Below, one piece after another: positions 1 through 64,000 of a stretch of DNA of 64,000 nucleotides (within the stretch, counting starts at the first letter, position 1; each line of letters starts with the position of its first letter). Below the pieces are notes generated by a model, which searched no databases, had not been told where the DNA came from, and saw nothing but the letters and a program-made list of their open reading frames with translations. The DNA is taken from NCBI GenBank assembly GCA_965227295.1, contig OZ245742.1:2016001-2080000 (forward strand), in the 5' to 3' direction. This stretch comes from Leptonemataceae bacterium (GTDB lineage: Bacteria; Spirochaetota; Leptospiria; Leptospirales; Leptonemataceae). The position numbers were made by a program, and so were the translations under genes.

Positions 1-423
1 CAGGAGCAACACGGCGGCATAGAGAATGAACTGTACGGCGTACTGCGGCATCTCCCGCAAAAGAAACAAAGCGGGCATGATGATCAGACTCACCAGCGCC
101 GCCGTGAACGCCGAAGCGTACAGGCGGGCCAGGGCGTAGCCCGTGCACACCGCGGCGCCGAGAAAGAAGTATGAGTGCGCGTAGAACAGTTCCGTCACGG
201 ACTTCGTAAAGAGCGCGATGATTTTGATCAGCAGCGTGTAGAGGGGAAAGAGGGACGTGACGCTCAGCAACTCCGGGAGCCGCAGGTTGGAGCCGCGCAC
301 ATAGACGCCGAAGTCGCCGCTCATGGGCAGGTCCCAGCCCGGGATGGAAAGAACGAAGACGGCCGTAAAAAAGAGCAGCGTCAGCGGAAACCAGAGAAGG
401 TCTTTGCTCCGGAGGGCCGCCAT
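1..423 (-). CDS. Polytopic membrane protein, N-terminal part (runs off window)
   Basis: Manual translation from ATG 423 (MAALRSKDLLWFPLTLLFFTAVFVLSIPGW...) is open to the window edge and has several hydrophobic helices; starts right after the upstream gene's stop. Confidence 0.65.
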   Translation of the reverse strand, partial: MAALRSKDLLWFPLTLLFFTAVFVLSIPGWDLPMSGDFGVYVRGSNLRLPELLSVTSLFPLYTLLIKIIALFTKSVTELFYAHSYFFLGAAVCTGYALARLYASAFTAALVSLIIMPALFLLREMPQYAVQFILYAAVLLL

Positions 424-424
424 G

Positions 425-1216
425 TCATTCCTCCCGTTGGATTTCGGGGAAGAATCTGCGAATGCCGAACACGCCGGCGTAAATGAACGGCGTATCGATG
501 AGCGCCATGGCTAACTTCGTTACGTACACGGTTAAGATGACCTGGATCACCGACACCGGTTTCTCCGCGGTGGGCACCCAGAAGGGCATCTCGAAGTAGA
601 AGTACAGAAAAATTCCGCTTACGATGAACGTATCCGCGAGCTGAGAGACGGCCGTCGAGCCGTTATTGCGCAGCCACAGATGTTTGCCGCCGGTGAGGCG
701 GCGCCAGAAGTGAAACAGAAAGTTGTCGAGTAACTGCGCCGTGAGATACGCGAGCATCGAAGAGAACAACAGAATGCCCGGGGCCTCGAACGTGAACGTG
801 TACGCGGCCTGGGCGGCCTGCGCACTGATGGCGATGATCTCCCCCGCGTCGTTCTTGATGTACATGTCCGGATGAAAGAACTCCGCGAAACCGGGGCGGA
901 TGGTCCAGATTTCGGCCGGCGGTACGGCCTTGGCGATGTTCAGCACGCCCAACATCAAAAGCGAAATCAGAAAACCGTAGATGACCATGAGATCGGCCCG
1001 GCGTTTGCCCCAGGTTTCGGAGACGATGTCCGTAAACCAGAAGGTCAACGGGTACGTGATGATGCCCGTGGTGAGCACGAAGCCGGTGCCGAAAAGTCCC
1101 CGGGGCAGGCTTTCTCCGAACATAATGAAAAGCTTCGTGCCGATCATGTTCGTGATGACCAGGATGCCCACAAAGGCGCTGGCCAAAAAGACGTAGAGTT
1201 TATCGCCGCGGCTCAT
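425..1216 (-). CDS. yhhQ: Queuosine precursor transporter (YhhQ/Vut_1 family)
   Basis: Motifs TNMIGTK, YPLTFWFTDIVSETWG, AYLTAQLLD, LWLRNNGSTAVSQLADT, DTPFIY. Confidence 0.9.
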   Translation of the reverse strand: MSRGDKLYVFLASAFVGILVITNMIGTKLFIMFGESLPRGLFGTGFVLTTGIITYPLTFWFTDIVSETWGKRRADLMVIYGFLISLLMLGVLNIAKAVPPAEIWTIRPGFAEFFHPDMYIKNDAGEIIAISAQAAQAAYTFTFEAPGILLFSSMLAYLTAQLLDNFLFHFWRRLTGGKHLWLRNNGSTAVSQLADTFIVSGIFLYFYFEMPFWVPTAEKPVSVIQVILTVYVTKLAMALIDTPFIYAGVFGIRRFFPEIQREE

Positions 1217-1231
1217 AAACAATTTACCAGG

Positions 1232-2638
1232 TCATCTTAAGAACAGGAAGTACAGAATCAACAACAGTCCGAGTCCGTAGAGAATCGGCGAGACCTCCCG
1301 CCACCGTCCGGAGAGCAACTTGATCACCGGATAGGCGATGAAACCCAGGGCGATGCCGTCGGCGATGCTGTACGAAAGCGGAATGCCCAGGATGATCACG
1401 AAGGCCGGAACGCTTTCGCTGAAATCGTCGAGGGCGATGCTGCGTACGTTTTGCAGCATCATGGCGCCGACCAGAAGCAACGCCGGGGCCGTCACCGGGG
1501 CGTACGAACCCACCATGCCGACGATGGGACTGAAGAACAAGGCCAGCAAGAACAAAGCGGCCGTAACCAGCGAGGCCAGGCCGGTGCGCGCGCCCTGGGC
1601 AATGCCCGACGCGCTTTCGATGTACGAGGTGACCGTGGAGGTACCGAGGGCTGCTCCGGCGACGGTGCCGGTGGCGTCCGCGAGAAAGGCACGGTTCGCC
1701 CGGGGCAGTTTGTTGTTCCGCATGAAGCCGCCCTGTTCGCCCACGGCGACCAGGGTGCCCATGGTATCGAACAAATCAATAAACAGAAAGATGATCACCA
1801 GCGGAATCATCGCGAGCGAAACGGCCCCGGCCAGGTCCATGGCAAAGAGCGTAGGACGAATGTCCGGAGGCAGGGAAAACACGCCGACGGCGGGCTGAAA
1901 GCGAGTCATTAACATACTCTCAGCGACAATTTGCGATTCCGCGGCCGTGGGAAAGAGCGCGAGCCCGTACCGTAACGCCAGGGCGAAGAGCGTGCTTGCG
2001 AGGATGCCCCAGAGAATGGCGCCGGGCAAGCGGCGGACGAACAGCGCCGTCGTAACGATGAGCCCGAAGAAAAAGACGATGAGGTCCGGTGAGGCGAAGG
2101 CCGTGTTGAGTTCCACGGCGGTGGCCTCATTGTTGAGAATCAGGCCGGTGTTCCGCAGGCCGACGAACGCAATGAACAAACCGATGCCCACGGCGATGCC
2201 GTTCTTGAGCGACGGGCTCACCGCGTTCATCAACAGCTCGCGCAAACCGGAGAGCGAAATCAACAGGAACAAGACGCCGGCCACGAAGACCACGCCGAGC
2301 GCCGTCTGCCAGCCCGCGCCGAAGCCGGCGGCCGCGGCGGCGGGCACCACGCCGAACACGAAAAAGAAGTTCGCGCCCATGCCCGGGGCGAGGGCCACGG
2401 GATAACGCGCGGCCAGGGCCATGACGATCGTTGCAAAGGCCGCCGCCAGGCACGTCGCCGTTGTTGCCGCGCCGATGTCCAGGCCGTTGGGAGCACCGAA
2501 CATCTCACCGGAGATGACGGCGGGGTTTACGAAGATGATGTAGGACATCGTCAGGAATGTGACGATGCCGCCGAAGACTTCGGTGCGTAGATCGCTGCCG
2601 GACTCGGCCAGCTTGAAGTAACGTCGGAGAAAATCCAG
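1232..2638 (-). CDS. NCS2 family purine permease (AzgA/PbuG-like)
   Basis: APGMG, DLFDTMGT, TSTVTSYIESASG, GARTGL motifs; family-like N-terminus (YFKL..S.DLRTEV.GG.VTFLTMSY) extends upstream of the ORF-track ATG to a CTG at 2638. Confidence 0.88.
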   Translation of the reverse strand: MDFLRRYFKLAESGSDLRTEVFGGIVTFLTMSYIIFVNPAVISGEMFGAPNGLDIGAATTATCLAAAFATIVMALAARYPVALAPGMGANFFFVFGVVPAAAAAGFGAGWQTALGVVFVAGVLFLLISLSGLRELLMNAVSPSLKNGIAVGIGLFIAFVGLRNTGLILNNEATAVELNTAFASPDLIVFFFGLIVTTALFVRRLPGAILWGILASTLFALALRYGLALFPTAAESQIVAESMLMTRFQPAVGVFSLPPDIRPTLFAMDLAGAVSLAMIPLVIIFLFIDLFDTMGTLVAVGEQGGFMRNNKLPRANRAFLADATGTVAGAALGTSTVTSYIESASGIAQGARTGLASLVTAALFLLALFFSPIVGMVGSYAPVTAPALLLVGAMMLQNVRSIALDDFSESVPAFVIILGIPLSYSIADGIALGFIAYPVIKLLSGRWREVSPILYGLGLLLILYFLFLR

Positions 2639-2641
2639 GGC

Positions 2642-4231
2642 TCAGGCCTCGTCTTGTTGTGACGTGCCGGCGGCCAGCGAGGACGGATCCTGTTCCAGGG
2701 CCTCGGCGAAGAGGGCTTGCGCGTCGCCGCGTTTTTCGGCGTTCTCGTTGACGAGGGAGATCATGTGATCGGCCAGCTCCTCGATGCGCGAGATTTCCGG
2801 ACGCAGGGAGTTCGACTCCGAGGTGAGCGCGGTCATGTCCTTTTCCATGCGACCCAGGGCCGAGGCGACTTCTTCGCCGGACGCCTTCTGATGGCCGGCG
2901 TTGCGCGCGATGTCGCCGGAGAGGCGGGACATTTGTTCGAGCTGGTCCAGCAGGGACTGGTTCAACTTCTGCTGACGCGTGAAGATCTGCTGGAGGTTCT
3001 TCATGTTTTCGTCGATCTTGATCAGTTCTTCCTGCTGCGCGCGGACCCGCTCACTAACATCACCTGAGCTTTCCTTAACCTGGTCCGTCAAAGTGCGGGA
3101 CTGTTTGATGATGTCGGCGATGCTGCGGGCGTTGTTTACGGAGTAGTCCGCGAGCTTGCCGATCTCCGCCGCGACCACGGCGAAACCGCGGCCGGCCTCT
3201 CCGGCGCGCGCGGCTTCAATGGAGGCGTTGAGCGAAAGCAGGTTCGTCTGGTCGGCGATGTTCGCCATGACCGAGTTGATCTTGCCCAGGCGCGAGAGTG
3301 ACTCGAGGATTTTCAGGACGCTTTCGTTCGTGCTCTGCACGGACTGGTTCACCTCGTTGACGTAAGCGCGGGCGCGGGCCGAGGTCTGGGCCAGGTTTTC
3401 GGTGGAGACGATGATGTCGTTCAGAATGGCACCCATCTCGGTGCCCTGGTTTTGCAGTTCGGTGAGGCGTTCTTTTTGTTTCTCGACGCTGGTGGTGGTG
3501 TTCGTCGACGCCACGGCGAAGCCTTCGACGATGGCGGACATCTCGACGACGGAGCCGGCCTGGGACTCCATGCGTTCGAGCATGTTATCGAGGAACTCGT
3601 TGAACTGCGAGATGGATTTTTTGAGTACACTGACGGCCATGGCCGTGTTCATGCGGTTGTCTTCGAGACGTTGGTAGGCGTCTTCCAGGTCGTCGCCTTT
3701 CTGCTGGGCGGCCGCGGTGATGCCGGGCACCGCGAATCGCAGGACGATGCCGAGGACCAGGAGCGCACCGCTGTAGACCGCCACGTAGCCGACAAGCCGC
3801 GCGTTCGGTTCGCTCAGGGCCAGGTTCGCGGCGGCGTAGAGGATGGCCGCGAGCAGGCCGGCCACGGGAACGAAGCGTCGTCCGGCGCCGCCGGGGAGCA
3901 ACGCCGCGCCGATGGGCAGGATCATGAGGGCGTCGGCGCGGATCAGGGCTTTGCCGACGAATTCAGCGCCGGCAATGGAAGCGGCGATCACGGCCAGGTC
4001 GAGAACCAGCAGGACCTGGCTCAGCCCCGGCCTGGGTGAACGACGGGTGAGCAGGAATTCGACGAGGGTCAGTACCAGCAGGAACCCGCCGCAGCCGGCG
4101 TAGAGGGTGGTGATCTGGAGTGCTTCGGAGTTGCCCGCGTGCAGGCCGGCCAATGCAAAAAAGGCCGCGGCCAGGATCAGTCGCACGAGGGCGGAGATTC
4201 GCGTGCGGCCGGTCTGTTTCCCATCATCCAT
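2642..4231 (-). CDS. Methyl-accepting chemotaxis protein with multi-TM N-terminus
   Basis: MCP hairpin-tip signature [37 protein letters not shown]; start placed at MDDGKQ. Confidence 0.92.
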
Positions 4232-4348
4232 ATCGTACCGCCAGCAATACATGCTGGAGCCGATTACGCAAGTCATATCCAGCCGGCGTGGACAATCTGT
4301 GGGTTCCGACACGGCCCGAAAGAAGAGTGAGGTAAGTGAAACAAGAAT

Positions 4349-4470
4349 CTTTCGGGCGCGTCGGCGCTCCGCGCCGACCGGGCTGCTCCGGGCTGCTCCG
4401 GGCTCCGCTGTCGCTGCGGTCGCGCTGCGCGCGACGGCCTTCGGCCCCCTGCACATCCCTCGCGCGAAGA
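4349..4470 (-). repeat. REP-like dispersed element, copy 1
   Basis: Minus strand: cgcgcgagggatg...gaccgcagcgacagcggagcccggagcagcccgg-[hairpin tcggcgc/gcgccga]-cgcgcccgaaa; shares core with copies at ~4540, ~8500 and ~60500. Confidence 0.75.
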
Positions 4471-4484
4471 GCTTTGGATTTCAA

Positions 4485-4596
4485 GCGTGAGGGACACGTA
4501 GGGTGGCGCGCAGCGCCAGTCTCAGCCGTCCTCGGCTGAGACCGCAGCGAAGCGGAGCCCGGAGTGGCCCGACCCCGCGCACAGCGCGGGGGCACG
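4485..4596 (+). repeat. REP-like dispersed element, copy 2 (5' exon of intron; continues as cccaaa at 6481)
   Basis: gaccgcagcgaagcggagcccggagtggcccga-[ccccgcgc aca gcgcgggg]-gcacg|intron|cccaaa. Confidence 0.8.
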
Positions 4597-6480
4597 GTGT
4601 GCCCGGCATGGGCGATGACTACCGGTGAGAGTCCGGAACCGTAGGTCAGCAAAACGGTTAGCAGAGGGCAAGGGTTCCATCGCGAGGTGTGGCCTGAAGG
4701 AAGCCGTATGCGAAATTCCGATCCGACGAACAGGAATCTGATGAGGCTGGTGTCCCCGGGCAAGTCTGCCGTACAAGACGAAGCCCGCTGACCGAATGGG
4801 GGCACGAGTAGATCAGGCGGGTGCGGAAGGAAAGCCATCGTTCTTACCCGGGGAGGTCTGCGTGCACGGCGTCTTAAATGGCGCGGAAGATCGGGCGACC
4901 GATATTCCAGGGTGCGCGCAGAAGTCAGCAGAGGCCATAGTAAGCCGTGCGATGCAGTTTCCAGAGCGATAGGCATCAAACGGACGAAGGGCCGAACGAT
5001 ATTTCAGAGGGGAAAGCGGTAATCCTGAATCATGCAGTATGAGCTGGACTTCGTGTTGGCGGTATCATGCCCGGCGATTACCGGTGGAAACCTCGCGGAT
5101 GAATCGAGGATGAGTGATAAGAATCACGCAACGACGAATCTGATGGATCGGATTCTTGAGCGCGAGAACATGGAACGTGCGTTGCGCCGGGTCATTTCCA
5201 ATAAAGGGAAGCCCGGCGTGGACGGTGTAACGGTGGAGGCGCTCAAGCCGTATCTTAAGGTACATTGGGAACGTATTAAGCAAGAGCTTCGTGACGGTCG
5301 CTACCGACCGCAGCCGGTGCGCCGGGTGGAAATCCCGAAGCCGGACGGCGGCGTGCGTCTGCTGGGTATCCCATGTGCCGTGGATCGTTTGATCCAGCAG
5401 GCCGTGTTACAGGTTCTGAATCCGATCTTCGATGCGAAATTCTCGGAATCCAGCTACGGTTTCCGGCCGGGGCGCAGTGCTCACGATGCGGTGCGCGCGG
5501 CCCGGGATCACGTACGCGCCGGATTCACGATCGTCGTGGACATCGACATCGAAAAGTTTTTCGACAACGTAAACCACGACATCTTGATGGCCCGGGTTGC
5601 ACGCACGCTCAAAGACAAAGCGGTGCTGAAGCTGCTGCGTCGCTATCTCCAGGCGGGCGTGCTGATTAACGGCGTGCGTCTGGTGGGCGAAGAGGGTGTG
5701 CCGCAGGGTGGGCCGATCAGCCCGCTGCTGGCGAACATCATGCTGGACGACCTGGACCGGGAACTGGAAAAACGCGGCCATCGCTTCTGTCGTTACGCCG
5801 ATGATTGCAACATCTATGTGCGATCCATGGGCGCGGGACGCAGGGTGAAGGCGAGCATTACTAAGTTCCTGGAAAAGAAACTTAAGCTGCGGGTGAACCC
5901 GGCGAAGAGTGCGGTGGATTATCCCCGGAAACGTAAGTTCCTGGGGTTTCGCATCCTGCGCCGCAAGAAGGGCGGGGTGCAAATCTTTATCGCGGAGCGT
6001 TCCATCGAACGACTGAAGGACGGCATCCGGCGGCTCACCAGAGCCCGGACGCCGATCTCATTCGAGGAACGCATCCGCCGACTGGTCGTGTATCTGCGCG
6101 GCTGGGCGGCATATTTCGCGCCGGGCGAAAACACCGCGGCCTTGAGCAAGATCTCCCAGTGGATGCGCCATCGGCTGCGCATGTGTCTGTGGCGACAGTG
6201 GCGACTCCCGCGAACTCAGATTCGGGAACTCACCAACAGAGGGCTCTCCTTGCGAGATGCATTCCGGCTCGTCACCATGGCACGCAGCAAAGGCCCCTGG
6301 CGCATCTCCGGCACTCACCTGATGGGAATCGCCTTCTCTCCCGGCTACTTTCGCCGGCTCGGCCTCCTGAACATCGAAGAATTTTGCTTACGTAGCCGTC
6401 AAGGATATCGAACCGCCGTATACGGACCCGTACGTACGGTGGTGTGAGGGGCGGCGGGGAGAACCCGCCGCCTACTCGAT
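4597..6480 (+). mobile_element. Group IIC intron, apparently complete
   Basis: 5' end gtgtgcccggcatggg...ggtgagagtccg matches IIC introns; short domain V gaaccgccgtatacggacccgtacgtacggtggtgt; domain VI ending cctactcgat; inserted a few nt after a GC hairpin; encodes RT/maturase. Confidence 0.93.
5032..6447 (+). CDS. ltrA: Group II intron reverse transcriptase/maturase without endonuclease domain
   Basis: PGVDG, IPKPDGGVRLLGIP, SYGFRPGRS, DIEKFFD, PQGGPISPLLANI, RYADD, FLGF and LRGWAAYF motifs; true start may be 5110. Confidence 0.95.
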   Translation: MQYELDFVLAVSCPAITGGNLADESRMSDKNHATTNLMDRILERENMERALRRVISNKGKPGVDGVTVEALKPYLKVHWERIKQELRDGRYRPQPVRRVEIPKPDGGVRLLGIPCAVDRLIQQAVLQVLNPIFDAKFSESSYGFRPGRSAHDAVRAARDHVRAGFTIVVDIDIEKFFDNVNHDILMARVARTLKDKAVLKLLRRYLQAGVLINGVRLVGEEGVPQGGPISPLLANIMLDDLDRELEKRGHRFCRYADDCNIYVRSMGAGRRVKASITKFLEKKLKLRVNPAKSAVDYPRKRKFLGFRILRRKKGGVQIFIAERSIERLKDGIRRLTRARTPISFEERIRRLVVYLRGWAAYFAPGENTAALSKISQWMRHRLRMCLWRQWRLPRTQIRELTNRGLSLRDAFRLVTMARSKGPWRISGTHLMGIAFSPGYFRRLGLLNIEEFCLRSRQGYRTAVYGPVRTVV

Positions 6481-6525
6481 CCCAAAAAAAACTCACCTGA
6501 GTTACTGCCCCATGATCCGGGGTGT

Positions 6526-6963
6526 TTACAATTTTAGAGCTTTCTGGATCGCCTGTTCCAGGGTGTTCCACGATAATGTCGCGCACTTCACGCGCACCGG
6601 ATAACGTTGCACGCCCTTGAAGGCCTCGAGGTCCTCGTGTTCCTCGGGAAAGTTCGGCTCGCGGTTTTCGGTGATCATGGACTTGAACGAGTCGATGAGC
6701 TTCTCGGCCTGCTCGGTGGTCATGCCCTCGACGGCGTCGGCCATCATGGAACCCGACGCCACCGAAATGCTGCAACCCCGGCCGTTCACGCGAATGCCTT
6801 TGAGTACGCCGTCCTGAACTTCGACTTCGATCTCGACCTCGTCGCCGCAACTGCGGTTCACGCCTTCTTCGACGACGCTGGGATGATCCAGATGCCCGCG
6901 ATGCGAAGGGTTCTGCGAGTGTTCGATAATGAGTTCTTTGTAGAGATCTTCCGTAAGAGACAT
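6526..6963 (-). CDS. sufU: SUF system NifU-family sulfur transfer protein
   Basis: LYKELIIEH, NRSCGD, GCSISVAS, RVKCATL; directly downstream of sufS. Confidence 0.93.
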   Translation of the reverse strand: MSLTEDLYKELIIEHSQNPSHRGHLDHPSVVEEGVNRSCGDEVEIEVEVQDGVLKGIRVNGRGCSISVASGSMMADAVEGMTTEQAEKLIDSFKSMITENREPNFPEEHEDLEAFKGVQRYPVRVKCATLSWNTLEQAIQKALKL

Positions 6964-6991
6964 GATGATTCGTTCCAGATGTTGCGGCGGC

Positions 6992-8236
6992 TCAGGCCGG
7001 CACGACGCTCTTAAAGATTTCGCGCACGCGCACGAGACCGCGCACCAGGGCGTCCACATCCTCGGGACCGTTGTAAAGATAAAACGACGCCCGCGCCGTA
7101 CCCGTGAGATCGTTCTTGCGCATCCACGGTTCGCAGCAGTGATGCCCCGCGCGAATGGCGATGCCCTCTTCGTCGAGGATCGTGCCCACGTCGTGCGAAT
7201 GCACGCCCTCGACGTTGAACGAGACAATGCCGCCGCGCTGATCCCACTCCCGCGTTCCGTACAGGTTGATGCCCGGCACTCGCTCCATTTCGGCGACGGC
7301 GTACTTCGTGACTTCGACCTCGTGGGCGTGGATGGCGTCCAGGCCGACGTTTTCCAGGTAGTCCAGGGCCACGTGAAAGGCCACCACGCCGGCGATGTTG
7401 GGCGTGCCCGCTTCGAATTTTTCCGGCAGGCCGGCGGCTTTGAAGCCGTCCTTCGTGACGCTTAAGATCATGTCGCCGCCACCTAAGAACGGCGGCATGG
7501 CTTCCAGGATGTCTTTTTTTCCGTAGAGGGCGCCGACGCCGGTGGGCCCGAGCATCTTGTGCGCCGAGAGGGCGTAAAAATCGCAGCCTAACTGCTGAAC
7601 ATCTACGGTTAAGTGGCAGGCCCCCTGGGCGCCGTCGATGACGAACAGCGCGTCTACGGCCTTCGCTTTTTTGCCGATGGTTTCGAGATCGTGAATGGTG
7701 CCAAGAGCATTCGACATGTGCGCCACCGAGACGATCTTCGTGCGCGGGCCGATGACCTCGTCCAGCCGGCTGTAATCGTAGCGGCCGTCGTCGGTGAGCG
7801 GAATGTGTTTTACGACGGCGCCCGTGCGTTCGGCGAGCATGAACCAGGGCACCAGGTTTGAGTGATGTTCCAGCTCGCTGACGACGATCTCATCGCCCGC
7901 ACCGACGTTCGCATCGCCCCAGGAGCGCGCCACCAGGTTGAGGCTTTCGGTTGTGTTGCGTGTAAAGATGATTTCTTCCGGTCGCGCAGCGCCGATGAAG
8001 TTCGCCAGGCGTTCGCGCGTGCGGTCGTAGAGATCGGTGGCTTCGTAGCTGAGGCGATAGGCCCCGCGGTGGATGTTGGCGTTCCGGCAGCGGTAGTAGT
8101 TTTCGAAGGTATCGATGACCTTTCTGGGCTTCTGTGACGAGGCGGCGCTGTCCAGAAAGACGAGGTCCTTGCCGTTCATTTTCGACTGAAGCAGGGGGAA
8201 GTCGTTTTTGATGGCGTGGTAATCGAATGTGCTCAT
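6992..8236 (-). CDS. sufS: SufS family cysteine desulfurase
   Basis: LDSAASSQKP, EHHSNLVPW, SAHKMLGPTG (PLP Lys), FEAGTP, RAGHHC. Confidence 0.96.
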   Translation of the reverse strand: MSTFDYHAIKNDFPLLQSKMNGKDLVFLDSAASSQKPRKVIDTFENYYRCRNANIHRGAYRLSYEATDLYDRTRERLANFIGAARPEEIIFTRNTTESLNLVARSWGDANVGAGDEIVVSELEHHSNLVPWFMLAERTGAVVKHIPLTDDGRYDYSRLDEVIGPRTKIVSVAHMSNALGTIHDLETIGKKAKAVDALFVIDGAQGACHLTVDVQQLGCDFYALSAHKMLGPTGVGALYGKKDILEAMPPFLGGGDMILSVTKDGFKAAGLPEKFEAGTPNIAGVVAFHVALDYLENVGLDAIHAHEVEVTKYAVAEMERVPGINLYGTREWDQRGGIVSFNVEGVHSHDVGTILDEEGIAIRAGHHCCEPWMRKNDLTGTARASFYLYNGPEDVDALVRGLVRVREIFKSVVPA

Positions 8237-8493
8237 GTAAATCGCCCCGGGCCGGTGTTGCGCCGGCGAGACTGCCGACAGGTTCCCAGTATATGGTTAA
8301 GAAATGGAAGCGGGGGATTAGTTTCAATAAGGAAATGCGTGGAAGATGGGGTCACAGGAGGTTGAGAGGAGGAGAGGGGATGCGTGTGGGATGGTTGGGC
8401 TGCTGATGTCAGTGGGATCTGTGGCTCCTGTGCGATCCGTGACATAAGTTGTGTCCCGGAAATCCGGGATGGATCAGATGGACCAGGCGGATC

Positions 8494-8590
8494 TTTTTGG
8501 GCGTCGGCCCGGCGGTGTCGGGAGCCGCCGGATACCGCGCTACTCCGGGCTCGCTATCCGCTCGGGGAGTGACTAAAGAGGCATCCCGGG
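8494..8590 (-). repeat. REP-like dispersed element, copy 3 (no intron)
   Basis: Minus strand: gcgagcccggagtagcgcggtat-[ccggcgg...ccgccgg]-gccgacgcccaaaaag, with the acg|cccaaa junction intact. Confidence 0.75.
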
Positions 8591-8631
8591 TTTTTTTAGA
8601 AATCAAAGCAAAACTGAAATGTGACCGGGCT

Positions 8632-8901
8632 TCACGATTGCAGAAGTTGGGCTTCCACCCCATCCACGATAATGATCGGCTTCTCGAAGAAGCCCGGCGG
8701 GTTTACGATCTTGATCTTTCGCTTGTTCAGTGTGAACTGTAGCTTGTTCGGAAACCGAATGGTGCGGGTGCTGATTGTTGGCGGCGCCATGTCCACCAGC
8801 TTGCCTCCGTAGTATACCTTGATTGTGCCGAAGAACCAGCCCACACGGACTTCAAGGACCTTGCCGTCGAGGTAGGTCTTTGCGGTGTATGGGTTGCGCA
8901 T
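8632..8901 (-). CDS. Small basic hypothetical protein
   Basis: 89-aa ORF, beta-rich composition, co-oriented with neighbours. Confidence 0.55.
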   Translation of the reverse strand: MRNPYTAKTYLDGKVLEVRVGWFFGTIKVYYGGKLVDMAPPTISTRTIRFPNKLQFTLNKRKIKIVNPPGFFEKPIIIVDGVEAQLLQS

Positions 8902-8907
8902 AGGTAT

Positions 8908-9102
8908 TTATGGATCGGTTCCCTGCAGTTTGAGGGCTAACTTGCTCAGGCTGTCACGCATCTCCATGCGGTTAATGCCAAAGTGTGCTTCCCGATGGTG
9001 ATTCGGGTAGAGAGCGACGACATTGCTTTCACTATCGCTTCCGCCTTCGGCCAATGAAGTTACATGGTGGGTTTCCAGGTAGATACTTCCATTGGGCATC
9101 AT
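8908..9102 (-). pseudogene. HNH endonuclease C-terminal remnant
   Basis: YLETHHV..LAEGGSD..SNVVAL(Y)PNHHREAH resembles an HNH motif; N-terminal part is missing and the usual Cys before PN is Tyr. Confidence 0.7.
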
Positions 9103-9224
9103 TGTACAAGATTGATGAGAAGGGGTTGGTTGGTTTGAGGGCTGGTAGATCCATAGATGGGCGACAAGTTTTTATTTTTATAGGCAGTGACGAATGTTGC
9201 GATGTTTGTCAATGCGATCCCCTA

Positions 9225-9638
9225 TCATCCGTCAAGAAGCCAGAACAGTGCGTTCATGAGGGCCCCCAGCAGTTCTGCGAGCAGATTCGTTACCCACAGA
9301 TCATCCAGGTTCTTCTCGTCTGCCGATTTGCGTTCTCGCTTCTGAGTCTTTTTTGCCGCCCGTGACCGTGCTTTGTCGACCGACTCCCGCCATTTTTCCG
9401 GCTTCGGGTGTTTGCGAACGGATGTCTTCGTTCCGCGTAGTAAGTCGTATTCGCGACGGCGTAGTGGGTGGCGTAGAACCTCGAAAGCTTCGTTCAACTG
9501 CAGGAATTGGTCGTGCGCGTCGTCCGCATCATTACGATCGGGATGAAGCCGGAGTGCTTTCTGCCGGAAGGCAGTGCTGATTTCCAACTGAGACGCGGTC
9601 GGTTTGACGCCCAGAACTTTGTAGTAGTCCTCCATCAT
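9225..9638 (-). CDS. DnaJ (J-domain) protein
   Basis: DYYKVLGV, LHPDRN (HPD motif), LNEAFEVL, RREYD. Confidence 0.9.
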   Translation of the reverse strand: MMEDYYKVLGVKPTASQLEISTAFRQKALRLHPDRNDADDAHDQFLQLNEAFEVLRHPLRRREYDLLRGTKTSVRKHPKPEKWRESVDKARSRAAKKTQKRERKSADEKNLDDLWVTNLLAELLGALMNALFWLLDG

Positions 9639-9674
9639 GAGCACCGCGGGCGGGACCCCTGCGGCCGTCGCGGA

Positions 9675-10148
9675 TCAGTTCACCCTGTCAGGAATTGCAA
9701 ACATCGCGGCAAGAAATGCAATCCCGGCCAGAACAATGCGCGCCCATTGCCACTGCGCCCACTCAACGAGGGCCGCCGGCAATTGTTCGGGTGCGATGCT
9801 GCGTTCCAGAAAGGCCGCATTGGCCGCTTTGAAATAGACCGGGAAGAGGATCAGTACCGCGACGGCTGCAATCAGAGCCAGAACCATCGTCCACTTTCCG
9901 CGTTGATTGCTCACGAACAACCACAGACTGGCGATCAGGGCTGCGACCGCACTGGTGATTTGCAGCGGGCTGTAGAAAGCCACGAGCCTCGCATGGTTCT
10001 GCGCATACCAGTCGTAGAACTCGACGGGTTCCAGTTCCTGCCAGAACGGGACCAGCAACGTGACTTCGGCGAGGCTCGCACCGGCCGAGATTCCGAGTAC
10101 GGCAGCAACGAGAATGATCAATTTGCGCGTCATAGATTTCGAATCCAC
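9675..10148 (-). CDS. Four-TM membrane protein (DUF1772-like)
   Basis: Hydrophobic helices with PFWQEL, YFKAANAAF and W..WQWAR pattern. Confidence 0.6.
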   Translation of the reverse strand: MDSKSMTRKLIILVAAVLGISAGASLAEVTLLVPFWQELEPVEFYDWYAQNHARLVAFYSPLQITSAVAALIASLWLFVSNQRGKWTMVLALIAAVAVLILFPVYFKAANAAFLERSIAPEQLPAALVEWAQWQWARIVLAGIAFLAAMFAIPDRVN

Positions 10149-10156
10149 ACCTATCC

Positions 10157-11473
10157 TTACAGTTTGCGTTTCTCTAACTGCTTGCCCTTCGTGTCAAAGA
10201 AAATGATGTACTCGGTGCCGTCGTCCTCGACCTTGATTTCCATCGCGGCGTAGTTGTAGTAGCCGTGAATGACGGGTTTGTCGTTCGCGTCGAAGAATTC
10301 ACGACGAACCAGGCGGGCGCCTTCGTAGTGATTGCGCTCAATGGAAAAATTCAACAGGCCGACCGTGAAGGGCTTTTCGTTTTGATCGAGCTGACGTTCT
10401 TCCAGAGGGCGGCCGTACTTATCGCGTTTTACGATTTGAACGGCGCCCGCGTAGCTGCGATCCCGGAGTTTGCCGTCCGCGCCGTAGTTGCGAGTCTCGA
10501 CCGGATAGAGCGTACGGTCCGTGCGGTACACCGTCCGGGTGACGTCGTCGGTGACGGGCTTTTCTTCGGCGTTCAGATACTCTACCGTTACTTCGTAGTG
10601 GTCGTCCTTGAGTTCGTAACTGTAGCGCGAGATGGTCGTGCCCTTCGCGCTCGGTTTTCCGTCCGCGGTGAGGCAGCGCCGTTCGGTTACCTGACCGAGA
10701 TCGTTCACGGTGCGTCGTTCCACCGGGCCGCAATGCATCCCCTGCACGGGCCGGTCCTGTTTGTCGAAGTAGCGTGACTCCGTGAGCGCTCCGCGTTCGT
10801 CGTACTTGAACTCGGCGCGGGCCCAGCCCGCGTTGTTCAGTGCAGGCTTTCCGGCCTGATCGAAAAAGCGCACCTCCGCGGCGAGACCGCGTTCGTTCCA
10901 GTGCACTTCGTCGCCCGCGATGTTGCCGGTTGCATCCTCGGATGCGATCGATCGTGTGACTGTGATCCTGCCGTTTTCGTCGCGGGTGATGCTGCGCTCA
11001 TTGCCCGTGCTGCCCGAGTTATCTTCAACGGTCGCACCGGTTTCGTCGATGAAAGTAATCGTCATTGTATCGCCTTCGACGGCGACGCGACGACGATAGA
11101 TGCCTCCATGCACGGCGGTGGCCGGTTCCCCGTCCACATCGAGAAAGGTATGAATGACGGAGCCGTCCTCGGGATACTCGAATTTGACGACGGCCGCGCT
11201 CAGCTCCGAACCGTGGAAGCCCTCTTTGCCGTTGAAGAGAAACGTGATCTGTTTCGGCTGGTTCTCCGCGGCGTACTCCACGCGGTAGGCGCGTCCTTTC
11301 TGTGCGTCCGCGGCGGAGACTTCCATTTGCCCGACGATGTTTAATTGCGGACCGTAGCTTATATCACGGAAGTATCGATCGGCGGGACCGCAGGCGACGG
11401 CTCCGCCGAAGAGTAGCGTCAGAAGAACCAGGACGGTGAACTGCCGAAGTCGACAAATTGGTGGATGTTGCAT
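10157..11473 (-). CDS. Putative lipoprotein with YD-like beta-hairpin repeats
   Basis: Lipobox-like GAVAC; repeated Y.YD..G...E..(Y/F)(F)D..GKP units. Confidence 0.7.
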   Translation of the reverse strand: MQHPPICRLRQFTVLVLLTLLFGGAVACGPADRYFRDISYGPQLNIVGQMEVSAADAQKGRAYRVEYAAENQPKQITFLFNGKEGFHGSELSAAVVKFEYPEDGSVIHTFLDVDGEPATAVHGGIYRRRVAVEGDTMTITFIDETGATVEDNSGSTGNERSITRDENGRITVTRSIASEDATGNIAGDEVHWNERGLAAEVRFFDQAGKPALNNAGWARAEFKYDERGALTESRYFDKQDRPVQGMHCGPVERRTVNDLGQVTERRCLTADGKPSAKGTTISRYSYELKDDHYEVTVEYLNAEEKPVTDDVTRTVYRTDRTLYPVETRNYGADGKLRDRSYAGAVQIVKRDKYGRPLEERQLDQNEKPFTVGLLNFSIERNHYEGARLVRREFFDANDKPVIHGYYNYAAMEIKVEDDGTEYIIFFDTKGKQLEKRKL

Positions 11474-11829
11474 GGAAGCTCCTCGAAGAAGTGGCGCAAC
11501 AGGAAGCGGGGGAGCCTGGTTATGTCAACGTGTTAATAAAGGATCTGAAGTTTTTGTGAAGATGGCTATGGCTTACGCGGATACGCGTGCCGGCGACAGG
11601 AAGATCATCCTGCCGCCGGGTTGGATGCGCGCTTTGTCTTCAGGCGTGGACGGCCACCGGCGTCGGTGCCGGTCGGCGGCGGAGAGCCGAAGCGACGCGA
11701 AGACGATAGCGTATATAACCCGGTATCACCCAGGGGTTGGCGAGAACCTTCGCATAAAATGGAACCTGATCGAAGTAAGCCGTGCGTTCGTAGCCGCGAC
11801 CCTCTTTCAGAATGAAACGATCCACGATG

Positions 11830-12420
11830 GGAATACGCAGAGCTTTGCGACCGATGGGCAGGACGAGGGTCCACTCGATGAAAAAAAGCGGTTCGGAAGG
11901 GGGGCCGGTTCTCTGGCGGGTGCCCCGCCGTACTCCACCTGAGCGTGGACGATGCCCTCAACAGTGCGTACCGGTCATGATCAATTTGACTTTGCCCAGC
12001 ATCCGCCGTACCGTTTGCGTGCGAATGCATTCCCAGCACACGGCCGCACCGACGCCGCCGAGGCCTGTTTGAAAGACGCCATCGTCCGAACCGCCGACAT
12101 AGAAGTTGTTTTCCCACTTGGTCGGTAGATCTTTGTCGTGGGTGTGCAATTCATTCGGACCCGCGAAGAAGTAACGATTGTATAACTGATCTTTATCAAC
12201 GATTAGCATGGATCCGCCGACGTAGCCTTGATAGCGGGACGCGAGGCGCCGCAGCATCTCTACGGCCGGATTGCGTACGTCGAGTGCCGCGCGATACACG
12301 TCTCGTGCCGGTACGATCGCGCTCGTAAAAAATTCGGGGAGGGCCACCAGACGTGCGCCCGCTTCGAAGGCGTTCGTCGCCAATCGTTCGGCCATCCGAA
12401 TGTTGTCCGCCACGTTGCCC
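11830..12420 (-). pseudogene. Carbon-nitrogen hydrolase (nitrilase family) remnant
   Basis: ALPEFF, HDKDLPT and AVCWE triad motifs; no proper N-terminus, stop at 11958, C-terminal-like fragment (EGIVHAQV...PNRF) in another frame. Confidence 0.75.
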
Positions 12421-12604
12421 GGCCGTGTTCTTCGAGACGCTGGAGCAGAGTTTCCGCTCCGAACGCCTGTGAGGGCGTAAGCGCGCCGGAGGCCGTGAAG
12501 TCCCGGCGGCTGGCCAGATGCGCGCAAATCGCGGCCGCTGTTATAGCGATGCCGTTCGGCGCGGAGATGGTTGCAATGCGGGCGCGATCCTGATCGTCGC
12601 TCAC
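12421..12604 (-). pseudogene. C-terminal fragment resembling a saccharopine dehydrogenase-like oxidoreductase
   Basis: APNG..ITA...SGALTPSQAFG motif only; the rest of the gene is absent. Confidence 0.45.
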
Positions 12605-12953
12605 TTCTACGCAGGCACGCAGGGGCGGCCCGTGTTCTTCTCCGGTTCGCCGGAAAGATCAAGGCAGTGCCGGCCGGCCGCGAGGGCGGCCTCCTGCAGC
12701 GCCCCCCCCGGTGTGAACGGGGGCAAGGGCGACGCTTGAGCCCATCGCTACCAGCGCTTTGCTTACGGCGCGTCCGGTTCGTCCGGCGGCACCGTAGACG
12801 ACCACGTCCAATTGCGAATCGATTCGGCGAGACTCCATCGAGGCAGCCTCCGACCGCAGTTGGAAAAGTCAAGCATATACTTTGTTTTTCAAAGTATATG
12901 TGTCGGGCGTCGTTACTGCGATGGGGTACGGGCCGTGGGTAGACGGGATTACT

Positions 12954-13580
12954 TTATTGGAACACGCGCAGTACCCGGCGCATGAGGCTTCCCGGGCCAT
13001 TAATGATCAGCCCTCGGGCGGAATCGCCGTCGCTCTGAAGGGAGCGGACCAGCGCCGTGGCGGTTCCGGAAATGATCAGGTCGGGAGTCACGGTATCATC
13101 GTGGAGACGCTGGAGACCGTCGGGTCCGAAGCGAACATCGAGGGTCGCCCCGGGAGTGCGCCAGCGAACGACGACCGGCTTTGAAAAGTTAGCCTGGTCA
13201 TTGTTGTACAGGCTGAGGATTGCTGAGTAGAGGTAGGAACTGGAAAAATGGCGTTCACCCTGTTTGCCGATGTGCTGCAGGCCGAATCGCGCCAGTTCAC
13301 CGAGGAGCGGCCGAAGCGTTCGCCCGGTGTCCGTCAGTTCATAGACCCGCGACGGACCGGGGGCCGGCAGAGACGTGCGCCGAATGAAACCGTGTTCTTC
13401 CAGGCTCTTCAGACGATTGCTCAGTATGTCGGTCGCAATGCCCGGCAGCCCGTCCTGGAGGTCCGAGAATCTTTGGGGGCCTTCCATGAGTTGTCGGACA
13501 ATGAGCAACGTCCAGCGTTCACCGACCAGATCGAGGGCTTGTGCGATTCCGCAGTACTGATTGTATGATTTCTTGCTCAC
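12954..13580 (-). CDS. HxlR-family winged-helix regulator with SCP2-like C-terminus
   Basis: YNQYCGIAQALDLVGERWTLLIVR, RFSDLQDGLPGIAT..LS.RLK.LE, YELT..GR. Confidence 0.88.
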   Translation of the reverse strand: MSKKSYNQYCGIAQALDLVGERWTLLIVRQLMEGPQRFSDLQDGLPGIATDILSNRLKSLEEHGFIRRTSLPAPGPSRVYELTDTGRTLRPLLGELARFGLQHIGKQGERHFSSSYLYSAILSLYNNDQANFSKPVVVRWRTPGATLDVRFGPDGLQRLHDDTVTPDLIISGTATALVRSLQSDGDSARGLIINGPGSLMRRVLRVFQ

Positions 13581-13610
13581 AGCTACTCCGGCGGGGTAAC
13601 GCAGTCCTGA

Positions 13611-13928
13611 TTACGAAAGATCCACCTCGACATCATCCCCGCTCAGCCGCACCGGGTATGTCTCGATCTCTTCCGTTGCCGGCATGCGCAGAACCTCGCC
13701 GTTCGTTACGTCGAACTGAGCGCCGTGGCGGGGACAGGTGATGCACTTCCCATCTAACTTGCCGTCAGCAGAAACCAGCGGCCCGTCGTCGTGCGTGCAG
13801 AGGTCATCGAAGGCGAACAACTCGCCGTCGATCTTTGCGATGCCGATGCGGCCGAAGCGAGTCGTAAACGTAGCGGCACAGCCCTCGGCGGGAAGCTCTT
13901 GAGCGGAAGCGATGCGAACAAAACTCAT
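13611..13928 (-). CDS. Rieske [2Fe-2S] ferredoxin (SUF-associated)
   Basis: CTHD and CPRHGAQFD Rieske motifs. Confidence 0.93.
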   Translation of the reverse strand: MSFVRIASAQELPAEGCAATFTTRFGRIGIAKIDGELFAFDDLCTHDDGPLVSADGKLDGKCITCPRHGAQFDVTNGEVLRMPATEEIETYPVRLSGDDVEVDLS

Positions 13929-13933
13929 AGATT

Positions 13934-15196
13934 TCAAATAGCCAGCTTGGAGCGCCAGGTGTCCAGGATGCTTTCGTGGTATTCCGGCGCCGGGATCTCG
14001 GCGATGACCTCGTTCAGAAATCCCTGGATCAACAACGCGCGTGCGTCGGCCTCCGGAATACCGCGGGCCATGAGAAAGAACACCGCGTCGGCGTCGAGTT
14101 CGCCGACGGTGGCGCCGTGTTCGGCGGCGACGTCCTCGCTGCGCACGACCAGGCGCGGCATGGACTCGGCGCGGGCCTTCTGGTTTAACAGAATGTTATT
14201 GTTAGTTTGCAGCGAGTCCACGTGTTTGCGGCCCGGCGGGATCAACAGGTTGCCGTTAAACACGCTGTGCGCCCGATCCTTTACGACGGTTTTGTACAAT
14301 AACGACGACGTGGTATGATCGGCATGATGCTCGGCGAGCATCTCCATGTCGCTGAACTCGCGCCCCGAAGCCGCGAGCAAGCCGATCCCCCGAAACTCCG
14401 CCCCGGGTTCCCGCGCCTTCGCAATCACGAAAGCCTTGCCTTTAATGCCGCCCTGGCGCGCCGTGGAATAGTGCACGCGGGAGTCACGCGATTGTTCGGT
14501 GACAAACCTGTGGAAGTGTTGCTCGGGCCCCTGGTAGTTATGCAGCGCGACGTAGTTCACGCGGGCGTTGTTGCCGCAGATGACGTGCGTTTCGCAATTC
14601 CACAACTGCAGTTCTTCGGAGTCGGTGCCCGTGAATTCCTCGATGACGGTGAGCTCCGCGTTATCCGCCGCGGCGATGAACGTTCGATGTACGAGGGCAC
14701 CCCGGCCGGCGTCTCCGGCCATCCGATGTTTAATGTGAACGGCTTCGTTGCCGGCGCCGTTCGAATACACGGCGACGTTCTGGGCGTGGGTGGCGAGGTT
14801 CTGTGCGGCAAAGAGTCCCGCATCCGGACGATCGGCGGCCTGGACTTCTTTCAGAGCGGCGGCGAGATGCGCGCGCAGTTTTTCGGCTAACTTCTGATCG
14901 TTGGCATCTTGCGAAGACAGCACGGTGCCGAAGGGTTTCGCGATGATGCGTTGTTCGTCGGGGTTCTGAATTTCGAGATTGGTCGGCGTATCGGCCAGGC
15001 GGTAGGCCCGCGGATCGAAGCCGGAGTTTACGAGATCGATTTTGCGCCAGGACTCGCGAATGGTATCGCCGCCGTCGATGCCGGGCAGCGGCGCTTTTTC
15101 GTAGGCGGAGAGCGCGGCGAGACGCACGTCCCGCAATTCGGCCGGCTCGTTTTTGTTTTCGATGAAGCCCTTGAGGCTGTCGGTGGCTGTTACCAT
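13934..15196 (-). CDS. sufD: Fe-S cluster assembly protein SufD
   Basis: ESWRK, SVFNG, NNNILL, P.L....DVAAEHGATVG, FFLMARGI. Confidence 0.92.
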   Translation of the reverse strand: MVTATDSLKGFIENKNEPAELRDVRLAALSAYEKAPLPGIDGGDTIRESWRKIDLVNSGFDPRAYRLADTPTNLEIQNPDEQRIIAKPFGTVLSSQDANDQKLAEKLRAHLAAALKEVQAADRPDAGLFAAQNLATHAQNVAVYSNGAGNEAVHIKHRMAGDAGRGALVHRTFIAAADNAELTVIEEFTGTDSEELQLWNCETHVICGNNARVNYVALHNYQGPEQHFHRFVTEQSRDSRVHYSTARQGGIKGKAFVIAKAREPGAEFRGIGLLAASGREFSDMEMLAEHHADHTTSSLLYKTVVKDRAHSVFNGNLLIPPGRKHVDSLQTNNNILLNQKARAESMPRLVVRSEDVAAEHGATVGELDADAVFFLMARGIPEADARALLIQGFLNEVIAEIPAPEYHESILDTWRSKLAI

Positions 15197-15210
15197 AAAA
15201 TCCTTTTTTC

Positions 15211-15322
15211 ACTCCGAGGACCGAGGTACCGAGGAAAAAGAATCCGGAGGACCTTCATCGCCTGCACGCGCGCAGGTTAAGCGGCTCTCCACATCTTCTC
15301 TCGGTGTCTCGGTCCTCGGAGT
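15211..15322. repeat. Palindromic MITE/REP-like element A1 (sufC-sufD spacer)
   Basis: Terminal IR actccgaggaccgag...ctcggtcctcggagt; central hairpin cctgc/gcagg. Confidence 0.85.
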
Positions 15323-15343
15323 AAACTTTCCTTCGACACCGCC

Positions 15344-16090
15344 CTAAGCGATGCCCGCCTCCTGGGCCACCCAATCGTAGCCCTCCGCCTCGAGTCTTTC
15401 GGCCAGATCGCGCCCGCCGCTTTTGATGATGCGGCCGTCCATGAAGACGTGCACACGGTCAAGGGAGAGATAGTTCAGGATGCGCTGGTAGTGCGTGATG
15501 ATGAGCATGGAACGCCCGGGATCGCGCACGGCTTCCAGGCCCTCGGCGATGATGCGCAGGGCGTCGATGTCCAGGCCCGAGTCGATCTCGTCGAGGATCG
15601 CCATCTTCGGTTTGATCATGGCCATCTGGAGGATTTCATTGCGCTTCTTTTCGCCGCCGGAGAAGCCGTCGTTCACGTAGCGAGCCGCGAAGGCGTTGTC
15701 CATCTGCAACGTCGCCATGCTCGATTTCATTTCGTTGCGGAACTCTTTTACCGGCACGTCGGCCCCGCGCACGTTCTTGAGCACGTTGCGCAAAAAGTTC
15801 GTAACGGTGACGCCGGGGATGGCCGTCGGGTATTGAAACGATAGAAACAATCCGGCCCGGGCACGCTCGTCCGTCGGCATGCCGAGCACGGACTTGCCTT
15901 CAAAGAGAATATCGCCCGATGTCACTTCGTATTTCGGATGGCCCATGATCGTATACGAGAGCGTGGACTTACCGGATCCGTTCGGTCCCATGATGGCGTG
16001 AATCTCCCCCGCGGGGATCGCGAGGTTCAAGCCCTTGATGATTTCTTTGTCTTCGATTTTGACCCGGAGGTCTTTGATTTCTAAAAGCAT
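15344..16090 (-). CDS. sufC: Fe-S cluster assembly ATPase SufC
   Basis: [38 protein letters not shown]. Confidence 0.97.
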
Positions 16091-16111
16091 TGCTTGTTGA
16101 TTCCTTCTGTT

Positions 16112-16237
16112 ACTCCGAGGACCGAGGGATCGAGGTTAAGGATGTGAGGGCGAGTGTAGCCTGCATGCGAGCAGGCTTAAACCATCCCTTTCCATTTTCT
16201 CTAAAGATTCTTCCCTCGGTACCTCGGTCCTCGGAGT
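16112..16237. repeat. Palindromic MITE/REP-like element A2 (sufB-sufC spacer)
   Basis: Same terminal IR actccgaggaccgagg...cctcggtcctcggagt; central hairpin agcctgc/gcaggct. Confidence 0.85.
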
Positions 16238-16248
16238 TCAAAATGAGA

Positions 16249-17664
16249 TTACTGAGGCGCGTCCTCCGGTCCGGCGATGGCGTTGCCGTCCTCGAGGATC
16301 ATCCGAATTAAGCGCGTCATCTCCACCGAGTATTCCACGTTCAGGTCGCGCACGACGCCTTCGCAGAAGCCGTTCACGATGAGTAACTTTGCCTCATCTT
16401 CATTTAAGCCGCGGCTTTGTAAATAGAACAGCATGTCCTCGTCGATCTTAGCCACCGTGGCCTCGTAGTTCAGCGTGCCGTGGGCGCCGCTGACGTCGTT
16501 ATAAGGATACGCGTGCGATTCGCTGCGCTCGTCCATCATGAGGCCGTCGCACTTAATGTGCGAGTACGCGTTCTCGGCGCCCTTTTCGAACTTTACGAGA
16601 CCGCGGTACGAATTGATGCCGCCGTCGAGGGACACGCCCTTCGCGAGAACGTTGGAACGCGTATTCTTACCGGCGTGAATGATGCGTGCGCCCGTATCCT
16701 GGATCTGATTGCCGCCGGCGAAGGCGAGCGAGAGAATGTCGCCGGTGGAGTTATCGCCTTTCAGAATGATGCCCGGATACTTCATGGTCTGCGCGCCGAT
16801 GTTTACGTCCGTCCAGGTGATGTGGGCGCCGCGCTCGGCCACGCCGCGCTTCACCGTCCAGTTGAACATGTTCTTCTTCCAGTTCTGGATCGTGGTGTAG
16901 TGGATGCGGGCGTTGTCCAGCGCCACCAGTTCGACGACGGCGGTGTGAAAGTTCGTGCCGGAATCCTGCACCGAGGAACAGCCCTCGCTGTAGACGATCT
17001 CCGCGCCCTCGTCGGCAATGAGCAGCGTGCGTTCGTACTGACCGGAGGATGCGGCCGTAACCTTGAAGTAGGCCTGGAGCGGCATGGGCGTCTTGACGCC
17101 CTTCGGGCAATAGGCGAACGAGCCGCCGCTGAACACGGCCGAGTTCAACGCCGCAAACTTGTTATCCTCGGGAGTTACGACGCTGCCGATGTACTTCTTC
17201 ACCAGGTCCGGATACTCGCGGATAGCGGTGTCGATGTCGCAGAAGATGATGCCGACTTCTTCAAGTTCCTTTTTGACGTTCGCGTAGACCGTCTCGGAAT
17301 CGTTCATGGCTTCGAGGCCGGCCAGGTAACGGCGCTCGTGTTCGGGGATGCCCAGGCGTTCGAAAGATCGCAGGACCTCCGGATCCACCTCGTCCCAGGA
17401 CTTCTTCTTCTGTTTGTTGGAACCCACGTAGTGCACGTAGGTGTCCAGATCAATCTCGAAGTCCTTCATGAAGCCCCACTGCGGCATGGGTTTGCTTTCG
17501 AAGACATCCAGCGCGCGCAGACGGAACTCCGTCACCCAGCCCGGCTCGTTCTTAATGTGCGAGATGGATTCCACGACCTTCCGGCTGAGGCCGGTCGGGA
17601 ACGCGTCCGGGGCGTAGAAGGCTCCGTCCTGTGGTTTCGTTTGTGTTAATGTATCGGTGGCCAT
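16249..17664 (-). CDS. sufB: Fe-S cluster assembly protein SufB
   Basis: [51 protein letters not shown]. Confidence 0.97.
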
Positions 17665-17755
17665 AAGATCTTACTCTGCTGCTTTAAACAAGTCGTACGG
17701 GAGGTGGTACGGCAAGGACTTTGTCACGGGGCGCCGTTCCGGCCGGGGGCGGTGG

Positions 17756-18292
17756 CTAAGGGTATTTGGAGCGGATGAGTGCGTAGAATTCTTCGCGGCT
17801 ACCGCCCGCCTTGATGCGGGCGAGTTCCCGCCAGTCGTTCTCGGTCCAGGCCGCGAGCTTCAGGCCGAGAACGGCCTCCTCCGTCGGCGCGCCGATGACC
17901 AGGCGTTCGTTGAAGTCCGGATTGCCGGGGTAAACGAGGTCCGTGAGGGCGACGTAACGCAGGCCGGTGTAGTAGTTCTTCGACCACTGCATGAGCTGCA
18001 TGGCTTTCTCGGGCGGAAAGGACGTGCCCACCCAGACGGCCCCGGAGTTGTTCGCGGAATACGGAATGGGCCGCAGATCCAGGTACTGGCCGGGGATCTC
18101 CAGGTCCTCCGCCAGAATCAGGATACGGCCGGCCTTGTCCATGCGGGCCAGCAGGATGCGCGGGCCCGGTTCCGGGCCGACGAAAGGTACGAATTCGCGC
18201 CAGGTCGTGCCGCAGCCGCCGAGAAAAGCGGTGCCGAGAACTACGAGGATGGCGCCCAGGCGCGGGCGATGCAGGAATCGGAACATAGACAT
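17756..18292 (-). CDS. Hypothetical lipoprotein
   Basis: Signal peptide with LGGC lipobox; GC-typical codon usage. Confidence 0.65.
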   Translation of the reverse strand: MSMFRFLHRPRLGAILVVLGTAFLGGCGTTWREFVPFVGPEPGPRILLARMDKAGRILILAEDLEIPGQYLDLRPIPYSANNSGAVWVGTSFPPEKAMQLMQWSKNYYTGLRYVALTDLVYPGNPDFNERLVIGAPTEEAVLGLKLAAWTENDWRELARIKAGGSREEFYALIRSKYP

Positions 18293-18765
18293 TATATAGA
18301 AAGAATCGGAAATTCAGAGCCCCGGAACGTCAAGACATAGTCATCCCCGGATTCGCGAATCCAGTCGGCCAGTTCCAGCAGCAGGCTGGATTGAATGCGT
18401 CCCCGGGGAAAGCCCTCTTTCCCGGCACTGTGCGCCGGATGATAGAGTACGCCCGTCCTGGAGACCTGGAGCCGGTCCGGCTCGAAATCGCAGTGCAGTC
18501 CGCTGTAGTTGTACTCCAACTGCGCCGGCCCGTTCGGATTCTTCGGCTCCGTCAAACGCATGAAGACGATGGGGCTGTCGGAGGTGGATACGTAGTTTTG
18601 CTCAGGTCCGCACGGAGATACGTACGGGCATTCACTATGGTAGTCGCCGGTGTTGGGGCGCAGGCGTGAGAAGAAAAAGGCCAGGAATCGCTGATCCTCC
18701 AACCGGGTGCCGTCGTGGAAGAGTCGGCCCTCTAAGTCAATGGTATAAAAGTATTCTCGCTGCAT
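18292..18765 (-). CDS. DUF4505 / UPF0598 (C8orf82-like) protein
   Basis: REYFYTID..G.LF, FL.FFFSRLRPN, PYVSPCG.E.NYV, D.PIVF. Confidence 0.75.
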   Translation of the reverse strand: MQREYFYTIDLEGRLFHDGTRLEDQRFLAFFFSRLRPNTGDYHSECPYVSPCGPEQNYVSTSDSPIVFMRLTEPKNPNGPAQLEYNYSGLHCDFEPDRLQVSRTGVLYHPAHSAGKEGFPRGRIQSSLLLELADWIRESGDDYVLTFRGSEFPILSI

Positions 18766-19109
18766 TGCGTCCGTCCGGCAAGAGGTAAAACTAATGGTAC
18801 TACAAATTACAGCCTTTTTCCGGGTGAAAATAACCGTTTTTTCATGAAATCCCAACACCCGTTGAACATCGCAGCCGGGATAAGCTCCGATCAGTGAAGG
18901 TTTACAAAAATCCGCCTAATCTCGTACCGCCGAGGGTTAAAAAGGGTAAGCTTGTCGGCGAAAGGAGCGACAGTAGTAGTCTTTCGTTAGAGATTGGTAA
19001 AAAAAGCTTTATTTCTTTACTAAAACTAAGGTTTTCTTCAGCTTCAGCTTGACAACCCGCATTCACGTGATTTCCTTGCAGGAAAGCCTATCAGAAGGGG
19101 TATGTAGAA

Positions 19110-19511
19110 ATGGCTAAATTAAATAAAATTGCCGGAATCAGTGAAGATTACGCAGTGAAGCTGAAAAGCGCCGGCGTGACCACGATCGAGAAGCTTCTGT
19201 CGCACGGCGATACGAAGCAGGGTCGTAAGGCCATCGCTCAAAAAGCGCAGATCAACGAGAAGCTCGTAAGCAAGTGGGTGCACCACGCCGACTTCTTCCG
19301 CATCAAAGGCATCGCCGGACTCAAGGCGGAACTGCTGGAGCAGGCCGGTGTGCCGACCGTTACGGTCCTCGGTAAGCAGGATCCGGACAAGCTGTACGAG
19401 AAACTGGTAAAAGTGAACAACAAAGCCAATCTCGTCGAGCGGGTGCCCGGCATCGTTCAGGTTCGTCGCTGGGTCAAAACCGCGAAGAAACTGAAATCCT
19501 CCGTCAAGTAA
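19110..19511 (+). CDS. DUF4332 family protein (helix-hairpin-helix)
   Basis: IAGI..YA.KL..AGV.T...LL, WV..AD..RIKGI...AELLEQAGV. Confidence 0.8.
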   Translation: MAKLNKIAGISEDYAVKLKSAGVTTIEKLLSHGDTKQGRKAIAQKAQINEKLVSKWVHHADFFRIKGIAGLKAELLEQAGVPTVTVLGKQDPDKLYEKLVKVNNKANLVERVPGIVQVRRWVKTAKKLKSSVK

Positions 19512-19570
19512 GCAAAGCGTACTGACTGAATAACGAAACGCATCCCGCCGGTGCCGAACAGCGCCGCGGG

Positions 19571-20527
19571 ATGCGTTTTTTAATAGCCAGGGTCGTGGCG
19601 AACGGGGTACCGGCAGGTGTGCAGGACGAAATCCCCGGAATCATCAGCCAGGCTTCTCCCGACGCGGTCTCTATCCCCGCGGCCTTTCTTCTCGGCATCA
19701 TACAAGGACTCACCGAGTTCCTGCCGGTCTCCAGCACGGCGCATTTGCGCATCGTCTCCGCCTTTCTCGACATGCCGGACCCCGGCGCCGCCTATTCCGC
19801 GGTCATTCAACTCGGAACACTGATTGCCCTGCTGATCTTCTTCCGCCAGGATCTCGTCGAATTCAGTCGTGCTTCCCTCGGCGGCCTCCTCGGCGGTGAG
19901 CCCTTTCGCGATCTGAACGCGCGCATGGCCTACTTCCTCATTCTCGGCACGGTGCCGGTCTCGGTCTTCGGCCTCTTGCTCTCGGACTACATCAAAGGCC
20001 CTTTTCGATCGCTCTACGTAATTGCCGGTAGCCTCATCGTACTCGGCCTCCTGCTCTATGTTGCCGACCGCCGGCTGGCGAAGCTCGCCGCCGCCAGCCA
20101 GGCCGCTGATGGATCGTCGTCTTTGCGCGGTATCGAAAACGTCCACTGGTGGGACGCGCTGCTGATCGGCCTTGCCCAGAGCCTGGCGCTGGTTCCCGGT
20201 TCCTCGCGCTCGGGCACCACGCTCACCATGGGGCTGTTCCTGGGATTCAGTCGCTACGCGGCCATGCGCTTCTCGTTCTTGCTGTCGATCCCGGCCATTG
20301 GCCTGTCCGGCGTCTATGAACTCATTAAGGACTACCACGAACTGGAGCAGGCGGGCCTGGCCGGTTTGATTGTAGGAACTCTGACATCGGCCGTGGTGGG
20401 GTACGCCGCCGTAGCCGGCCTGCTGCGCTATCTGCGCACTCACAGCACTTTGCCGTTCGTTCTGTATCGCATCGGAATGGGCCTGCTGATTCTGGGCCTG
20501 CTCTACGCCGGCTGGATCGAGCCCTGA
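19571..20527 (+). CDS. uppP: Undecaprenyl-diphosphate phosphatase
   Basis: QGLTEFLPVSSTAH, QLGT, PGSSRSGTT, FSFLLSIP; true start probably a downstream GTG. Confidence 0.94.
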   Translation: MRFLIARVVANGVPAGVQDEIPGIISQASPDAVSIPAAFLLGIIQGLTEFLPVSSTAHLRIVSAFLDMPDPGAAYSAVIQLGTLIALLIFFRQDLVEFSRASLGGLLGGEPFRDLNARMAYFLILGTVPVSVFGLLLSDYIKGPFRSLYVIAGSLIVLGLLLYVADRRLAKLAAASQAADGSSSLRGIENVHWWDALLIGLAQSLALVPGSSRSGTTLTMGLFLGFSRYAAMRFSFLLSIPAIGLSGVYELIKDYHELEQAGLAGLIVGTLTSAVVGYAAVAGLLRYLRTHSTLPFVLYRIGMGLLILGLLYAGWIEP

Positions 20528-20633
20528 GTCGTGAAGCCCTCCTGGCCAGGTCCCGGCTTTTATAATGGAAAAAGTCCTGTCTTTTTCTGCGACCTGGGGA
20601 CATAACTGGCCGGGATTTCCCACAATGGGATAT

Positions 20634-20660
20634 TAAGCGCTCCCGCGAAAACGCCGATAG
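20634..20660 (+). promoter_or_regulatory. Sigma28 (FliA)-type promoter of fliS
   Basis: TAAG-N15-GCCGATAG versus consensus TAAA-N15-GCCGATAA, ending 56 bp upstream of the fliS start. Confidence 0.8.
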
Positions 20661-20716
20661 GGTGATCACAGGGCGGGACCACAGGGTAGCCCTCTGCAAC
20701 GGATTCAGGGGAGAAT

Positions 20717-21169
20717 ATGGCAGCAGCACGAAAAAATCAATACGACGCGTACAAGGATACCGAGATCTCCACCGCGAACCAGGGCAAACTCATTGTGATG
20801 CTCTACGACGGTGCCGTGCGGTTCCTCAAGATCGCCGTAGAGAACATGGAACCGCGGTCCTACGATGTCGTGAACACGAACATCATCAAGGCGCAGGACA
20901 TCATCACCGAACTCATGCTCGCCCTGAATATGGACGAAGGCGGCGAGATTGCCGGGAACCTGTTCAATCTTTACGCCTACATGAAAAAGCGCCTCCTGGA
21001 AGGCAACATTGCCAAAGACGTGGCCCATCTGGAAGAAGTGATCGGCTTCCTGGATCAACTGCGTACCGCCTGGGAAGAAGTTGCCGCCCAGGAAACCGGC
21101 AAGCCGAAGATGGCCCCGGCCGTGTCCATCCGCCAGGAAGAAGGCGCCGGCTTTTCGATCAAAGGCTAG
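20717..21169 (+). CDS. fliS: Flagellar export chaperone FliS
   Basis: AY...I.TA...LIVMLYDGA, KAQDII.EL..AL, IA.NL..LY.Y, LR.AWEE. Confidence 0.95.
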   Translation: MAAARKNQYDAYKDTEISTANQGKLIVMLYDGAVRFLKIAVENMEPRSYDVVNTNIIKAQDIITELMLALNMDEGGEIAGNLFNLYAYMKKRLLEGNIAKDVAHLEEVIGFLDQLRTAWEEVAAQETGKPKMAPAVSIRQEEGAGFSIKG

Positions 21170-21310
21170 CGCCTGAATGGCCACTCTTCCAGCCCGCGAA
21201 TAGAGCGGGTGCGCCATCGGCTTTATCCTCCGGCCCGCGGAGAGAGCGGGCCTCCGGACAAAGCCGATGGCTGGAATACTGATCACCGCGACCGTATCTG
21301 AAGTACTGGC

Positions 21311-21643
21311 ATGACAACGCATCATCCTTCTACTCCTCGTGCTTTGCTGCGGCTTTTGCGGCGTCGACTCGGCCGGCGCGTTGCGCTGCTGCGACTTGGT
21401 CAGTTCGATGCGGCGATCGAGATGGAAGATCTGCTCGCGGAAAGTCTGCAACATTTGCAACAGGCCGCGGCGGGGGATGCCTTCTCCTCTGCTGACCGCG
21501 CGCTGTTTGTCGAATGCTCCGCCCTCGCCGACGAGGCCCAGGCTCGCCTCGAACGCGAACGTGAACTTCTCCGCCGGGAGTGGATCGAGGTCCAGGTCGA
21601 CGGCGAACTCCTGCGCTTCCGCCGGGAAGCCGCGGCCGTCTGA
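21311..21643 (+). CDS. Hypothetical helical protein
   Basis: 110-aa ORF between fliS and the caspase gene; no recognisable motif. Confidence 0.4.
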   Translation: MTTHHPSTPRALLRLLRRRLGRRVALLRLGQFDAAIEMEDLLAESLQHLQQAAAGDAFSSADRALFVECSALADEAQARLERERELLRREWIEVQVDGELLRFRREAAAV

Positions 21644-21778
21644 TCTTCCCATCCGCCCGCTATTGTTCGTTTTTCGTTAGCTTTCTGTGACTTCCCGGAG
21701 CCCCAAAAACCGGTAGACGCGAGAACAATTCGGCGCTCCTCTACGTCGAATTGCCTGCATTTTCCCCAGGAGAGAGTC

Positions 21779-23488
21779 ATGTCCCGGATTTCATTTCGAT
21801 CCTATTCCCGTAATCTGCGCTTCCTGAAATACGCGTTGCTGGTCGGTTTTGTTTTTGCCGCACCCATGCTCGCCGGCCCGCTGGCCGCTCAGGGGCGTCT
21901 GGCGCTGATTGTCGGCTCCAACTACAAGGGCAACGCCTCCGGCATTCCGCCGCTGGACCTGTGCGAGGCCGACGCCAATCTCATGAAGAAAACCCTCGAG
22001 ACCCACGGCGGCTTCAAGCACGTCGAGGTTCTGCTCGGGAAAATGGTGACCTCGTCCCGGCTGGAAAAGGCCATCGACACGCTTTCCAGCAAGGCCGGCT
22101 CCAAAGATACCGTCGTCCTCTACTTTTCAGGACACGGCACCTACCAGCGCGACAGCTCGGCGCCGAACGGTTTACGCAACTACATCGTAATGTACGATCG
22201 GCCGCACGTACCGGATAACGTGCTGAACACCTGGGTCGGCAAGATCAAAACGCCGAAGCTCGTGTGGATCTTCGACTGCTGCTATTCCGGCGGTATCGCG
22301 AAGAAAGGGAAGAAATCCCGGGGCCAGGGCGACGTCCCCATCGACGACGACCAGAAAGGCAAGGTCATCGAAAACGGAAAGGACATCTACTTCCAGGACA
22401 AAGCCATCATGGCTTCCAGCGATGCGAACGAGACTTCGATTGAAGTGCGCGGCGGCATCAACCACGGCATCTTTACATACTACCTGGCGCAAGGGCTACA
22501 ACCACGCAACGGGGACTTAAACAAAGACGGCACCGTTACGGCCCTCGAAGCCTTCGAGTGGACGAAGACCCGCGTCATCAAAAAGGCGAAAGAGTTCAAT
22601 CACCGCCAGACGCCGCAGATCTCCGGCCATGCTTCGGGCATCCTCATTGCCGGTAAGACCGATCCCAAACCGCCGGAACCGGAACCCGTTAAGCCCGATC
22701 CGGAACCGGTTACGCCGGACCCCGAACCGCAGCCGGAACCCGGTCCCACGCCTCCGGACGTCGAAGATCCGGTGACGCCGGACGAGCCGGACGTCGTCGA
22801 ACACGACGAGAAATCCAAAGCGGTCATCGTGACCACGATCTACAAATCCATGCAGGCCGGCCCGACGCCCATGAACCCCGTGCAGATCCTGGCGCGGAAT
22901 AAGCGCGGCAACGACGACCGTCGCATCAAGGTCACCGTCTCCGGCAACGAGTACGAAACGAAAATCTCCTGGCTCGACGCGCGGCAGTTGAAGGCGCGCA
23001 CCGGTGAAACGATTCCGCTCGGCTGGTATACCTACAAGGGCAAACGCTACAAAAACCAGGTGGCCCTCATCGAAGTCAGCGGCATTCCCACGGGCGTGCA
23101 CGAGATCGAGATCCAGGCCGATGGTTATCCCATCATCCAGGAACGACTGGGTGTGGAAGACAACTCGCGGAACAACGAACTCTTCGTGGTCACCTCGCTC
23201 GCGGACTTCGGCATGATCCGCGGCAAGGTCTTCTACAAGAACTTCGAGCAGCCGTTGCGCGGGCAGACCGTCTGGATGCCGGTGGTGAAGACCGTAAACC
23301 AGCAGCACAAGATGAAGACCACCAGCGACGGTTCGTTCTGGTTCCTCAACCTGCCTCCGGGAGCGGATTACTTCATCAAGCCGTCCTTTGCCGAAAGCAC
23401 GCCGCTGGACGACAAGTATCTGACCGTGGAGGCCGGCAAGGTGACCACCGTGGACGTGGTCCTTAAGGTGAAGACGGGCTTGCGCTGA
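21779..23488 (+). CDS. Secreted caspase-family (peptidase C14) protein with Pro/Glu linker and beta-sandwich C-terminus
   Basis: Signal peptide; ALIVG.NY, YFSGHG (His), FDCCYSG (Cys), HGIFT, QTPQ; PEPEP linker. Confidence 0.88.
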   Translation: MSRISFRSYSRNLRFLKYALLVGFVFAAPMLAGPLAAQGRLALIVGSNYKGNASGIPPLDLCEADANLMKKTLETHGGFKHVEVLLGKMVTSSRLEKAIDTLSSKAGSKDTVVLYFSGHGTYQRDSSAPNGLRNYIVMYDRPHVPDNVLNTWVGKIKTPKLVWIFDCCYSGGIAKKGKKSRGQGDVPIDDDQKGKVIENGKDIYFQDKAIMASSDANETSIEVRGGINHGIFTYYLAQGLQPRNGDLNKDGTVTALEAFEWTKTRVIKKAKEFNHRQTPQISGHASGILIAGKTDPKPPEPEPVKPDPEPVTPDPEPQPEPGPTPPDVEDPVTPDEPDVVEHDEKSKAVIVTTIYKSMQAGPTPMNPVQILARNKRGNDDRRIKVTVSGNEYETKISWLDARQLKARTGETIPLGWYTYKGKRYKNQVALIEVSGIPTGVHEIEIQADGYPIIQERLGVEDNSRNNELFVVTSLADFGMIRGKVFYKNFEQPLRGQTVWMPVVKTVNQQHKMKTTSDGSFWFLNLPPGADYFIKPSFAESTPLDDKYLTVEAGKVTTVDVVLKVKTGLR

Positions 23489-23513
23489 CATTCAGCGCGG
23501 CCCGTATGGAGCT

Positions 23514-23774
23514 ATGTGGAAGTTTTTCCTCGTCCTGCTCATCCTGTTCGCGATTTCGGCCTACGCCGTCCACCGGCTGCTGCGCTTCCTGAACAGGCTC
23601 GTTGAGCGGGGCGAGGAGATCAAAGAACGCCTGCGCGAGGTCGGGCGCGGCCCCGGCGACCCGGTTTCCGGTGGCTTCGGCGGCGATTTTCCCGCCTCCC
23701 GCCGCGAAAAAGACATATCGGACCGGGTCCGGGTCATCGAAGAAAGTGACGGAAATTCCGATGACGGCCGATAA
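23514..23774 (+). CDS. Small single-TM hypothetical protein
   Basis: N-terminal hydrophobic helix; ggag RBS. Confidence 0.6.
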   Translation: MWKFFLVLLILFAISAYAVHRLLRFLNRLVERGEEIKERLREVGRGPGDPVSGGFGGDFPASRREKDISDRVRVIEESDGNSDDGR

Positions 23775-23783
23775 TCTAGAAAG

Positions 23784-25157
23784 ATGAAGCCCTCATTGTT
23801 CGCACAGTTGCGCCGCCTGTTCCTCGCGGTGACTCTGGTCCTCTCGGCCACGGCCTGCCAGAGCGTCTACGATACCCAACCGGACTTCGAAGAGTCTCGC
23901 CAGCGCATCCTGAGCGGCGATCAGGAAGCCGCGAAAGAAGAAGTTCAGATCATCGTCCGGGACATCAACCAGATCCCGAAGAAGTTCCACGACGAAGCCG
24001 TCAAGAACGTGGCCATGAACAAAAGCGAGACCGGTCAGCAAGGTCTCATCACCCTCATGGAGCACCCGTCGCTGCGAGACGACGAATTGCGCGCGGAGAT
24101 TGCGAATACCCTGGTGGAGCGTGATGAAGAGGGTTCCCTGGAAGCGCTGCTCATCGCGGCGGAAAATCGACCGAACATCGTCACTCCGGAAGTGATCGCT
24201 TACTTCGGCGAAAAGCAGTACTTACGCGCCATCCCGCTGCTGCAGAAGCAGGTCGAAGCGGGCAAACACATCAATGAAGCCGTGGCCGCGCTGTACCAAA
24301 TGGAAGATCCGGGCGCAAATGAGTACATTCTGTCTTTATCCATGAACCAGCCGGACGAGCTGCGCGAGCTGTCTCTGGAAACCGTGGCGCAGATGCCGCC
24401 GGAAGACGGCGTGCATTCGAAGGCCGTGCCGATCTACGAAGGGATCGTGCGCAAGTATCGGGACGAACCGCGTTCGCTGGTGGTTCTGTCGATCCAGGGG
24501 CTCGCAGAGTACGGGAGCGAGGATACCTCTTTCGAAGCCTTACGTACGCTTTACGAAACGACGGACGATGCGACGCTGCAACAATCGGCCCTGGCAGCCA
24601 TGGCACGCCTGCGCAACACCACCGCCGAACAACTCGAGCGGGAACTGAACACGGCCCTGCTCGACATTGAGGCGCAGATTGAGTATCTGCGTACGAAGGA
24701 CGTCGAGGAAGAAAAAGAGCCGGAAAAAGAAGTCGTTGAGAAAGTCGAGAAAGAAGAGCGACCTAAGCCGGTGCGCAAGAAGCGCGCACGGTACGACAGC
24801 AAGTATCGCCAGCGCCTGGATCGTAAGTTTGACAGTGTCTTCGGTCCGGATCTTTCGAGTCAACTACAGGCGCATTTAAATAACGTTCTTTTAAGCTACG
24901 CCGATTGGAAAGACGACGCCAAGGGCCGCTTCATTCTGCGATCGTACCGCAAGTACTACGGCGGGGACGACGACGGCGCTCGCAAACGTTTGCGCGAAGG
25001 CCTGGATCATCCCGGCAGTTTCTCCGTGATCGTGAAGAACATCATCGCCGAGTACGACAATGACGCCATGCGCATCTATGCCATGTCGCAGTTCTTCAAC
25101 ATCAAACGCTGGCAGGCCGCCATTCTTCTGGATATGGTCCGCTACAATCAGATCTAA
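23784..25157 (+). CDS. HEAT/ARM-like alpha-helical lipoprotein
   Basis: ATAC lipobox; repeated helical LR..A...L patterns. Confidence 0.7.
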   Translation: MKPSLFAQLRRLFLAVTLVLSATACQSVYDTQPDFEESRQRILSGDQEAAKEEVQIIVRDINQIPKKFHDEAVKNVAMNKSETGQQGLITLMEHPSLRDDELRAEIANTLVERDEEGSLEALLIAAENRPNIVTPEVIAYFGEKQYLRAIPLLQKQVEAGKHINEAVAALYQMEDPGANEYILSLSMNQPDELRELSLETVAQMPPEDGVHSKAVPIYEGIVRKYRDEPRSLVVLSIQGLAEYGSEDTSFEALRTLYETTDDATLQQSALAAMARLRNTTAEQLERELNTALLDIEAQIEYLRTKDVEEEKEPEKEVVEKVEKEERPKPVRKKRARYDSKYRQRLDRKFDSVFGPDLSSQLQAHLNNVLLSYADWKDDAKGRFILRSYRKYYGGDDDGARKRLREGLDHPGSFSVIVKNIIAEYDNDAMRIYAMSQFFNIKRWQAAILLDMVRYNQI

Positions 25158-25161
25158 ACCT

Positions 25162-25749
25162 ATGCTCCGGAACTATTTCGTCGCGCTGCTCCTTCTGTTC
25201 AGTGTGGCCGGATGTTCTACGCAAATTCGCGGAACCTTCGGCTGGACTGCCGTGGATGATCGTGGCATCGAAGACTTCGAGCGCGGCCTGTTGCTCGAAA
25301 CCGAGTTTCGCATTAAACGCGAGAATCTCTACTTCTTCGATTATCAGACCATCTGGTGGGTCTATCAAATCCGCGGCGGCCGTTACAGCGGCGACGGCTT
25401 TCTTGCGGCGCTCTACGAAAACAACAACACACCGGACCCGGTGGAAGTGGACCTGCGTCGCGTGCCGATTCTCCGCGACGGTTCGTATGATTACATTCGC
25501 CAGTACTACGAGGATCTCTCGCCGGGTCGTTATCTCTTAAAGATCGCCTACGAATCCGAGGTCGTCGATCAGGTGGAGTTCTTCATTGTGCCGCCGGGCG
25601 GACCGTCCGAAATGATCCGCGACGACGAGTTTGCCAACTTCGAGGAGATGCGTCACGAAGACGTCGAAGAAGATTTTCACCGCGACCGCGAGGGCAGCGG
25701 ACGCGACGAAGAGTTCGACGAGATTTTGCGGTACTCAGGCGGGCTGTGA
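25162..25749 (+). CDS. Hypothetical lipoprotein
   Basis: VAGC lipobox after MLRNYF start; operonic spacing. Confidence 0.7.
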   Translation: MLRNYFVALLLLFSVAGCSTQIRGTFGWTAVDDRGIEDFERGLLLETEFRIKRENLYFFDYQTIWWVYQIRGGRYSGDGFLAALYENNNTPDPVEVDLRRVPILRDGSYDYIRQYYEDLSPGRYLLKIAYESEVVDQVEFFIVPPGGPSEMIRDDEFANFEEMRHEDVEEDFHRDREGSGRDEEFDEILRYSGGL

Positions 25750-25773
25750 GATCGTCCGCCGTAAGCGACGTCG

Positions 25774-26838
25774 TCAGGAAACAGCAAAGCCCCGCACCGT
25801 ATCGATCATGGCCTGCACGTTTTCGATGGGCGTCTGCGGATGAATGCCGTGTCCCAGATTAAAGACGTACCCCCTGCGTTTGCCGTAATTGTGAAGCACC
25901 GCCTGCGTCGCCGCCCGCACGCGTTCCGGATCGCCGTACAACGTCAGCGGGTCTAAGTTACCCTGAAGTGCCATTTGCGCCGGCGCGAGTTCGAGAACGT
26001 CTTCCGCGCGTACGCGCCAGTCCAGGCTCAGCACGTTCGGTTCCTGGGCGATCATTTCGCGCAGCAAATGCGCACTGTTGCCGACGAACAGGATGATCGG
26101 TTTGTCCGAGCGCTTGCGTAGTGCGGCGATGATCTTTGCCGTGTAGGGTGCCGAGAATTCGGCGTAGTCCGCCGGGGAGAGAATGCCGCCCCAGGAGTCG
26201 AAGATCTGCACGGCATCCGCCCCGGTTTCCAGTTGCATGGCGAGATACTCGACGGTGATTTCGCACAGGCGTTCGCTTAACTTATGAAAAAACGCACTTT
26301 GTCCGAAAACGGCGGCCTTGGTTTTTTCGAAACGCTTCGAGGTACCGCCCTCGACGATGTAGCTGGCCAGGGTAAACGGGGCGCCGGCAAAACCCAGGAG
26401 CGCCGGCCGATCCTGCTCAATGCCGTCGATGTGCGCGCGCAGGCGTGTCAGGATTTCCGTGACGTGCGCGGTATCCCGTGCGGCGTCGAAGCTGTCGATC
26501 AATCTCAACTCGCTTTCGCTGCGAATGGTACGATCGAGGACGGGCCCCTTCGATTCCTCGAAGTGCAACGGAATGCCCGCCGCCTTGATCGGCGTGAGGA
26601 TGTCCGAAAACATGATGATGCCGTCCGGGGCGAAGCGGTGGTACGGTTGCAGACTGATTTCTACGGCCAGGTCGGGGTTTTCGGAAAGATCCAGGAACGT
26701 GCGACCCGTGCGGATTTCCTGATACTCCGGAAGATAACGACCGGCCTGGCGCATGTACCAGAGCGGCACGGTTTCCACGGCTTCGCCGCGCAGCGCGCGT
26801 ACCAAAAGCGGAGTGTTTGAATTATTGGGAGAGTTCAT
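25774..26838 (-). CDS. hemE: Uroporphyrinogen decarboxylase
   Basis: PLWYMRQAGRYLPEY, FSDIL, GFAGAPFTLASY, QIFDSW, FNLGHGI. Confidence 0.97.
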   Translation of the reverse strand: MNSPNNSNTPLLVRALRGEAVETVPLWYMRQAGRYLPEYQEIRTGRTFLDLSENPDLAVEISLQPYHRFAPDGIIMFSDILTPIKAAGIPLHFEESKGPVLDRTIRSESELRLIDSFDAARDTAHVTEILTRLRAHIDGIEQDRPALLGFAGAPFTLASYIVEGGTSKRFEKTKAAVFGQSAFFHKLSERLCEITVEYLAMQLETGADAVQIFDSWGGILSPADYAEFSAPYTAKIIAALRKRSDKPIILFVGNSAHLLREMIAQEPNVLSLDWRVRAEDVLELAPAQMALQGNLDPLTLYGDPERVRAATQAVLHNYGKRRGYVFNLGHGIHPQTPIENVQAMIDTVRGFAVS

Positions 26839-27529
26839 AGCCGATTCCGTGTCGTGTGATAAAATGCCGGGGTTTCTGCGGATTGTCTTCAAAAACCTTG
26901 CGAAACTTTACGATGTAGTTATCGATCGTACGATTCGTCGGAAACTCCGCCGTGCCCCAGACGCGATCCAGGATCTCATCCCGGCGCACCGGCCGTCCCC
27001 GATGTTCCACCAGCAACTCAAGGATCGCCACCTCGCGTTCGTTGAAGCGCACCGTCTCCGTTTTGCCGCGCCGGGCGACGGCGGCGTTTAATTCCACGTC
27101 CCACTCGCCGATGCGAATCTTCTCCGGCGGGGCGGAGGCCTCCCGCTGCCACTGGCTGCGTCGGAGCTGGGCCTGGACCCGGGCGAGCAGTTCACCGAGA
27201 TCAAAGGGCTTCGTAAGATAGTCGTCCGCACCCGCCGCCAGGCCGGCGAGTTTGTCCTCGGCGGCATCCCTGGCCGTAAGGAAGATTACGGGAAAGAACA
27301 GCTTCTGATTTCGAAGCGAACGGCACAGGTCCAGGCCGTCCAGCTCGCCGGGCATCTTAATGTCCAGTATGCCCAGGTCGAACTCCGCGCCGTCGGCCTG
27401 GATGTTGCGCAGGGCCGCTTCGGCGTCGGGAAATTCCGTGACGGTGTAACCTTCGGCTTCCAGGTTCATGCGGATGCCCCGGCGCAGGCCGTCTTCGTCC
27501 TCGACTAAAAGTATACGATCCGAACTCAT
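26822..27529 (-). CDS. OmpR/PhoB-family response regulator (HemR/Rrlep-like)
   Basis: LLVEDE, ILDIKMP, GADDYLTKPF, winged helix RTIDNYI..FRK; position in hem cluster as in Leptospira. Confidence 0.92.
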   Translation of the reverse strand: MSSDRILLVEDEDGLRRGIRMNLEAEGYTVTEFPDAEAALRNIQADGAEFDLGILDIKMPGELDGLDLCRSLRNQKLFFPVIFLTARDAAEDKLAGLAAGADDYLTKPFDLGELLARVQAQLRRSQWQREASAPPEKIRIGEWDVELNAAVARRGKTETVRFNEREVAILELLVEHRGRPVRRDEILDRVWGTAEFPTNRTIDNYIVKFRKVFEDNPQKPRHFITRHGIGYELSQ

Positions 27530-28650
27530 CTCCCGGGGACAGCCTCAGATCTTGTATTATTAGAAGTTAGCCGTGCAATGCTACCGGGGATGCGCAGTTC
27601 GAAACATGCTCCGCGACCGGTCCCCTCGGAAAACGCACGCACGCGCCCGCCGGAGCCCTCCACGATTTCTTTCACGATATACAGGCCGATGCCGCTGCCC
27701 CGCACGGGACGCCGGCCTTCGCCGGTCAGCCGGTAGAACGCGTGGAAGACGTTATCCAGTTCCGCCGGCGGAATGCCCGCCCCCTGATCAGCAAAACGCA
27801 GGATGATCAGGCGCCGACCGCGATCCGAACTCGCTTCGATCTTCAGCACCGGTGGTCGTTCGCCGGTATACGTGACGGCGTTCTGCACAAGATTGTCCAC
27901 CACACGCCGGAAGTCGTCGGCATGCATGGCAATGCACAGTTCCGACGGCACGGCGATGCTCAGGTTCTCGGGGAGCAGGCCCAGGCCTTCCAGGCGTGCC
28001 TTGTTTTCTGCGAAGTATTGTTCGAGGCATCGGCGCAGAGATAGGCCGGGGGCGGTCTGTGCTCCTGGCGTGGAGCCGCGCCGGGCCAGCCGGCCGCTGT
28101 GCAGGATGTTGTTCAGTTGTTCTTCCAGGCGCCGCGTGTCGGCGATGCCGGCCTCGATCAGTTCGCGCCGCTGCTCCGGCGGCGGATCGCGTTTGAGTAC
28201 GGTTTGTAAGTTCAGGAGAATAGAAGTTAGCGGCGTTTTTAGCTCGTGAGTGACCGAGTCGATGAAAACGTGGCGTTCGTGGTTCAGCTTGCGTTCGCGT
28301 TGCACGGCCCGGATGACGCGAACGTGACCGTAGCCTATGACCAGGATCACGAAGATCGTTTCGGAGAGCAGCATAATGAAGCGCCGCCGGGATTCCGCGG
28401 CGCGCCGGGCCTGTACTTCCGGGTCCGGCAACCAGCGTTGCGTCCCGGCGTCGTAGCGCAGTCCGCTGCGATCACCTTCGATTCCGGCATTGGCCAGGGC
28501 CAGGCGGGCCGCATCGAGTTCGGAACGCAGTCGGGCACTCTCGTTTTCGTTGCGCTGGAAAAAGATCAGCCACCAGACCAACTGCGCGACGATCAGTGCG
28601 AGCATGCCCAGCGCGATCAGCACCAGGATGGTACTGGAGCGGCCCTTCAT
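27526..28650 (-). CDS. Two-TM sensor histidine kinase (HemS/Hklep-like)
   Basis: VTHELKTPL H-box, NLVQNA N-box, DQGAGI, GSGIGL. Confidence 0.92.
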   Translation of the reverse strand: MKGRSSTILVLIALGMLALIVAQLVWWLIFFQRNENESARLRSELDAARLALANAGIEGDRSGLRYDAGTQRWLPDPEVQARRAAESRRRFIMLLSETIFVILVIGYGHVRVIRAVQRERKLNHERHVFIDSVTHELKTPLTSILLNLQTVLKRDPPPEQRRELIEAGIADTRRLEEQLNNILHSGRLARRGSTPGAQTAPGLSLRRCLEQYFAENKARLEGLGLLPENLSIAVPSELCIAMHADDFRRVVDNLVQNAVTYTGERPPVLKIEASSDRGRRLIILRFADQGAGIPPAELDNVFHAFYRLTGEGRRPVRGSGIGLYIVKEIVEGSGGRVRAFSEGTGRGACFELRIPGSIARLTSNNTRSEAVPGR

Positions 28651-29936
28651 CGATTCTGGAAATACTCTTTGAGAACCTCGAGCAGACGATAGATCTGCAC
28701 CTCGGACATTACGCTGCTCAGAAAACCCACCTCGTAACCGGACGGTGCCAGATACACACCGCGGTCCAGGCAGTGCCGGTGTAGACCCTTGTAGGTATCC
28801 ATGGTGGCATCACGCTGGATGTGGTCGGCGCGGCGGGGAGCCGGTCCGTCGCCGCGGTAGAGCCAGAAGATGGACTGGATGTTTTGCATCTTCCAGTCGA
28901 AGCCGAATTTGTTGAACTCGGTCATGAGCAACCGGCCGAGGCGTTCCAGGTTTTTGTAAAGTGAATCTTCGAGTAACTTAAGCTGCGCCAGGCCCGCGGC
29001 CATGGCCACCGGATTGCCGGAGAGCGTGCCCGCCTGGTAGACCGGTCCGTCCGGTGCGAGCTTTTCGAAAATTTCCGCGCGCCCGGCGAAGGCGCCCACG
29101 GGCATGCCGCCGCCGATGATCTTGCCGTAACATACCAGGTCCGGTTCGATTTCGTAGTACTCCGCCGCGCCGCCGAAGCCCACGCGAAAGCCGCTGATGA
29201 CTTCGTCGAAGATCAAGAGCGCGCCTTTTTCGCGGCACAACCGGGCGATTGTCTTTAGAAATTCCGGGCGCTGCAGTAAGAGGCCGTTGTTTGCCGGGAC
29301 GGGCTCCAGGCATACCGCGGCGATTTCGTCGCCGTAGGTATCGAAGGCTTCGCGCAGGGCCGCGTCATCGTCCAGGGGCAGGACGATGGTATGTGCCGTG
29401 AACGACGGCGGAACTCCCGCGCTGTCCGGCACGCCGGATGTTACCAGGCCGGAGCCGGCCTTCACGAGCATGGAGTCCACGTGGCCGTGATAGCAACCTT
29501 CGAACTTAATGATCTTTTTGCGATCGGTAAAGCCCCGGGCCAGGCGCAGGGCCGACATGACGGCCTCGGTGCCGGAGTTTACGAAGCGAACTTTTTCTAT
29601 GGAGGGAACCCGCGGCTTCAGGTGTTCGATGATGTACTCGGCGAGCAGGACCGCGCCCTCGCAGGGCGTGCCGAAGGTGAGCGCACGATCGATCTGTGCC
29701 TTCACGGCCTTCACGATCTCGGGATGACGATGGCCGGTGATGAGCGGTCCCCAGGAACAGCAAAAGTCGATGAACTCGTTGCCGTCTTCATCTACCAGAC
29801 GATGGCCTTCGCCGCTCTTCATGAACAGCGGTGTGCCGCCCACGGAGCGAAAGGCCCGCACGGGGCTGTGCACGCCGCCGGGGACCACCGCCTTCGCGCG
29901 CTCGTATAGTTCTCGGGATCGTGATTCTTGAATCAT
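28647..29936 (-). CDS. hemL: Glutamate-1-semialdehyde 2,1-aminomutase
   Basis: PGGVHSPVRAF, NSGTEA, GCYHGH, FDEVISGFR, GKIIGGG, YQAGTLSGNP. Confidence 0.97.
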   Translation of the reverse strand: MIQESRSRELYERAKAVVPGGVHSPVRAFRSVGGTPLFMKSGEGHRLVDEDGNEFIDFCCSWGPLITGHRHPEIVKAVKAQIDRALTFGTPCEGAVLLAEYIIEHLKPRVPSIEKVRFVNSGTEAVMSALRLARGFTDRKKIIKFEGCYHGHVDSMLVKAGSGLVTSGVPDSAGVPPSFTAHTIVLPLDDDAALREAFDTYGDEIAAVCLEPVPANNGLLLQRPEFLKTIARLCREKGALLIFDEVISGFRVGFGGAAEYYEIEPDLVCYGKIIGGGMPVGAFAGRAEIFEKLAPDGPVYQAGTLSGNPVAMAAGLAQLKLLEDSLYKNLERLGRLLMTEFNKFGFDWKMQNIQSIFWLYRGDGPAPRRADHIQRDATMDTYKGLHRHCLDRGVYLAPSGYEVGFLSSVMSEVQIYRLLEVLKEYFQNR

Positions 29937-29966
29937 AGTGATAATTCCTGGATCTGCGCGCGGGCC

Positions 29967-31745
29967 TCAGGCCGGTGGGGGGCCGTAGAGCGCGTCGATC
30001 AATCCATCGTAATCCGGTTCGTCGGGGCAGGCGTAAACCGCTTTTCCAAGGCGTCGCAATTCTTCGGCCGTCGTCGGGCCGAGAGCGCAGTAGCGCCAGC
30101 CCGTATCGTTTGTGTCGGGCGTCCATGCCGTGGCGAAGCTCTGCACCGCGGACGGACTGCCGAACAGCAGATAGGCCTCGCGCGGGAGCGCGTTCAGTGC
30201 GTCTTCTGACGGCGGAATGCTTTCTGTTCGGTACAGACTCAACTTCAGCGTGCCGACTCCGGCTTCAAACAGGATTTCATAAAACTCTTCACGCCCGCGT
30301 TCCGCCGCCACGGCCAGCACCCCGCCCAGTTCGCCGACATCGTCCGCGCTCAGCACGTGCGCCAGGCCCGCGCCGGTGCCGTCGTCACTGAAGAAATGCG
30401 GTTCGGCACCGAAGAAATCGCGGACGGCGGCGGCGGTGCGTTCGCCGACGACGCCCCATTCGACACCGGCAAAATCGTGGCCGGTTTCGTCGGCAAGATT
30501 GCGCAGGGCCCGCGCACCGGCGATGCTGAACAAGGCCAGCACACGTCGGCCGGGCGTGCCCGCGAGAAAGTTGTCCAGGTCTTTGCCGGCCCGTGGGTCC
30601 TCGTGGAACGAATCCACCGTGCGCAGCAGCGGCAGCGCCGTGAGCGGAAGCTCCGGACGACGCGCCAGGATCTCTGCAATGCGATCCTCTTTCCCCGTGA
30701 CGACCGCGGGCAACGTTCTCTGAATCTCGGTTGCGACGAAGCGTGCGAGATCCTCCGGAGTATGCGCGGCGCGGTGCAGATGAAAGGACGTCCCCCGGCG
30801 GTTGTCCTCGGCCTGGCGTCCGAGAAAGACGTACATGCGTGCTTCGGTTAAAGCGATGTTGCTAGAAGTTTGTGCCGATAGATTTATGATTTCGCAGCCG
30901 GCGCCCAGAGGTAGGTGGCAACCGCCCTCCAGGGCCGCCAGCAGGCCGCGCTCCGCCGTGAGGGCCGCCGCGGCCTGCGCGTCGTGCAATTGAGCGAGGA
31001 TGGAGCGCGTTGCTTGATCGTCTTCACGACACTGAACGGCCAGAGCACCCTGGGCCGGCGCCGGTGGAAAGAACTCCGGTTTAAGCGAAACGATGTCGAG
31101 TTGTTCCAGCATCGTACTGAGCCCGGGATCGTTCGCGAAGATTCCGGCTGCGATCAAACGATCGAGGCCCGCACGCGCGAGCAGGATCGCGTCCGGTCTT
31201 TCGGCATGATCTTCATCGAACAGCTTACGTATGCGAGTGGGTACGTTGCCGCGCAGTTCCACGCAGCGCACCTCCGGAAAACGAAACTCCACGAGGGCCC
31301 GTCGTCGCACCGACGAAGTGCCGATGCGTCCGCCCCCGGCGATGAACGGCGCTTCAGTGCGCACGCGCCGTTCTTTCGGAAACACCAGGACGTCCTCGAC
31401 GGCCACGCGCTGCGGTACCGCGCCGATGCAAAGACCCGCGGGCATCAGCGACGGCAGATCCTTGTACGAATGCACGGCCAGGTCGATGCGGCCGTCCAGC
31501 AACGCATCTTCCAGTTCCTTCGTGAACACGCCTTTGCGTTCGCTCGCCGTGGCGCCGGCGCTCGCCTCGCTTTCGCCGACCAGATGCAGTGGTACGTCTA
31601 ACACACGATCACCGCGAGTTTGGATGATGGTGATTTCCGTTTGCACGTCGCCGGGCAGTGACCCCAGGCGTTCGGCGACGTACCGGGATTGAGTCAGAGC
31701 CAGGTCTGAACCCCGGCTCCCGATGCGAATCAACCGGGAACTCAT
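29967..31745 (-). CDS. hemC: Fused hydroxymethylbilane synthase / uroporphyrinogen-III synthase (HemC-HemD)
   Basis: IGSRGSDLALTQ, FTKELE, AVHSYKD, GTSSVRR, RGNVPTR, LEGGCHLP; C-terminal HemD-like VGERTA, FGSPSAV, GPTTA. Confidence 0.92.
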   Translation of the reverse strand: MSSRLIRIGSRGSDLALTQSRYVAERLGSLPGDVQTEITIIQTRGDRVLDVPLHLVGESEASAGATASERKGVFTKELEDALLDGRIDLAVHSYKDLPSLMPAGLCIGAVPQRVAVEDVLVFPKERRVRTEAPFIAGGGRIGTSSVRRRALVEFRFPEVRCVELRGNVPTRIRKLFDEDHAERPDAILLARAGLDRLIAAGIFANDPGLSTMLEQLDIVSLKPEFFPPAPAQGALAVQCREDDQATRSILAQLHDAQAAAALTAERGLLAALEGGCHLPLGAGCEIINLSAQTSSNIALTEARMYVFLGRQAEDNRRGTSFHLHRAAHTPEDLARFVATEIQRTLPAVVTGKEDRIAEILARRPELPLTALPLLRTVDSFHEDPRAGKDLDNFLAGTPGRRVLALFSIAGARALRNLADETGHDFAGVEWGVVGERTAAAVRDFFGAEPHFFSDDGTGAGLAHVLSADDVGELGGVLAVAAERGREEFYEILFEAGVGTLKLSLYRTESIPPSEDALNALPREAYLLFGSPSAVQSFATAWTPDTNDTGWRYCALGPTTAEELRRLGKAVYACPDEPDYDGLIDALYGPPPA

Positions 31746-31755
31746 ACGTGATCGT

Positions 31756-33087
31756 TCAGGTCCCGGCGACTTCTTCGCGTCCGCCGTAGTAATGCCGGAG
31801 GATGTCTTCCAGGCCGCGGCGATGCAGGCGATTGAGGTCACGGTTGGCGCGAATGGCCCAGTCGTAGAGTACCCGTCGGTCGCGGGCGCTGAGATGGGCC
31901 AGGCGTTCGGCCAGCAGATCGTCGAGATGGCGGCGGGACTTGTTGCGGACCTCGCGTTGCAGGCGGGTCATGACCGGGGCGGAGAGCCCGGTGATGAGCG
32001 CCGCGTCCAGGCGAAAGACGGCGTCCTGGATGTACTCTTCGGCCTGGGCAGCGGCGAGTTCGCGGCGGCGGCGGTTTTCGTCCAGTTCCCGGCGCATGCT
32101 GTCCATGTGGACGACTTCGAGCCCGGGGAGGGCGTCGCAGTCCGGGTGCACGTCTCGGGGTAGGGCCATGTCCACAACCACAAACTTACGCTCCTTAGAA
32201 TCTTGCAAAGATGACTCAGTATCGCGGTGCCGTTGCAGGCGGCGCATGAGCGCGGGGCTGAGGAACGCGTCTTCCCGGGACGTGGCCGTCACCAGGCCGT
32301 CCACCGGGCCGGCCACCTCGGGGTGCTGCATAAAGTCTTCGAACGAAACCGTGGCCGCGCCCAGGCTGTCGGCCGTCTCCGCAATCTTTTCGACGCTGCG
32401 GTTGATCATGACGATTTCGGCGCCGGTCTTCGCCAGATAACGAGCGGACTGCCGACTCATGGGGCCCGAGCCGATCACGGCGATGCGGGCCGGGACTTCG
32501 TCGGAATCGGAGCGGCGGCGTCGGTCCAGGCCGAGGCGGGATACGAGCTTGCCCGTGGCCAGGCTCGCCACGGACAGCGGCAGGTGATTCAGAGGCAGCC
32601 CGGCGCGGATTTGTCGCGACTCCCGGAAGACGTACTGGAACATGAGACGCAGGCGTTTGTCCAGGACCACCGCGGACTCCAGGGCGTCTTTGAGCTGGGC
32701 GCGGATTTCCGTTTCGCCCAGGATCAGAGATTCCAGGCCGGCGGCGAGGCGCAGGAGATGGCGCAGGGCGGCGTTGCCGTGCAGAAAGGCCGGCCGCAGA
32801 CCGCTGCGGAGTTCGGGCATGAGGTCCACCAATTCCACGGCCAGGTTGCCGTGCTGGTGTTCGTCACTGAGGCTGTAGATGATTTCGACGCGATTGCAGG
32901 TGGACAGGTAGACGAAACCCTCGATCGCCGCGGGGGCCGCCGGAGCATTCGAGGCCTCGGTATTCGGACCGAGGCGTTCTTCCAGCTTTGCATGCAGGTG
33001 GTGAGGATCGATGTTTTTCCACGGCACCACGCCGGACAAATCGCCGGCCTCTTCGAAACTCAGAATGACGCAACCAATCCCTTCCAT
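31756..33087 (-). CDS. hemA: Glutamyl-tRNA reductase
   Basis: LSTCNRVE, GLESLILGETEI..Q, SVAS, GSGPM, VDMALPRDV; start set at MEGIG, downstream of the regulatory box. Confidence 0.93.
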   Translation of the reverse strand: MEGIGCVILSFEEAGDLSGVVPWKNIDPHHLHAKLEERLGPNTEASNAPAAPAAIEGFVYLSTCNRVEIIYSLSDEHQHGNLAVELVDLMPELRSGLRPAFLHGNAALRHLLRLAAGLESLILGETEIRAQLKDALESAVVLDKRLRLMFQYVFRESRQIRAGLPLNHLPLSVASLATGKLVSRLGLDRRRRSDSDEVPARIAVIGSGPMSRQSARYLAKTGAEIVMINRSVEKIAETADSLGAATVSFEDFMQHPEVAGPVDGLVTATSREDAFLSPALMRRLQRHRDTESSLQDSKERKFVVVDMALPRDVHPDCDALPGLEVVHMDSMRRELDENRRRRELAAAQAEEYIQDAVFRLDAALITGLSAPVMTRLQREVRNKSRRHLDDLLAERLAHLSARDRRVLYDWAIRANRDLNRLHRRGLEDILRHYYGGREEVAGT

Positions 33088-33129
33088 ACAATTGTTCCAG
33101 TGTATTTGATCATATACGAAGGCGGAAGA

Positions 33130-33145
33130 TGTCAGGAAGTTGTCA
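33130..33145 (-). promoter_or_regulatory. HemR/PhoB-type direct-repeat box TGACA-N6-TGACA upstream of hemA
   Basis: tgtca ggaagt tgtca on + strand; 11-bp period typical of OmpR/PhoB sites and matches the motif I recall for leptospiral HemR. Confidence 0.8.
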
Positions 33146-33168
33146 ACCAGGCCGGCCATCGTTCAAAA

Positions 33169-33183
33169 TGAGAATCAGTCTCA
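33169..33183. promoter_or_regulatory. Fur-family-like 7-1-7 inverted repeat
   Basis: TGAGAAT-C-AGTCTCA (one mismatch) between divergent hemA and the DMT gene. Confidence 0.55.
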
Positions 33184-33225
33184 GTATATCAATGCGGCCG
33201 AATCTGACCAGGGGGAAACACGCAG

Positions 33226-34119
33226 GTGTGGCGGCGTTATCGGGCTGAGTTTTATCTGCTGCTCTGCACGCTCCTGTGGGGCGGGACCTTCATTGCGATT
33301 AAGCTGGCGTTGGCGGAGTCGCCGCCGCTCCTGTTGGTGGGCCTGCGCTTCGGCATTGCCGCGGTGATCTTCGGTGTCGTCTTCTTTCGTGACATCGTTC
33401 GCGCGAGCCGCATGCAGGTCTACCAGGGATTGTTGCTCGGGATCTTCGTCTTCGGCGGTTTTGGCTTTCAAACCCTCGGCCTCGAGTACACGACGGTGGC
33501 GCGCTCCGCCTTTCTAACGCAACTGCTCGTGGTGTTCACGCCGTTCCTGCAACTCGCCCTCTTTCGTCGCCGCCCGGCGACGGCCACGCTGCTCGGCATC
33601 GCCCTGGTTGTTGCGGGCATGTACTTTCTGACGTCGCCCCGGGGGCGGCTGAACCTCAACTACGGCGACTTGCTTACGCTCCTGTGCGCGATCAGTTACA
33701 GCTTTTACGTGATCTACGTGGATCGTTACGGCGGGGCCGCGAGTGCCGGGGTCTTAAGTTTCTTTCAGACGATGTTTATGGCCCTGATCTCGCTCTCGCT
33801 ATCTTTGCTGATGGAACAGCCTTACGCCGACCGTCTCGCTCCGGGATCCGCGCTCATCGGCGGCCTTGCGTACCTGGCGTTGCTGGCCACGAACCTCGTG
33901 GTCTACTGGCAGATGCGCTGGCAGCCGGAGACCACCCCCGCCCGGGCCGCGGTGATCTTCGCCATGGAACCGGTCTTCGCCGCGTTGTTTGCGTTGTGGA
34001 TTTTCGCCGACCCGCTGACCGGCCGCAGCTTAATCGGCGCCGCGCTGATCTTAGGCGGTATGCTCGTCAGTGAACTGGGGCCGCTGTGGCGCCGGGCATC
34101 CGAAGACGTTCCGAAGTAG
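33226..34119 (+). CDS. DMT/EamA family transporter
   Basis: LWGGTF, LRF, QTLGLEYTT..RSAFLT, GDLLTL, IFAMEPVFA; about 10 TM helices. Confidence 0.92.
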   Translation: MWRRYRAEFYLLLCTLLWGGTFIAIKLALAESPPLLLVGLRFGIAAVIFGVVFFRDIVRASRMQVYQGLLLGIFVFGGFGFQTLGLEYTTVARSAFLTQLLVVFTPFLQLALFRRRPATATLLGIALVVAGMYFLTSPRGRLNLNYGDLLTLLCAISYSFYVIYVDRYGGAASAGVLSFFQTMFMALISLSLSLLMEQPYADRLAPGSALIGGLAYLALLATNLVVYWQMRWQPETTPARAAVIFAMEPVFAALFALWIFADPLTGRSLIGAALILGGMLVSELGPLWRRASEDVPK

Positions 34120-34143
34120 AAGCGCCGCGGTTCGTGGCGCCGA

Positions 34144-34530
34144 TTACTCCGGATTGACCGGACGATCCGCGAGTGCCGCCACGTCGGCGAACCAGACGTC
34201 GAGAGACTCGTAGCGTTTCAGCGGCTGCGTGCCTTCGAGCAGGACGTAGACCGGGCCCTCGGCCCCGCTGTCGCCCATGTTGAAGGCGAAGCGATCGTCG
34301 TTCCAGCGAGCGAAGACCAGAAAGCCTGGAAACGCGGCGAGGATTTCCGGCGCTTCGAAGTAGAAGTTCGCGATGTCGTAGTTGCCCTGGAGGACGACGG
34401 TTCGATACGAAGGGGGGAACTGAAAGCGTAGCTGTTTTTCCCAGTCGCTCACCTGAGCCTCGGTGAACGTGGGCTCGGAACCGAAGCGGTCGTGTTGTTT
34501 CAGAAATGCGATCGTATTCTCTACGCTCAT
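34144..34530 (-). CDS. SMI1/KNR4 (SUKH) family protein
   Basis: TEAQV..WEKQL.FQFPPSYR, D.FAF, PVY, SL..WF pattern. Confidence 0.75.
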   Translation of the reverse strand: MSVENTIAFLKQHDRFGSEPTFTEAQVSDWEKQLRFQFPPSYRTVVLQGNYDIANFYFEAPEILAAFPGFLVFARWNDDRFAFNMGDSGAEGPVYVLLEGTQPLKRYESLDVWFADVAALADRPVNPE

Positions 34531-34551
34531 AATGATGAAAAATTGCTCCGA

Positions 34552-35628
34552 TTAATTCGCGGTCAAGAGGATTTGCCCGCCGCCCCTGGAAACGTTCGGT
34601 CCGTCCACGCGAACGGCCCGGCGCCCGCGCAGCAGTCCGAGGCTTTCTTCGAAATGGCCGGCATCCTCGCGCCGGCCGCGGAGGCGCAGCAGTTCCGCGG
34701 CCCCGCGGTTCAGTAAAAGGAAATCACCGGGCCGGGGCCGGCCGCGGCGTTGCCCGCTCTCTGCGTCCGACAGCACCAGTTGCGGTCGCACGGCGACGGC
34801 CTGGTCGTGGGTGGCGGCGTCACGCTCTGCATCCCACATGGCGTCCAGGAGATGGTACAGCTCGCCCGGGGCCAGTTCGTCCCGGCACGGGTCGTAGAGC
34901 ACGTAGTTGCCGCGAGCGAAGTGGAGAGCGCTGCGTACCGCGCGGCCGGGACCGAAGCCGGTGTAGTGTTCGATGATGCTGAGCGCGCTGTCCGGGCGCA
35001 GGTCCCGTAACTCTTCCTGCGCGAATGTTTGCAAAGATCCGGCGAAGCCGTCGTCGACGAGGACGATCTCAGCCGTGCTCGCCAGGCCGCGTTGCGTGAG
35101 AAAGTCCCGGTAGTACGGGAGCCTGGCCGTGATCTGCGCCGGGTCTGCTGCGACCGGCAGAATGCTCAGGGTTCGGCGTTCGCGTTCCCGGGCCAGCACC
35201 GGCGGCGGCTTTTCCAGGGCGGCCAGGGCCGGCGGGCCGGCAAGGGACTTCAGCTCACGGGCGAAGCCGGACGGGCTGCCGGCGTAACGGATCGTGAGCC
35301 CGGTGCCGGCGGCGACCTGCTCCAGCTCGCGGCGAAACGATCGACTGCTCTCGAATTCCAGAAGAGCGATGCCGCCGGCTTCGAGTTTGCCAAAGAGTTC
35401 GATGTAGTCCCGGGGCCGGGCCGGCAGTTCGCTCGCGGCGACATACAGGGCGTCGAGGCTCAGGGCTCCAGCCTCGTGCAGGTGAAGATAGTCGATGCGG
35501 TCGGCCGCGGGAAGCTGCTCGGGCCGCGAGACCCGGGCTGCTGCCGACGTCGACAGTCCGGCGCGTCGGGACCAGGCGGGCATGCCGGCGGCCAGCGCCC
35601 GGGCGATGAATTCCGTTCCGGCACTCAC
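34552..35628 (-). CDS. Hypothetical protein with degenerate GT2-like C-terminal domain
   Basis: LSILP, EIVLVDDG, GPGRAVRSAL..ARG.YVL; GTG start overlaps the cytochrome c stop. Confidence 0.55.
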   Translation of the reverse strand: MSAGTEFIARALAAGMPAWSRRAGLSTSAAARVSRPEQLPAADRIDYLHLHEAGALSLDALYVAASELPARPRDYIELFGKLEAGGIALLEFESSRSFRRELEQVAAGTGLTIRYAGSPSGFARELKSLAGPPALAALEKPPPVLARERERRTLSILPVAADPAQITARLPYYRDFLTQRGLASTAEIVLVDDGFAGSLQTFAQEELRDLRPDSALSIIEHYTGFGPGRAVRSALHFARGNYVLYDPCRDELAPGELYHLLDAMWDAERDAATHDQAVAVRPQLVLSDAESGQRRGRPRPGDFLLLNRGAAELLRLRGRREDAGHFEESLGLLRGRRAVRVDGPNVSRGGGQILLTAN

Positions 35629-36101
35629 CGCGTTGTGTTGCTCTGTGGCCTCGCGTCGGCGGGCAGTGGTTGCTGTCGGAGATGGACGACATAACGCCCC
35701 ACGAGCCGACGTTCCTCCGCGGACATTTGCGGATAGGCGTTCATGAGCGTGCCGGGAATGCCGCTTTGCAGCGTGGCCGCGATGGCCTCCGCGCTCGTGC
35801 CGCGCCGGTAGGTATTCAATGCACGAAAGTTGCGCGGCGGTGGTTGGACTCCGGCGCTGGCCGGACCGTCGCCGCCGCCGAGATCGCCGTGGCAGGCCCG
35901 GCATCCGTAGGCCAGATAGAGTTCCCGACCGCGCTGGATGGCCGCCGCGTCCGTGTCTTCGTTGCCGGCCGTTTTTCCGGCGGTCCGGGCCTCAAATTCC
36001 GCGACGGCGGCCGGATCCTGCGGGGCCGGGAGTTGTGGAATGTCCGCGCCGCAAGCAGTGGCGGACATTATGAGCAGTATTACGAATGAAAGTCGATGCA
36101 T
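35625..36101 (-). CDS. Monoheme c-type cytochrome lipoprotein
   Basis: ATAC lipobox; GRELY...CRACHG..G.GDGP, PPPRNF, GIPGTLM. Confidence 0.9.
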   Translation of the reverse strand: MHRLSFVILLIMSATACGADIPQLPAPQDPAAVAEFEARTAGKTAGNEDTDAAAIQRGRELYLAYGCRACHGDLGGGDGPASAGVQPPPRNFRALNTYRRGTSAEAIAATLQSGIPGTLMNAYPQMSAEERRLVGRYVVHLRQQPLPADARPQSNTTR

Positions 36102-36263
36102 GGATTGTGGATCGTTGGTTATGTCAGCAGGCAATCCGGCTGAGAACACAAGAAAAATGAAATTTTCCGGGGAAAAATCGTCGAAAAGAGAGTAGGATCC
36201 CCGTTTTATAGTAGAACATCCGCTTTGAATGGGGTACATGGATACATCCGTCTGTACATTCTT

Positions 36264-37418
36264 ATGCCGGTATCACGGAAACATTCATTTTTTAACTCCA
36301 CGCGGGGTTTCATCGTCGGAGCGTTGCTGTTTGGTCTGCTCACGACGGGGCTGAGCGCGGAACTCATTCAACTCAAGAACGGTGACTATATTCAGGGACG
36401 CATCGTGTCTCAGGATCAGCAGCGTGTCGTCATGAAAACCGACGCCGGCCAGCGGGTAATTCTGAAGTCGAGAATCCGCCGCATCGTCTACGATAAAGGC
36501 ATGGAAGCGCGGTTGATCGCCGCGAAGAAAGCCGAAGAAGAGGCGCAGCGCGAAGCCGAGCGGCGCAAGCGCGAAGAAGAACTGCGCCGGCAAAAAGAAG
36601 CGGAGCTCGCCGCGCTGGAAGAAGAACGCCAGCGCAAAGAAGCCGAAGAGCGGCGCCTGCGCGAAGAGCGCGAACGCATTGCCAACGAACGCCGCGCCCG
36701 GGCCGCTCGCGCGCGGTACGCCTACGTCGTCGCAGAGTACAATCGTCGCAAGGCGGCCTACGAGCAGCAGCTCGCCGAAGAAGAGCGCCGCAAGAAAGAG
36801 CAAGAAAAAGAAGTCGTTCAAAAAGAAGAGGATGCCACAAAGACCGAGGTCGATCGCTGGGGGCCGTTCTGGCGCTCCATGTTGATCCCGGGCTGGGGAC
36901 AGATGTACGCCGGGCAAACGGGAATCGGCGTGGCCTTCACCGGGGCCTTTGCTCTGACCGCCTACAACTCCTACGCGGCCCGCGGCATTGCCGTGGGTGC
37001 GGGCAACGAGTACACCAGCTTTACGGATACCACGTTTCTTACGCCGCTTCTGCCGGGCGCCGGTGCTCCCGTCGCCGCCTACGTCTACTTTGAGACCGAT
37101 CGTCTGGCACGGACTTACGAGAATCGCGTGGCCGGTTATACGCAGAGCCTCTACTTTCTGGGCGGCGTTTACATCGTGCAGCTCCTGCACGCCGCTCTGC
37201 TAAGCAAAGAGATTACTACCGCAAGTTTACTCGAAGATACCGGCGACGAAAACGGCGGCTTTGAATTGATCATGGATCAGCCGCGGACGCTTACGCCGCT
37301 GTACAGCAGCGCGCTTCCGAACTCCGCCGGTTTTTCCACGCCGTCCGCGTTTGTCGAAGAAGAACTCCGCACCACGCCCGCGGATCGCATCGGCGTGCGT
37401 TATTCCATTCACTTTTAA
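36264..37418 (+). CDS. Exported protein (LA_0442/LA_0875-like N-terminus, coiled coil, RS.LIPGWGQ membrane domain)
   Basis: I.LKNG..I.G.IV.Q...V.K..I.RI.Y N-terminal pattern; E/R/K-rich coil; WRSMLIPGWGQ. Confidence 0.7.
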   Translation: MPVSRKHSFFNSTRGFIVGALLFGLLTTGLSAELIQLKNGDYIQGRIVSQDQQRVVMKTDAGQRVILKSRIRRIVYDKGMEARLIAAKKAEEEAQREAERRKREEELRRQKEAELAALEEERQRKEAEERRLREERERIANERRARAARARYAYVVAEYNRRKAAYEQQLAEEERRKKEQEKEVVQKEEDATKTEVDRWGPFWRSMLIPGWGQMYAGQTGIGVAFTGAFALTAYNSYAARGIAVGAGNEYTSFTDTTFLTPLLPGAGAPVAAYVYFETDRLARTYENRVAGYTQSLYFLGGVYIVQLLHAALLSKEITTASLLEDTGDENGGFELIMDQPRTLTPLYSSALPNSAGFSTPSAFVEEELRTTPADRIGVRYSIHF

Positions 37419-38210
37419 ATGAACCAGCCGACTCGTTTCGGCGCCGTGAGCGCCTTTGTCTTTGCAGCCTGCGTCACGTTCTGTAATCCCGGGGCAGAGC
37501 CGATCACCCCGGCCGAACGGGCGGCACTGTACGGCAACGTCTCGCCGGAAGCCTACCTGCTGGGCGATTTTTCTCCAGAGCAACATAAGGCCTTCGTGCG
37601 CCTCGACCGCCACGGCGTTCCCGTGTACGAGGGCCGGGCCATCTACCTGCGTCGCGAAGCCGCGGACGCGCTCAAGAAGATGCATGCGGCCTTTCGTAAG
37701 GAGCACGCTGAGATTCCGTTTTCGGTTCGCAGCGGGACGCGCAACTTCCGGGCGCAACAGGGCATCTGGGAAGGCAAGTGGAACGGGGAGCGCCGCGTCG
37801 ACGGCGGTCGTTTGAACGAGACCATTCCTGATCCCATGCAACGAGCGCTGAAGATCCTGGAGTTTTCGTCGATGCCCGGTACCTCTCGCCATCATTGGGG
37901 CAGCGACTTCGATTTTCACAATCTTACGAACGCCTACTATCAGAGCGGTGACGGCAAGGTTTTGTATGATTGGCTGCGCGCGAACGCCGCGCGCTTCGGT
38001 TTTTGTCAGCCGTACATCGCCGGGCGGACGTCCGGCTACTTCGAAGAACGCTGGCACTGGTCCTACCGGCCCCTGGCCTCGAAGTTCTTGCGCGAATGGA
38101 AGGAACGGCTCACCGAGAAGTACCCGGCCGGGCGCAGCTTCGACGGCTCCGGTACCGCCGCGCGACTCGCGCGCATTTACGTGGAAAGCATCGACCCCGC
38201 CTGCGAATAA
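37419..38210 (+). CDS. M15 family D,D-carboxypeptidase (VanY-like)
   Basis: SGTRNF..Q, SSMPGTSRHHWGSDFD, WL..NA.RFGF, EERWHWSY. Confidence 0.9.
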   Translation: MNQPTRFGAVSAFVFAACVTFCNPGAEPITPAERAALYGNVSPEAYLLGDFSPEQHKAFVRLDRHGVPVYEGRAIYLRREAADALKKMHAAFRKEHAEIPFSVRSGTRNFRAQQGIWEGKWNGERRVDGGRLNETIPDPMQRALKILEFSSMPGTSRHHWGSDFDFHNLTNAYYQSGDGKVLYDWLRANAARFGFCQPYIAGRTSGYFEERWHWSYRPLASKFLREWKERLTEKYPAGRSFDGSGTAARLARIYVESIDPACE

Positions 38211-38271
38211 GGAGTTGCGGGCAGGCTGATTTGCGTCTACTAAAAGTTAGTGGGCGTAAGTTTGACGGCGT

Positions 38272-38490
38272 TTAGTCGTCCACGAAGAAGGCCGCCGGCT
38301 TGCACTGGAAGACCTCGCAGAGGGCGCAGATCAACCGGTGGGAGGCGTTGTCCGCGCGTTCCAGTTGCTCCACACGCTGATGCGTGAAGCCGCTGAAGTG
38401 GCCGGTGCCGGCGATGTATTCGGCCAGGTCTCTTTGCGTCCAGCGACGTTCTTCGCGCATGCGGCGGATCCTGTCACTATCGAAACGCAT
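38272..38490 (-). CDS. Small XRE-family HTH protein
   Basis: RIRRMREERRWTQRDLA...V.QLE....L.EVF. Confidence 0.75.
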   Translation of the reverse strand: MRFDSDRIRRMREERRWTQRDLAEYIAGTGHFSGFTHQRVEQLERADNASHRLICALCEVFQCKPAAFFVDD

Positions 38491-38569
38491 GTGGTGAATG
38501 CCCGGGCGAAGCAGTCGAACCCTGATCGCGGCGGAGGCGATGTCAACGGAAATTTTTCTTTACAGGCGT

Positions 38570-39760
38570 TCAGCGACGCCGGTGCCACGCGGTCCCGGTG
38601 AAGTACCACCAGATCTTGCCGGCGGTGCCGATATCGGGGGCCGGAGTGCAATACGGCAGGCGGTCCAGCCCCGATTGGCCGGCGTTTACGTGGCCGCCGT
38701 CCCAGAGTTGGTCGCAGCCGTGTTCGGCCAGCGTGCGCCCGACCTTGCGCCGCGCGCTTTCCGGGAGCATCTCGAAGTGATCCTGTAAAACTTTACGGCA
38801 CCACACCCGGTACTCGACAACCGGTAACTTTCGGTAGGTAACATCTTCTATGGTGAGGTCAAAGCGTTTCTTACCGGCGGCGTGGGCCTTCGCGTTGGCG
38901 CTGAGGTACGGAAGATAGGTGCGGCCCATGTGCGTAAGCAGCGCGCCCCAGCCGTAGGGCAGGCGGCCGGGCTTTGCATTCCAGCGTTTGTTTTTGTGCG
39001 CCGATGCGCGCGCGTCCCACATGCGTGCGACCCAGGCATAGACCGCCGGCGCCTGTTCGCGCATGATGCGCCCGGGCGTGGGATCGATGCTGAAGTGGCG
39101 GAACATGGATGCGAAGAATCCGAAGTCCGCGAGACACGGCCGTTCCCCCATGAGATAGTCGTTGTTCTGGAGAATCGTTTCCAGGCGCGCCAGCGTGCCG
39201 AGGTACTGGTCTTCGACGTGTTCGCGGGTATCGCGACTTACGCCGTCGCCGCGGACATAGGTGGCCTTTTGCCGGCTCGTGAGATACCAGCGTGTCAGGG
39301 TGCGCGTGCCCGGCGGATGAAAGATGAAGTCTTCCATGAAACGCCGGCCGTAGAGTTGCCGATCCTTCTTGAACGACCAGCGATAGTGCAGGGCCGGGCG
39401 CCACATCCATTCGTCGGCGTAGTCTTCGATCAGGCGGCAGAAGAAGGCATGGTAGGCGTCTTTCGGCAACACCGCCCCCGCGGGATAGCGCGGTTCGAAG
39501 TACTCGGTGATCATGGGCGTGGTGTCCCGCAGCCACTCGCCGTCGGAGGTCTCTACGACCGGCACCTGCATGAGTCCGGTGTGCGGCAGAATTTCGCCGG
39601 CCATCATCTTCCAGGTGATGTGTCGATTTTCGTGAGGGATTTCTTTGTAGCGTAAGTACGCCTGCATCTTCCCGCTGAAGTACGAGATGTCCATGTAGTA
39701 GAGGCGATACGGTTCGGCGCCGCTGTTGTCGACTTTCCGTTTGCGTCCCGGAAGATGCAT
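38570..39760 (-). CDS. Glutathione S-transferase family protein
   Basis: SYFSGK..AYLRYK.IP, QVPVV, DTTPMI, EDYADEW, YLMG.RP.LADF; start at MHLPG (ORF-track extension runs into the repeat array). Confidence 0.88.
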   Translation of the reverse strand: MHLPGRKRKVDNSGAEPYRLYYMDISYFSGKMQAYLRYKEIPHENRHITWKMMAGEILPHTGLMQVPVVETSDGEWLRDTTPMITEYFEPRYPAGAVLPKDAYHAFFCRLIEDYADEWMWRPALHYRWSFKKDRQLYGRRFMEDFIFHPPGTRTLTRWYLTSRQKATYVRGDGVSRDTREHVEDQYLGTLARLETILQNNDYLMGERPCLADFGFFASMFRHFSIDPTPGRIMREQAPAVYAWVARMWDARASAHKNKRWNAKPGRLPYGWGALLTHMGRTYLPYLSANAKAHAAGKKRFDLTIEDVTYRKLPVVEYRVWCRKVLQDHFEMLPESARRKVGRTLAEHGCDQLWDGGHVNAGQSGLDRLPYCTPAPDIGTAGKIWWYFTGTAWHRRR

Positions 39761-39884
39761 GCCTGCGATTTTTTGCAAGGCCGCGTGCGTGGCCAGTGAA
39801 ATTCGGCACGGTTCGAAACCCCGCTCCGGAAACGGAGTCGCAAACCGACGTCCGGGTCGAACGCAGCATGCTTTGCAGTACGAA

Positions 39885-40925
39885 AATCCACAACTCCCGC
39901 AAAGCCGTAGCCAAAAAATTCCCTTCAAAGTTTGGCGACTTACTCCGCTTTTTTCACGGCAAACGCAACGAACCGCAGCTCCTGGATTACCGGAAACGCT
40001 CGGATAGCTCGCAAACGCCCCGAATCGTGGTGTAAGTGGCGGCCAGTTTGTATTAAGCCTTGTATGGGTACAGCTGGTTCCAGCAGATGAACGGAGGTCA
40101 TGCCGGGGAATGTGGTAAGGCGCACCGGAACGGCGTCTTCGCCGCAAGAAACGCGAGGGGAGATGAGTCGCACAACCAGCGTCCGGGTCGAGGCGGACTA
40201 ACTTAACAAAACGAGAATCCACAACTCCCGCTCAGCCGTAGCCAAAAAAGGAATTTCACGGTTGCGCAACTTACCTCATGTTTCTCGCGGCAACCGTTAC
40301 GAACCGCGGCTCTTGAACTACCGGAAAGTTTTTAGTCGTTCAAGCACGCCCCGAATCGTGGTGTAAGTGGCGGCCAGTTTGTATTAAGCCTTGTATGGGT
40401 ACAGCTGGTTCCAGCAGATGAACGGAGGTCATGCCGGGGATATGTGGGGCGCGCACCGGAACGGCGTCTTCGCCGCAAGAAACGCGAGGGGAGATGAGTC
40501 GCACACCCGGCGTCCGGGTCGAGGCGGACTAACTTAACAAAACGAGAATCCACAACTCCCGCTCAGCCGTAGCCAAAAAAATCTCTGCACGATACGGCAA
40601 CTTACTTCACGTTTCTCACGGCAACGGTAGCGAACCGCAGCTCTTGAATTACCGGAAACGCATCGGTTGTTCGCGGACGCCCCGAATCGTGGTGTAAGTG
40701 GCGGCCAGTTTGCATTAAGACTTTTTTGGGTACGGCTGGTTCCAGCAGATGAACGGAGGTCGTGCCGGGGAACATGGTAAGGCGCACCGGAACGGCGTCT
40801 TCGTCGTAAGAAACGTTATGATAGCTGATCCGCACACCCGGCGTCCGGGTCGACTCCCGCTTCGCTGTAGCCAAAAAATTCCCTTCAACGTTTGGCGACT
40901 TACTTCCTGTTTTTCACGGCAAACG
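39885..40925. repeat. Non-coding tandem array of 331-bp units (three units plus partial flanking units)
   Basis: aatccacaactcccgc starts at 39885, 40216 and 40547; a fourth partial unit begins at ~40854 after a 33-nt deletion; a remnant unit end (gtccgggtcga) lies at ~39850. Confidence 0.95.
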
Positions 40926-42119
40926 CCGCGAGTCCTGCGAGGCCATGGTGCAGAGATTGTAGAGCAGCATGTAATCGAGGCCGTTGTAGCGGTTGTCCGT
41001 AACGACTCCGCCGGGTTCGCCGTGTTGATGTTCGTGTTTCGGATGCGTAAAGCGAAACGGTGAACGCCAGCCGGGGGGTGCCAGGAAGGCGGGCCCGGTC
41101 GCCGCGGCTTCGGTTAACTGTGCCTGACTTTTTATTAAGGACGCTTGCCGATGCGCGGCGGCGTTCCGGTTTTCCGGAAACAACAGGGCGTTCAGTAAAG
41201 GATAAATGTACCAATCGTGCTTCGGGGCGAGTTTCATGAGGGCGTCGGTGGTGCGCGGGCCCCAGCCGTTGCCGAGGGCCGCAAGGACCATGGTCATGTG
41301 CAGATTGTCGGAGCTGTAGAGATAACCGGGATGCCACGGTTCGGCCATGAGATCCCAGAGCCAGTCGTGCCACCAGCGCGTGCCGGGATTGTAATGATCG
41401 TCGGAGATGTTCCGCGCGGCCCGGCGCAGACCGCCGGCGTAGGCGAAGGCGTTCGCGCCCCTGCGCACCGCGCGACCGCAGGCGGGGTTGCGGATGGTCC
41501 AATCGTGGCGACGCATCCATTTTACGATCTCCACCGCCCGGGCGATCATCGCTCCCGATACGTCGTAGCCGTTGCGCTTAAGTTCCGGTGTGTAGTTCTT
41601 AACGATTGTGAACCCCAGGTACAGATGATAGACCTGGTCCTGGCTTTCTTCTTTGTTGAACGGCGCCGCGATGGAGTCCACGAAGTCCGAGAGCACCAGA
41701 TCCGCGTCGATCTCCGCCGCCACGTCCAGGGGCACGTCGTCGCGGATGAAAAAGCCGGGCTCGTTGTGTTGATAGGCGCCGCAGACGCCGACGAAGTACT
41801 TTTCGGCCGTATCGCACAGGCGATCGACGGCCTTCGCCGCCAGCAGGAGTTCTTCGGCGGTGCGTTCGACATTGCCGACTGCGGCGTACTCCGGATACTC
41901 GTCCGGCCGGCTCAGTAGATAGTGCTCCGTGGCGAGGACGGCGAGGTACCAGCCCAGGCGGACGGTGCCGTCGCTCCACTTCGCGATCCGGGAGGGCCGG
42001 CTCGCCCGGAGCGCGGCCGGGATGCTGCGGCCCGGTCCTTCGCCGACAAGCGTGAATTCCGTGCGGAGGCGTTCGCGATGAGCGCAGTAGATCTGTACAT
42101 CTGCGTTGTGCATGCGCAC
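40914..42119 (-). CDS. Hypothetical protein
   Basis: 401-aa ORF with genome-typical codon usage; WSDGTVRLGWYLAVLATE, GFFIRDDVP, EESQDQ, GLDYMLLYN look like conserved blocks; no function recognised. Confidence 0.75.
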   Translation of the reverse strand: MRMHNADVQIYCAHRERLRTEFTLVGEGPGRSIPAALRASRPSRIAKWSDGTVRLGWYLAVLATEHYLLSRPDEYPEYAAVGNVERTAEELLLAAKAVDRLCDTAEKYFVGVCGAYQHNEPGFFIRDDVPLDVAAEIDADLVLSDFVDSIAAPFNKEESQDQVYHLYLGFTIVKNYTPELKRNGYDVSGAMIARAVEIVKWMRRHDWTIRNPACGRAVRRGANAFAYAGGLRRAARNISDDHYNPGTRWWHDWLWDLMAEPWHPGYLYSSDNLHMTMVLAALGNGWGPRTTDALMKLAPKHDWYIYPLLNALLFPENRNAAAHRQASLIKSQAQLTEAAATGPAFLAPPGWRSPFRFTHPKHEHQHGEPGGVVTDNRYNGLDYMLLYNLCTMASQDSRRLP

Positions 42120-42285
42120 TAATTTCTTGTGCGAGTTGGTTACGGGCGACTGTTCTTCGGTATCGGACGGCGCAAACGGACGGTTTTCGCGGCGGGATCG
42201 TAGTTATTTGCAGCGCGGGACCGCCTGAATTCATTATGTGCAGCCCGCGTTTTATGCTGGTGTGTTTTTTAACGGTGTGCGATCG

Positions 42286-43467
42286 ATGGGTATGATGAAG
42301 CGGATGTGGATGATCTCGACGGCGGCGGCGTTGCTGTGTTTTCAACCGGGCTGTAGTTCCACGGTTCCGAAAGGAGAGCTCGCGCGAGGCGACGTGAACG
42401 CCGCGAAATTGCAGCGCGTTTTGCAGGGCGAGGCCGTGTACGTGCGTTACCTGGGAGCCGGCGGCGCGTTGATTCATTTCGGCGATCGTACGTTCATGAC
42501 GGCGCCGTACTTCTCGGGCTACAGCCTTCTGAAAGTGATCGGCTCGTCCGCGATCTTCGGCGCCGTCTCGCCGCTCCGGGTGAACCCGAGGATGTTGGAT
42601 CAAAACGCGGCGGCCCTGGAACAGGCGGCGCTGGACACTTCCGCCGCGAGTGTGGAGGCGATCTTCGTCGGCCACGGTCACTACGATCATCTCCTGGACG
42701 TGCCGCGCTTTGTTCGCTGTCACGCTCCGCAGGCCGTTGTGTACGGCAGTGCTACCGTGGGTGAGTTGATGGCCCAGGAATCTTCGCGCATTCGCTCCAA
42801 CGAGGTGCCGGTCTGCGGGGCCGACGCGGGTGCGGAGCGGATGAAAGATCCGCACTTCTCGGCGGCGTTTGAACCCGTGGAAGACCGACTATCGATGGAG
42901 TTGCCGAATCCGAACGACTCGCGCTTTCGCGTCGTGGCGATTCCGTTGCGTTCGGAACATGCGCCGCACCTGTTCGGCGTCGATGCCTTAGAGGTTTGTA
43001 ACTGTCTTCAGTTTTGTTATCAGCACCGCCCCGCGCGCACGACCTGCGATTGGCGGGTGGGGCGTACGCACGCTTACGTCTTTGAGCTGTACGACGGCAG
43101 CGAATTGAAGTTTCGCCTGTATCATAACGACGCCGGGGCCTCTCCGGAGAAAACGAACCATGCCGGGCTGAAAGATTACGCGGGGAACATTGCCGTGGAG
43201 AAGATTGACATTGCCATCCTGACGCTCGCGTCGTACTCCGAGGTGGATCCCTATCCGGATGCGTTTCTGAAACTCGCACGGCCGGATCACTTGATTCTGA
43301 GTCACTGGGAAGATTTTTTCCAGGAGTACGACGTTTCCAGGCCGGCCGAAGATTATCGGGACGGCGTGCCGGCGAGCAGGGTGCAACCGTTTGTCGAGCG
43401 GATGCGCGGGGTTAAGGGGATGTCGACGTATTTGCCGGATATCGGGGCGGAGTTTGTACTGAACTAG
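42286..43467 (+). CDS. MBL-fold metallo-hydrolase, probable lipoprotein
   Basis: GHGHYDHLLD (HxHxDH), EHAPH, SHWEDFF; signal peptide with Cys. Confidence 0.85.
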   Translation: MGMMKRMWMISTAAALLCFQPGCSSTVPKGELARGDVNAAKLQRVLQGEAVYVRYLGAGGALIHFGDRTFMTAPYFSGYSLLKVIGSSAIFGAVSPLRVNPRMLDQNAAALEQAALDTSAASVEAIFVGHGHYDHLLDVPRFVRCHAPQAVVYGSATVGELMAQESSRIRSNEVPVCGADAGAERMKDPHFSAAFEPVEDRLSMELPNPNDSRFRVVAIPLRSEHAPHLFGVDALEVCNCLQFCYQHRPARTTCDWRVGRTHAYVFELYDGSELKFRLYHNDAGASPEKTNHAGLKDYAGNIAVEKIDIAILTLASYSEVDPYPDAFLKLARPDHLILSHWEDFFQEYDVSRPAEDYRDGVPASRVQPFVERMRGVKGMSTYLPDIGAEFVLN

Positions 43468-44537
43468 CGAAAATCCCGCAGCCGCACCGGTAATCGTTTC
43501 GCCCCCCAGTCGCCCCGCTTTGCTTCAAACACTCCCGCGCAGGCTTCGCCGCAGTGGGCGCAGCGTCCTTCCGGCGTCACGGTGTACTCCGATAACACGT
43601 ACCAGTCCCGGCCGATCAGCAAGCCGTCGCAGGCGTGGCAGTAAGTACTCTGCGTTGGTTTGTCGTGGACGTTGCCGGTGTAACAGTACCGCACGCCGGC
43701 TTCGCGGGCGATGTCCCGGGCGCGCAGTAACGTCGTTATCGGTGTGCGCGGCAGATCGGTGAGTTTGAAGTCCGGGTGAAAGGCCGTGAAATGCAGCGGT
43801 ACGTCGGGGCCGAGTTCGTCCACGATCCAGCGTGAGAGTTCCTTAAGTTCTACCGGGGAATCATTACGACCGGGGATGAGCAGCACGGTGATCTCGAACC
43901 ACACGGACGTCTCGTGTTTGAGGTAGCGCAGGGTATCGAGCACGGGCTCCAGATCGCCGGCACAGAGGTCCTGGTAAAAACCCTGCGTGAACGCCTTGAG
44001 ATCGATGTTCGCCGCGTCCATGTGCGCGAAAAAATCCCGGCGGGCCCCGGCGTTGACGTATCCGGCGCTGACTGCGACCGTGCGAATGTTACGTTCCCGG
44101 CACGCCCGGGCGACGTCGGCGGCGTACTCGAGAAAGATGACCGGGTCGTTGTAGGTAAAGGCGACGCTTCGGCAACGCAGTTCACGGGCCGCTGCCGCGA
44201 TCAACTCCGGGGCGGCTTCGTCGGCCAGGGTATCCATTTCCCGGGACTTCGAGATGTCCCAGTTCTGGCAGAAGCGACACGAAAGATTGCAGCCGGCCGT
44301 GCCGAACGAGAGCACCGGCGTGCCGGGCAGAAAATGATTCAGCGGTTTTTTCTCGATGGGATCGACGCAGAAACCGCTGGAGCGCCCGTAGGTCGTAAGC
44401 ACGATCGCATCGCCTTCGTTCATGCGCACGAAACATAAACCGCGCTGGCCGTCTTTCAGTTTGCACTCGCGCGGGCAGACGTCGCATTGCACACGGCCGT
44501 CCGGGAGTCGCGTCCAGTATTTCGTGGGAACGTTCAT
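43464..44537 (-). CDS. amrS: AmmeMemoRadiSam system radical SAM enzyme
   Basis: CDVCPREC..G.RG.C.VR, DPIEKKPL.HF.PG, CNLSCRFCQNW (CxxxCxxC), FHPDFK, YTGNV. Confidence 0.95.
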   Translation of the reverse strand: MNVPTKYWTRLPDGRVQCDVCPRECKLKDGQRGLCFVRMNEGDAIVLTTYGRSSGFCVDPIEKKPLNHFLPGTPVLSFGTAGCNLSCRFCQNWDISKSREMDTLADEAAPELIAAAARELRCRSVAFTYNDPVIFLEYAADVARACRERNIRTVAVSAGYVNAGARRDFFAHMDAANIDLKAFTQGFYQDLCAGDLEPVLDTLRYLKHETSVWFEITVLLIPGRNDSPVELKELSRWIVDELGPDVPLHFTAFHPDFKLTDLPRTPITTLLRARDIAREAGVRYCYTGNVHDKPTQSTYCHACDGLLIGRDWYVLSEYTVTPEGRCAHCGEACAGVFEAKRGDWGAKRLPVRLRDFR

Positions 44538-44581
44538 TGCGTCGGGTGTTCGTCGCGGTAGGACTCCGTGTGACTGCGAAC

Positions 44582-47500
44582 TCAGTCGACTTCGATGCCG
44601 ACGACGGTGATGTCGTCCTGGATCGGCGCCCCGTCCATGAACCGGCGGACGTCCTTTAAGACACGGTCGACGATGTCGCCGGCCCCCTCGTCCTTCCAGG
44701 CCCCGATGCGTTCGTGCAGGCGCTCCTCGCCGTACTCCACCAGGTCGTGGTCGAACTGTTCGAAGATGCCGTCGGAGAAGAGGAGGATCCGGTCGAGTTC
44801 GGCGAAGGGGAAGGAGCGCGTTTTGTAACGCATGCCTTCCATGATGCCCACCATGCTGCCGGTGTGCGGCATTAACTTAAGTTCCCCCTCACTTAACAAG
44901 ATTTGCGTGGGATGGCCGGCGGAGCAGTAGCTCAGGGTGTTCGTGTTGCGATCGACGTCCACGATGATGGCGGTGAAGTACGAGTTCAGCGAAAGATACT
45001 TCTGGTAAAAATCGTTGTTCAGGGTCGCCATGAGTTCCGCCGGGTCGCGGACGGCGTCTTTGAAGTTTTCGTAGGCGCCCTTGATGGCCATGGTCATGAG
45101 CGCGGCCTGAATGCCGTGGCCCGTGGCGTCGGCGACGAAGATGCGAATGAGGCCGGGACGAACCTCGGCGACGTCGAAGAAGTCGCCGCCCACCTCGGCC
45201 ATGGGCAGGTACTTCGTATGCAGGCGCAACCCGGCGATCTTATCGAAGCGCGGCAGGATGTTCGACTGAATCTTTTGCGCCGTGGCGAGATCCGACTTAA
45301 TGCCGGCCAGCGTTGCGTTCAGTTCCGCCGTACGATCTTCGACCTGCTGCTCCAGGTTTTCGTAGAGGATGGCGTTGTCGAGGGAGACCGCGGCCTGGGC
45401 CGCCAGCAGCCGCAGCACCTGGACCCGGGCCGGGGTAAAGGCGCCGGTGGCGAGATTGTTTTCGACGTAGAGCACGCCGAGCAATCTTCCGGTTTGCACG
45501 ATGGGCGTGCACAGAATCGACTTCGTGCGCCGCTCTTTGATGTACGGGTCCTTGTTAAAGCGCGCGTCGTAACTCGCATCGTCCAGCACGACGTCTTCTT
45601 TGGTGCGCACGACGTAGTAGATGATGTTCTCGGGAACGTTTTCGATGGGCCGCGATTCCATGATGCGAATCTCGCCGGACTCCACGGAGGCCTCCGCCTG
45701 GATCATGAGATCGCCGGTGCCCTTGACGTCCAGGATGAGATAACCGCGTTCCGCGCCGGCGTTTTCGATGACAATCGATATCAGTTTTTCCAGCAGCCGA
45801 TCCAGTACGATTTCCCCGGAGATGGCCAGGGACGCCTTCATGACCGTGCCGAGGTCGAGGCTGCCCTGTTGTTCGGAACCCGTACTCGTCGCGGCGGTAC
45901 TGGTGATGCCGTGCGCCGTTTGCGTGGAAGCGTCGCCGCGTACGCGGCCGGCCAGTGAGGGGAACTCGCGTTCCAGGCGGCGCAGCATGGCCTCGGCCCC
46001 CCACTTGCGATAGTAGTAGTAGGCTTCTTCGGCGTAGAGTCGGGCGATTTTGAATTCGCCGTGATGTTCGTAAAACTGCGCCGTGAGACAATGCGCCAGG
46101 GCCTCGTCGTTCAAGTAATCGTGGGCCCGGGACAATCGCCGCGCGTCTTTGTAGTTTGCGACGGCGTCCAGGTACTTTCCCCGCGCGCGATGGTACTCCG
46201 CCTGTACGAGATGCCACTTGTGTAAGTTGTTTCCCGGCGCGGCCCCGGCCCAGCGCTTCAGCTTGCGTTGATTGCGTCGTACCCGGCGCAACGTACGCCC
46301 GCGCAGCCAGGTGCGATGTTCGTTGCCTCGCGCGTGCAATCGTCCCAACAACAGCAACGAGTCATAGTAGTAGTACGGAGCGATCATCGGCGTGGAGAGC
46401 GCGCCGTCCATGTAGCGCCGGGCGTTTTCCGAGTATTCGAAAGCCTGCTCGAAGTGACCGCCGTGATACGCCAGCACCATCTTGTTGAAGTAGAGCGTGT
46501 AGAGCGTCGTGCGGTCGTTGGCTTCCAGGTGCGCGCGGAGCGATTCTTCCTCGCTGTAGGCGTCGCCTTCGAGCAGGGCCGCGGGTTCGGCGTCGTCGCG
46601 CAACATGTTGCGCACGGACTGCTGGATGATGGAGAGCCAGTAGAGCGGAAACCGTTGTTTAAACTGTAAGATGCGCTGGCGGTACTTGCTCATCTCCTCG
46701 TCGACGCCGTGCAGTTCGCGTCCGGTGAGCCACAGGAAGTAACAGTACATCGCCGCGTTGTAGGAGGCGTACTCCAGGTCGCCGGTTTCCACGCCGACCT
46801 GGTAACCGGCGATGGACGGGTCCAGGCTTTCGCGATAGGGTTCCTTCCAGTGACGAATGAGGCTGTTTACCGCGAGAATCGTGCGGGTCTGGGTTTGCGA
46901 GGACATGCCCCGGGCGCTGAAGTCTTCGAGCAACTGCATGGCCAATCGACCGAAACGATAACCGCGGTCGATCTCCTGGGTGACGCCGCAGAGGATGAAG
47001 CCGTAGAGGGCGTAACCGAACGTCGAGAGCGGGGTGTTCCCGTACTTCAGCGACAACTGCACCGTCTTGAACGCGAGCAGGATGACGAGTTCCGGCATGG
47101 TGGTGTAGGCCGGTACCGAGAGCGACGCCAGGATGCGCATGGCCCCCAGTATGTTCGGATCGCTCATGGCCGGCAGGTCCGCCAGGTTTTCGACGGAACG
47201 ACCGCGGAGCGCTAACTTTGTACGCAAGAGACCTAAGAGAACGTGGGGCATCTTCGGCTTCGCGGGAAAGCGGATGCCCAGGTCGCGCAGGACACGCAGG
47301 GCGGTCTTTACGGCGGCGGCGGGTTCGTTCTTCGCGACGAGGGCGAGGATGCGGATTTCATGAGCTTTCACGCGATGCAGAAGCTTGCGGGCGTTATCCA
47401 GGACTTCCTGGGAGAGACGTTCCATCTCGGCGAAGTCCGCGCTGAGGTAGGCCGCCTCCGCCGCCTCGCTGTATAGATTCAACGTGAGGACGTAGGCGTC

Positions 47501-49873
47501 CTGCCAGCGATTCTCGCCGAGTAGTTCGACGCCCGCCCGCAGATACGTAAACGCCGGAGCGTAGGCCGCCGACGCCTTGGCGCGTTTGCCGGCCGCTAAG
47601 TTTAACTCGCTTAATCTTTCCAGTTCCACCGGATCGTCGATGAGGGAGCGGCCCAGGTTCAGGTGACTGACGATATCGAAGATGCGTTCGTTGCGGGAGC
47701 CCACGTCGTCGGCCCGGTCGAGCAGCAGCCGGCCGATCTGCAAATGCAACGCCGGGGCTTCTTCTTCGGCGATGAGCGAGTAGGCGGCCTGCTGGACGCG
47801 GTCGTGCAGAAAACGATACAGCACCGGCCGGTCCGCCAGCTCCTGGACGAACTTAAACGAATCGTCCACCGGCATGACCAGGCCTTCCTGCAGGGCCTCC
47901 CACAGATCGCGAGCCGTGTCCGCGCGGGACTTTTCGTAGACCACGGAGAGCGTGCTCAGGTCGAAGACGTTGCCGACGCACGCCGCCATTTTTAAGATGT
48001 TCTGCGTTTCCGGGGCGAGTTTCTTGATCTTGCCGGTCATCAACTCGATGACGTTGTCGGTCATGCCCCGGCGTTGGATGGCTTCTAAGTCCCAGTGCCA
48101 GCTCATGGACTCGGTGTTGAATTCGATGAGCCGCTCTTCGTGGAGCATGTTCAGAAACTGATTGAGAAAGAACGGATTGCCGCCGGTGCGCTCCAGGCAC
48201 AGGTCCGCCAGGGGCGCCGCGGTTTCGACGTCGGTCTTGAGCGTATCGGCGACGAGTTGCAGCACGCAATCGCGGTCCAGGGCCTTGATCTTGATGGTGC
48301 TGATGGTCACGCCGACTTCTTTGACCCGGGCGATACTGATTTGCAACGGATGGGTCGGTTCCACCTCGTTGGAACGATAGGCGCCGATGAGCAACATGTA
48401 CTTCATGGACGGGTCGCTTAACAGTTGCTCAACTAACTTTAGTGACGGCGGGTCGGCCCACTGGAGGTCGTCCAGGAACAGCGCCAGGGGATGTTCCCGG
48501 TCCGCGAAGATTTCGACGAAGCTCTGGAATACGAAGTGGAAGCGGTTCTGGGACTCCACCGGCGGCAGTTCCGGCACCGACTGCTGCGGCCCGATGATGA
48601 GCTCCACCTCGGGAATGACGTCGATGATCAACTGCCCGTTGTTGCGCAGCCGATCCAGCAACTTGTCGCGCCACATCGCCACGCGCTGTTCGCTCTCGGT
48701 CAGGATCTGGCGAATGAGTTCCTGGAAGGCCTGAATGAGTGAGGCGTAGGGTTTGTTGCGATTGAGCTGATCGAACTTACCGGAGATGAAGTAGCCCCGG
48801 CTTTCGACCAGGGGTTTCTGCACCTCGTGCACCAGGGCGGATTTGCCGGCGCCGGAGTAGCCGGTGACGAGGACCAGTTCCGTGGCGCCTTGATTCACGC
48901 GGCCGTAGGCGGCGAGCAGGCTCTGCACTTCGTCGGCGCGCCCGTACAACTTTTGCGGGATCTGGAAGCGATCCGAGGCGTCGCGCCGACCGATGACGAA
49001 GTCTTCGATGGTGGCGCCGTCCCCGGACGCGCGGAGCCGGGCCAGACATTCTTCAAGGTCGGCCTTGAGTCCGTGGGCGCTCTGGTAACGATCCTCGGCG
49101 GTTTTCGCCAGCAGCTTCATGATCATGCGCGAGAGCGGGGCGGGAATCTCGCGATTGATCTTTATCGGTTCGACGGGAAGCTTCGCGATGTGACAGTGCA
49201 CGAGTTCCATGGGATCTTCGGCATCGAAGGGCAGTCGCCCCGTGAGCATGCGATAGAACGTCGCGCCCAGGGAGTACAGATCCGTGCGATAGTCCATGGC
49301 ACGGTTCATGCGCCCGGTTTGTTCCGGGGACATGTACGCGAGCGTACCTTCCAGGACTTCCGGATTGCGCACCTCGGGATTCTCGCGACTCAGGGGCGTG
49401 GAGATGCCGAAGTCGATGATCTTCACCTGGTCCGTCTCCGGATTCCAGACGATGTTCGCGGGGTTGATGTCTTTGTGAATGATGTTCTGGCGATGGATGC
49501 TGCCGAGGATGTCGGTGACGCGAATGGCCAGGGACAAGAATTCCTTGAGCGTAAGTTTACGTGCCAGGAGATTACGGATCAGCGACTCACCGCCGAAGTC
49601 CTCCAGTACGATGACGGGTTGGTTGCCGGCGCGCAGAAGATTGAAGGCCTGGATGGCGTGGGGATGGTCGAGCTGCCGGGTGATTTCGAATTCTCGTTTG
49701 AAGCGCGCCACCTGCTCCGGGGTGGGGTATTCGTGGCCGAGGATCTTGAGCACGACGGTGTCGCCCTCGTCGGATCGTCGCGCCCGATAAATGGCGGAGT
49801 TCTGACTCTCGTAGAGTTTCTCGAGAATCTGGAATCCCGCGACGGAGACCGTATCGCTGGAGGCTGCCTTCAT
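44582..49873 (-). CDS. Ser/Thr kinase + AAA(STAND) ATPase + helical repeats + GAF + SpoIIE/PP2C phosphatase
   Basis: HKDINPANI/DFG kinase; GYSGAGKS and FLDDLQWAD ATPase; FLHDRVQQAAY; GAF (SILCTPI..YVEN); GGDFF, DATGHG, SDG, DDIT phosphatase. Confidence 0.93.
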   Translation of the reverse strand: MKAASSDTVSVAGFQILEKLYESQNSAIYRARRSDEGDTVVLKILGHEYPTPEQVARFKREFEITRQLDHPHAIQAFNLLRAGNQPVIVLEDFGGESLIRNLLARKLTLKEFLSLAIRVTDILGSIHRQNIIHKDINPANIVWNPETDQVKIIDFGISTPLSRENPEVRNPEVLEGTLAYMSPEQTGRMNRAMDYRTDLYSLGATFYRMLTGRLPFDAEDPMELVHCHIAKLPVEPIKINREIPAPLSRMIMKLLAKTAEDRYQSAHGLKADLEECLARLRASGDGATIEDFVIGRRDASDRFQIPQKLYGRADEVQSLLAAYGRVNQGATELVLVTGYSGAGKSALVHEVQKPLVESRGYFISGKFDQLNRNKPYASLIQAFQELIRQILTESEQRVAMWRDKLLDRLRNNGQLIIDVIPEVELIIGPQQSVPELPPVESQNRFHFVFQSFVEIFADREHPLALFLDDLQWADPPSLKLVEQLLSDPSMKYMLLIGAYRSNEVEPTHPLQISIARVKEVGVTISTIKIKALDRDCVLQLVADTLKTDVETAAPLADLCLERTGGNPFFLNQFLNMLHEERLIEFNTESMSWHWDLEAIQRRGMTDNVIELMTGKIKKLAPETQNILKMAACVGNVFDLSTLSVVYEKSRADTARDLWEALQEGLVMPVDDSFKFVQELADRPVLYRFLHDRVQQAAYSLIAEEEAPALHLQIGRLLLDRADDVGSRNERIFDIVSHLNLGRSLIDDPVELERLSELNLAAGKRAKASAAYAPAFTYLRAGVELLGENRWQDAYVLTLNLYSEAAEAAYLSADFAEMERLSQEVLDNARKLLHRVKAHEIRILALVAKNEPAAAVKTALRVLRDLGIRFPAKPKMPHVLLGLLRTKLALRGRSVENLADLPAMSDPNILGAMRILASLSVPAYTTMPELVILLAFKTVQLSLKYGNTPLSTFGYALYGFILCGVTQEIDRGYRFGRLAMQLLEDFSARGMSSQTQTRTILAVNSLIRHWKEPYRESLDPSIAGYQVGVETGDLEYASYNAAMYCYFLWLTGRELHGVDEEMSKYRQRILQFKQRFPLYWLSIIQQSVRNMLRDDAEPAALLEGDAYSEEESLRAHLEANDRTTLYTLYFNKMVLAYHGGHFEQAFEYSENARRYMDGALSTPMIAPYYYYDSLLLLGRLHARGNEHRTWLRGRTLRRVRRNQRKLKRWAGAAPGNNLHKWHLVQAEYHRARGKYLDAVANYKDARRLSRAHDYLNDEALAHCLTAQFYEHHGEFKIARLYAEEAYYYYRKWGAEAMLRRLEREFPSLAGRVRGDASTQTAHGITSTAATSTGSEQQGSLDLGTVMKASLAISGEIVLDRLLEKLISIVIENAGAERGYLILDVKGTGDLMIQAEASVESGEIRIMESRPIENVPENIIYYVVRTKEDVVLDDASYDARFNKDPYIKERRTKSILCTPIVQTGRLLGVLYVENNLATGAFTPARVQVLRLLAAQAAVSLDNAILYENLEQQVEDRTAELNATLAGIKSDLATAQKIQSNILPRFDKIAGLRLHTKYLPMAEVGGDFFDVAEVRPGLIRIFVADATGHGIQAALMTMAIKGAYENFKDAVRDPAELMATLNNDFYQKYLSLNSYFTAIIVDVDRNTNTLSYCSAGHPTQILLSEGELKLMPHTGSMVGIMEGMRYKTRSFPFAELDRILLFSDGIFEQFDHDLVEYGEERLHERIGAWKDEGAGDIVDRVLKDVRRFMDGAPIQDDITVVGIEVD

Positions 49874-50730
49874 CTGGGTTTTTCGGCGTAGACGCGGCCG
49901 TAGCACCACAGCCCGCGCTTCAGCGCCCGGTACTGGTCCCGGGCTCCGATGATGTTGTCGGTCTGGGTGCGGCTGCGAATGCGCAGCAACTCCGCGATGC
50001 GTCCGAGAAAGATCGTCGGCACGGCCAGACGGTAGAGTCGCCGGGCGGAGGGCAGGACACGTTCGGTAATATCTTCGAAAGCAACGTTAGTGAAGCCGGC
50101 TGCTTCGGCGTCGCGGACGAAGCCGGCGTGATCGGCCAGGTTGTCGACGGCCCAGCCGTTCACCCAGGATTTCAGCACGGCGGCGTCCTCGCCGTCGTGT
50201 TCGTGCCACGGCCGTTTGACGAAGCCGTCGCAGAGGATCAGCCGGCCGCCGGGTTTCAGCACGCGGAACGCTTCGCGCAGAAAGTCGGCTTTCACGGCGG
50301 CGTGGCAGACGCTCTCCACGGCCCAGACGACGCTGAACGTCGCGTCTTCGAAACGCGTGTCCGTGAAATCCCGAACCAGAAACTCGAATTGTTCGTCCGG
50401 GAGTTCGGCCGCCCGGGCGAAACCCCGCGCCTGCTCGATTTGCCGGCCCGCCAGGGAGATTCCCGTAACTTTACATCCGTAAGTGCTAGCAAGATGGATC
50501 GAAGATCCGCCCACGCCGCAGCCCGCGTCCAGCACGTGATCCGCGGACGAGATTCCGGCGAGTTCGGCGAGCCAGTCGTTCTGGCGGATGAGGGCCTGGG
50601 AGAGATTGCGCACGCCCTCGTCCCAGTAACCGTAGTGCAACGCCTTCGCGTCGTTCAGGTTCCAGAGCCAGCGATAATCGATTTCACAAGAATCATAGTA
50701 TTCAATAATTTTGTCGCTGGTAATTGCCAT
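49870..50730 (-). CDS. SAM-dependent methyltransferase (tocopherol/sterol MT-like)
   Basis: LHYGYW, VLDAGCGVGG, VWAVES.CH, LKPGG; stop overlaps kinase start (ATGA). Confidence 0.9.
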   Translation of the reverse strand: MAITSDKIIEYYDSCEIDYRWLWNLNDAKALHYGYWDEGVRNLSQALIRQNDWLAELAGISSADHVLDAGCGVGGSSIHLASTYGCKVTGISLAGRQIEQARGFARAAELPDEQFEFLVRDFTDTRFEDATFSVVWAVESVCHAAVKADFLREAFRVLKPGGRLILCDGFVKRPWHEHDGEDAAVLKSWVNGWAVDNLADHAGFVRDAEAAGFTNVAFEDITERVLPSARRLYRLAVPTIFLGRIAELLRIRSRTQTDNIIGARDQYRALKRGLWCYGRVYAEKPR

Positions 50731-50856
50731 TCCTGTTCCAAAAATGAGGTATATACCGTGCTTATCAACGATATAAACGATGCTCACGATGATTGACGTC
50801 TTTTGATCGCCGGGTTATCATCGCCGAGCATCAATAAAACTTAGCGAAGATCAGTT

Positions 50857-51663
50857 ATGTCCAAAACCCGTCCCGCTGCCCTGGCCGGCACGTTCTACCC
50901 CGCCGATCCCCGCGCGCTGCGCGATGAGGTGGGGGCCTGTCTGGACGCCGCCCCGGAACATCCCGGCGCGCCGGAGGCCGTCATTGCCCCACACGCCGGC
51001 TACATGTACTCCGGTGTCGTCGCCGGCCGGGCCTATCACGCCTGGCGCGGGCTTGCCGGAATCGAACGCGTCATCCTGGCCGGGCCGTGCCATCGCAAAC
51101 CGGTGCGGGGCCTGGCCCTGTCCGGCGCGGATGCCTTCGAGACCCCGCTCGGTTCCGTGGCCGTGGACGTGCCGGCCCGGGAACGCCTGCTGTCTGAGTT
51201 CGGCCCCGAACACCTGCGCATCGACGACGAGGCCCACGCGCACGAGCACAGCCTCGAAGTGCAGCTTCCGTTTATTCAGACGATATTTCCGGGCGCAAAA
51301 ATACTGCCGCTGGGCGTGGGTCGGGGTGGTCCGGACATTTTTCGGGCGGTGCTGGAGCTTTTTCAGGATGATGCGACCCGGGTGGTTGTGAGTTCGGATC
51401 TGAGCCATTTTCACGCGTTCGACGAGGCCCGGCGGCGGGATCGGCGGACCTCGGATCACATCGAGGCCGGGCGGGGCGCGGAGATCGGCTACGAGGACGC
51501 CTGCGGCCGGGACGCCGTGGCCGGGCTGCTGCAATATGCCGCCGGTCGGGGTCTGCGCGCGCTGACGGTGGACCTGCGGAACTCCGGGGACACTGCCGGT
51601 CGCAAGGACCGCGTGGTGGGCTACGGGGCCTATCATCTTACCGCCCGGGCGGAACCGGCGTGA
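50857..51663 (+). CDS. amrB: AmmeMemoRadiSam protein B (Memo)
   Basis: RPAALAGTFYP, APHAGYMYSG, EHSLEVQLPF, SSDLSHF, ACG, VVGYG. Confidence 0.95.
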   Translation: MSKTRPAALAGTFYPADPRALRDEVGACLDAAPEHPGAPEAVIAPHAGYMYSGVVAGRAYHAWRGLAGIERVILAGPCHRKPVRGLALSGADAFETPLGSVAVDVPARERLLSEFGPEHLRIDDEAHAHEHSLEVQLPFIQTIFPGAKILPLGVGRGGPDIFRAVLELFQDDATRVVVSSDLSHFHAFDEARRRDRRTSDHIEAGRGAEIGYEDACGRDAVAGLLQYAAGRGLRALTVDLRNSGDTAGRKDRVVGYGAYHLTARAEPA

Positions 51664-52283
51664 CCGTCGACGACGAAGCCGTGCTGCTCGCAGCGGCCCG
51701 GCGGTCGATGGAACGCGAGCTGGAGCGCCGGGAGAGCGGGGCGGATCGGCGTGCGGACGCCCTGGACCGGTCGTACGCGGAGGAGGTCGGGCGGGATCGG
51801 CCGGAGCTGCGGGAGCCGGGGGCGAGCTTCGTAACCCTGCGCACGGCGGAAACCGGCAAGCTGCGGGGCTGCATCGGCAGTCTGGAACCGGAACGCCCGC
51901 TGCTGCTCGACGTCTTGCGGAATGCGCGCCGGGCCGCCTTTCACGATCCGCGCTTTCCGGCCCTGGAGCGGGAGGAGTACCAGGCGGGCTTGCATCTCTC
52001 GATCTCCGTGCTCGGCCGTCCGGAGCCCCTGCCGGCGGGCCCGGACGAGGCGGCGTTCCTGAAACGGCTCCGGCCGGGCGTGGACGGCCTGGTGCTCAAA
52101 CACGCCTCGGGACGGGCGACCTTTTTGCCGGCGGTGTGGGAACAGCTTCCGGCCCCGGTGGAATTCTTGCGCCAGCTCAAACGCAAGGCCGGCCTGCCGG
52201 AGGACGCCTGGCCGGCCGACCTCCGTTTCGAGCGTTACGAAACTCGTTCATTCAGTGATGCCGTTAGTATGAAAAGAGATTGA
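51660..52283 (+). CDS. amrA: AmmeMemoRadiSam protein A (AMMECR1)
   Basis: [36 protein letters not shown]. Confidence 0.95.
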
Positions 52284-52320
52284 CGTACCGGGTGCCTTTT
52301 CGATACAACACCTGAATCCG

Positions 52321-52725
52321 ATGTCCTCACGGAACAGTAATCTGAATTTTGGCTCCGGTCCGGACAATACGGACGGCCTCCAACTCAAGCTCACCTTCGA
52401 CGAGGACACGCGCACGGTCTACGGCGAGTACCGTTGCCCGCCGAAGTTCCAGGGCGACGAAGGCAACGTCCATCCCGGCGTCCTGTCCGTAATCCTCGAC
52501 GAGATCATGGCCGCGATCAACGGCGCCATGAATTTCGACACCACCACCGGTGAACTCACCATTCGCTATTTGCAGCCGGCCATGATCGGCGAGAACATGT
52601 ACCTGCGCGGCTGGTTCGTTAAAAAGAACCGTCGCATTGTAGAAAACCGCGCCGAGATCGAAAACGAGATCGGCAAGATCGTCGCGCGCGGCAAAGGCAA
52701 GTACATCGAACGCGAAGAAGACTGA
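52321..52725 (+). CDS. PaaI/hotdog-fold thioesterase
   Basis: FQG..G.VHPGVLS.ILDE, T.ELTIRYL.P. Confidence 0.85.
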
Positions 52726-52856
52726 GCGCCTGCGGGAGCGAGGGACGGACGTGTCCGCTTCGAGCGAGTTTGATCACTACGTAAAAGGCTACCCCGAGAT
52801 TCTACAGGCCTGCGCCCGTGTTCTGGACGCGGTCTACGCGCGTTTTCTGATATTTT

Positions 52857-53387
52857 TTGACAGAAACAGTGGTCTCGCCATTTTCGGTAAGGCGGGTTCG
52901 TGCGTTGAAGTCAGTAGAGAAATACTATTGCGAGCTATATGCGGACGAAGATCTGACCGCGCTGCTCAGATTTTTTTCGGAGAATCCTACCAAAATGCTG
53001 CGGGATCGCCCGCTTCAGGTGCTTCAGGCATCGGTTGATCACAGACAGATGATTGTCGTCCGCGCGGAGGATTCTGACCTGATTGTTGGAACGGCCGCGG
53101 TTTTTCAGTTTCTTGACATGCAGTATGTGGAACTCGGTTGCATGAGCCTGGGTTCGGCTGTTCGTGGGCAGCGTTTGCAGAGTGTTTTGATTGCGATGCG
53201 GATTTTGCAAAGCTATCTGCTGGCCGCCCGCCACGTATTCTGCGTGGTGAAAAAATATGAAGCAAAGACTGAGGAGCGGACACGATCTTATAAAAACCTT
53301 TTGCGTGCGAACTTTGAGGAATGGGAACAACCACCTGATGAACTAAAGGCCGCCCGGGCAAAACTCTTAACGTCGGAAAGTGCATAA
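52857..53387 (+). CDS. Divergent GNAT-like protein
   Basis: IVGTAAVF, VELG.M.L..AVRGQRLQ (acetyl-CoA loop-like), S.KNL.RANF; start uncertain. Confidence 0.55.
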   Translation: MTETVVSPFSVRRVRALKSVEKYYCELYADEDLTALLRFFSENPTKMLRDRPLQVLQASVDHRQMIVVRAEDSDLIVGTAAVFQFLDMQYVELGCMSLGSAVRGQRLQSVLIAMRILQSYLLAARHVFCVVKKYEAKTEERTRSYKNLLRANFEEWEQPPDELKAARAKLLTSESA

Positions 53388-53463
53388 TTTTACCATGCAA
53401 TTTTATTGCATTTTGCAACAAAAGGCTTGACGCGGTTGCATTCTGTGCCGAAATTTAAATGTA

Positions 53464-53802
53464 ATGAAAACCCGGGTTCGATCATTAAGCTCCTTGCTTC
53501 AGCGCATTTCGCAGGAGCAGTTGGCGGAGATTCTGGACGTTTTGAATCATCTCGTCAAATCCCCGGACGAAGTGTCAGATGAAGATTTTGTTGCCGCGGT
53601 TCGTGTCTGTAGTGAATTTTTGAATTTCTCGACGCAGGACCTGGCGATAGAGTTTGCCGTTACGCCGAGCACGATCAGTCGCTGGAAAAACGGCAAGAAT
53701 ATGCCGATTCATCTCGCGCGCAAAGCCGTCCTCATGCGAGTGGCGGCGGCTGTTTCTGAACGAATCGAGCTGATGAGAGAAGACGCATCCTCTCGCGCGT
53801 GA
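53464..53802 (+). CDS. XRE-family HTH protein
   Basis: STQDLAIEFAVTPSTISRWKNGKNMP. Confidence 0.8.
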   Translation: MKTRVRSLSSLLQRISQEQLAEILDVLNHLVKSPDEVSDEDFVAAVRVCSEFLNFSTQDLAIEFAVTPSTISRWKNGKNMPIHLARKAVLMRVAAAVSERIELMREDASSRA

Positions 53803-53883
53803 TATGCGCATCATCCTGTAGATGACGTTTGTTTGCTGTTAGCAATTCCAGGATCGCAGCGGGCCTTTTCCTTTCCGGAGACC

Positions 53884-54780
53884 TTATCTCTTCTTGAGTT
53901 TGAGAAGCACGTACTTCTTCTTTTCCTGGAACGTTTCCGGTCGAACCTTGCCGACTTCTTTTTCCAGCTTGCCGTCGATGTAGTCGCGGATGCGTTGCGT
54001 GAGATAGTAGAGCCGCGGCCGCTTGTGCTTCAGCTTTTCGTAGCCGTAGTGTTTGAGCGGGAAGATGAATCGATTCGCGTACATGGTTACGAACGACAGC
54101 GTCGGCAGGATGTTCGGCGTGATGTCCTGTTCGTACTCCAGGTCCCAGCCGTACTGCTCCGCCGTCTCGTGGAAGTTCTTCAGGTTGTGCGGCTTTTTCG
54201 TGTCGCCCAGACTGAAGTAATCGCAGATGATCCAGTTGCCGCCGGGGGCGATGAGTTCTTCCGTTTTGTTGAACGCCGCCTCGAGCGGAAAGACATACTG
54301 CAACGACTCGGAGTTGATGATGGTGCCGTAGCGTTTCCCGGCTTCGTAGTGTTCGTAGTTGGAATGGTGCGTCGTAAGCTCGGGGTAGTGCTGCTTGATG
54401 TACTCGATTTGATTGAGGTTCGGCGTGAGGCTTTCCACGGGATAGCCGCGGCTGTTCAGCATTTGCGATAATCCACCCAGGCCGCAGCCGACGTCGAGGA
54501 TGGCTTTGTCTTTGTCCTCCACCAGCGCGATGATGTTTTCCCAGTACTGTTTTTGCGCGTCTTCGAAGTCCTGAAAGGAGATGGACTTCGGGTCGACGTC
54601 GACATCCTCGAAGTAGCCGTAGTGCAGCATGTTGTTCGTGAGAACTTTCGAGTAGAGGTAAAGTTCCAGGTCGTAGTTGACCTTGTCCGCCTTGCGGTTC
54701 TTGCGGGCAAAACTTCCGGCTTTGAACCACTGGATGGGATTGAGGAACGGCGTGATGAGCTTCATAATCGGTGGCGCCAT
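53884..54780 (-). CDS. Class I SAM-dependent methyltransferase
   Basis: LHYGYF, ILDVGCGLGG, SESLQY, PGG.WII.DYF. Confidence 0.88.
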   Translation of the reverse strand: MAPPIMKLITPFLNPIQWFKAGSFARKNRKADKVNYDLELYLYSKVLTNNMLHYGYFEDVDVDPKSISFQDFEDAQKQYWENIIALVEDKDKAILDVGCGLGGLSQMLNSRGYPVESLTPNLNQIEYIKQHYPELTTHHSNYEHYEAGKRYGTIINSESLQYVFPLEAAFNKTEELIAPGGNWIICDYFSLGDTKKPHNLKNFHETAEQYGWDLEYEQDITPNILPTLSFVTMYANRFIFPLKHYGYEKLKHKRPRLYYLTQRIRDYIDGKLEKEVGKVRPETFQEKKKYVLLKLKKR

Positions 54781-54849
54781 GGAATTGACGGCGGACGGAT
54801 TCGTCTATTATGATTGTGGCGCGGTGGCGCGGCGGAGGTCAGCGGCGGG

Positions 54850-55841
54850 ATGGATTATGCTCAGCTTTTACAGAACATCGGCGCGATGCACCGAAAGGCC
54901 GACGCGGCGGCGCGCCTGGGTTTGAACGCGGCCGTGCTGGATTCCCGGCGGGAGATCGGCCGGTTGCTCGTCGAGGGCGAGATGGACGGCGCCCTGCGCG
55001 CTCGCTACGGTTCGGAGCTGCTTAAGAATCTTGCAGTTGATCTTAAGGAGACGTTGGGCCCGGGTTACTCGCAGCGCGGCCTGCACATGATGGCGCTGTT
55101 CTTTCGTTTGTTTCGCGGGCGCAGGCTGCGCTACGAGCTGAACTGGACGTCGTATCGGGTGCTGTTGCTCGTGAAAGACGATGCGTTGCGCGGCGTTCGG
55201 AACGTGAGGCGGCGGATTTGCTGTTGTCCACGCGGCAACTGGAAGCGCTGGTTCGGGAGCGCCTGGGCAAAGCGCCGCGCACGTTCGCGTGGGATCGTCC
55301 GGCGGGGGAATTGTTTTCGTTTCGCGTGCGGCGGACGATCGCCGGCTTTCCCACGGCGCATCCGGTGCTGGACCTGGGCTTCGCGTTGTACTTTCGGCCG
55401 GACTGTCCGGAGCTGGATTCGTTCGCGGACGACGAGACGGTGCTGTCGGTTAAAGATTCGGTGAGTGGAAGTTACCGTTTAACGGCCGGCGCCGATCCCG
55501 GCGCGCGGCATTTGTATGCGGCGCAGGTGATGCGCGTGATCGACGGCGATACGTTCCTGGCGTTCATTGATTGCGGCTTCGGCATGATCGTTCGCCAGCG
55601 TTTGCGTTTGCGGCGCGTGGACGCTCCGGAATTGCACGAGCGCGGCGGGAAGGAGGCGCGGGCGTTCGTGGAAGCGCGCTTGCGGCCGCGGCAGGTGGTG
55701 GTGCTGCGGACGTTTCGGACGGATAAGTATGATCGGTATGTTTGTGATGTTTGGTACGGGAAGGCCGGGGCGGATGCGGCGCGTGTGGTGCGGGAGGGCG
55801 TGTTGTTGAATGAGGAGATGGTTGGGTTGGGGTGGGGGTGA
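54850..55841 (+). pseudogene. DUF1016(YhcG)-N-terminal domain + thermonuclease fusion, frameshifted near 55190-55200
   Basis: First frame: EIGR.LVE.E..G..RARYG..LL..LA.DL..GYS.R.L..M, LNWTSY..LL. Second frame: LSTRQLE then RVIDGDT..D.GF..RLRL..VDAPE, DKYDRY..DV. Confidence 0.8.
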
Positions 55842-55842
55842 G

Positions 55843-56460
55843 TTATAGAGAAGACATGACGACGCGAACTTTTCCCTCGATGTTGAATTCCCGCCCAATT
55901 TCTATTGGCTTAAAGTCTGGATTGAGCGACTCCAGCAAACAAATCCCACTATCGAGTTTGCGTATCACCTTTATGAGCGGGGAGCCCTCGTTAACGCAAA
56001 CGACGATATCTCCGTCATTCGCTGCCTGGGCCTTTTCTGCGATTACGATATCTCCGTTGTGTATGCGGGGCACCATTGAGCTACCGCGGGCTTGAACGAT
56101 GAAAGCCCGATCCGGCGGGAAGCCCAAGAGTCTTATGGGAACGGGGATTCGCTCAATAGGATTGCCATCGAGTATCGATCCACTGGGCCCGCACTGAGCA
56201 AGACCGTAGCGATTAACGTATGCAATTGCCTTCTGGATCGGATCACTGAGTATTTGGTAATCTCGAGAATTTCCGGGATTCCGTAGCAAGTAGCCTTTTT
56301 TTTCCAATTGCGTGACGTGATGATGAACGAGATTGGGCGCGGACAATCCCAGCTCTTCCTGTAATTCCCGCATACTCAACGGCTCGTCGATCGTTTCCCT
56401 GAGTAAAGAGAGCAAACGCTTCTGAGTCGGATGCAGCTCGCCTTTCTTTGATCTAGCCAT
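55843..56460 (-). CDS. LexA-like repressor (wHTH + S24 autopeptidase)
   Basis: LHPTQK.LL, PLSMRELQEELGLS...V.HH..QLEKKGYL.R; AQCG cleavage-site region; GSSM (Ser); GDIVI; LIK (Lys); SLNPDF; IEGKV. Confidence 0.9.
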   Translation of the reverse strand: MARSKKGELHPTQKRLLSLLRETIDEPLSMRELQEELGLSAPNLVHHHVTQLEKKGYLLRNPGNSRDYQILSDPIQKAIAYVNRYGLAQCGPSGSILDGNPIERIPVPIRLLGFPPDRAFIVQARGSSMVPRIHNGDIVIAEKAQAANDGDIVVCVNEGSPLIKVIRKLDSGICLLESLNPDFKPIEIGREFNIEGKVRVVMSSL

Positions 56461-56991
56461 TTACTAAGTATATGATTAGTGTGTGAGTCGAGCACGCAAT
56501 AGAAAAAGCTTTCTAAGTCTATGAAAAAGTGTACAATAATTTCCTTGCAGTAGTTTTTGTACCACAATAGTGTCCAATTATGTGCAAGAGGCATTTCCCG
56601 CGTTCGAATCCGGATACTTCGGGACGCGATAATTTGGGCTGATTTGTGACCCCAAAAAAATCGCTACTGACGAAAAGTTACATTTTGGCACTCAAGAGGG
56701 GTGATTGCTAATTTTTTTCGAAAAAGAGCCAATCCGTCTTGACATCTCGTGAAAAAAGGAATCATTTTTCGTAGGGACAGGATGCCCTGAAAAAAAGGAA
56801 AGCCCCGGCATGGCCGAGGCTTTGTAGTGCTTACTGGCGCAAAGGCCAATAAAGTTGCTAAAAAAAGACTAAATCGCCCGCCCGCGCCAGGTCAAGCACT
56901 ACATTTCGTTTTTGTTCACCTTGGATAGCCCGTTTGGCTATCCGGGGCGCAGCATACCTGTCTCCAAAATCAACATTTTAGGAGACATAGT

Positions 56992-58701
56992 ATGATTCCA
57001 TCGCTCGTTCTGATCGATCCTAGCCTGGGACCAATCGAGAGAGCCGAAATTGACGAGGCACTGGGCGGTACTCCGTTCAATCTCATCAATTGCGACTCCA
57101 GTCTGACCCTCTGGAAGAGCCGGCAGGCGGACTGGGGTTTTCTTAAAAACCAGCAAATCCGTAAATTCGATTCAGTCATCGCACCGGAGCTCCACTCTGC
57201 GGAAGTCCGTGAGATTTACTTTGCCGGGCTTACTTCCATTCCCACGGCGGTCCATTGGGGTTACCTCTGCGGGCGTATACGCCCTGTCAGAGTTCTCCAG
57301 CGCCATCATCGCACTGGTTCGTGGAAATGGGGGGAGGCTGATTTTTCGCCGAAGCCTCTTTGCAGGCTGCCGCAAGAGGAATATTCAGCCTTTGGCGATG
57401 TTGTTCTGTGTGTAAGCACGTCTCATTCCGTGAATTTGGAAGCGGTTCGTCGGCAGGTGCCGAACGCTATTTACACTGCCGCCATTGAGCTGCGGGAACC
57501 CGACGAAGATGCGATTACTTCGCATGAATACTGCGAGCAAATCGCTGACGAATTCAAGTCTATCTTGGATGCAATAAGTACGCGCATTCCCAGGGCTGGT
57601 CGTATTCATCTCTTTGCGGCTGTTCCCTGCGGCCTCGCGTTTATGTTGGGAGCTCGCATTAGTCCGACGATGCATAAACCAATTCAGACCTACAATTATG
57701 TAGATGGTACTCGTTATGCTCCTGCGATTCCGATTTGTCCGAAGCATGAGGAGCCTTTGGTGGTTTTGCTGTCAGGCGGGGAGTGCGCACGCTTGCGAGA
57801 GATCGCACAGGCTGAGTTAACCGGGCTGTCGCGGTCTTTCCTTAATCTTGGAAAGCATATCGAAGCCGGCGATTGGAGAAAGCAGATTGAGAAAGACTTG
57901 GATCTTGAGATAGTCTCTCCGGACTTTGTGAACTTACCTCCGCTGCATGAGACTGACATTAAACACAGCCGTGTTTCAACGAAGGCCGATGACCCCAGGT
58001 TTTTTGATAGGGAGACTCTGGAGTGGAGTGTGTCGGACGAATTACTTGCGATCCTAAGTCGTAACTTCACCGATTCGGACCGCCTCAGACGGGCTCTTCG
58101 TATGTTTTTCATACATGAAGCGCTGCATCCTCATCAGTCGATTACCTCCTATAACTACGGGGGACTCGGGAATTTTACGAATAGTGCCGCCGCTGCGGAC
58201 TACGTTGCGGATGTATACGCGTTGGGTTACGAATACTCGTATACATGCATGTCTCAGGAATGCAATCAAAGGGAATTCCTCAGGGAAGCGATAGAAGTGG
58301 CGATTGAGACAATCTGGGCCTTCAATCACGATAATCAAACGCCTCTCGACCGGCTGGAACTACGCGTTTTTCAAAGGTTACTTACCTGGTACTGGGTACT
58401 TACGAAAATACTGAATTCGGAAGGCTCCCAATTTCAAGAGCTTTTTCGATCCCATTATATCGAGATTATCGGGTTACCGCTGATCGTAGACGACGGCCGA
58501 GTTCACGTTTCGTTACGGCCGGCTGAGATGCGCCTTGAGCTTGGCGCCATCGTCAAAGGTCGTTTTGAACGGTATAGCGAGAATAGCAACCGGCACTTAT
58601 CTAACTTGGTCTCTGCTGTGAGTGAGAGAGGTCATGAACAAATAAAGCATGAGATGCAGGCAATTCATCCTGCTCTGACTACTAAAGGAGTTGCCATATG
58701 A
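56992..58701 (+). CDS. CBASS effector candidate: N-terminal SAVED domain + C-terminal HExxH metallopeptidase-like domain
   Basis: SAVED-like motifs YFAGLTSIPTAVHWGY, QRHH..GSWKW, VLCVSTSHSV, RIHLFAAVPCGLAFMLG, IQTYNY; HEALH at 58114-58128 followed by ADYVADVYAL; aggaga RBS; coupled to the CD-NTase. Confidence 0.85.
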   Translation: MIPSLVLIDPSLGPIERAEIDEALGGTPFNLINCDSSLTLWKSRQADWGFLKNQQIRKFDSVIAPELHSAEVREIYFAGLTSIPTAVHWGYLCGRIRPVRVLQRHHRTGSWKWGEADFSPKPLCRLPQEEYSAFGDVVLCVSTSHSVNLEAVRRQVPNAIYTAAIELREPDEDAITSHEYCEQIADEFKSILDAISTRIPRAGRIHLFAAVPCGLAFMLGARISPTMHKPIQTYNYVDGTRYAPAIPICPKHEEPLVVLLSGGECARLREIAQAELTGLSRSFLNLGKHIEAGDWRKQIEKDLDLEIVSPDFVNLPPLHETDIKHSRVSTKADDPRFFDRETLEWSVSDELLAILSRNFTDSDRLRRALRMFFIHEALHPHQSITSYNYGGLGNFTNSAAAADYVADVYALGYEYSYTCMSQECNQREFLREAIEVAIETIWAFNHDNQTPLDRLELRVFQRLLTWYWVLTKILNSEGSQFQELFRSHYIEIIGLPLIVDDGRVHVSLRPAEMRLELGAIVKGRFERYSENSNRHLSNLVSAVSERGHEQIKHEMQAIHPALTTKGVAI

Positions 58702-59801
58702 ACAGAATTTATAACCGCGAATATTTGGAAGAAATTCTCGATCGCATTGGGGCGGCGCTGGATCTCCCCCCGGGGCGGGAGGACAATATTAAGAATCGGT
58801 ATAAGAGCGTTCAAGAATACCTTTGTGGGGATGAATTTTTTAGATCAAGAGATTTGAATGTTTATCCTCAAGGCTCTTTTCGGCTTGGTACGGTGAATAG
58901 CGGTTTTAACGGAGAAGACGTCGATCTTGACTTTGTCCTGGAAATCGTTTCAGAAGAATTCGAAGTCGGCCCCATGAGACTGTATAGTCTTGTCCATGAA
59001 AGACTTCTGGGGAATGAGCATTATCGTTCAAAGGTAAAGACCAAAAATCGCTGCCTCCAATTGCAATACAAGGGTCAGTTTCATATGGATATTCTGCCTG
59101 CCATTGCTGTCCCAGGTAGAAGTGATACGAGCATCCTTATCCCCGATCGTAAGCTTCAGTCATGGACTGCAAGTAATCCGCGCGGCTATGCCGTTTGGTT
59201 CGAGAATCAGACCATTCAAATGCGTGAGAACTTCTTGTCTATGAAGGCTGAGGCTCTGGCCGGAGATCACCAAGTGGAGCCAGTGGCGGATCGCGAAACG
59301 CATGAACAAAAACTCCCACTCAAGAAAGCGATTCGGCTAATGAAGCGGCATCGAGATATTTACTTCGCGAATAAACCGAAGTTGAAACCGATTAGTATCG
59401 TGTTAACTACGCTGGCATCTGAGAATTATGCGGGAGATCTTGATGTGTATCCGACCTTAATGAACATTCTGAACAGTCTCTGTCAGAAGTACTCGGGTCT
59501 TTGGGGGCCGCCAGAAATCAAAAACCCGACGAATGCAAATGAAAACTTTGCTGAAAAATGGATCGCGGAGCCACACTTGTTCCGGGCTTTTCAAGAGTAT
59601 ATCAAGTATCTACGGGACTGGTGGGCGACCTTGCCGGAAAGATGGCCGGAAGACTTGGGACATTCGCTAAGTGAACACCTGGGCGATGGGGTGCGCAGGG
59701 TCTACGAAGAATATCAGAGAAACCTCGCGGATCGCGAGAGCTTCGGAGCTCCGGCCGTAATAAACTCAAAGGAAAGAACAAAGCCATGGCGAATCCAGTG
59801 A
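58698..59801 (+). CDS. cGAS/DncV-like nucleotidyltransferase (CD-NTase, SMODS)
   Basis: YPQGSFRLGT, DVDLD, FHMDILPA, SNPRGYA.WF, L.KAI.LMKRHRD, PISIVLTTLA, I.NPTN.NENFAEKW. Confidence 0.93.
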   Translation: MNRIYNREYLEEILDRIGAALDLPPGREDNIKNRYKSVQEYLCGDEFFRSRDLNVYPQGSFRLGTVNSGFNGEDVDLDFVLEIVSEEFEVGPMRLYSLVHERLLGNEHYRSKVKTKNRCLQLQYKGQFHMDILPAIAVPGRSDTSILIPDRKLQSWTASNPRGYAVWFENQTIQMRENFLSMKAEALAGDHQVEPVADRETHEQKLPLKKAIRLMKRHRDIYFANKPKLKPISIVLTTLASENYAGDLDVYPTLMNILNSLCQKYSGLWGPPEIKNPTNANENFAEKWIAEPHLFRAFQEYIKYLRDWWATLPERWPEDLGHSLSEHLGDGVRRVYEEYQRNLADRESFGAPAVINSKERTKPWRIQ

Positions 59802-60478
59802 TTTCCCGTGCGCGGCGCTCTACGTTTCTCCGGAAAGAGTTGGCTGTTGCAAAGATGTTGCTAAAAAAAGCAAAGGTGACTTGGGGCAGTCAGGTGTCTG
59901 TGCGCGGATGGTTTCATTTTAGCACGCGCGTCGATGGCAGGGTTATTGAGGACCTGTACGAAATTCGAATAGTTTTTCCGGAACAATACCCAGGCTTGTG
60001 GCCAGTCGCTTATGAATTACAGAATCGAGTGACGTCTCAATTCCATCGCAACCCTGACGAGTCACTATGCCTCGGCTCGAATCTTGATTTGCATCGCATC
60101 TATAGTAGGGATAAAGGGTTTGAGAATTTTATCAAAGAGATGCTTACTCCTTTTTTAGCCGGGCATAGTTTCTGGAAGCGTTATGGCGTTGCGCCCTTCG
60201 GAGAAAGGGCGCATGGAGGAGATGGCGTTTGGCAGGCTTACTTGGATTTGTATTCGGAGGAAAGTCTGGATACAGTCCTTGGTGCTGTTGAATGGGCATT
60301 AAAGAATCGTGAAGAACGTGGTCATGTCGTTTGTCCCTGTGTGCTGAAGGCCAAAATGCGTGAATGCGGTCAGAGCGGTTGTAGGTTGTTCGCAGGGCTA
60401 CAGCTAATCCAATCTATGCACCCAGCTCTGTTGCGCCAGGATCTCGATGCACTACGTAGTTCATTGATCCGGGAGTAG
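59786..60478 (+). CDS. Prokaryotic E2-like protein with C-terminal SEC-C-like Cys motif (short type II CBASS)
   Basis: YEIRIVFPEQYP..WP.AYE, HRNPDESLCLG (E2 catalytic Cys), PFGERAHG..G..QAY, CPC......REC; overlaps the CD-NTase 3' end. Confidence 0.82.
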   Translation: MANPVISRARRSTFLRKELAVAKMLLKKAKVTWGSQVSVRGWFHFSTRVDGRVIEDLYEIRIVFPEQYPGLWPVAYELQNRVTSQFHRNPDESLCLGSNLDLHRIYSRDKGFENFIKEMLTPFLAGHSFWKRYGVAPFGERAHGGDGVWQAYLDLYSEESLDTVLGAVEWALKNREERGHVVCPCVLKAKMRECGQSGCRLFAGLQLIQSMHPALLRQDLDALRSSLIRE

Positions 60479-60489
60479 GTAAACGAATC

Positions 60490-60540
60490 CCCGCGCCAGG
60501 GATGCGCGAGCCCGAAGCAGCCCACCTACTCGATCCCAAA
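60490..60540 (+). repeat. Internally deleted REP-like element carrying the last ~10 nt of a group II intron
   Basis: cgcgccagggatg-cgcgagcccgaagcagccc-a-cctactcgat|cccaaa; the 16-mer at 60525-60540 is identical to 6471-6486. Confidence 0.7.
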
Positions 60541-60777
60541 CAATCTTTCAAAAGAACCTGAGCCCACTGCCGACTCTCGCGGTAGCGCACAAACGTCCCG
60601 AAACACAGTCATCGAAATGCGGATAAACACAGATTGACGCAGGCCCCCCGCCGGCCGAAACTCAGAGAATCGAGGAGCATCCAATTTTGCACGTGCGCGT
60701 GCGAAATTCGGGAAGGAGAAACATCCACGATCGCCGAACTCCTCGCCCCTGATGACACAAATCGAATCACATTTTCA

Positions 60778-61650
60778 TTGACTCAAAACCGCAACTCGTA
60801 CAATGGACGAAGCCCGCGAGGTGCCGCCACGCAATACGACATCGCCAGCAAAGAGTTCATGCACATCAGCGGGCGGGAGATCCTACAAAAGTTCCTGCAA
60901 ACGAAGCCGACGCTGGTCGAAGCAATGGAAGAGTTACCGACCGAGACGGTAAACGTCCGGCGATCCGATGCACCGGTCCGTATGATGCAGGCGGACGGGG
61001 CGGAGCGGATCGTGCTCGTGGAGTACCAGACGAACTGGGAGAGTGAGTTACCGATGCGCCTCGTAGAGTATCACGCGCGGTATTGGCTAAAGTACCGGGT
61101 GCCGGTGGATACGTTGGTTTTTTTGATCCGACCTCATCAGGCGGCGAACGCAGAGTATGCGAATCATGCCATCCGATTTCAATATCGGCTGATTAAACTC
61201 TGGGAGTTGCCGGCCGCGGAGTGGATCGAGGCCGAATCGGCGTTGTTGCCGTTTGTCCCCTTAATGAAGGACGGCGGGCAGTACGTCGAGCGAGCCCGGG
61301 AGCGGATACAGAAAGATGCAAAACTCAGTGCCGAAGAAAAAACGAGTTTATTAACGGTGCTATGCGTGTATACCGGGATGCACGATCCCGAGCAGGCGCG
61401 GGACATCCTCAGAAAGGCAGGCCAACTTATGATAGAATCACCCGTCTACGATTGGATTCGGCAAGAGGGCGTCGAAGAAGGCCGTGAAGAAGGCCGTGAA
61501 GAGGGCCGTGAAGAGGGCCGTGAAGAAGGCAAGCTGGAAACTGCGGCGCGTATGCTGGAACACGGCCTGGACCTGGCGACGGTCCTGAAAGTAACGGGCC
61601 TGTCGGAAGAATTGCTGCGCGCTCGCGGCGTGTGGCCGGGCGAATCTTGA
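60778..61650 (+). CDS. Rpn/YhgA-like PD-(D/E)XK nuclease (putative transposase family)
   Basis: YDIASK, RRSD, LVEYQT, MRL.EY, LLPFVPLM, ESPVY..I.QEG, (EEGR)n, A.RML..GL...V.KVTGLS; start uncertain. Confidence 0.85.
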   Translation: MTQNRNSYNGRSPRGAATQYDIASKEFMHISGREILQKFLQTKPTLVEAMEELPTETVNVRRSDAPVRMMQADGAERIVLVEYQTNWESELPMRLVEYHARYWLKYRVPVDTLVFLIRPHQAANAEYANHAIRFQYRLIKLWELPAAEWIEAESALLPFVPLMKDGGQYVERARERIQKDAKLSAEEKTSLLTVLCVYTGMHDPEQARDILRKAGQLMIESPVYDWIRQEGVEEGREEGREEGREEGREEGKLETAARMLEHGLDLATVLKVTGLSEELLRARGVWPGES

Positions 61651-61708
61651 TTTCGCGTATCGATGAATACCGGAGCCGTCAGAATAGCAGTAGGTCTCGA
61701 TGCCATGC

Positions 61709-62863
61709 TGAAATAGTCAAGATTCCATCTGACACTCCGATATAATTTGTATCGGAGGAAAGAGATGACAGCAGAACAAAAAATCGTAAAGCACCGGGTG
61801 GGCATCTTGAGGCTGGCCCGTACTCTGAATAACGTTGCAGAGGCTTGCCGGGTGATGGGCGTATCACGCGATACGTTCTACCGGTATCAGCGGTTGTACG
61901 AGACCGGAGGCGAAGAGGCCCTGAAGGATCTCACGCGGCGCAAGCCGAACAAGAAGAACCGGATTCCGGCGGATGTGGAAGACGCGGTGATCGAGTTCAC
62001 GTTCGAGAAGCCGGCGCACGGTCAATTGCGCGTGTCGAATGAGCTGCGCAAGCGCGGCGTTTCGATCTCACCGGGCGGCGTGCGTCAGGTCTGGTTGCGG
62101 CACGACATGGAGACGTTCAAGAAGCGTCTGAAGGCCCTGGAAGCCCGCGTCGCGCAAGAGGGGATCATTCTCACCGAGGCACAGGTCGCGGCGCTTGAGA
62201 AAGGCCGCCAGGACAAAGAAGCGCACGGCGAGGTCGAATCGCACCACCCCGGCTATCTGGGCTCGCAGGACACGTATTACGTGGGCAATATCAAGGGCGT
62301 GGGGCGGATCTACCAGCAGACCTTCATCGACACGTACGCTAAGGTCGGCTTTGCAAAACTTTACGATCGCAAGAACGCACTGACGGCGGCCGACTTGCTG
62401 AACGATCGTGTGTTGCCGTTCTACGCGGACTACAACATCCCGCTGCTGCGCGTGCTCACCGATCGCGGCACGGAGTACTGCGGCAAGCCGGAGAATCACG
62501 AGTACGAGTTGTACCTCGCGATGGAGGACATCGATCACACCAAAACCAAAGCGCGGCATCCGCAAACGAACGGCGTCTGCGAACGCTTTCACAAGACGAT
62601 TCAGGAAGAATTCTACGCCGTCGCGTTTCGCAAGAAACTCTACTCAAGCATCGAGGAGCTGCAAGCCGATCTGGATGAATGGATGCTCGAGTATAACCAG
62701 GAACGGACGCACAGCGGCAAGTACTGCTTCGGCAAGACGCCGGCGCAAACGTTCGCTGAATCCATCGCCGTGGCGCGTGAAAAGATGCTGCATAAACAGC
62801 ATCAGGTATCGACCTGATCATATCTGACAGGCAGGAGTGTCAGATCGGGTGTTGGCTAGTACA
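61709..62863 (+). mobile_element. IS481-family insertion sequence with 6-bp target duplication CCATGC
   Basis: Imperfect 30-bp IRs (tgaaatagtcaagattccatctgacactcc / tgtactagccaacacccgatctgacactcc); ccatgc at 61703-61708 and 62864-62869. Confidence 0.93.
61765..62817 (+). CDS. IS481-family DDE transposase
   Basis: NV.EACR.MGVSRDTFYR HTH; PGYLGSQDT, TDRGTEYCG, PQTNG.CERFH. Confidence 0.95.
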   Translation: MTAEQKIVKHRVGILRLARTLNNVAEACRVMGVSRDTFYRYQRLYETGGEEALKDLTRRKPNKKNRIPADVEDAVIEFTFEKPAHGQLRVSNELRKRGVSISPGGVRQVWLRHDMETFKKRLKALEARVAQEGIILTEAQVAALEKGRQDKEAHGEVESHHPGYLGSQDTYYVGNIKGVGRIYQQTFIDTYAKVGFAKLYDRKNALTAADLLNDRVLPFYADYNIPLLRVLTDRGTEYCGKPENHEYELYLAMEDIDHTKTKARHPQTNGVCERFHKTIQEEFYAVAFRKKLYSSIEELQADLDEWMLEYNQERTHSGKYCFGKTPAQTFAESIAVAREKMLHKQHQVST

Positions 62864-62865
62864 CC

Positions 62866-64000
62866 ATGCTCTTTCGGAGCGTGCTGGCGTATCTGTATGA
62901 GCAGGGCGTCTTTCCGAACTCCTATACTGATGCCGATACCGGTGCCACGGTAAACATCGACGAACCCTGGCTCGATGTCCGGGACGGCGCCACGGAGGAC
63001 CCCGCGCTCGTGCTGCGATTGACCGGGACTCTGAGTAACAATGGAGCCGACGCGGAGTTCGAGTACGAGTTTGATCTGGCTCCCTTCGCGCGTTCCATTG
63101 CGAATCAGGCTCCGGTCGCCGCGCTACAGTTGCGTCCCATGCCGGATGCTCCCCCGGATCCATTAAGAGAACGTCTCGAAGCGTCAGTCGGCAATGTTCT
63201 GAGCCAATTCGATATTCCCATCTTTGATCCTTTGATCGGCCTTCTTGAAGCTTCTCATTTTCCCGAGGGCAACCCGCCCTCGAGGGACGAATGGACGGCT
63301 GAGTTTTATCTGGGACGTGTTGGGAATCTGGAACACCGGGATATCCTGTTCCGGGCCGGACGACCGGACATTCCTGAAATACGCCAGACGACGATGCTGC
63401 AGACGGTGCCGGCCCTCATGGCCACGCTCGCTTTACCGGGGGAGAGTGCAATTCTGCCCGGAAGAGCCTCGATCGTACCCCGGGCGACGGGGATTCAGAT
63501 CCTGCTCAGTCGTCCCGCCATGGATGCCCTGCTCCAGGCGCAGGCCGATGCTCGCGTGGGTACCCGGGTACAGGGGGCCACGATCCAACGGAATCGCATG
63601 TTGATGCACGACCTCGGCATCGAGATTCGCGGGCGGGCCAGGCATTCAGAAAAAGCTACGACCATTGATTGGGACGGCGTCTTGCTCATCATGTTTCGTA
63701 AGCGATTCGTTCACCGGATTGACGGGCGCATCGGCTGGCACGACGGCTTCGTATCTGTATTCGCTTCGGGTATTGATGTCGACGTGGATTATGATTGGTG
63801 GGTTGATCTACTTCGCGGTTTGAGCGGTTCTCTTTTGTGGGCCTTCCATCTGATCATGGAAAAGGAGGCCTTCCGGAAGGCCGAAGAGGCGCCCGACGTC
63901 GTGCGTTCCGCTTTCCGGGACCAGGTCAGCGGCTCGTTGCGAGCGATGATGGCGGCCGCGGCCGGCTTGAGTAACCTGGACGCCGCGCCGTTCCTGACCT
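62866..64000 (+). CDS. Hypothetical protein, 5'-disrupted by IS481, runs off window
   Basis: Manual translation from ATG 62866 (MLFRSVLAYLYEQGVFPNSY...) is open to 64000 and in frame with 14 codons from ATG 61663 on the other side of the IS. Confidence 0.75.
   Translation, partial: MLFRSVLAYLYEQGVFPNSYTDADTGATVNIDEPWLDVRDGATEDPALVLRLTGTLSNNGADAEFEYEFDLAPFARSIANQAPVAALQLRPMPDAPPDPLRERLEASVGNVLSQFDIPIFDPLIGLLEASHFPEGNPPSRDEWTAEFYLGRVGNLEHRDILFRAGRPDIPEIRQTTMLQTVPALMATLALPGESAILPGRASIVPRATGIQILLSRPAMDALLQAQADARVGTRVQGATIQRNRMLMHDLGIEIRGRARHSEKATTIDWDGVLLIMFRKRFVHRIDGRIGWHDGFVSVFASGIDVDVDYDWWVDLLRGLSGSLLWAFHLIMEKEAFRKAEEAPDVVRSAFRDQVSGSLRAMMAAAAGLSNLDAAPFLT

Follow-up and report, generated by a model that had tools for sequence, protein, structure and literature searches.

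An intact LexA2-clade repressor facing a CBASS operon in a Leptonemataceae bacterium, and a probable damage link between its clade and neighbouring defence genes

Does a LexA-type repressor that is encoded head-to-head with a CBASS operon place that operon under the control of DNA damage? We addressed this question in a Leptonemataceae bacterium (GCA_965227295.1), for which we analysed a stretch of 64,000 nt on the forward strand of contig OZ245742.1 (positions 2,016,001-2,080,000), referred to as the window. The reading that we lean towards, without great confidence, is that the window encodes an intact repressor of the Leptospira LexA2 clade, that this clade likely represses adjacent defence genes until damage is sensed through RecA, and that the link is weak or lost at this particular locus. 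The clade-level part taken alone, namely that a LexA2-type family would couple adjacent defence operons to RecA-sensed damage, we regard as probable. The features on which the analysis is built are collected in Table 1.

Table 1. Features of the repressor and CBASS region, in window coordinates
Feature	Position	Strand	Basis or score
LexA2-clade accessory LexA with winged HTH and S24 peptidase; C90-G91, S128, K164	55843..56460	-	
Best match to the clade operator matrix, degenerate (6.5 bits)	56538..56570	-	6/1000 shuffles reach the score
Alignment counterpart of G071's LexA2-type box, with a single mismatch and an 11-base instead of 10-base spacer	56557..56577	+	
3' remnant of a DUF3892-like small gene, 17 codons and stop	56589..56642	+	0/150 shuffles with either of two queries
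Candidate second sigma-70 promoter for CBASS: exact -35, weak -10, 15-base spacer	56739..56765	+	by eye
Strongly folded predicted leader with several hairpins, before the SAVED gene	56765..56991	+	folding versus shuffles
CBASS effector: N-terminal SAVED and HExxH predicted metallopeptidase	56992..58701	+	PADLOC
CD-NTase, cyclic nucleotide synthase	58698..59801	+	PADLOC
Stand-alone E2-like CBASS protein	59786..60478	+	PADLOC PDLC00871, E 8.7e-42

We found that the lexA gene and the CBASS operon diverge from a spacer of 531 bp (56461-56991), and both the PADLOC operon call and the coordinates agree with the head-to-head arrangement described in the initial annotation. PADLOC models for the cyclase, the effector and the E2 protein, whose reading frames overlap, assign the operon to the E2-only type, which we take to be short type II CBASS. 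As in that type, the CD-NTase is followed by a stand-alone E2 and accompanied by a SAVED effector, but the effector in the window is a SAVED-HExxH peptidase. The low-GC composition noted earlier for this island is borne out, with GC contents of 50.3% in lexA, 43.3% in the spacer and 47.5-50.7% in the CBASS genes, compared to 59.8% for the genome, in which 0.2% of 531-bp windows have a GC content of 45% or less. Contigs from two runs of one study, one of which may be the source sample of the window, cover 54500-62000 without mismatches or indels. An Rpn-like nuclease/transposase gene lies in the downstream CBASS flank (60634-62817), together with an IS481 element, of which the genome has five more copies. 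Additionally, a nuclease gene with DUF1016_N and SNase-like parts is split over two overlapping frames at 54814-55841 (64% GC); a 74% identical stretch of it occurs elsewhere in the genome, and the split form is also found in contigs of two runs. At 52857-53802, an ORF of 176 aa that weakly matches acetyltransferases is followed by a small HTH gene, both with a GC content of approximately 50-52%.

Next, we examined the identity of the repressor. Its reading frame is intact, as had been claimed, and encodes 205 aa with Pfam matches above the cut-off to LexA_DNA_bind (PF01726, 47.3 bits) and Peptidase_S24 (PF00717, 69.3 bits), and the protein carries both the Cys-Gly scissile site and the Ser-Lys dyad of LexA/S24 autocleaving repressors. 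Upon alignment with 50 of 120 relatives among the matches listed, C90, S128 and K164 were invariant (51/51 sequences) and G91 was present in at least 90%. The initial annotation had allowed for the gene being the host's core lexA, and we find that a separate core copy lies approximately 67 kb away; it scores 218 bits against TIGR00498, the core LexA equivalog, whereas the window protein, 29% identical to it, scores 88.8 bits and falls under the cut-off of 110.95. Furthermore, the window gene was not found in two genomes of the same genus (93% complete), and a close clade member occurs in one of 41 other genomes of the host family. Because of its score below the TIGR00498 cut-off, the high score of the other copy and its absence from the two same-genus genomes, we identify the window gene by sequence criteria as a second, accessory LexA and not the core SOS LexA of the host. 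The host recA is intact.

In a quick tree, the relatives of the window repressor formed a single branch relative to core LexAs, with 100% SH-aLRT and a long branch. Inside this clade lies, together with the window protein, the copy from genome G071 of the same order, to which the window repressor is 56% identical. The G071 copy carries C92/S130/K166, is followed by an M28 peptidase gene and has an exact TTGTA-N10-TACAA box, all of which match features published for LexA2 (LIC12654) of Leptospira interrogans Copenhageni (PMC3789691). Since the G071 copy stands in for the LexA2 sequence, we assign the window repressor to the Leptospira LexA2 clade by proxy. Both proteins are accessory, laterally acquired LexAs with a Cys-Gly bond and the same spacing of catalytic residues (C90/S128/K164 and C92/S130/K166), and each is approximately 28-29% identical to the LexA1 of its host. 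The level of LexA2 falls after UV, the protein binds TTGTA-N10-TACAA in its own promoter, and UV raises the expression of the gene divergent from it more than six-fold (PMC3789691); LexA2 has so far been thought to act on its own unit only (PMC4756842). LexA2 faces a small divergent gene, whereas the window retains no more than a 17-codon remnant of such a gene, its box is imperfect and CBASS follows; the available portion of the LexA2 paper does not report CBASS at the published locus and ties LexA2 to no defence system (PMC3789691). In Leptospira, the gene in this divergent position is a UV-induced hypothetical gene (PMC3789691). DUF3892-like small proteins also recur divergently in other loci (L152:916-1125, L164:7803-8003 and L129:1622-1936).

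We then investigated which genes lie beside clade members. A metagenome scan confirmed at least 409 relatives, of which the best 80, forming 65 clusters at 90% identity, were used, and a CD-NTase was found on the divergent side in 12 of these best 80 loci. Among 44 non-redundant loci from this set with at least 1.5 kb upstream (43 representatives and L075, whose cargo differs from that of its cluster), CBASS was divergent in 11, compared to 0 of 48 control S24 loci (Fisher p 1.4e-4, with kin not independent and with a CD-NTase HMM trained on CD-NTases of the clade itself, a bias in favour of the clade). The controls were drawn from 51 distant S24 loci of 26-41% identity, obtained by scanning a genome collection with the window protein, of which 48 had at least 1.5 kb upstream; CBASS was found in none of the 51. 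Homologues are thus linked to defence operons, which favours the interpretation in the initial annotation. The CBASS cargo of the clade is varied, including HNH-SAVED, other SAVED fusions, NucC and 1TM effectors with E2, ThiF or TRIP13 partners, and the CBASS label is scattered over the clade tree (150 of 500 shuffles were as low).

Other divergent defence genes were observed in 8 more of the 44 loci (Shedu, TIR, an HNH model, AriAB, OLD/GajA, RM and GmrSD), while Pycsar and ThsA were found beside clade genes in shorter metagenome loci. RM genes lie downstream on the lexA strand in 18 of the 44 loci; of the 11 CBASS loci, 6 have RM genes downstream as well. By hand tally, defence or RM genes flank 27 of the 44 loci and 17 are without a defence label. 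Directly behind lexA, vsr and a C5 methylase are found in L075, L083, L104 and L133, among others, and a convergent gene accompanies them. Several genes in the CBASS position are barely annotated or carry no annotation (L095:7107-9896, L107:7369-9888, L123:8487-9734 and L121:973-1683), and we consider them candidates for new defence systems. A close clade member was present in one of 4 viral loci and none was found among plasmids, nor was one detected in 401 genomes of G512's phylum or in 6 of G513's phylum.

No CD-NTase or SAVED gene was found in 23 whole-genome clade loci, some of which have short flanks; these comprise the copies of G039 and G071, 6 of the 10 copies in genus g53, 11 from other spirochaetes and 4 from G511's phylum. 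Family f9 has a clade LexA in 10 of its 20 genomes. In six loci of genus g53 (L165-L170), this gene faces a conserved cassette that combines unknown genes with a family-B-like polymerase, with GAAC-N7 repeats; the cassette is likely an undescribed mutagenesis cassette. Inspection of translations indicates that umuDC-like genes follow the clade gene in at least three of the four loci from G511's phylum. In G251 the operator repeat also precedes a radical-SAM operon, and a radical-SAM/DUF4130 operon faces some clade members. Furthermore, in four of the five spirochaete genomes tested the clade gene is the sole TIGR00498 match. Because of these sole matches and the umuDC-like, PolB and radical-SAM contexts, the clade likely includes core SOS repressors as well as defence-linked ones. 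The earlier notion of a repressor dedicated to CBASS is not supported, since clade members also stand at the head of RM, Thoeris-like, Pycsar, PARIS-like and SOS-type genes, and no CBASS was found in the 23 whole-genome loci. Defence and SOS contexts both point to DNA damage.

The upstream regions of the clade share a characteristic motif. Of 63 non-redundant upstream regions with a length of 150 bases or more, 48 contain GAAC-N8-GAAC (shuffle mean 0.36) and 35 contain the full form, in which GTTC follows after a further 9-11 bases (shuffle mean 0.02). It is exact in 9 of 12 clade CBASS loci, with the inverted pair present in all 12. We take GAAC-N8-GAAC to be the predicted operator of the clade, to which its repressors would bind. 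This predicted operator often fills the spacer of the divergent promoter, and its third half-site usually runs, by inspection, into a TTGAC that points at lexA. The LexA box of Gram-positive bacteria is GAAC-N4-GTTC. The alphaproteobacterial one is GTTC-N7-GTTC (PMC8565304). Relative to canonical LexA, the clade retains the domains, the catalytic dyad and the GAAC/GTTC half-site, but the window protein lies below the TIGR00498 cut-off, Cys-Gly replaces Ala-Gly, and the defence-linked members have an 8-base direct repeat with an inverted half-site. Among the spirochaete chromosomal members observed, the repeat is mostly of the 7-base kind. LexA2 itself uses TTGTA-N10-TACAA where most clade members carry GAAC-N8-GAAC, and we infer that its box shares the 8-base geometry of the clade repeat, with GTAC-like halves.

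The position of the repeat bears on an alternative view of the whole clade. Since the clade gene is the sole lexA match in four of the five spirochaetes, some defence neighbours may be insertions beside a core SOS gene, and in its full form this view holds that the clade is a self-regulating divergent SOS repressor at an insertion hotspot, where defence genes gather without being controlled by it. The housekeeping or SOS contexts of the 23 whole-genome loci are in line with this, as is the difference in divergent cargo between near-identical repressors (CBASS in L075, TIR and 8xMP in L083). However, the first defence gene starts within approximately 200 bases of lexA in CBASS loci, so that the repeat occupies the only room for a defence promoter; -35 and -10 elements pointing away from lexA, on the defence strand, bracket the repeat, although under a strict pattern in 20 of 44 sites only; and the UV induction of the gene divergent from LexA2 also runs against an uncontrolled neighbour. 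We consider the hotspot view improbable and retain the reading in which the clade represses its neighbours.

What holds for the clade does not carry over directly to the window spacer. The exact GAAC-N8-GAAC motif was not found there, and clade training sites score 16-42 bits compared to 6.5 bits for the best operator match of the window. A 15-base direct repeat (56461/56510) was tried as an operator and rejected, as it differs from the clade motif. Control of CBASS by the host LexA1 was likewise rejected: the published leptospiral LexA1 box, CTnnACnnnnGTnnAG (PMC4756842), occurs exactly upstream of the host recA, and in the window spacer it needs at least two mismatches. There is no exact copy of TTGTA-N10-TACAA in the window, the best being one with an 11-base spacer and one mismatch or one with a 10-base spacer and two. 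Compared to the G039 and G071 spacers, the window is without approximately 180 bases that correspond to the RBS, the start and most codons of the small gene, and its lexA-CBASS gap of 531 bases stands against at most approximately 205 in 12 other CBASS loci. The recognition helix has an Asn in the window, G039 and G071 copies and a Ser in most clade members; because of this change, the specificity of the window repressor may have shifted along with its site. The window looks like a decayed or rearranged clade member, and since its operator is degenerate, the repressor likely exerts weak control over the adjacent CBASS, or none.

Because a small-gene remnant and a folded CBASS leader lie inside it, the spacer, as far as its composition of elements can be predicted, is not simply a bidirectional promoter. 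The candidate second promoter for CBASS was not called by a promoter scan of the window. The leader that follows has a predicted fold of -93.2 kcal/mol (z -5.56, 0 of 200 shuffles), in which the RBS of the SAVED gene has 5 of its 6 bases in predicted pairs, whereas the first half of the spacer is predicted to fold no better than shuffles. This leader may exert translational or attenuation control of CBASS. It also holds a terminator-like hairpin on the minus strand. No homologues of the leader were found, as Rfam gave two matches, both under the gathering score, and searches in plasmids (blastn), in 190 genomes of the class and by a viral pattern scan returned short chance matches only.

The same spacer can be read in the opposite direction, namely that the window LexA fully controls CBASS, with its changed helix reading the GTAC-type site and with the deletion having given read-through from a damage-inducible promoter. 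This site is in register with the G071 box and promoter, has one mismatch, and overlaps the predicted divergent promoter; the repressor that would read it is intact. On the clade matrix the degenerate site beats 994 of 1000 shuffles, which also counts against a complete loss in the window, no plus-strand terminator was listed between the remnant and the SAVED gene, and the clade pairs with CBASS at other loci. On the other hand, the additional base in the spacer of the box, the unusually long gap relative to the other CBASS loci, and a second exact -35 and strongly folded leader nearer to SAVED all weigh against full control, as does the observation that L. interrogans genes past the small divergent gene are not UV-induced (PMC3789691, section 21). 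We judge full control to be unlikely, if well short of negligible, and keep to a weak or lost link in the window. The proposal that a RecA-cleavable repressor ties this CBASS to DNA damage therefore survives in part: the clade pairing, the operator-like repeat and the drop of LexA2 after UV are in its favour, while the degenerate window operator and the intervening remnant and leader are not.

We also considered the effector, for which it had been speculated that the SAVED metallopeptidase, activated by a cyclic nucleotide, could cleave the repressor and so give positive feedback like that of CapP on CapH. The structure model of the effector (pLDDT 91.6) matches Cap5 structures over its SAVED half (Z 28.8, rmsd 2.6 over 245 residues), and the best structure match of the peptidase half is a weak one, to selecase (Z 5.9, rmsd 4.0 over 106 residues). 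The SAVED-HExxH family has more than 200 relatives at 50% clustering. All 90 aligned sequences share HExxH, D403 and D407. The HExxH motif and the position of the effector gene beside that of the repressor would suit a protease acting on it. Nevertheless, position 400 is an Ala in the window where 88 of the 90 have a Glu, so that the window effector may be weakened, and the repressor keeps a Ser-Lys dyad of its own. Moreover, a peptidase effector is annotated in none of the 11 other partner CBASS operons, the annotated ones being SAVED fusions, NucC and 1TM, which leaves the feedback idea unsupported. We regard it as very improbable and have dropped it.

Three families of damage-responsive regulators of immune operons have been described, CapW/BrxR, CapH+CapP and CapK+CapS, none of them LexA-type in the available portion of the source (PMC13373217, 2026). 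Like these, the clade consists of repressors beside CBASS and other immune operons, with a damage response that is presumed for the clade, and CapK+CapS often lies between an RM system and CBASS or Bub, which resembles the RM genes in 6 of the 11 clade CBASS loci (PMC13373217). The three families sense single-stranded DNA via WYL, a separate metallopeptidase or a kinase (PMC13373217), whereas in the clade a single gene encodes an S24 repressor that would cleave itself and depend on the host RecA to do so. CapW/BrxR has a wHTH-WYL-WCX architecture, while a Pfam scan of the window protein gave no WYL match and an S24 domain in its place. CapH+CapP combines a small HTH repressor with a stand-alone metallopeptidase; the window has a single HTH-S24 protein and a neighbouring peptidase that is fused to SAVED. 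Additionally, CapK+CapS-type domains (GHKL-type kinase, STAS-wHTH) were found in none of the 13 proteins scanned around the locus. RptR is a single-domain repressor, and LexA goes unmentioned in the available part of that text (PMC12255303); a 2025 preprint, in the part available, associates defence genes with the global LexA, not a local one (10.64898/2025.12.14.694197). In the literature, covered through main texts that were mostly open-access, we found no description of a local LexA-type CBASS repressor, and a 2017 study of the Patescibacteria SOS response may describe the motif. To the three described families, the clade likely adds a fourth kind of defence regulator that responds to damage, one cleaved with the help of RecA.

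In the mechanism that we propose, a clade repressor would bind the predicted GAAC-N8-GAAC-N(9-11)-GTTC, with the direct repeat sitting between the -35 and -10 elements of the defence promoter and the third half-site overlapping the -35 of the promoter that drives lexA. Self-cleavage at Cys-Gly would be triggered by RecA filaments on single-stranded DNA, upon which CBASS would rise on one side, and lexA with co-transcribed restriction methylases on the other. In the window, the repressor would have been acquired within a cassette of lexA2 and the small gene, which would have decayed afterwards, and CBASS would be transcribed mainly from its own candidate promoter through the structured leader. 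A bolder version, which we hold only tentatively and think doubtful as a whole, makes the LexA2 clade a fourth, RecA-dependent immune damage switch acting through GAAC-N8-GAAC-N10-GTTC, in which CBASS, Pycsar, Thoeris-like or PARIS-like operons and restriction methylases would be co-induced on opposite sides of the operator, and the window CBASS would still be controlled, with the leader as a second layer.

For these questions the window matters less than the clade, and L110, L118 and L062 are better test cases. Overall, a local LexA of this kind would wire CBASS and restriction systems straight to RecA and the SOS signal, and the reading would give the orphan LexA2 clade a role.
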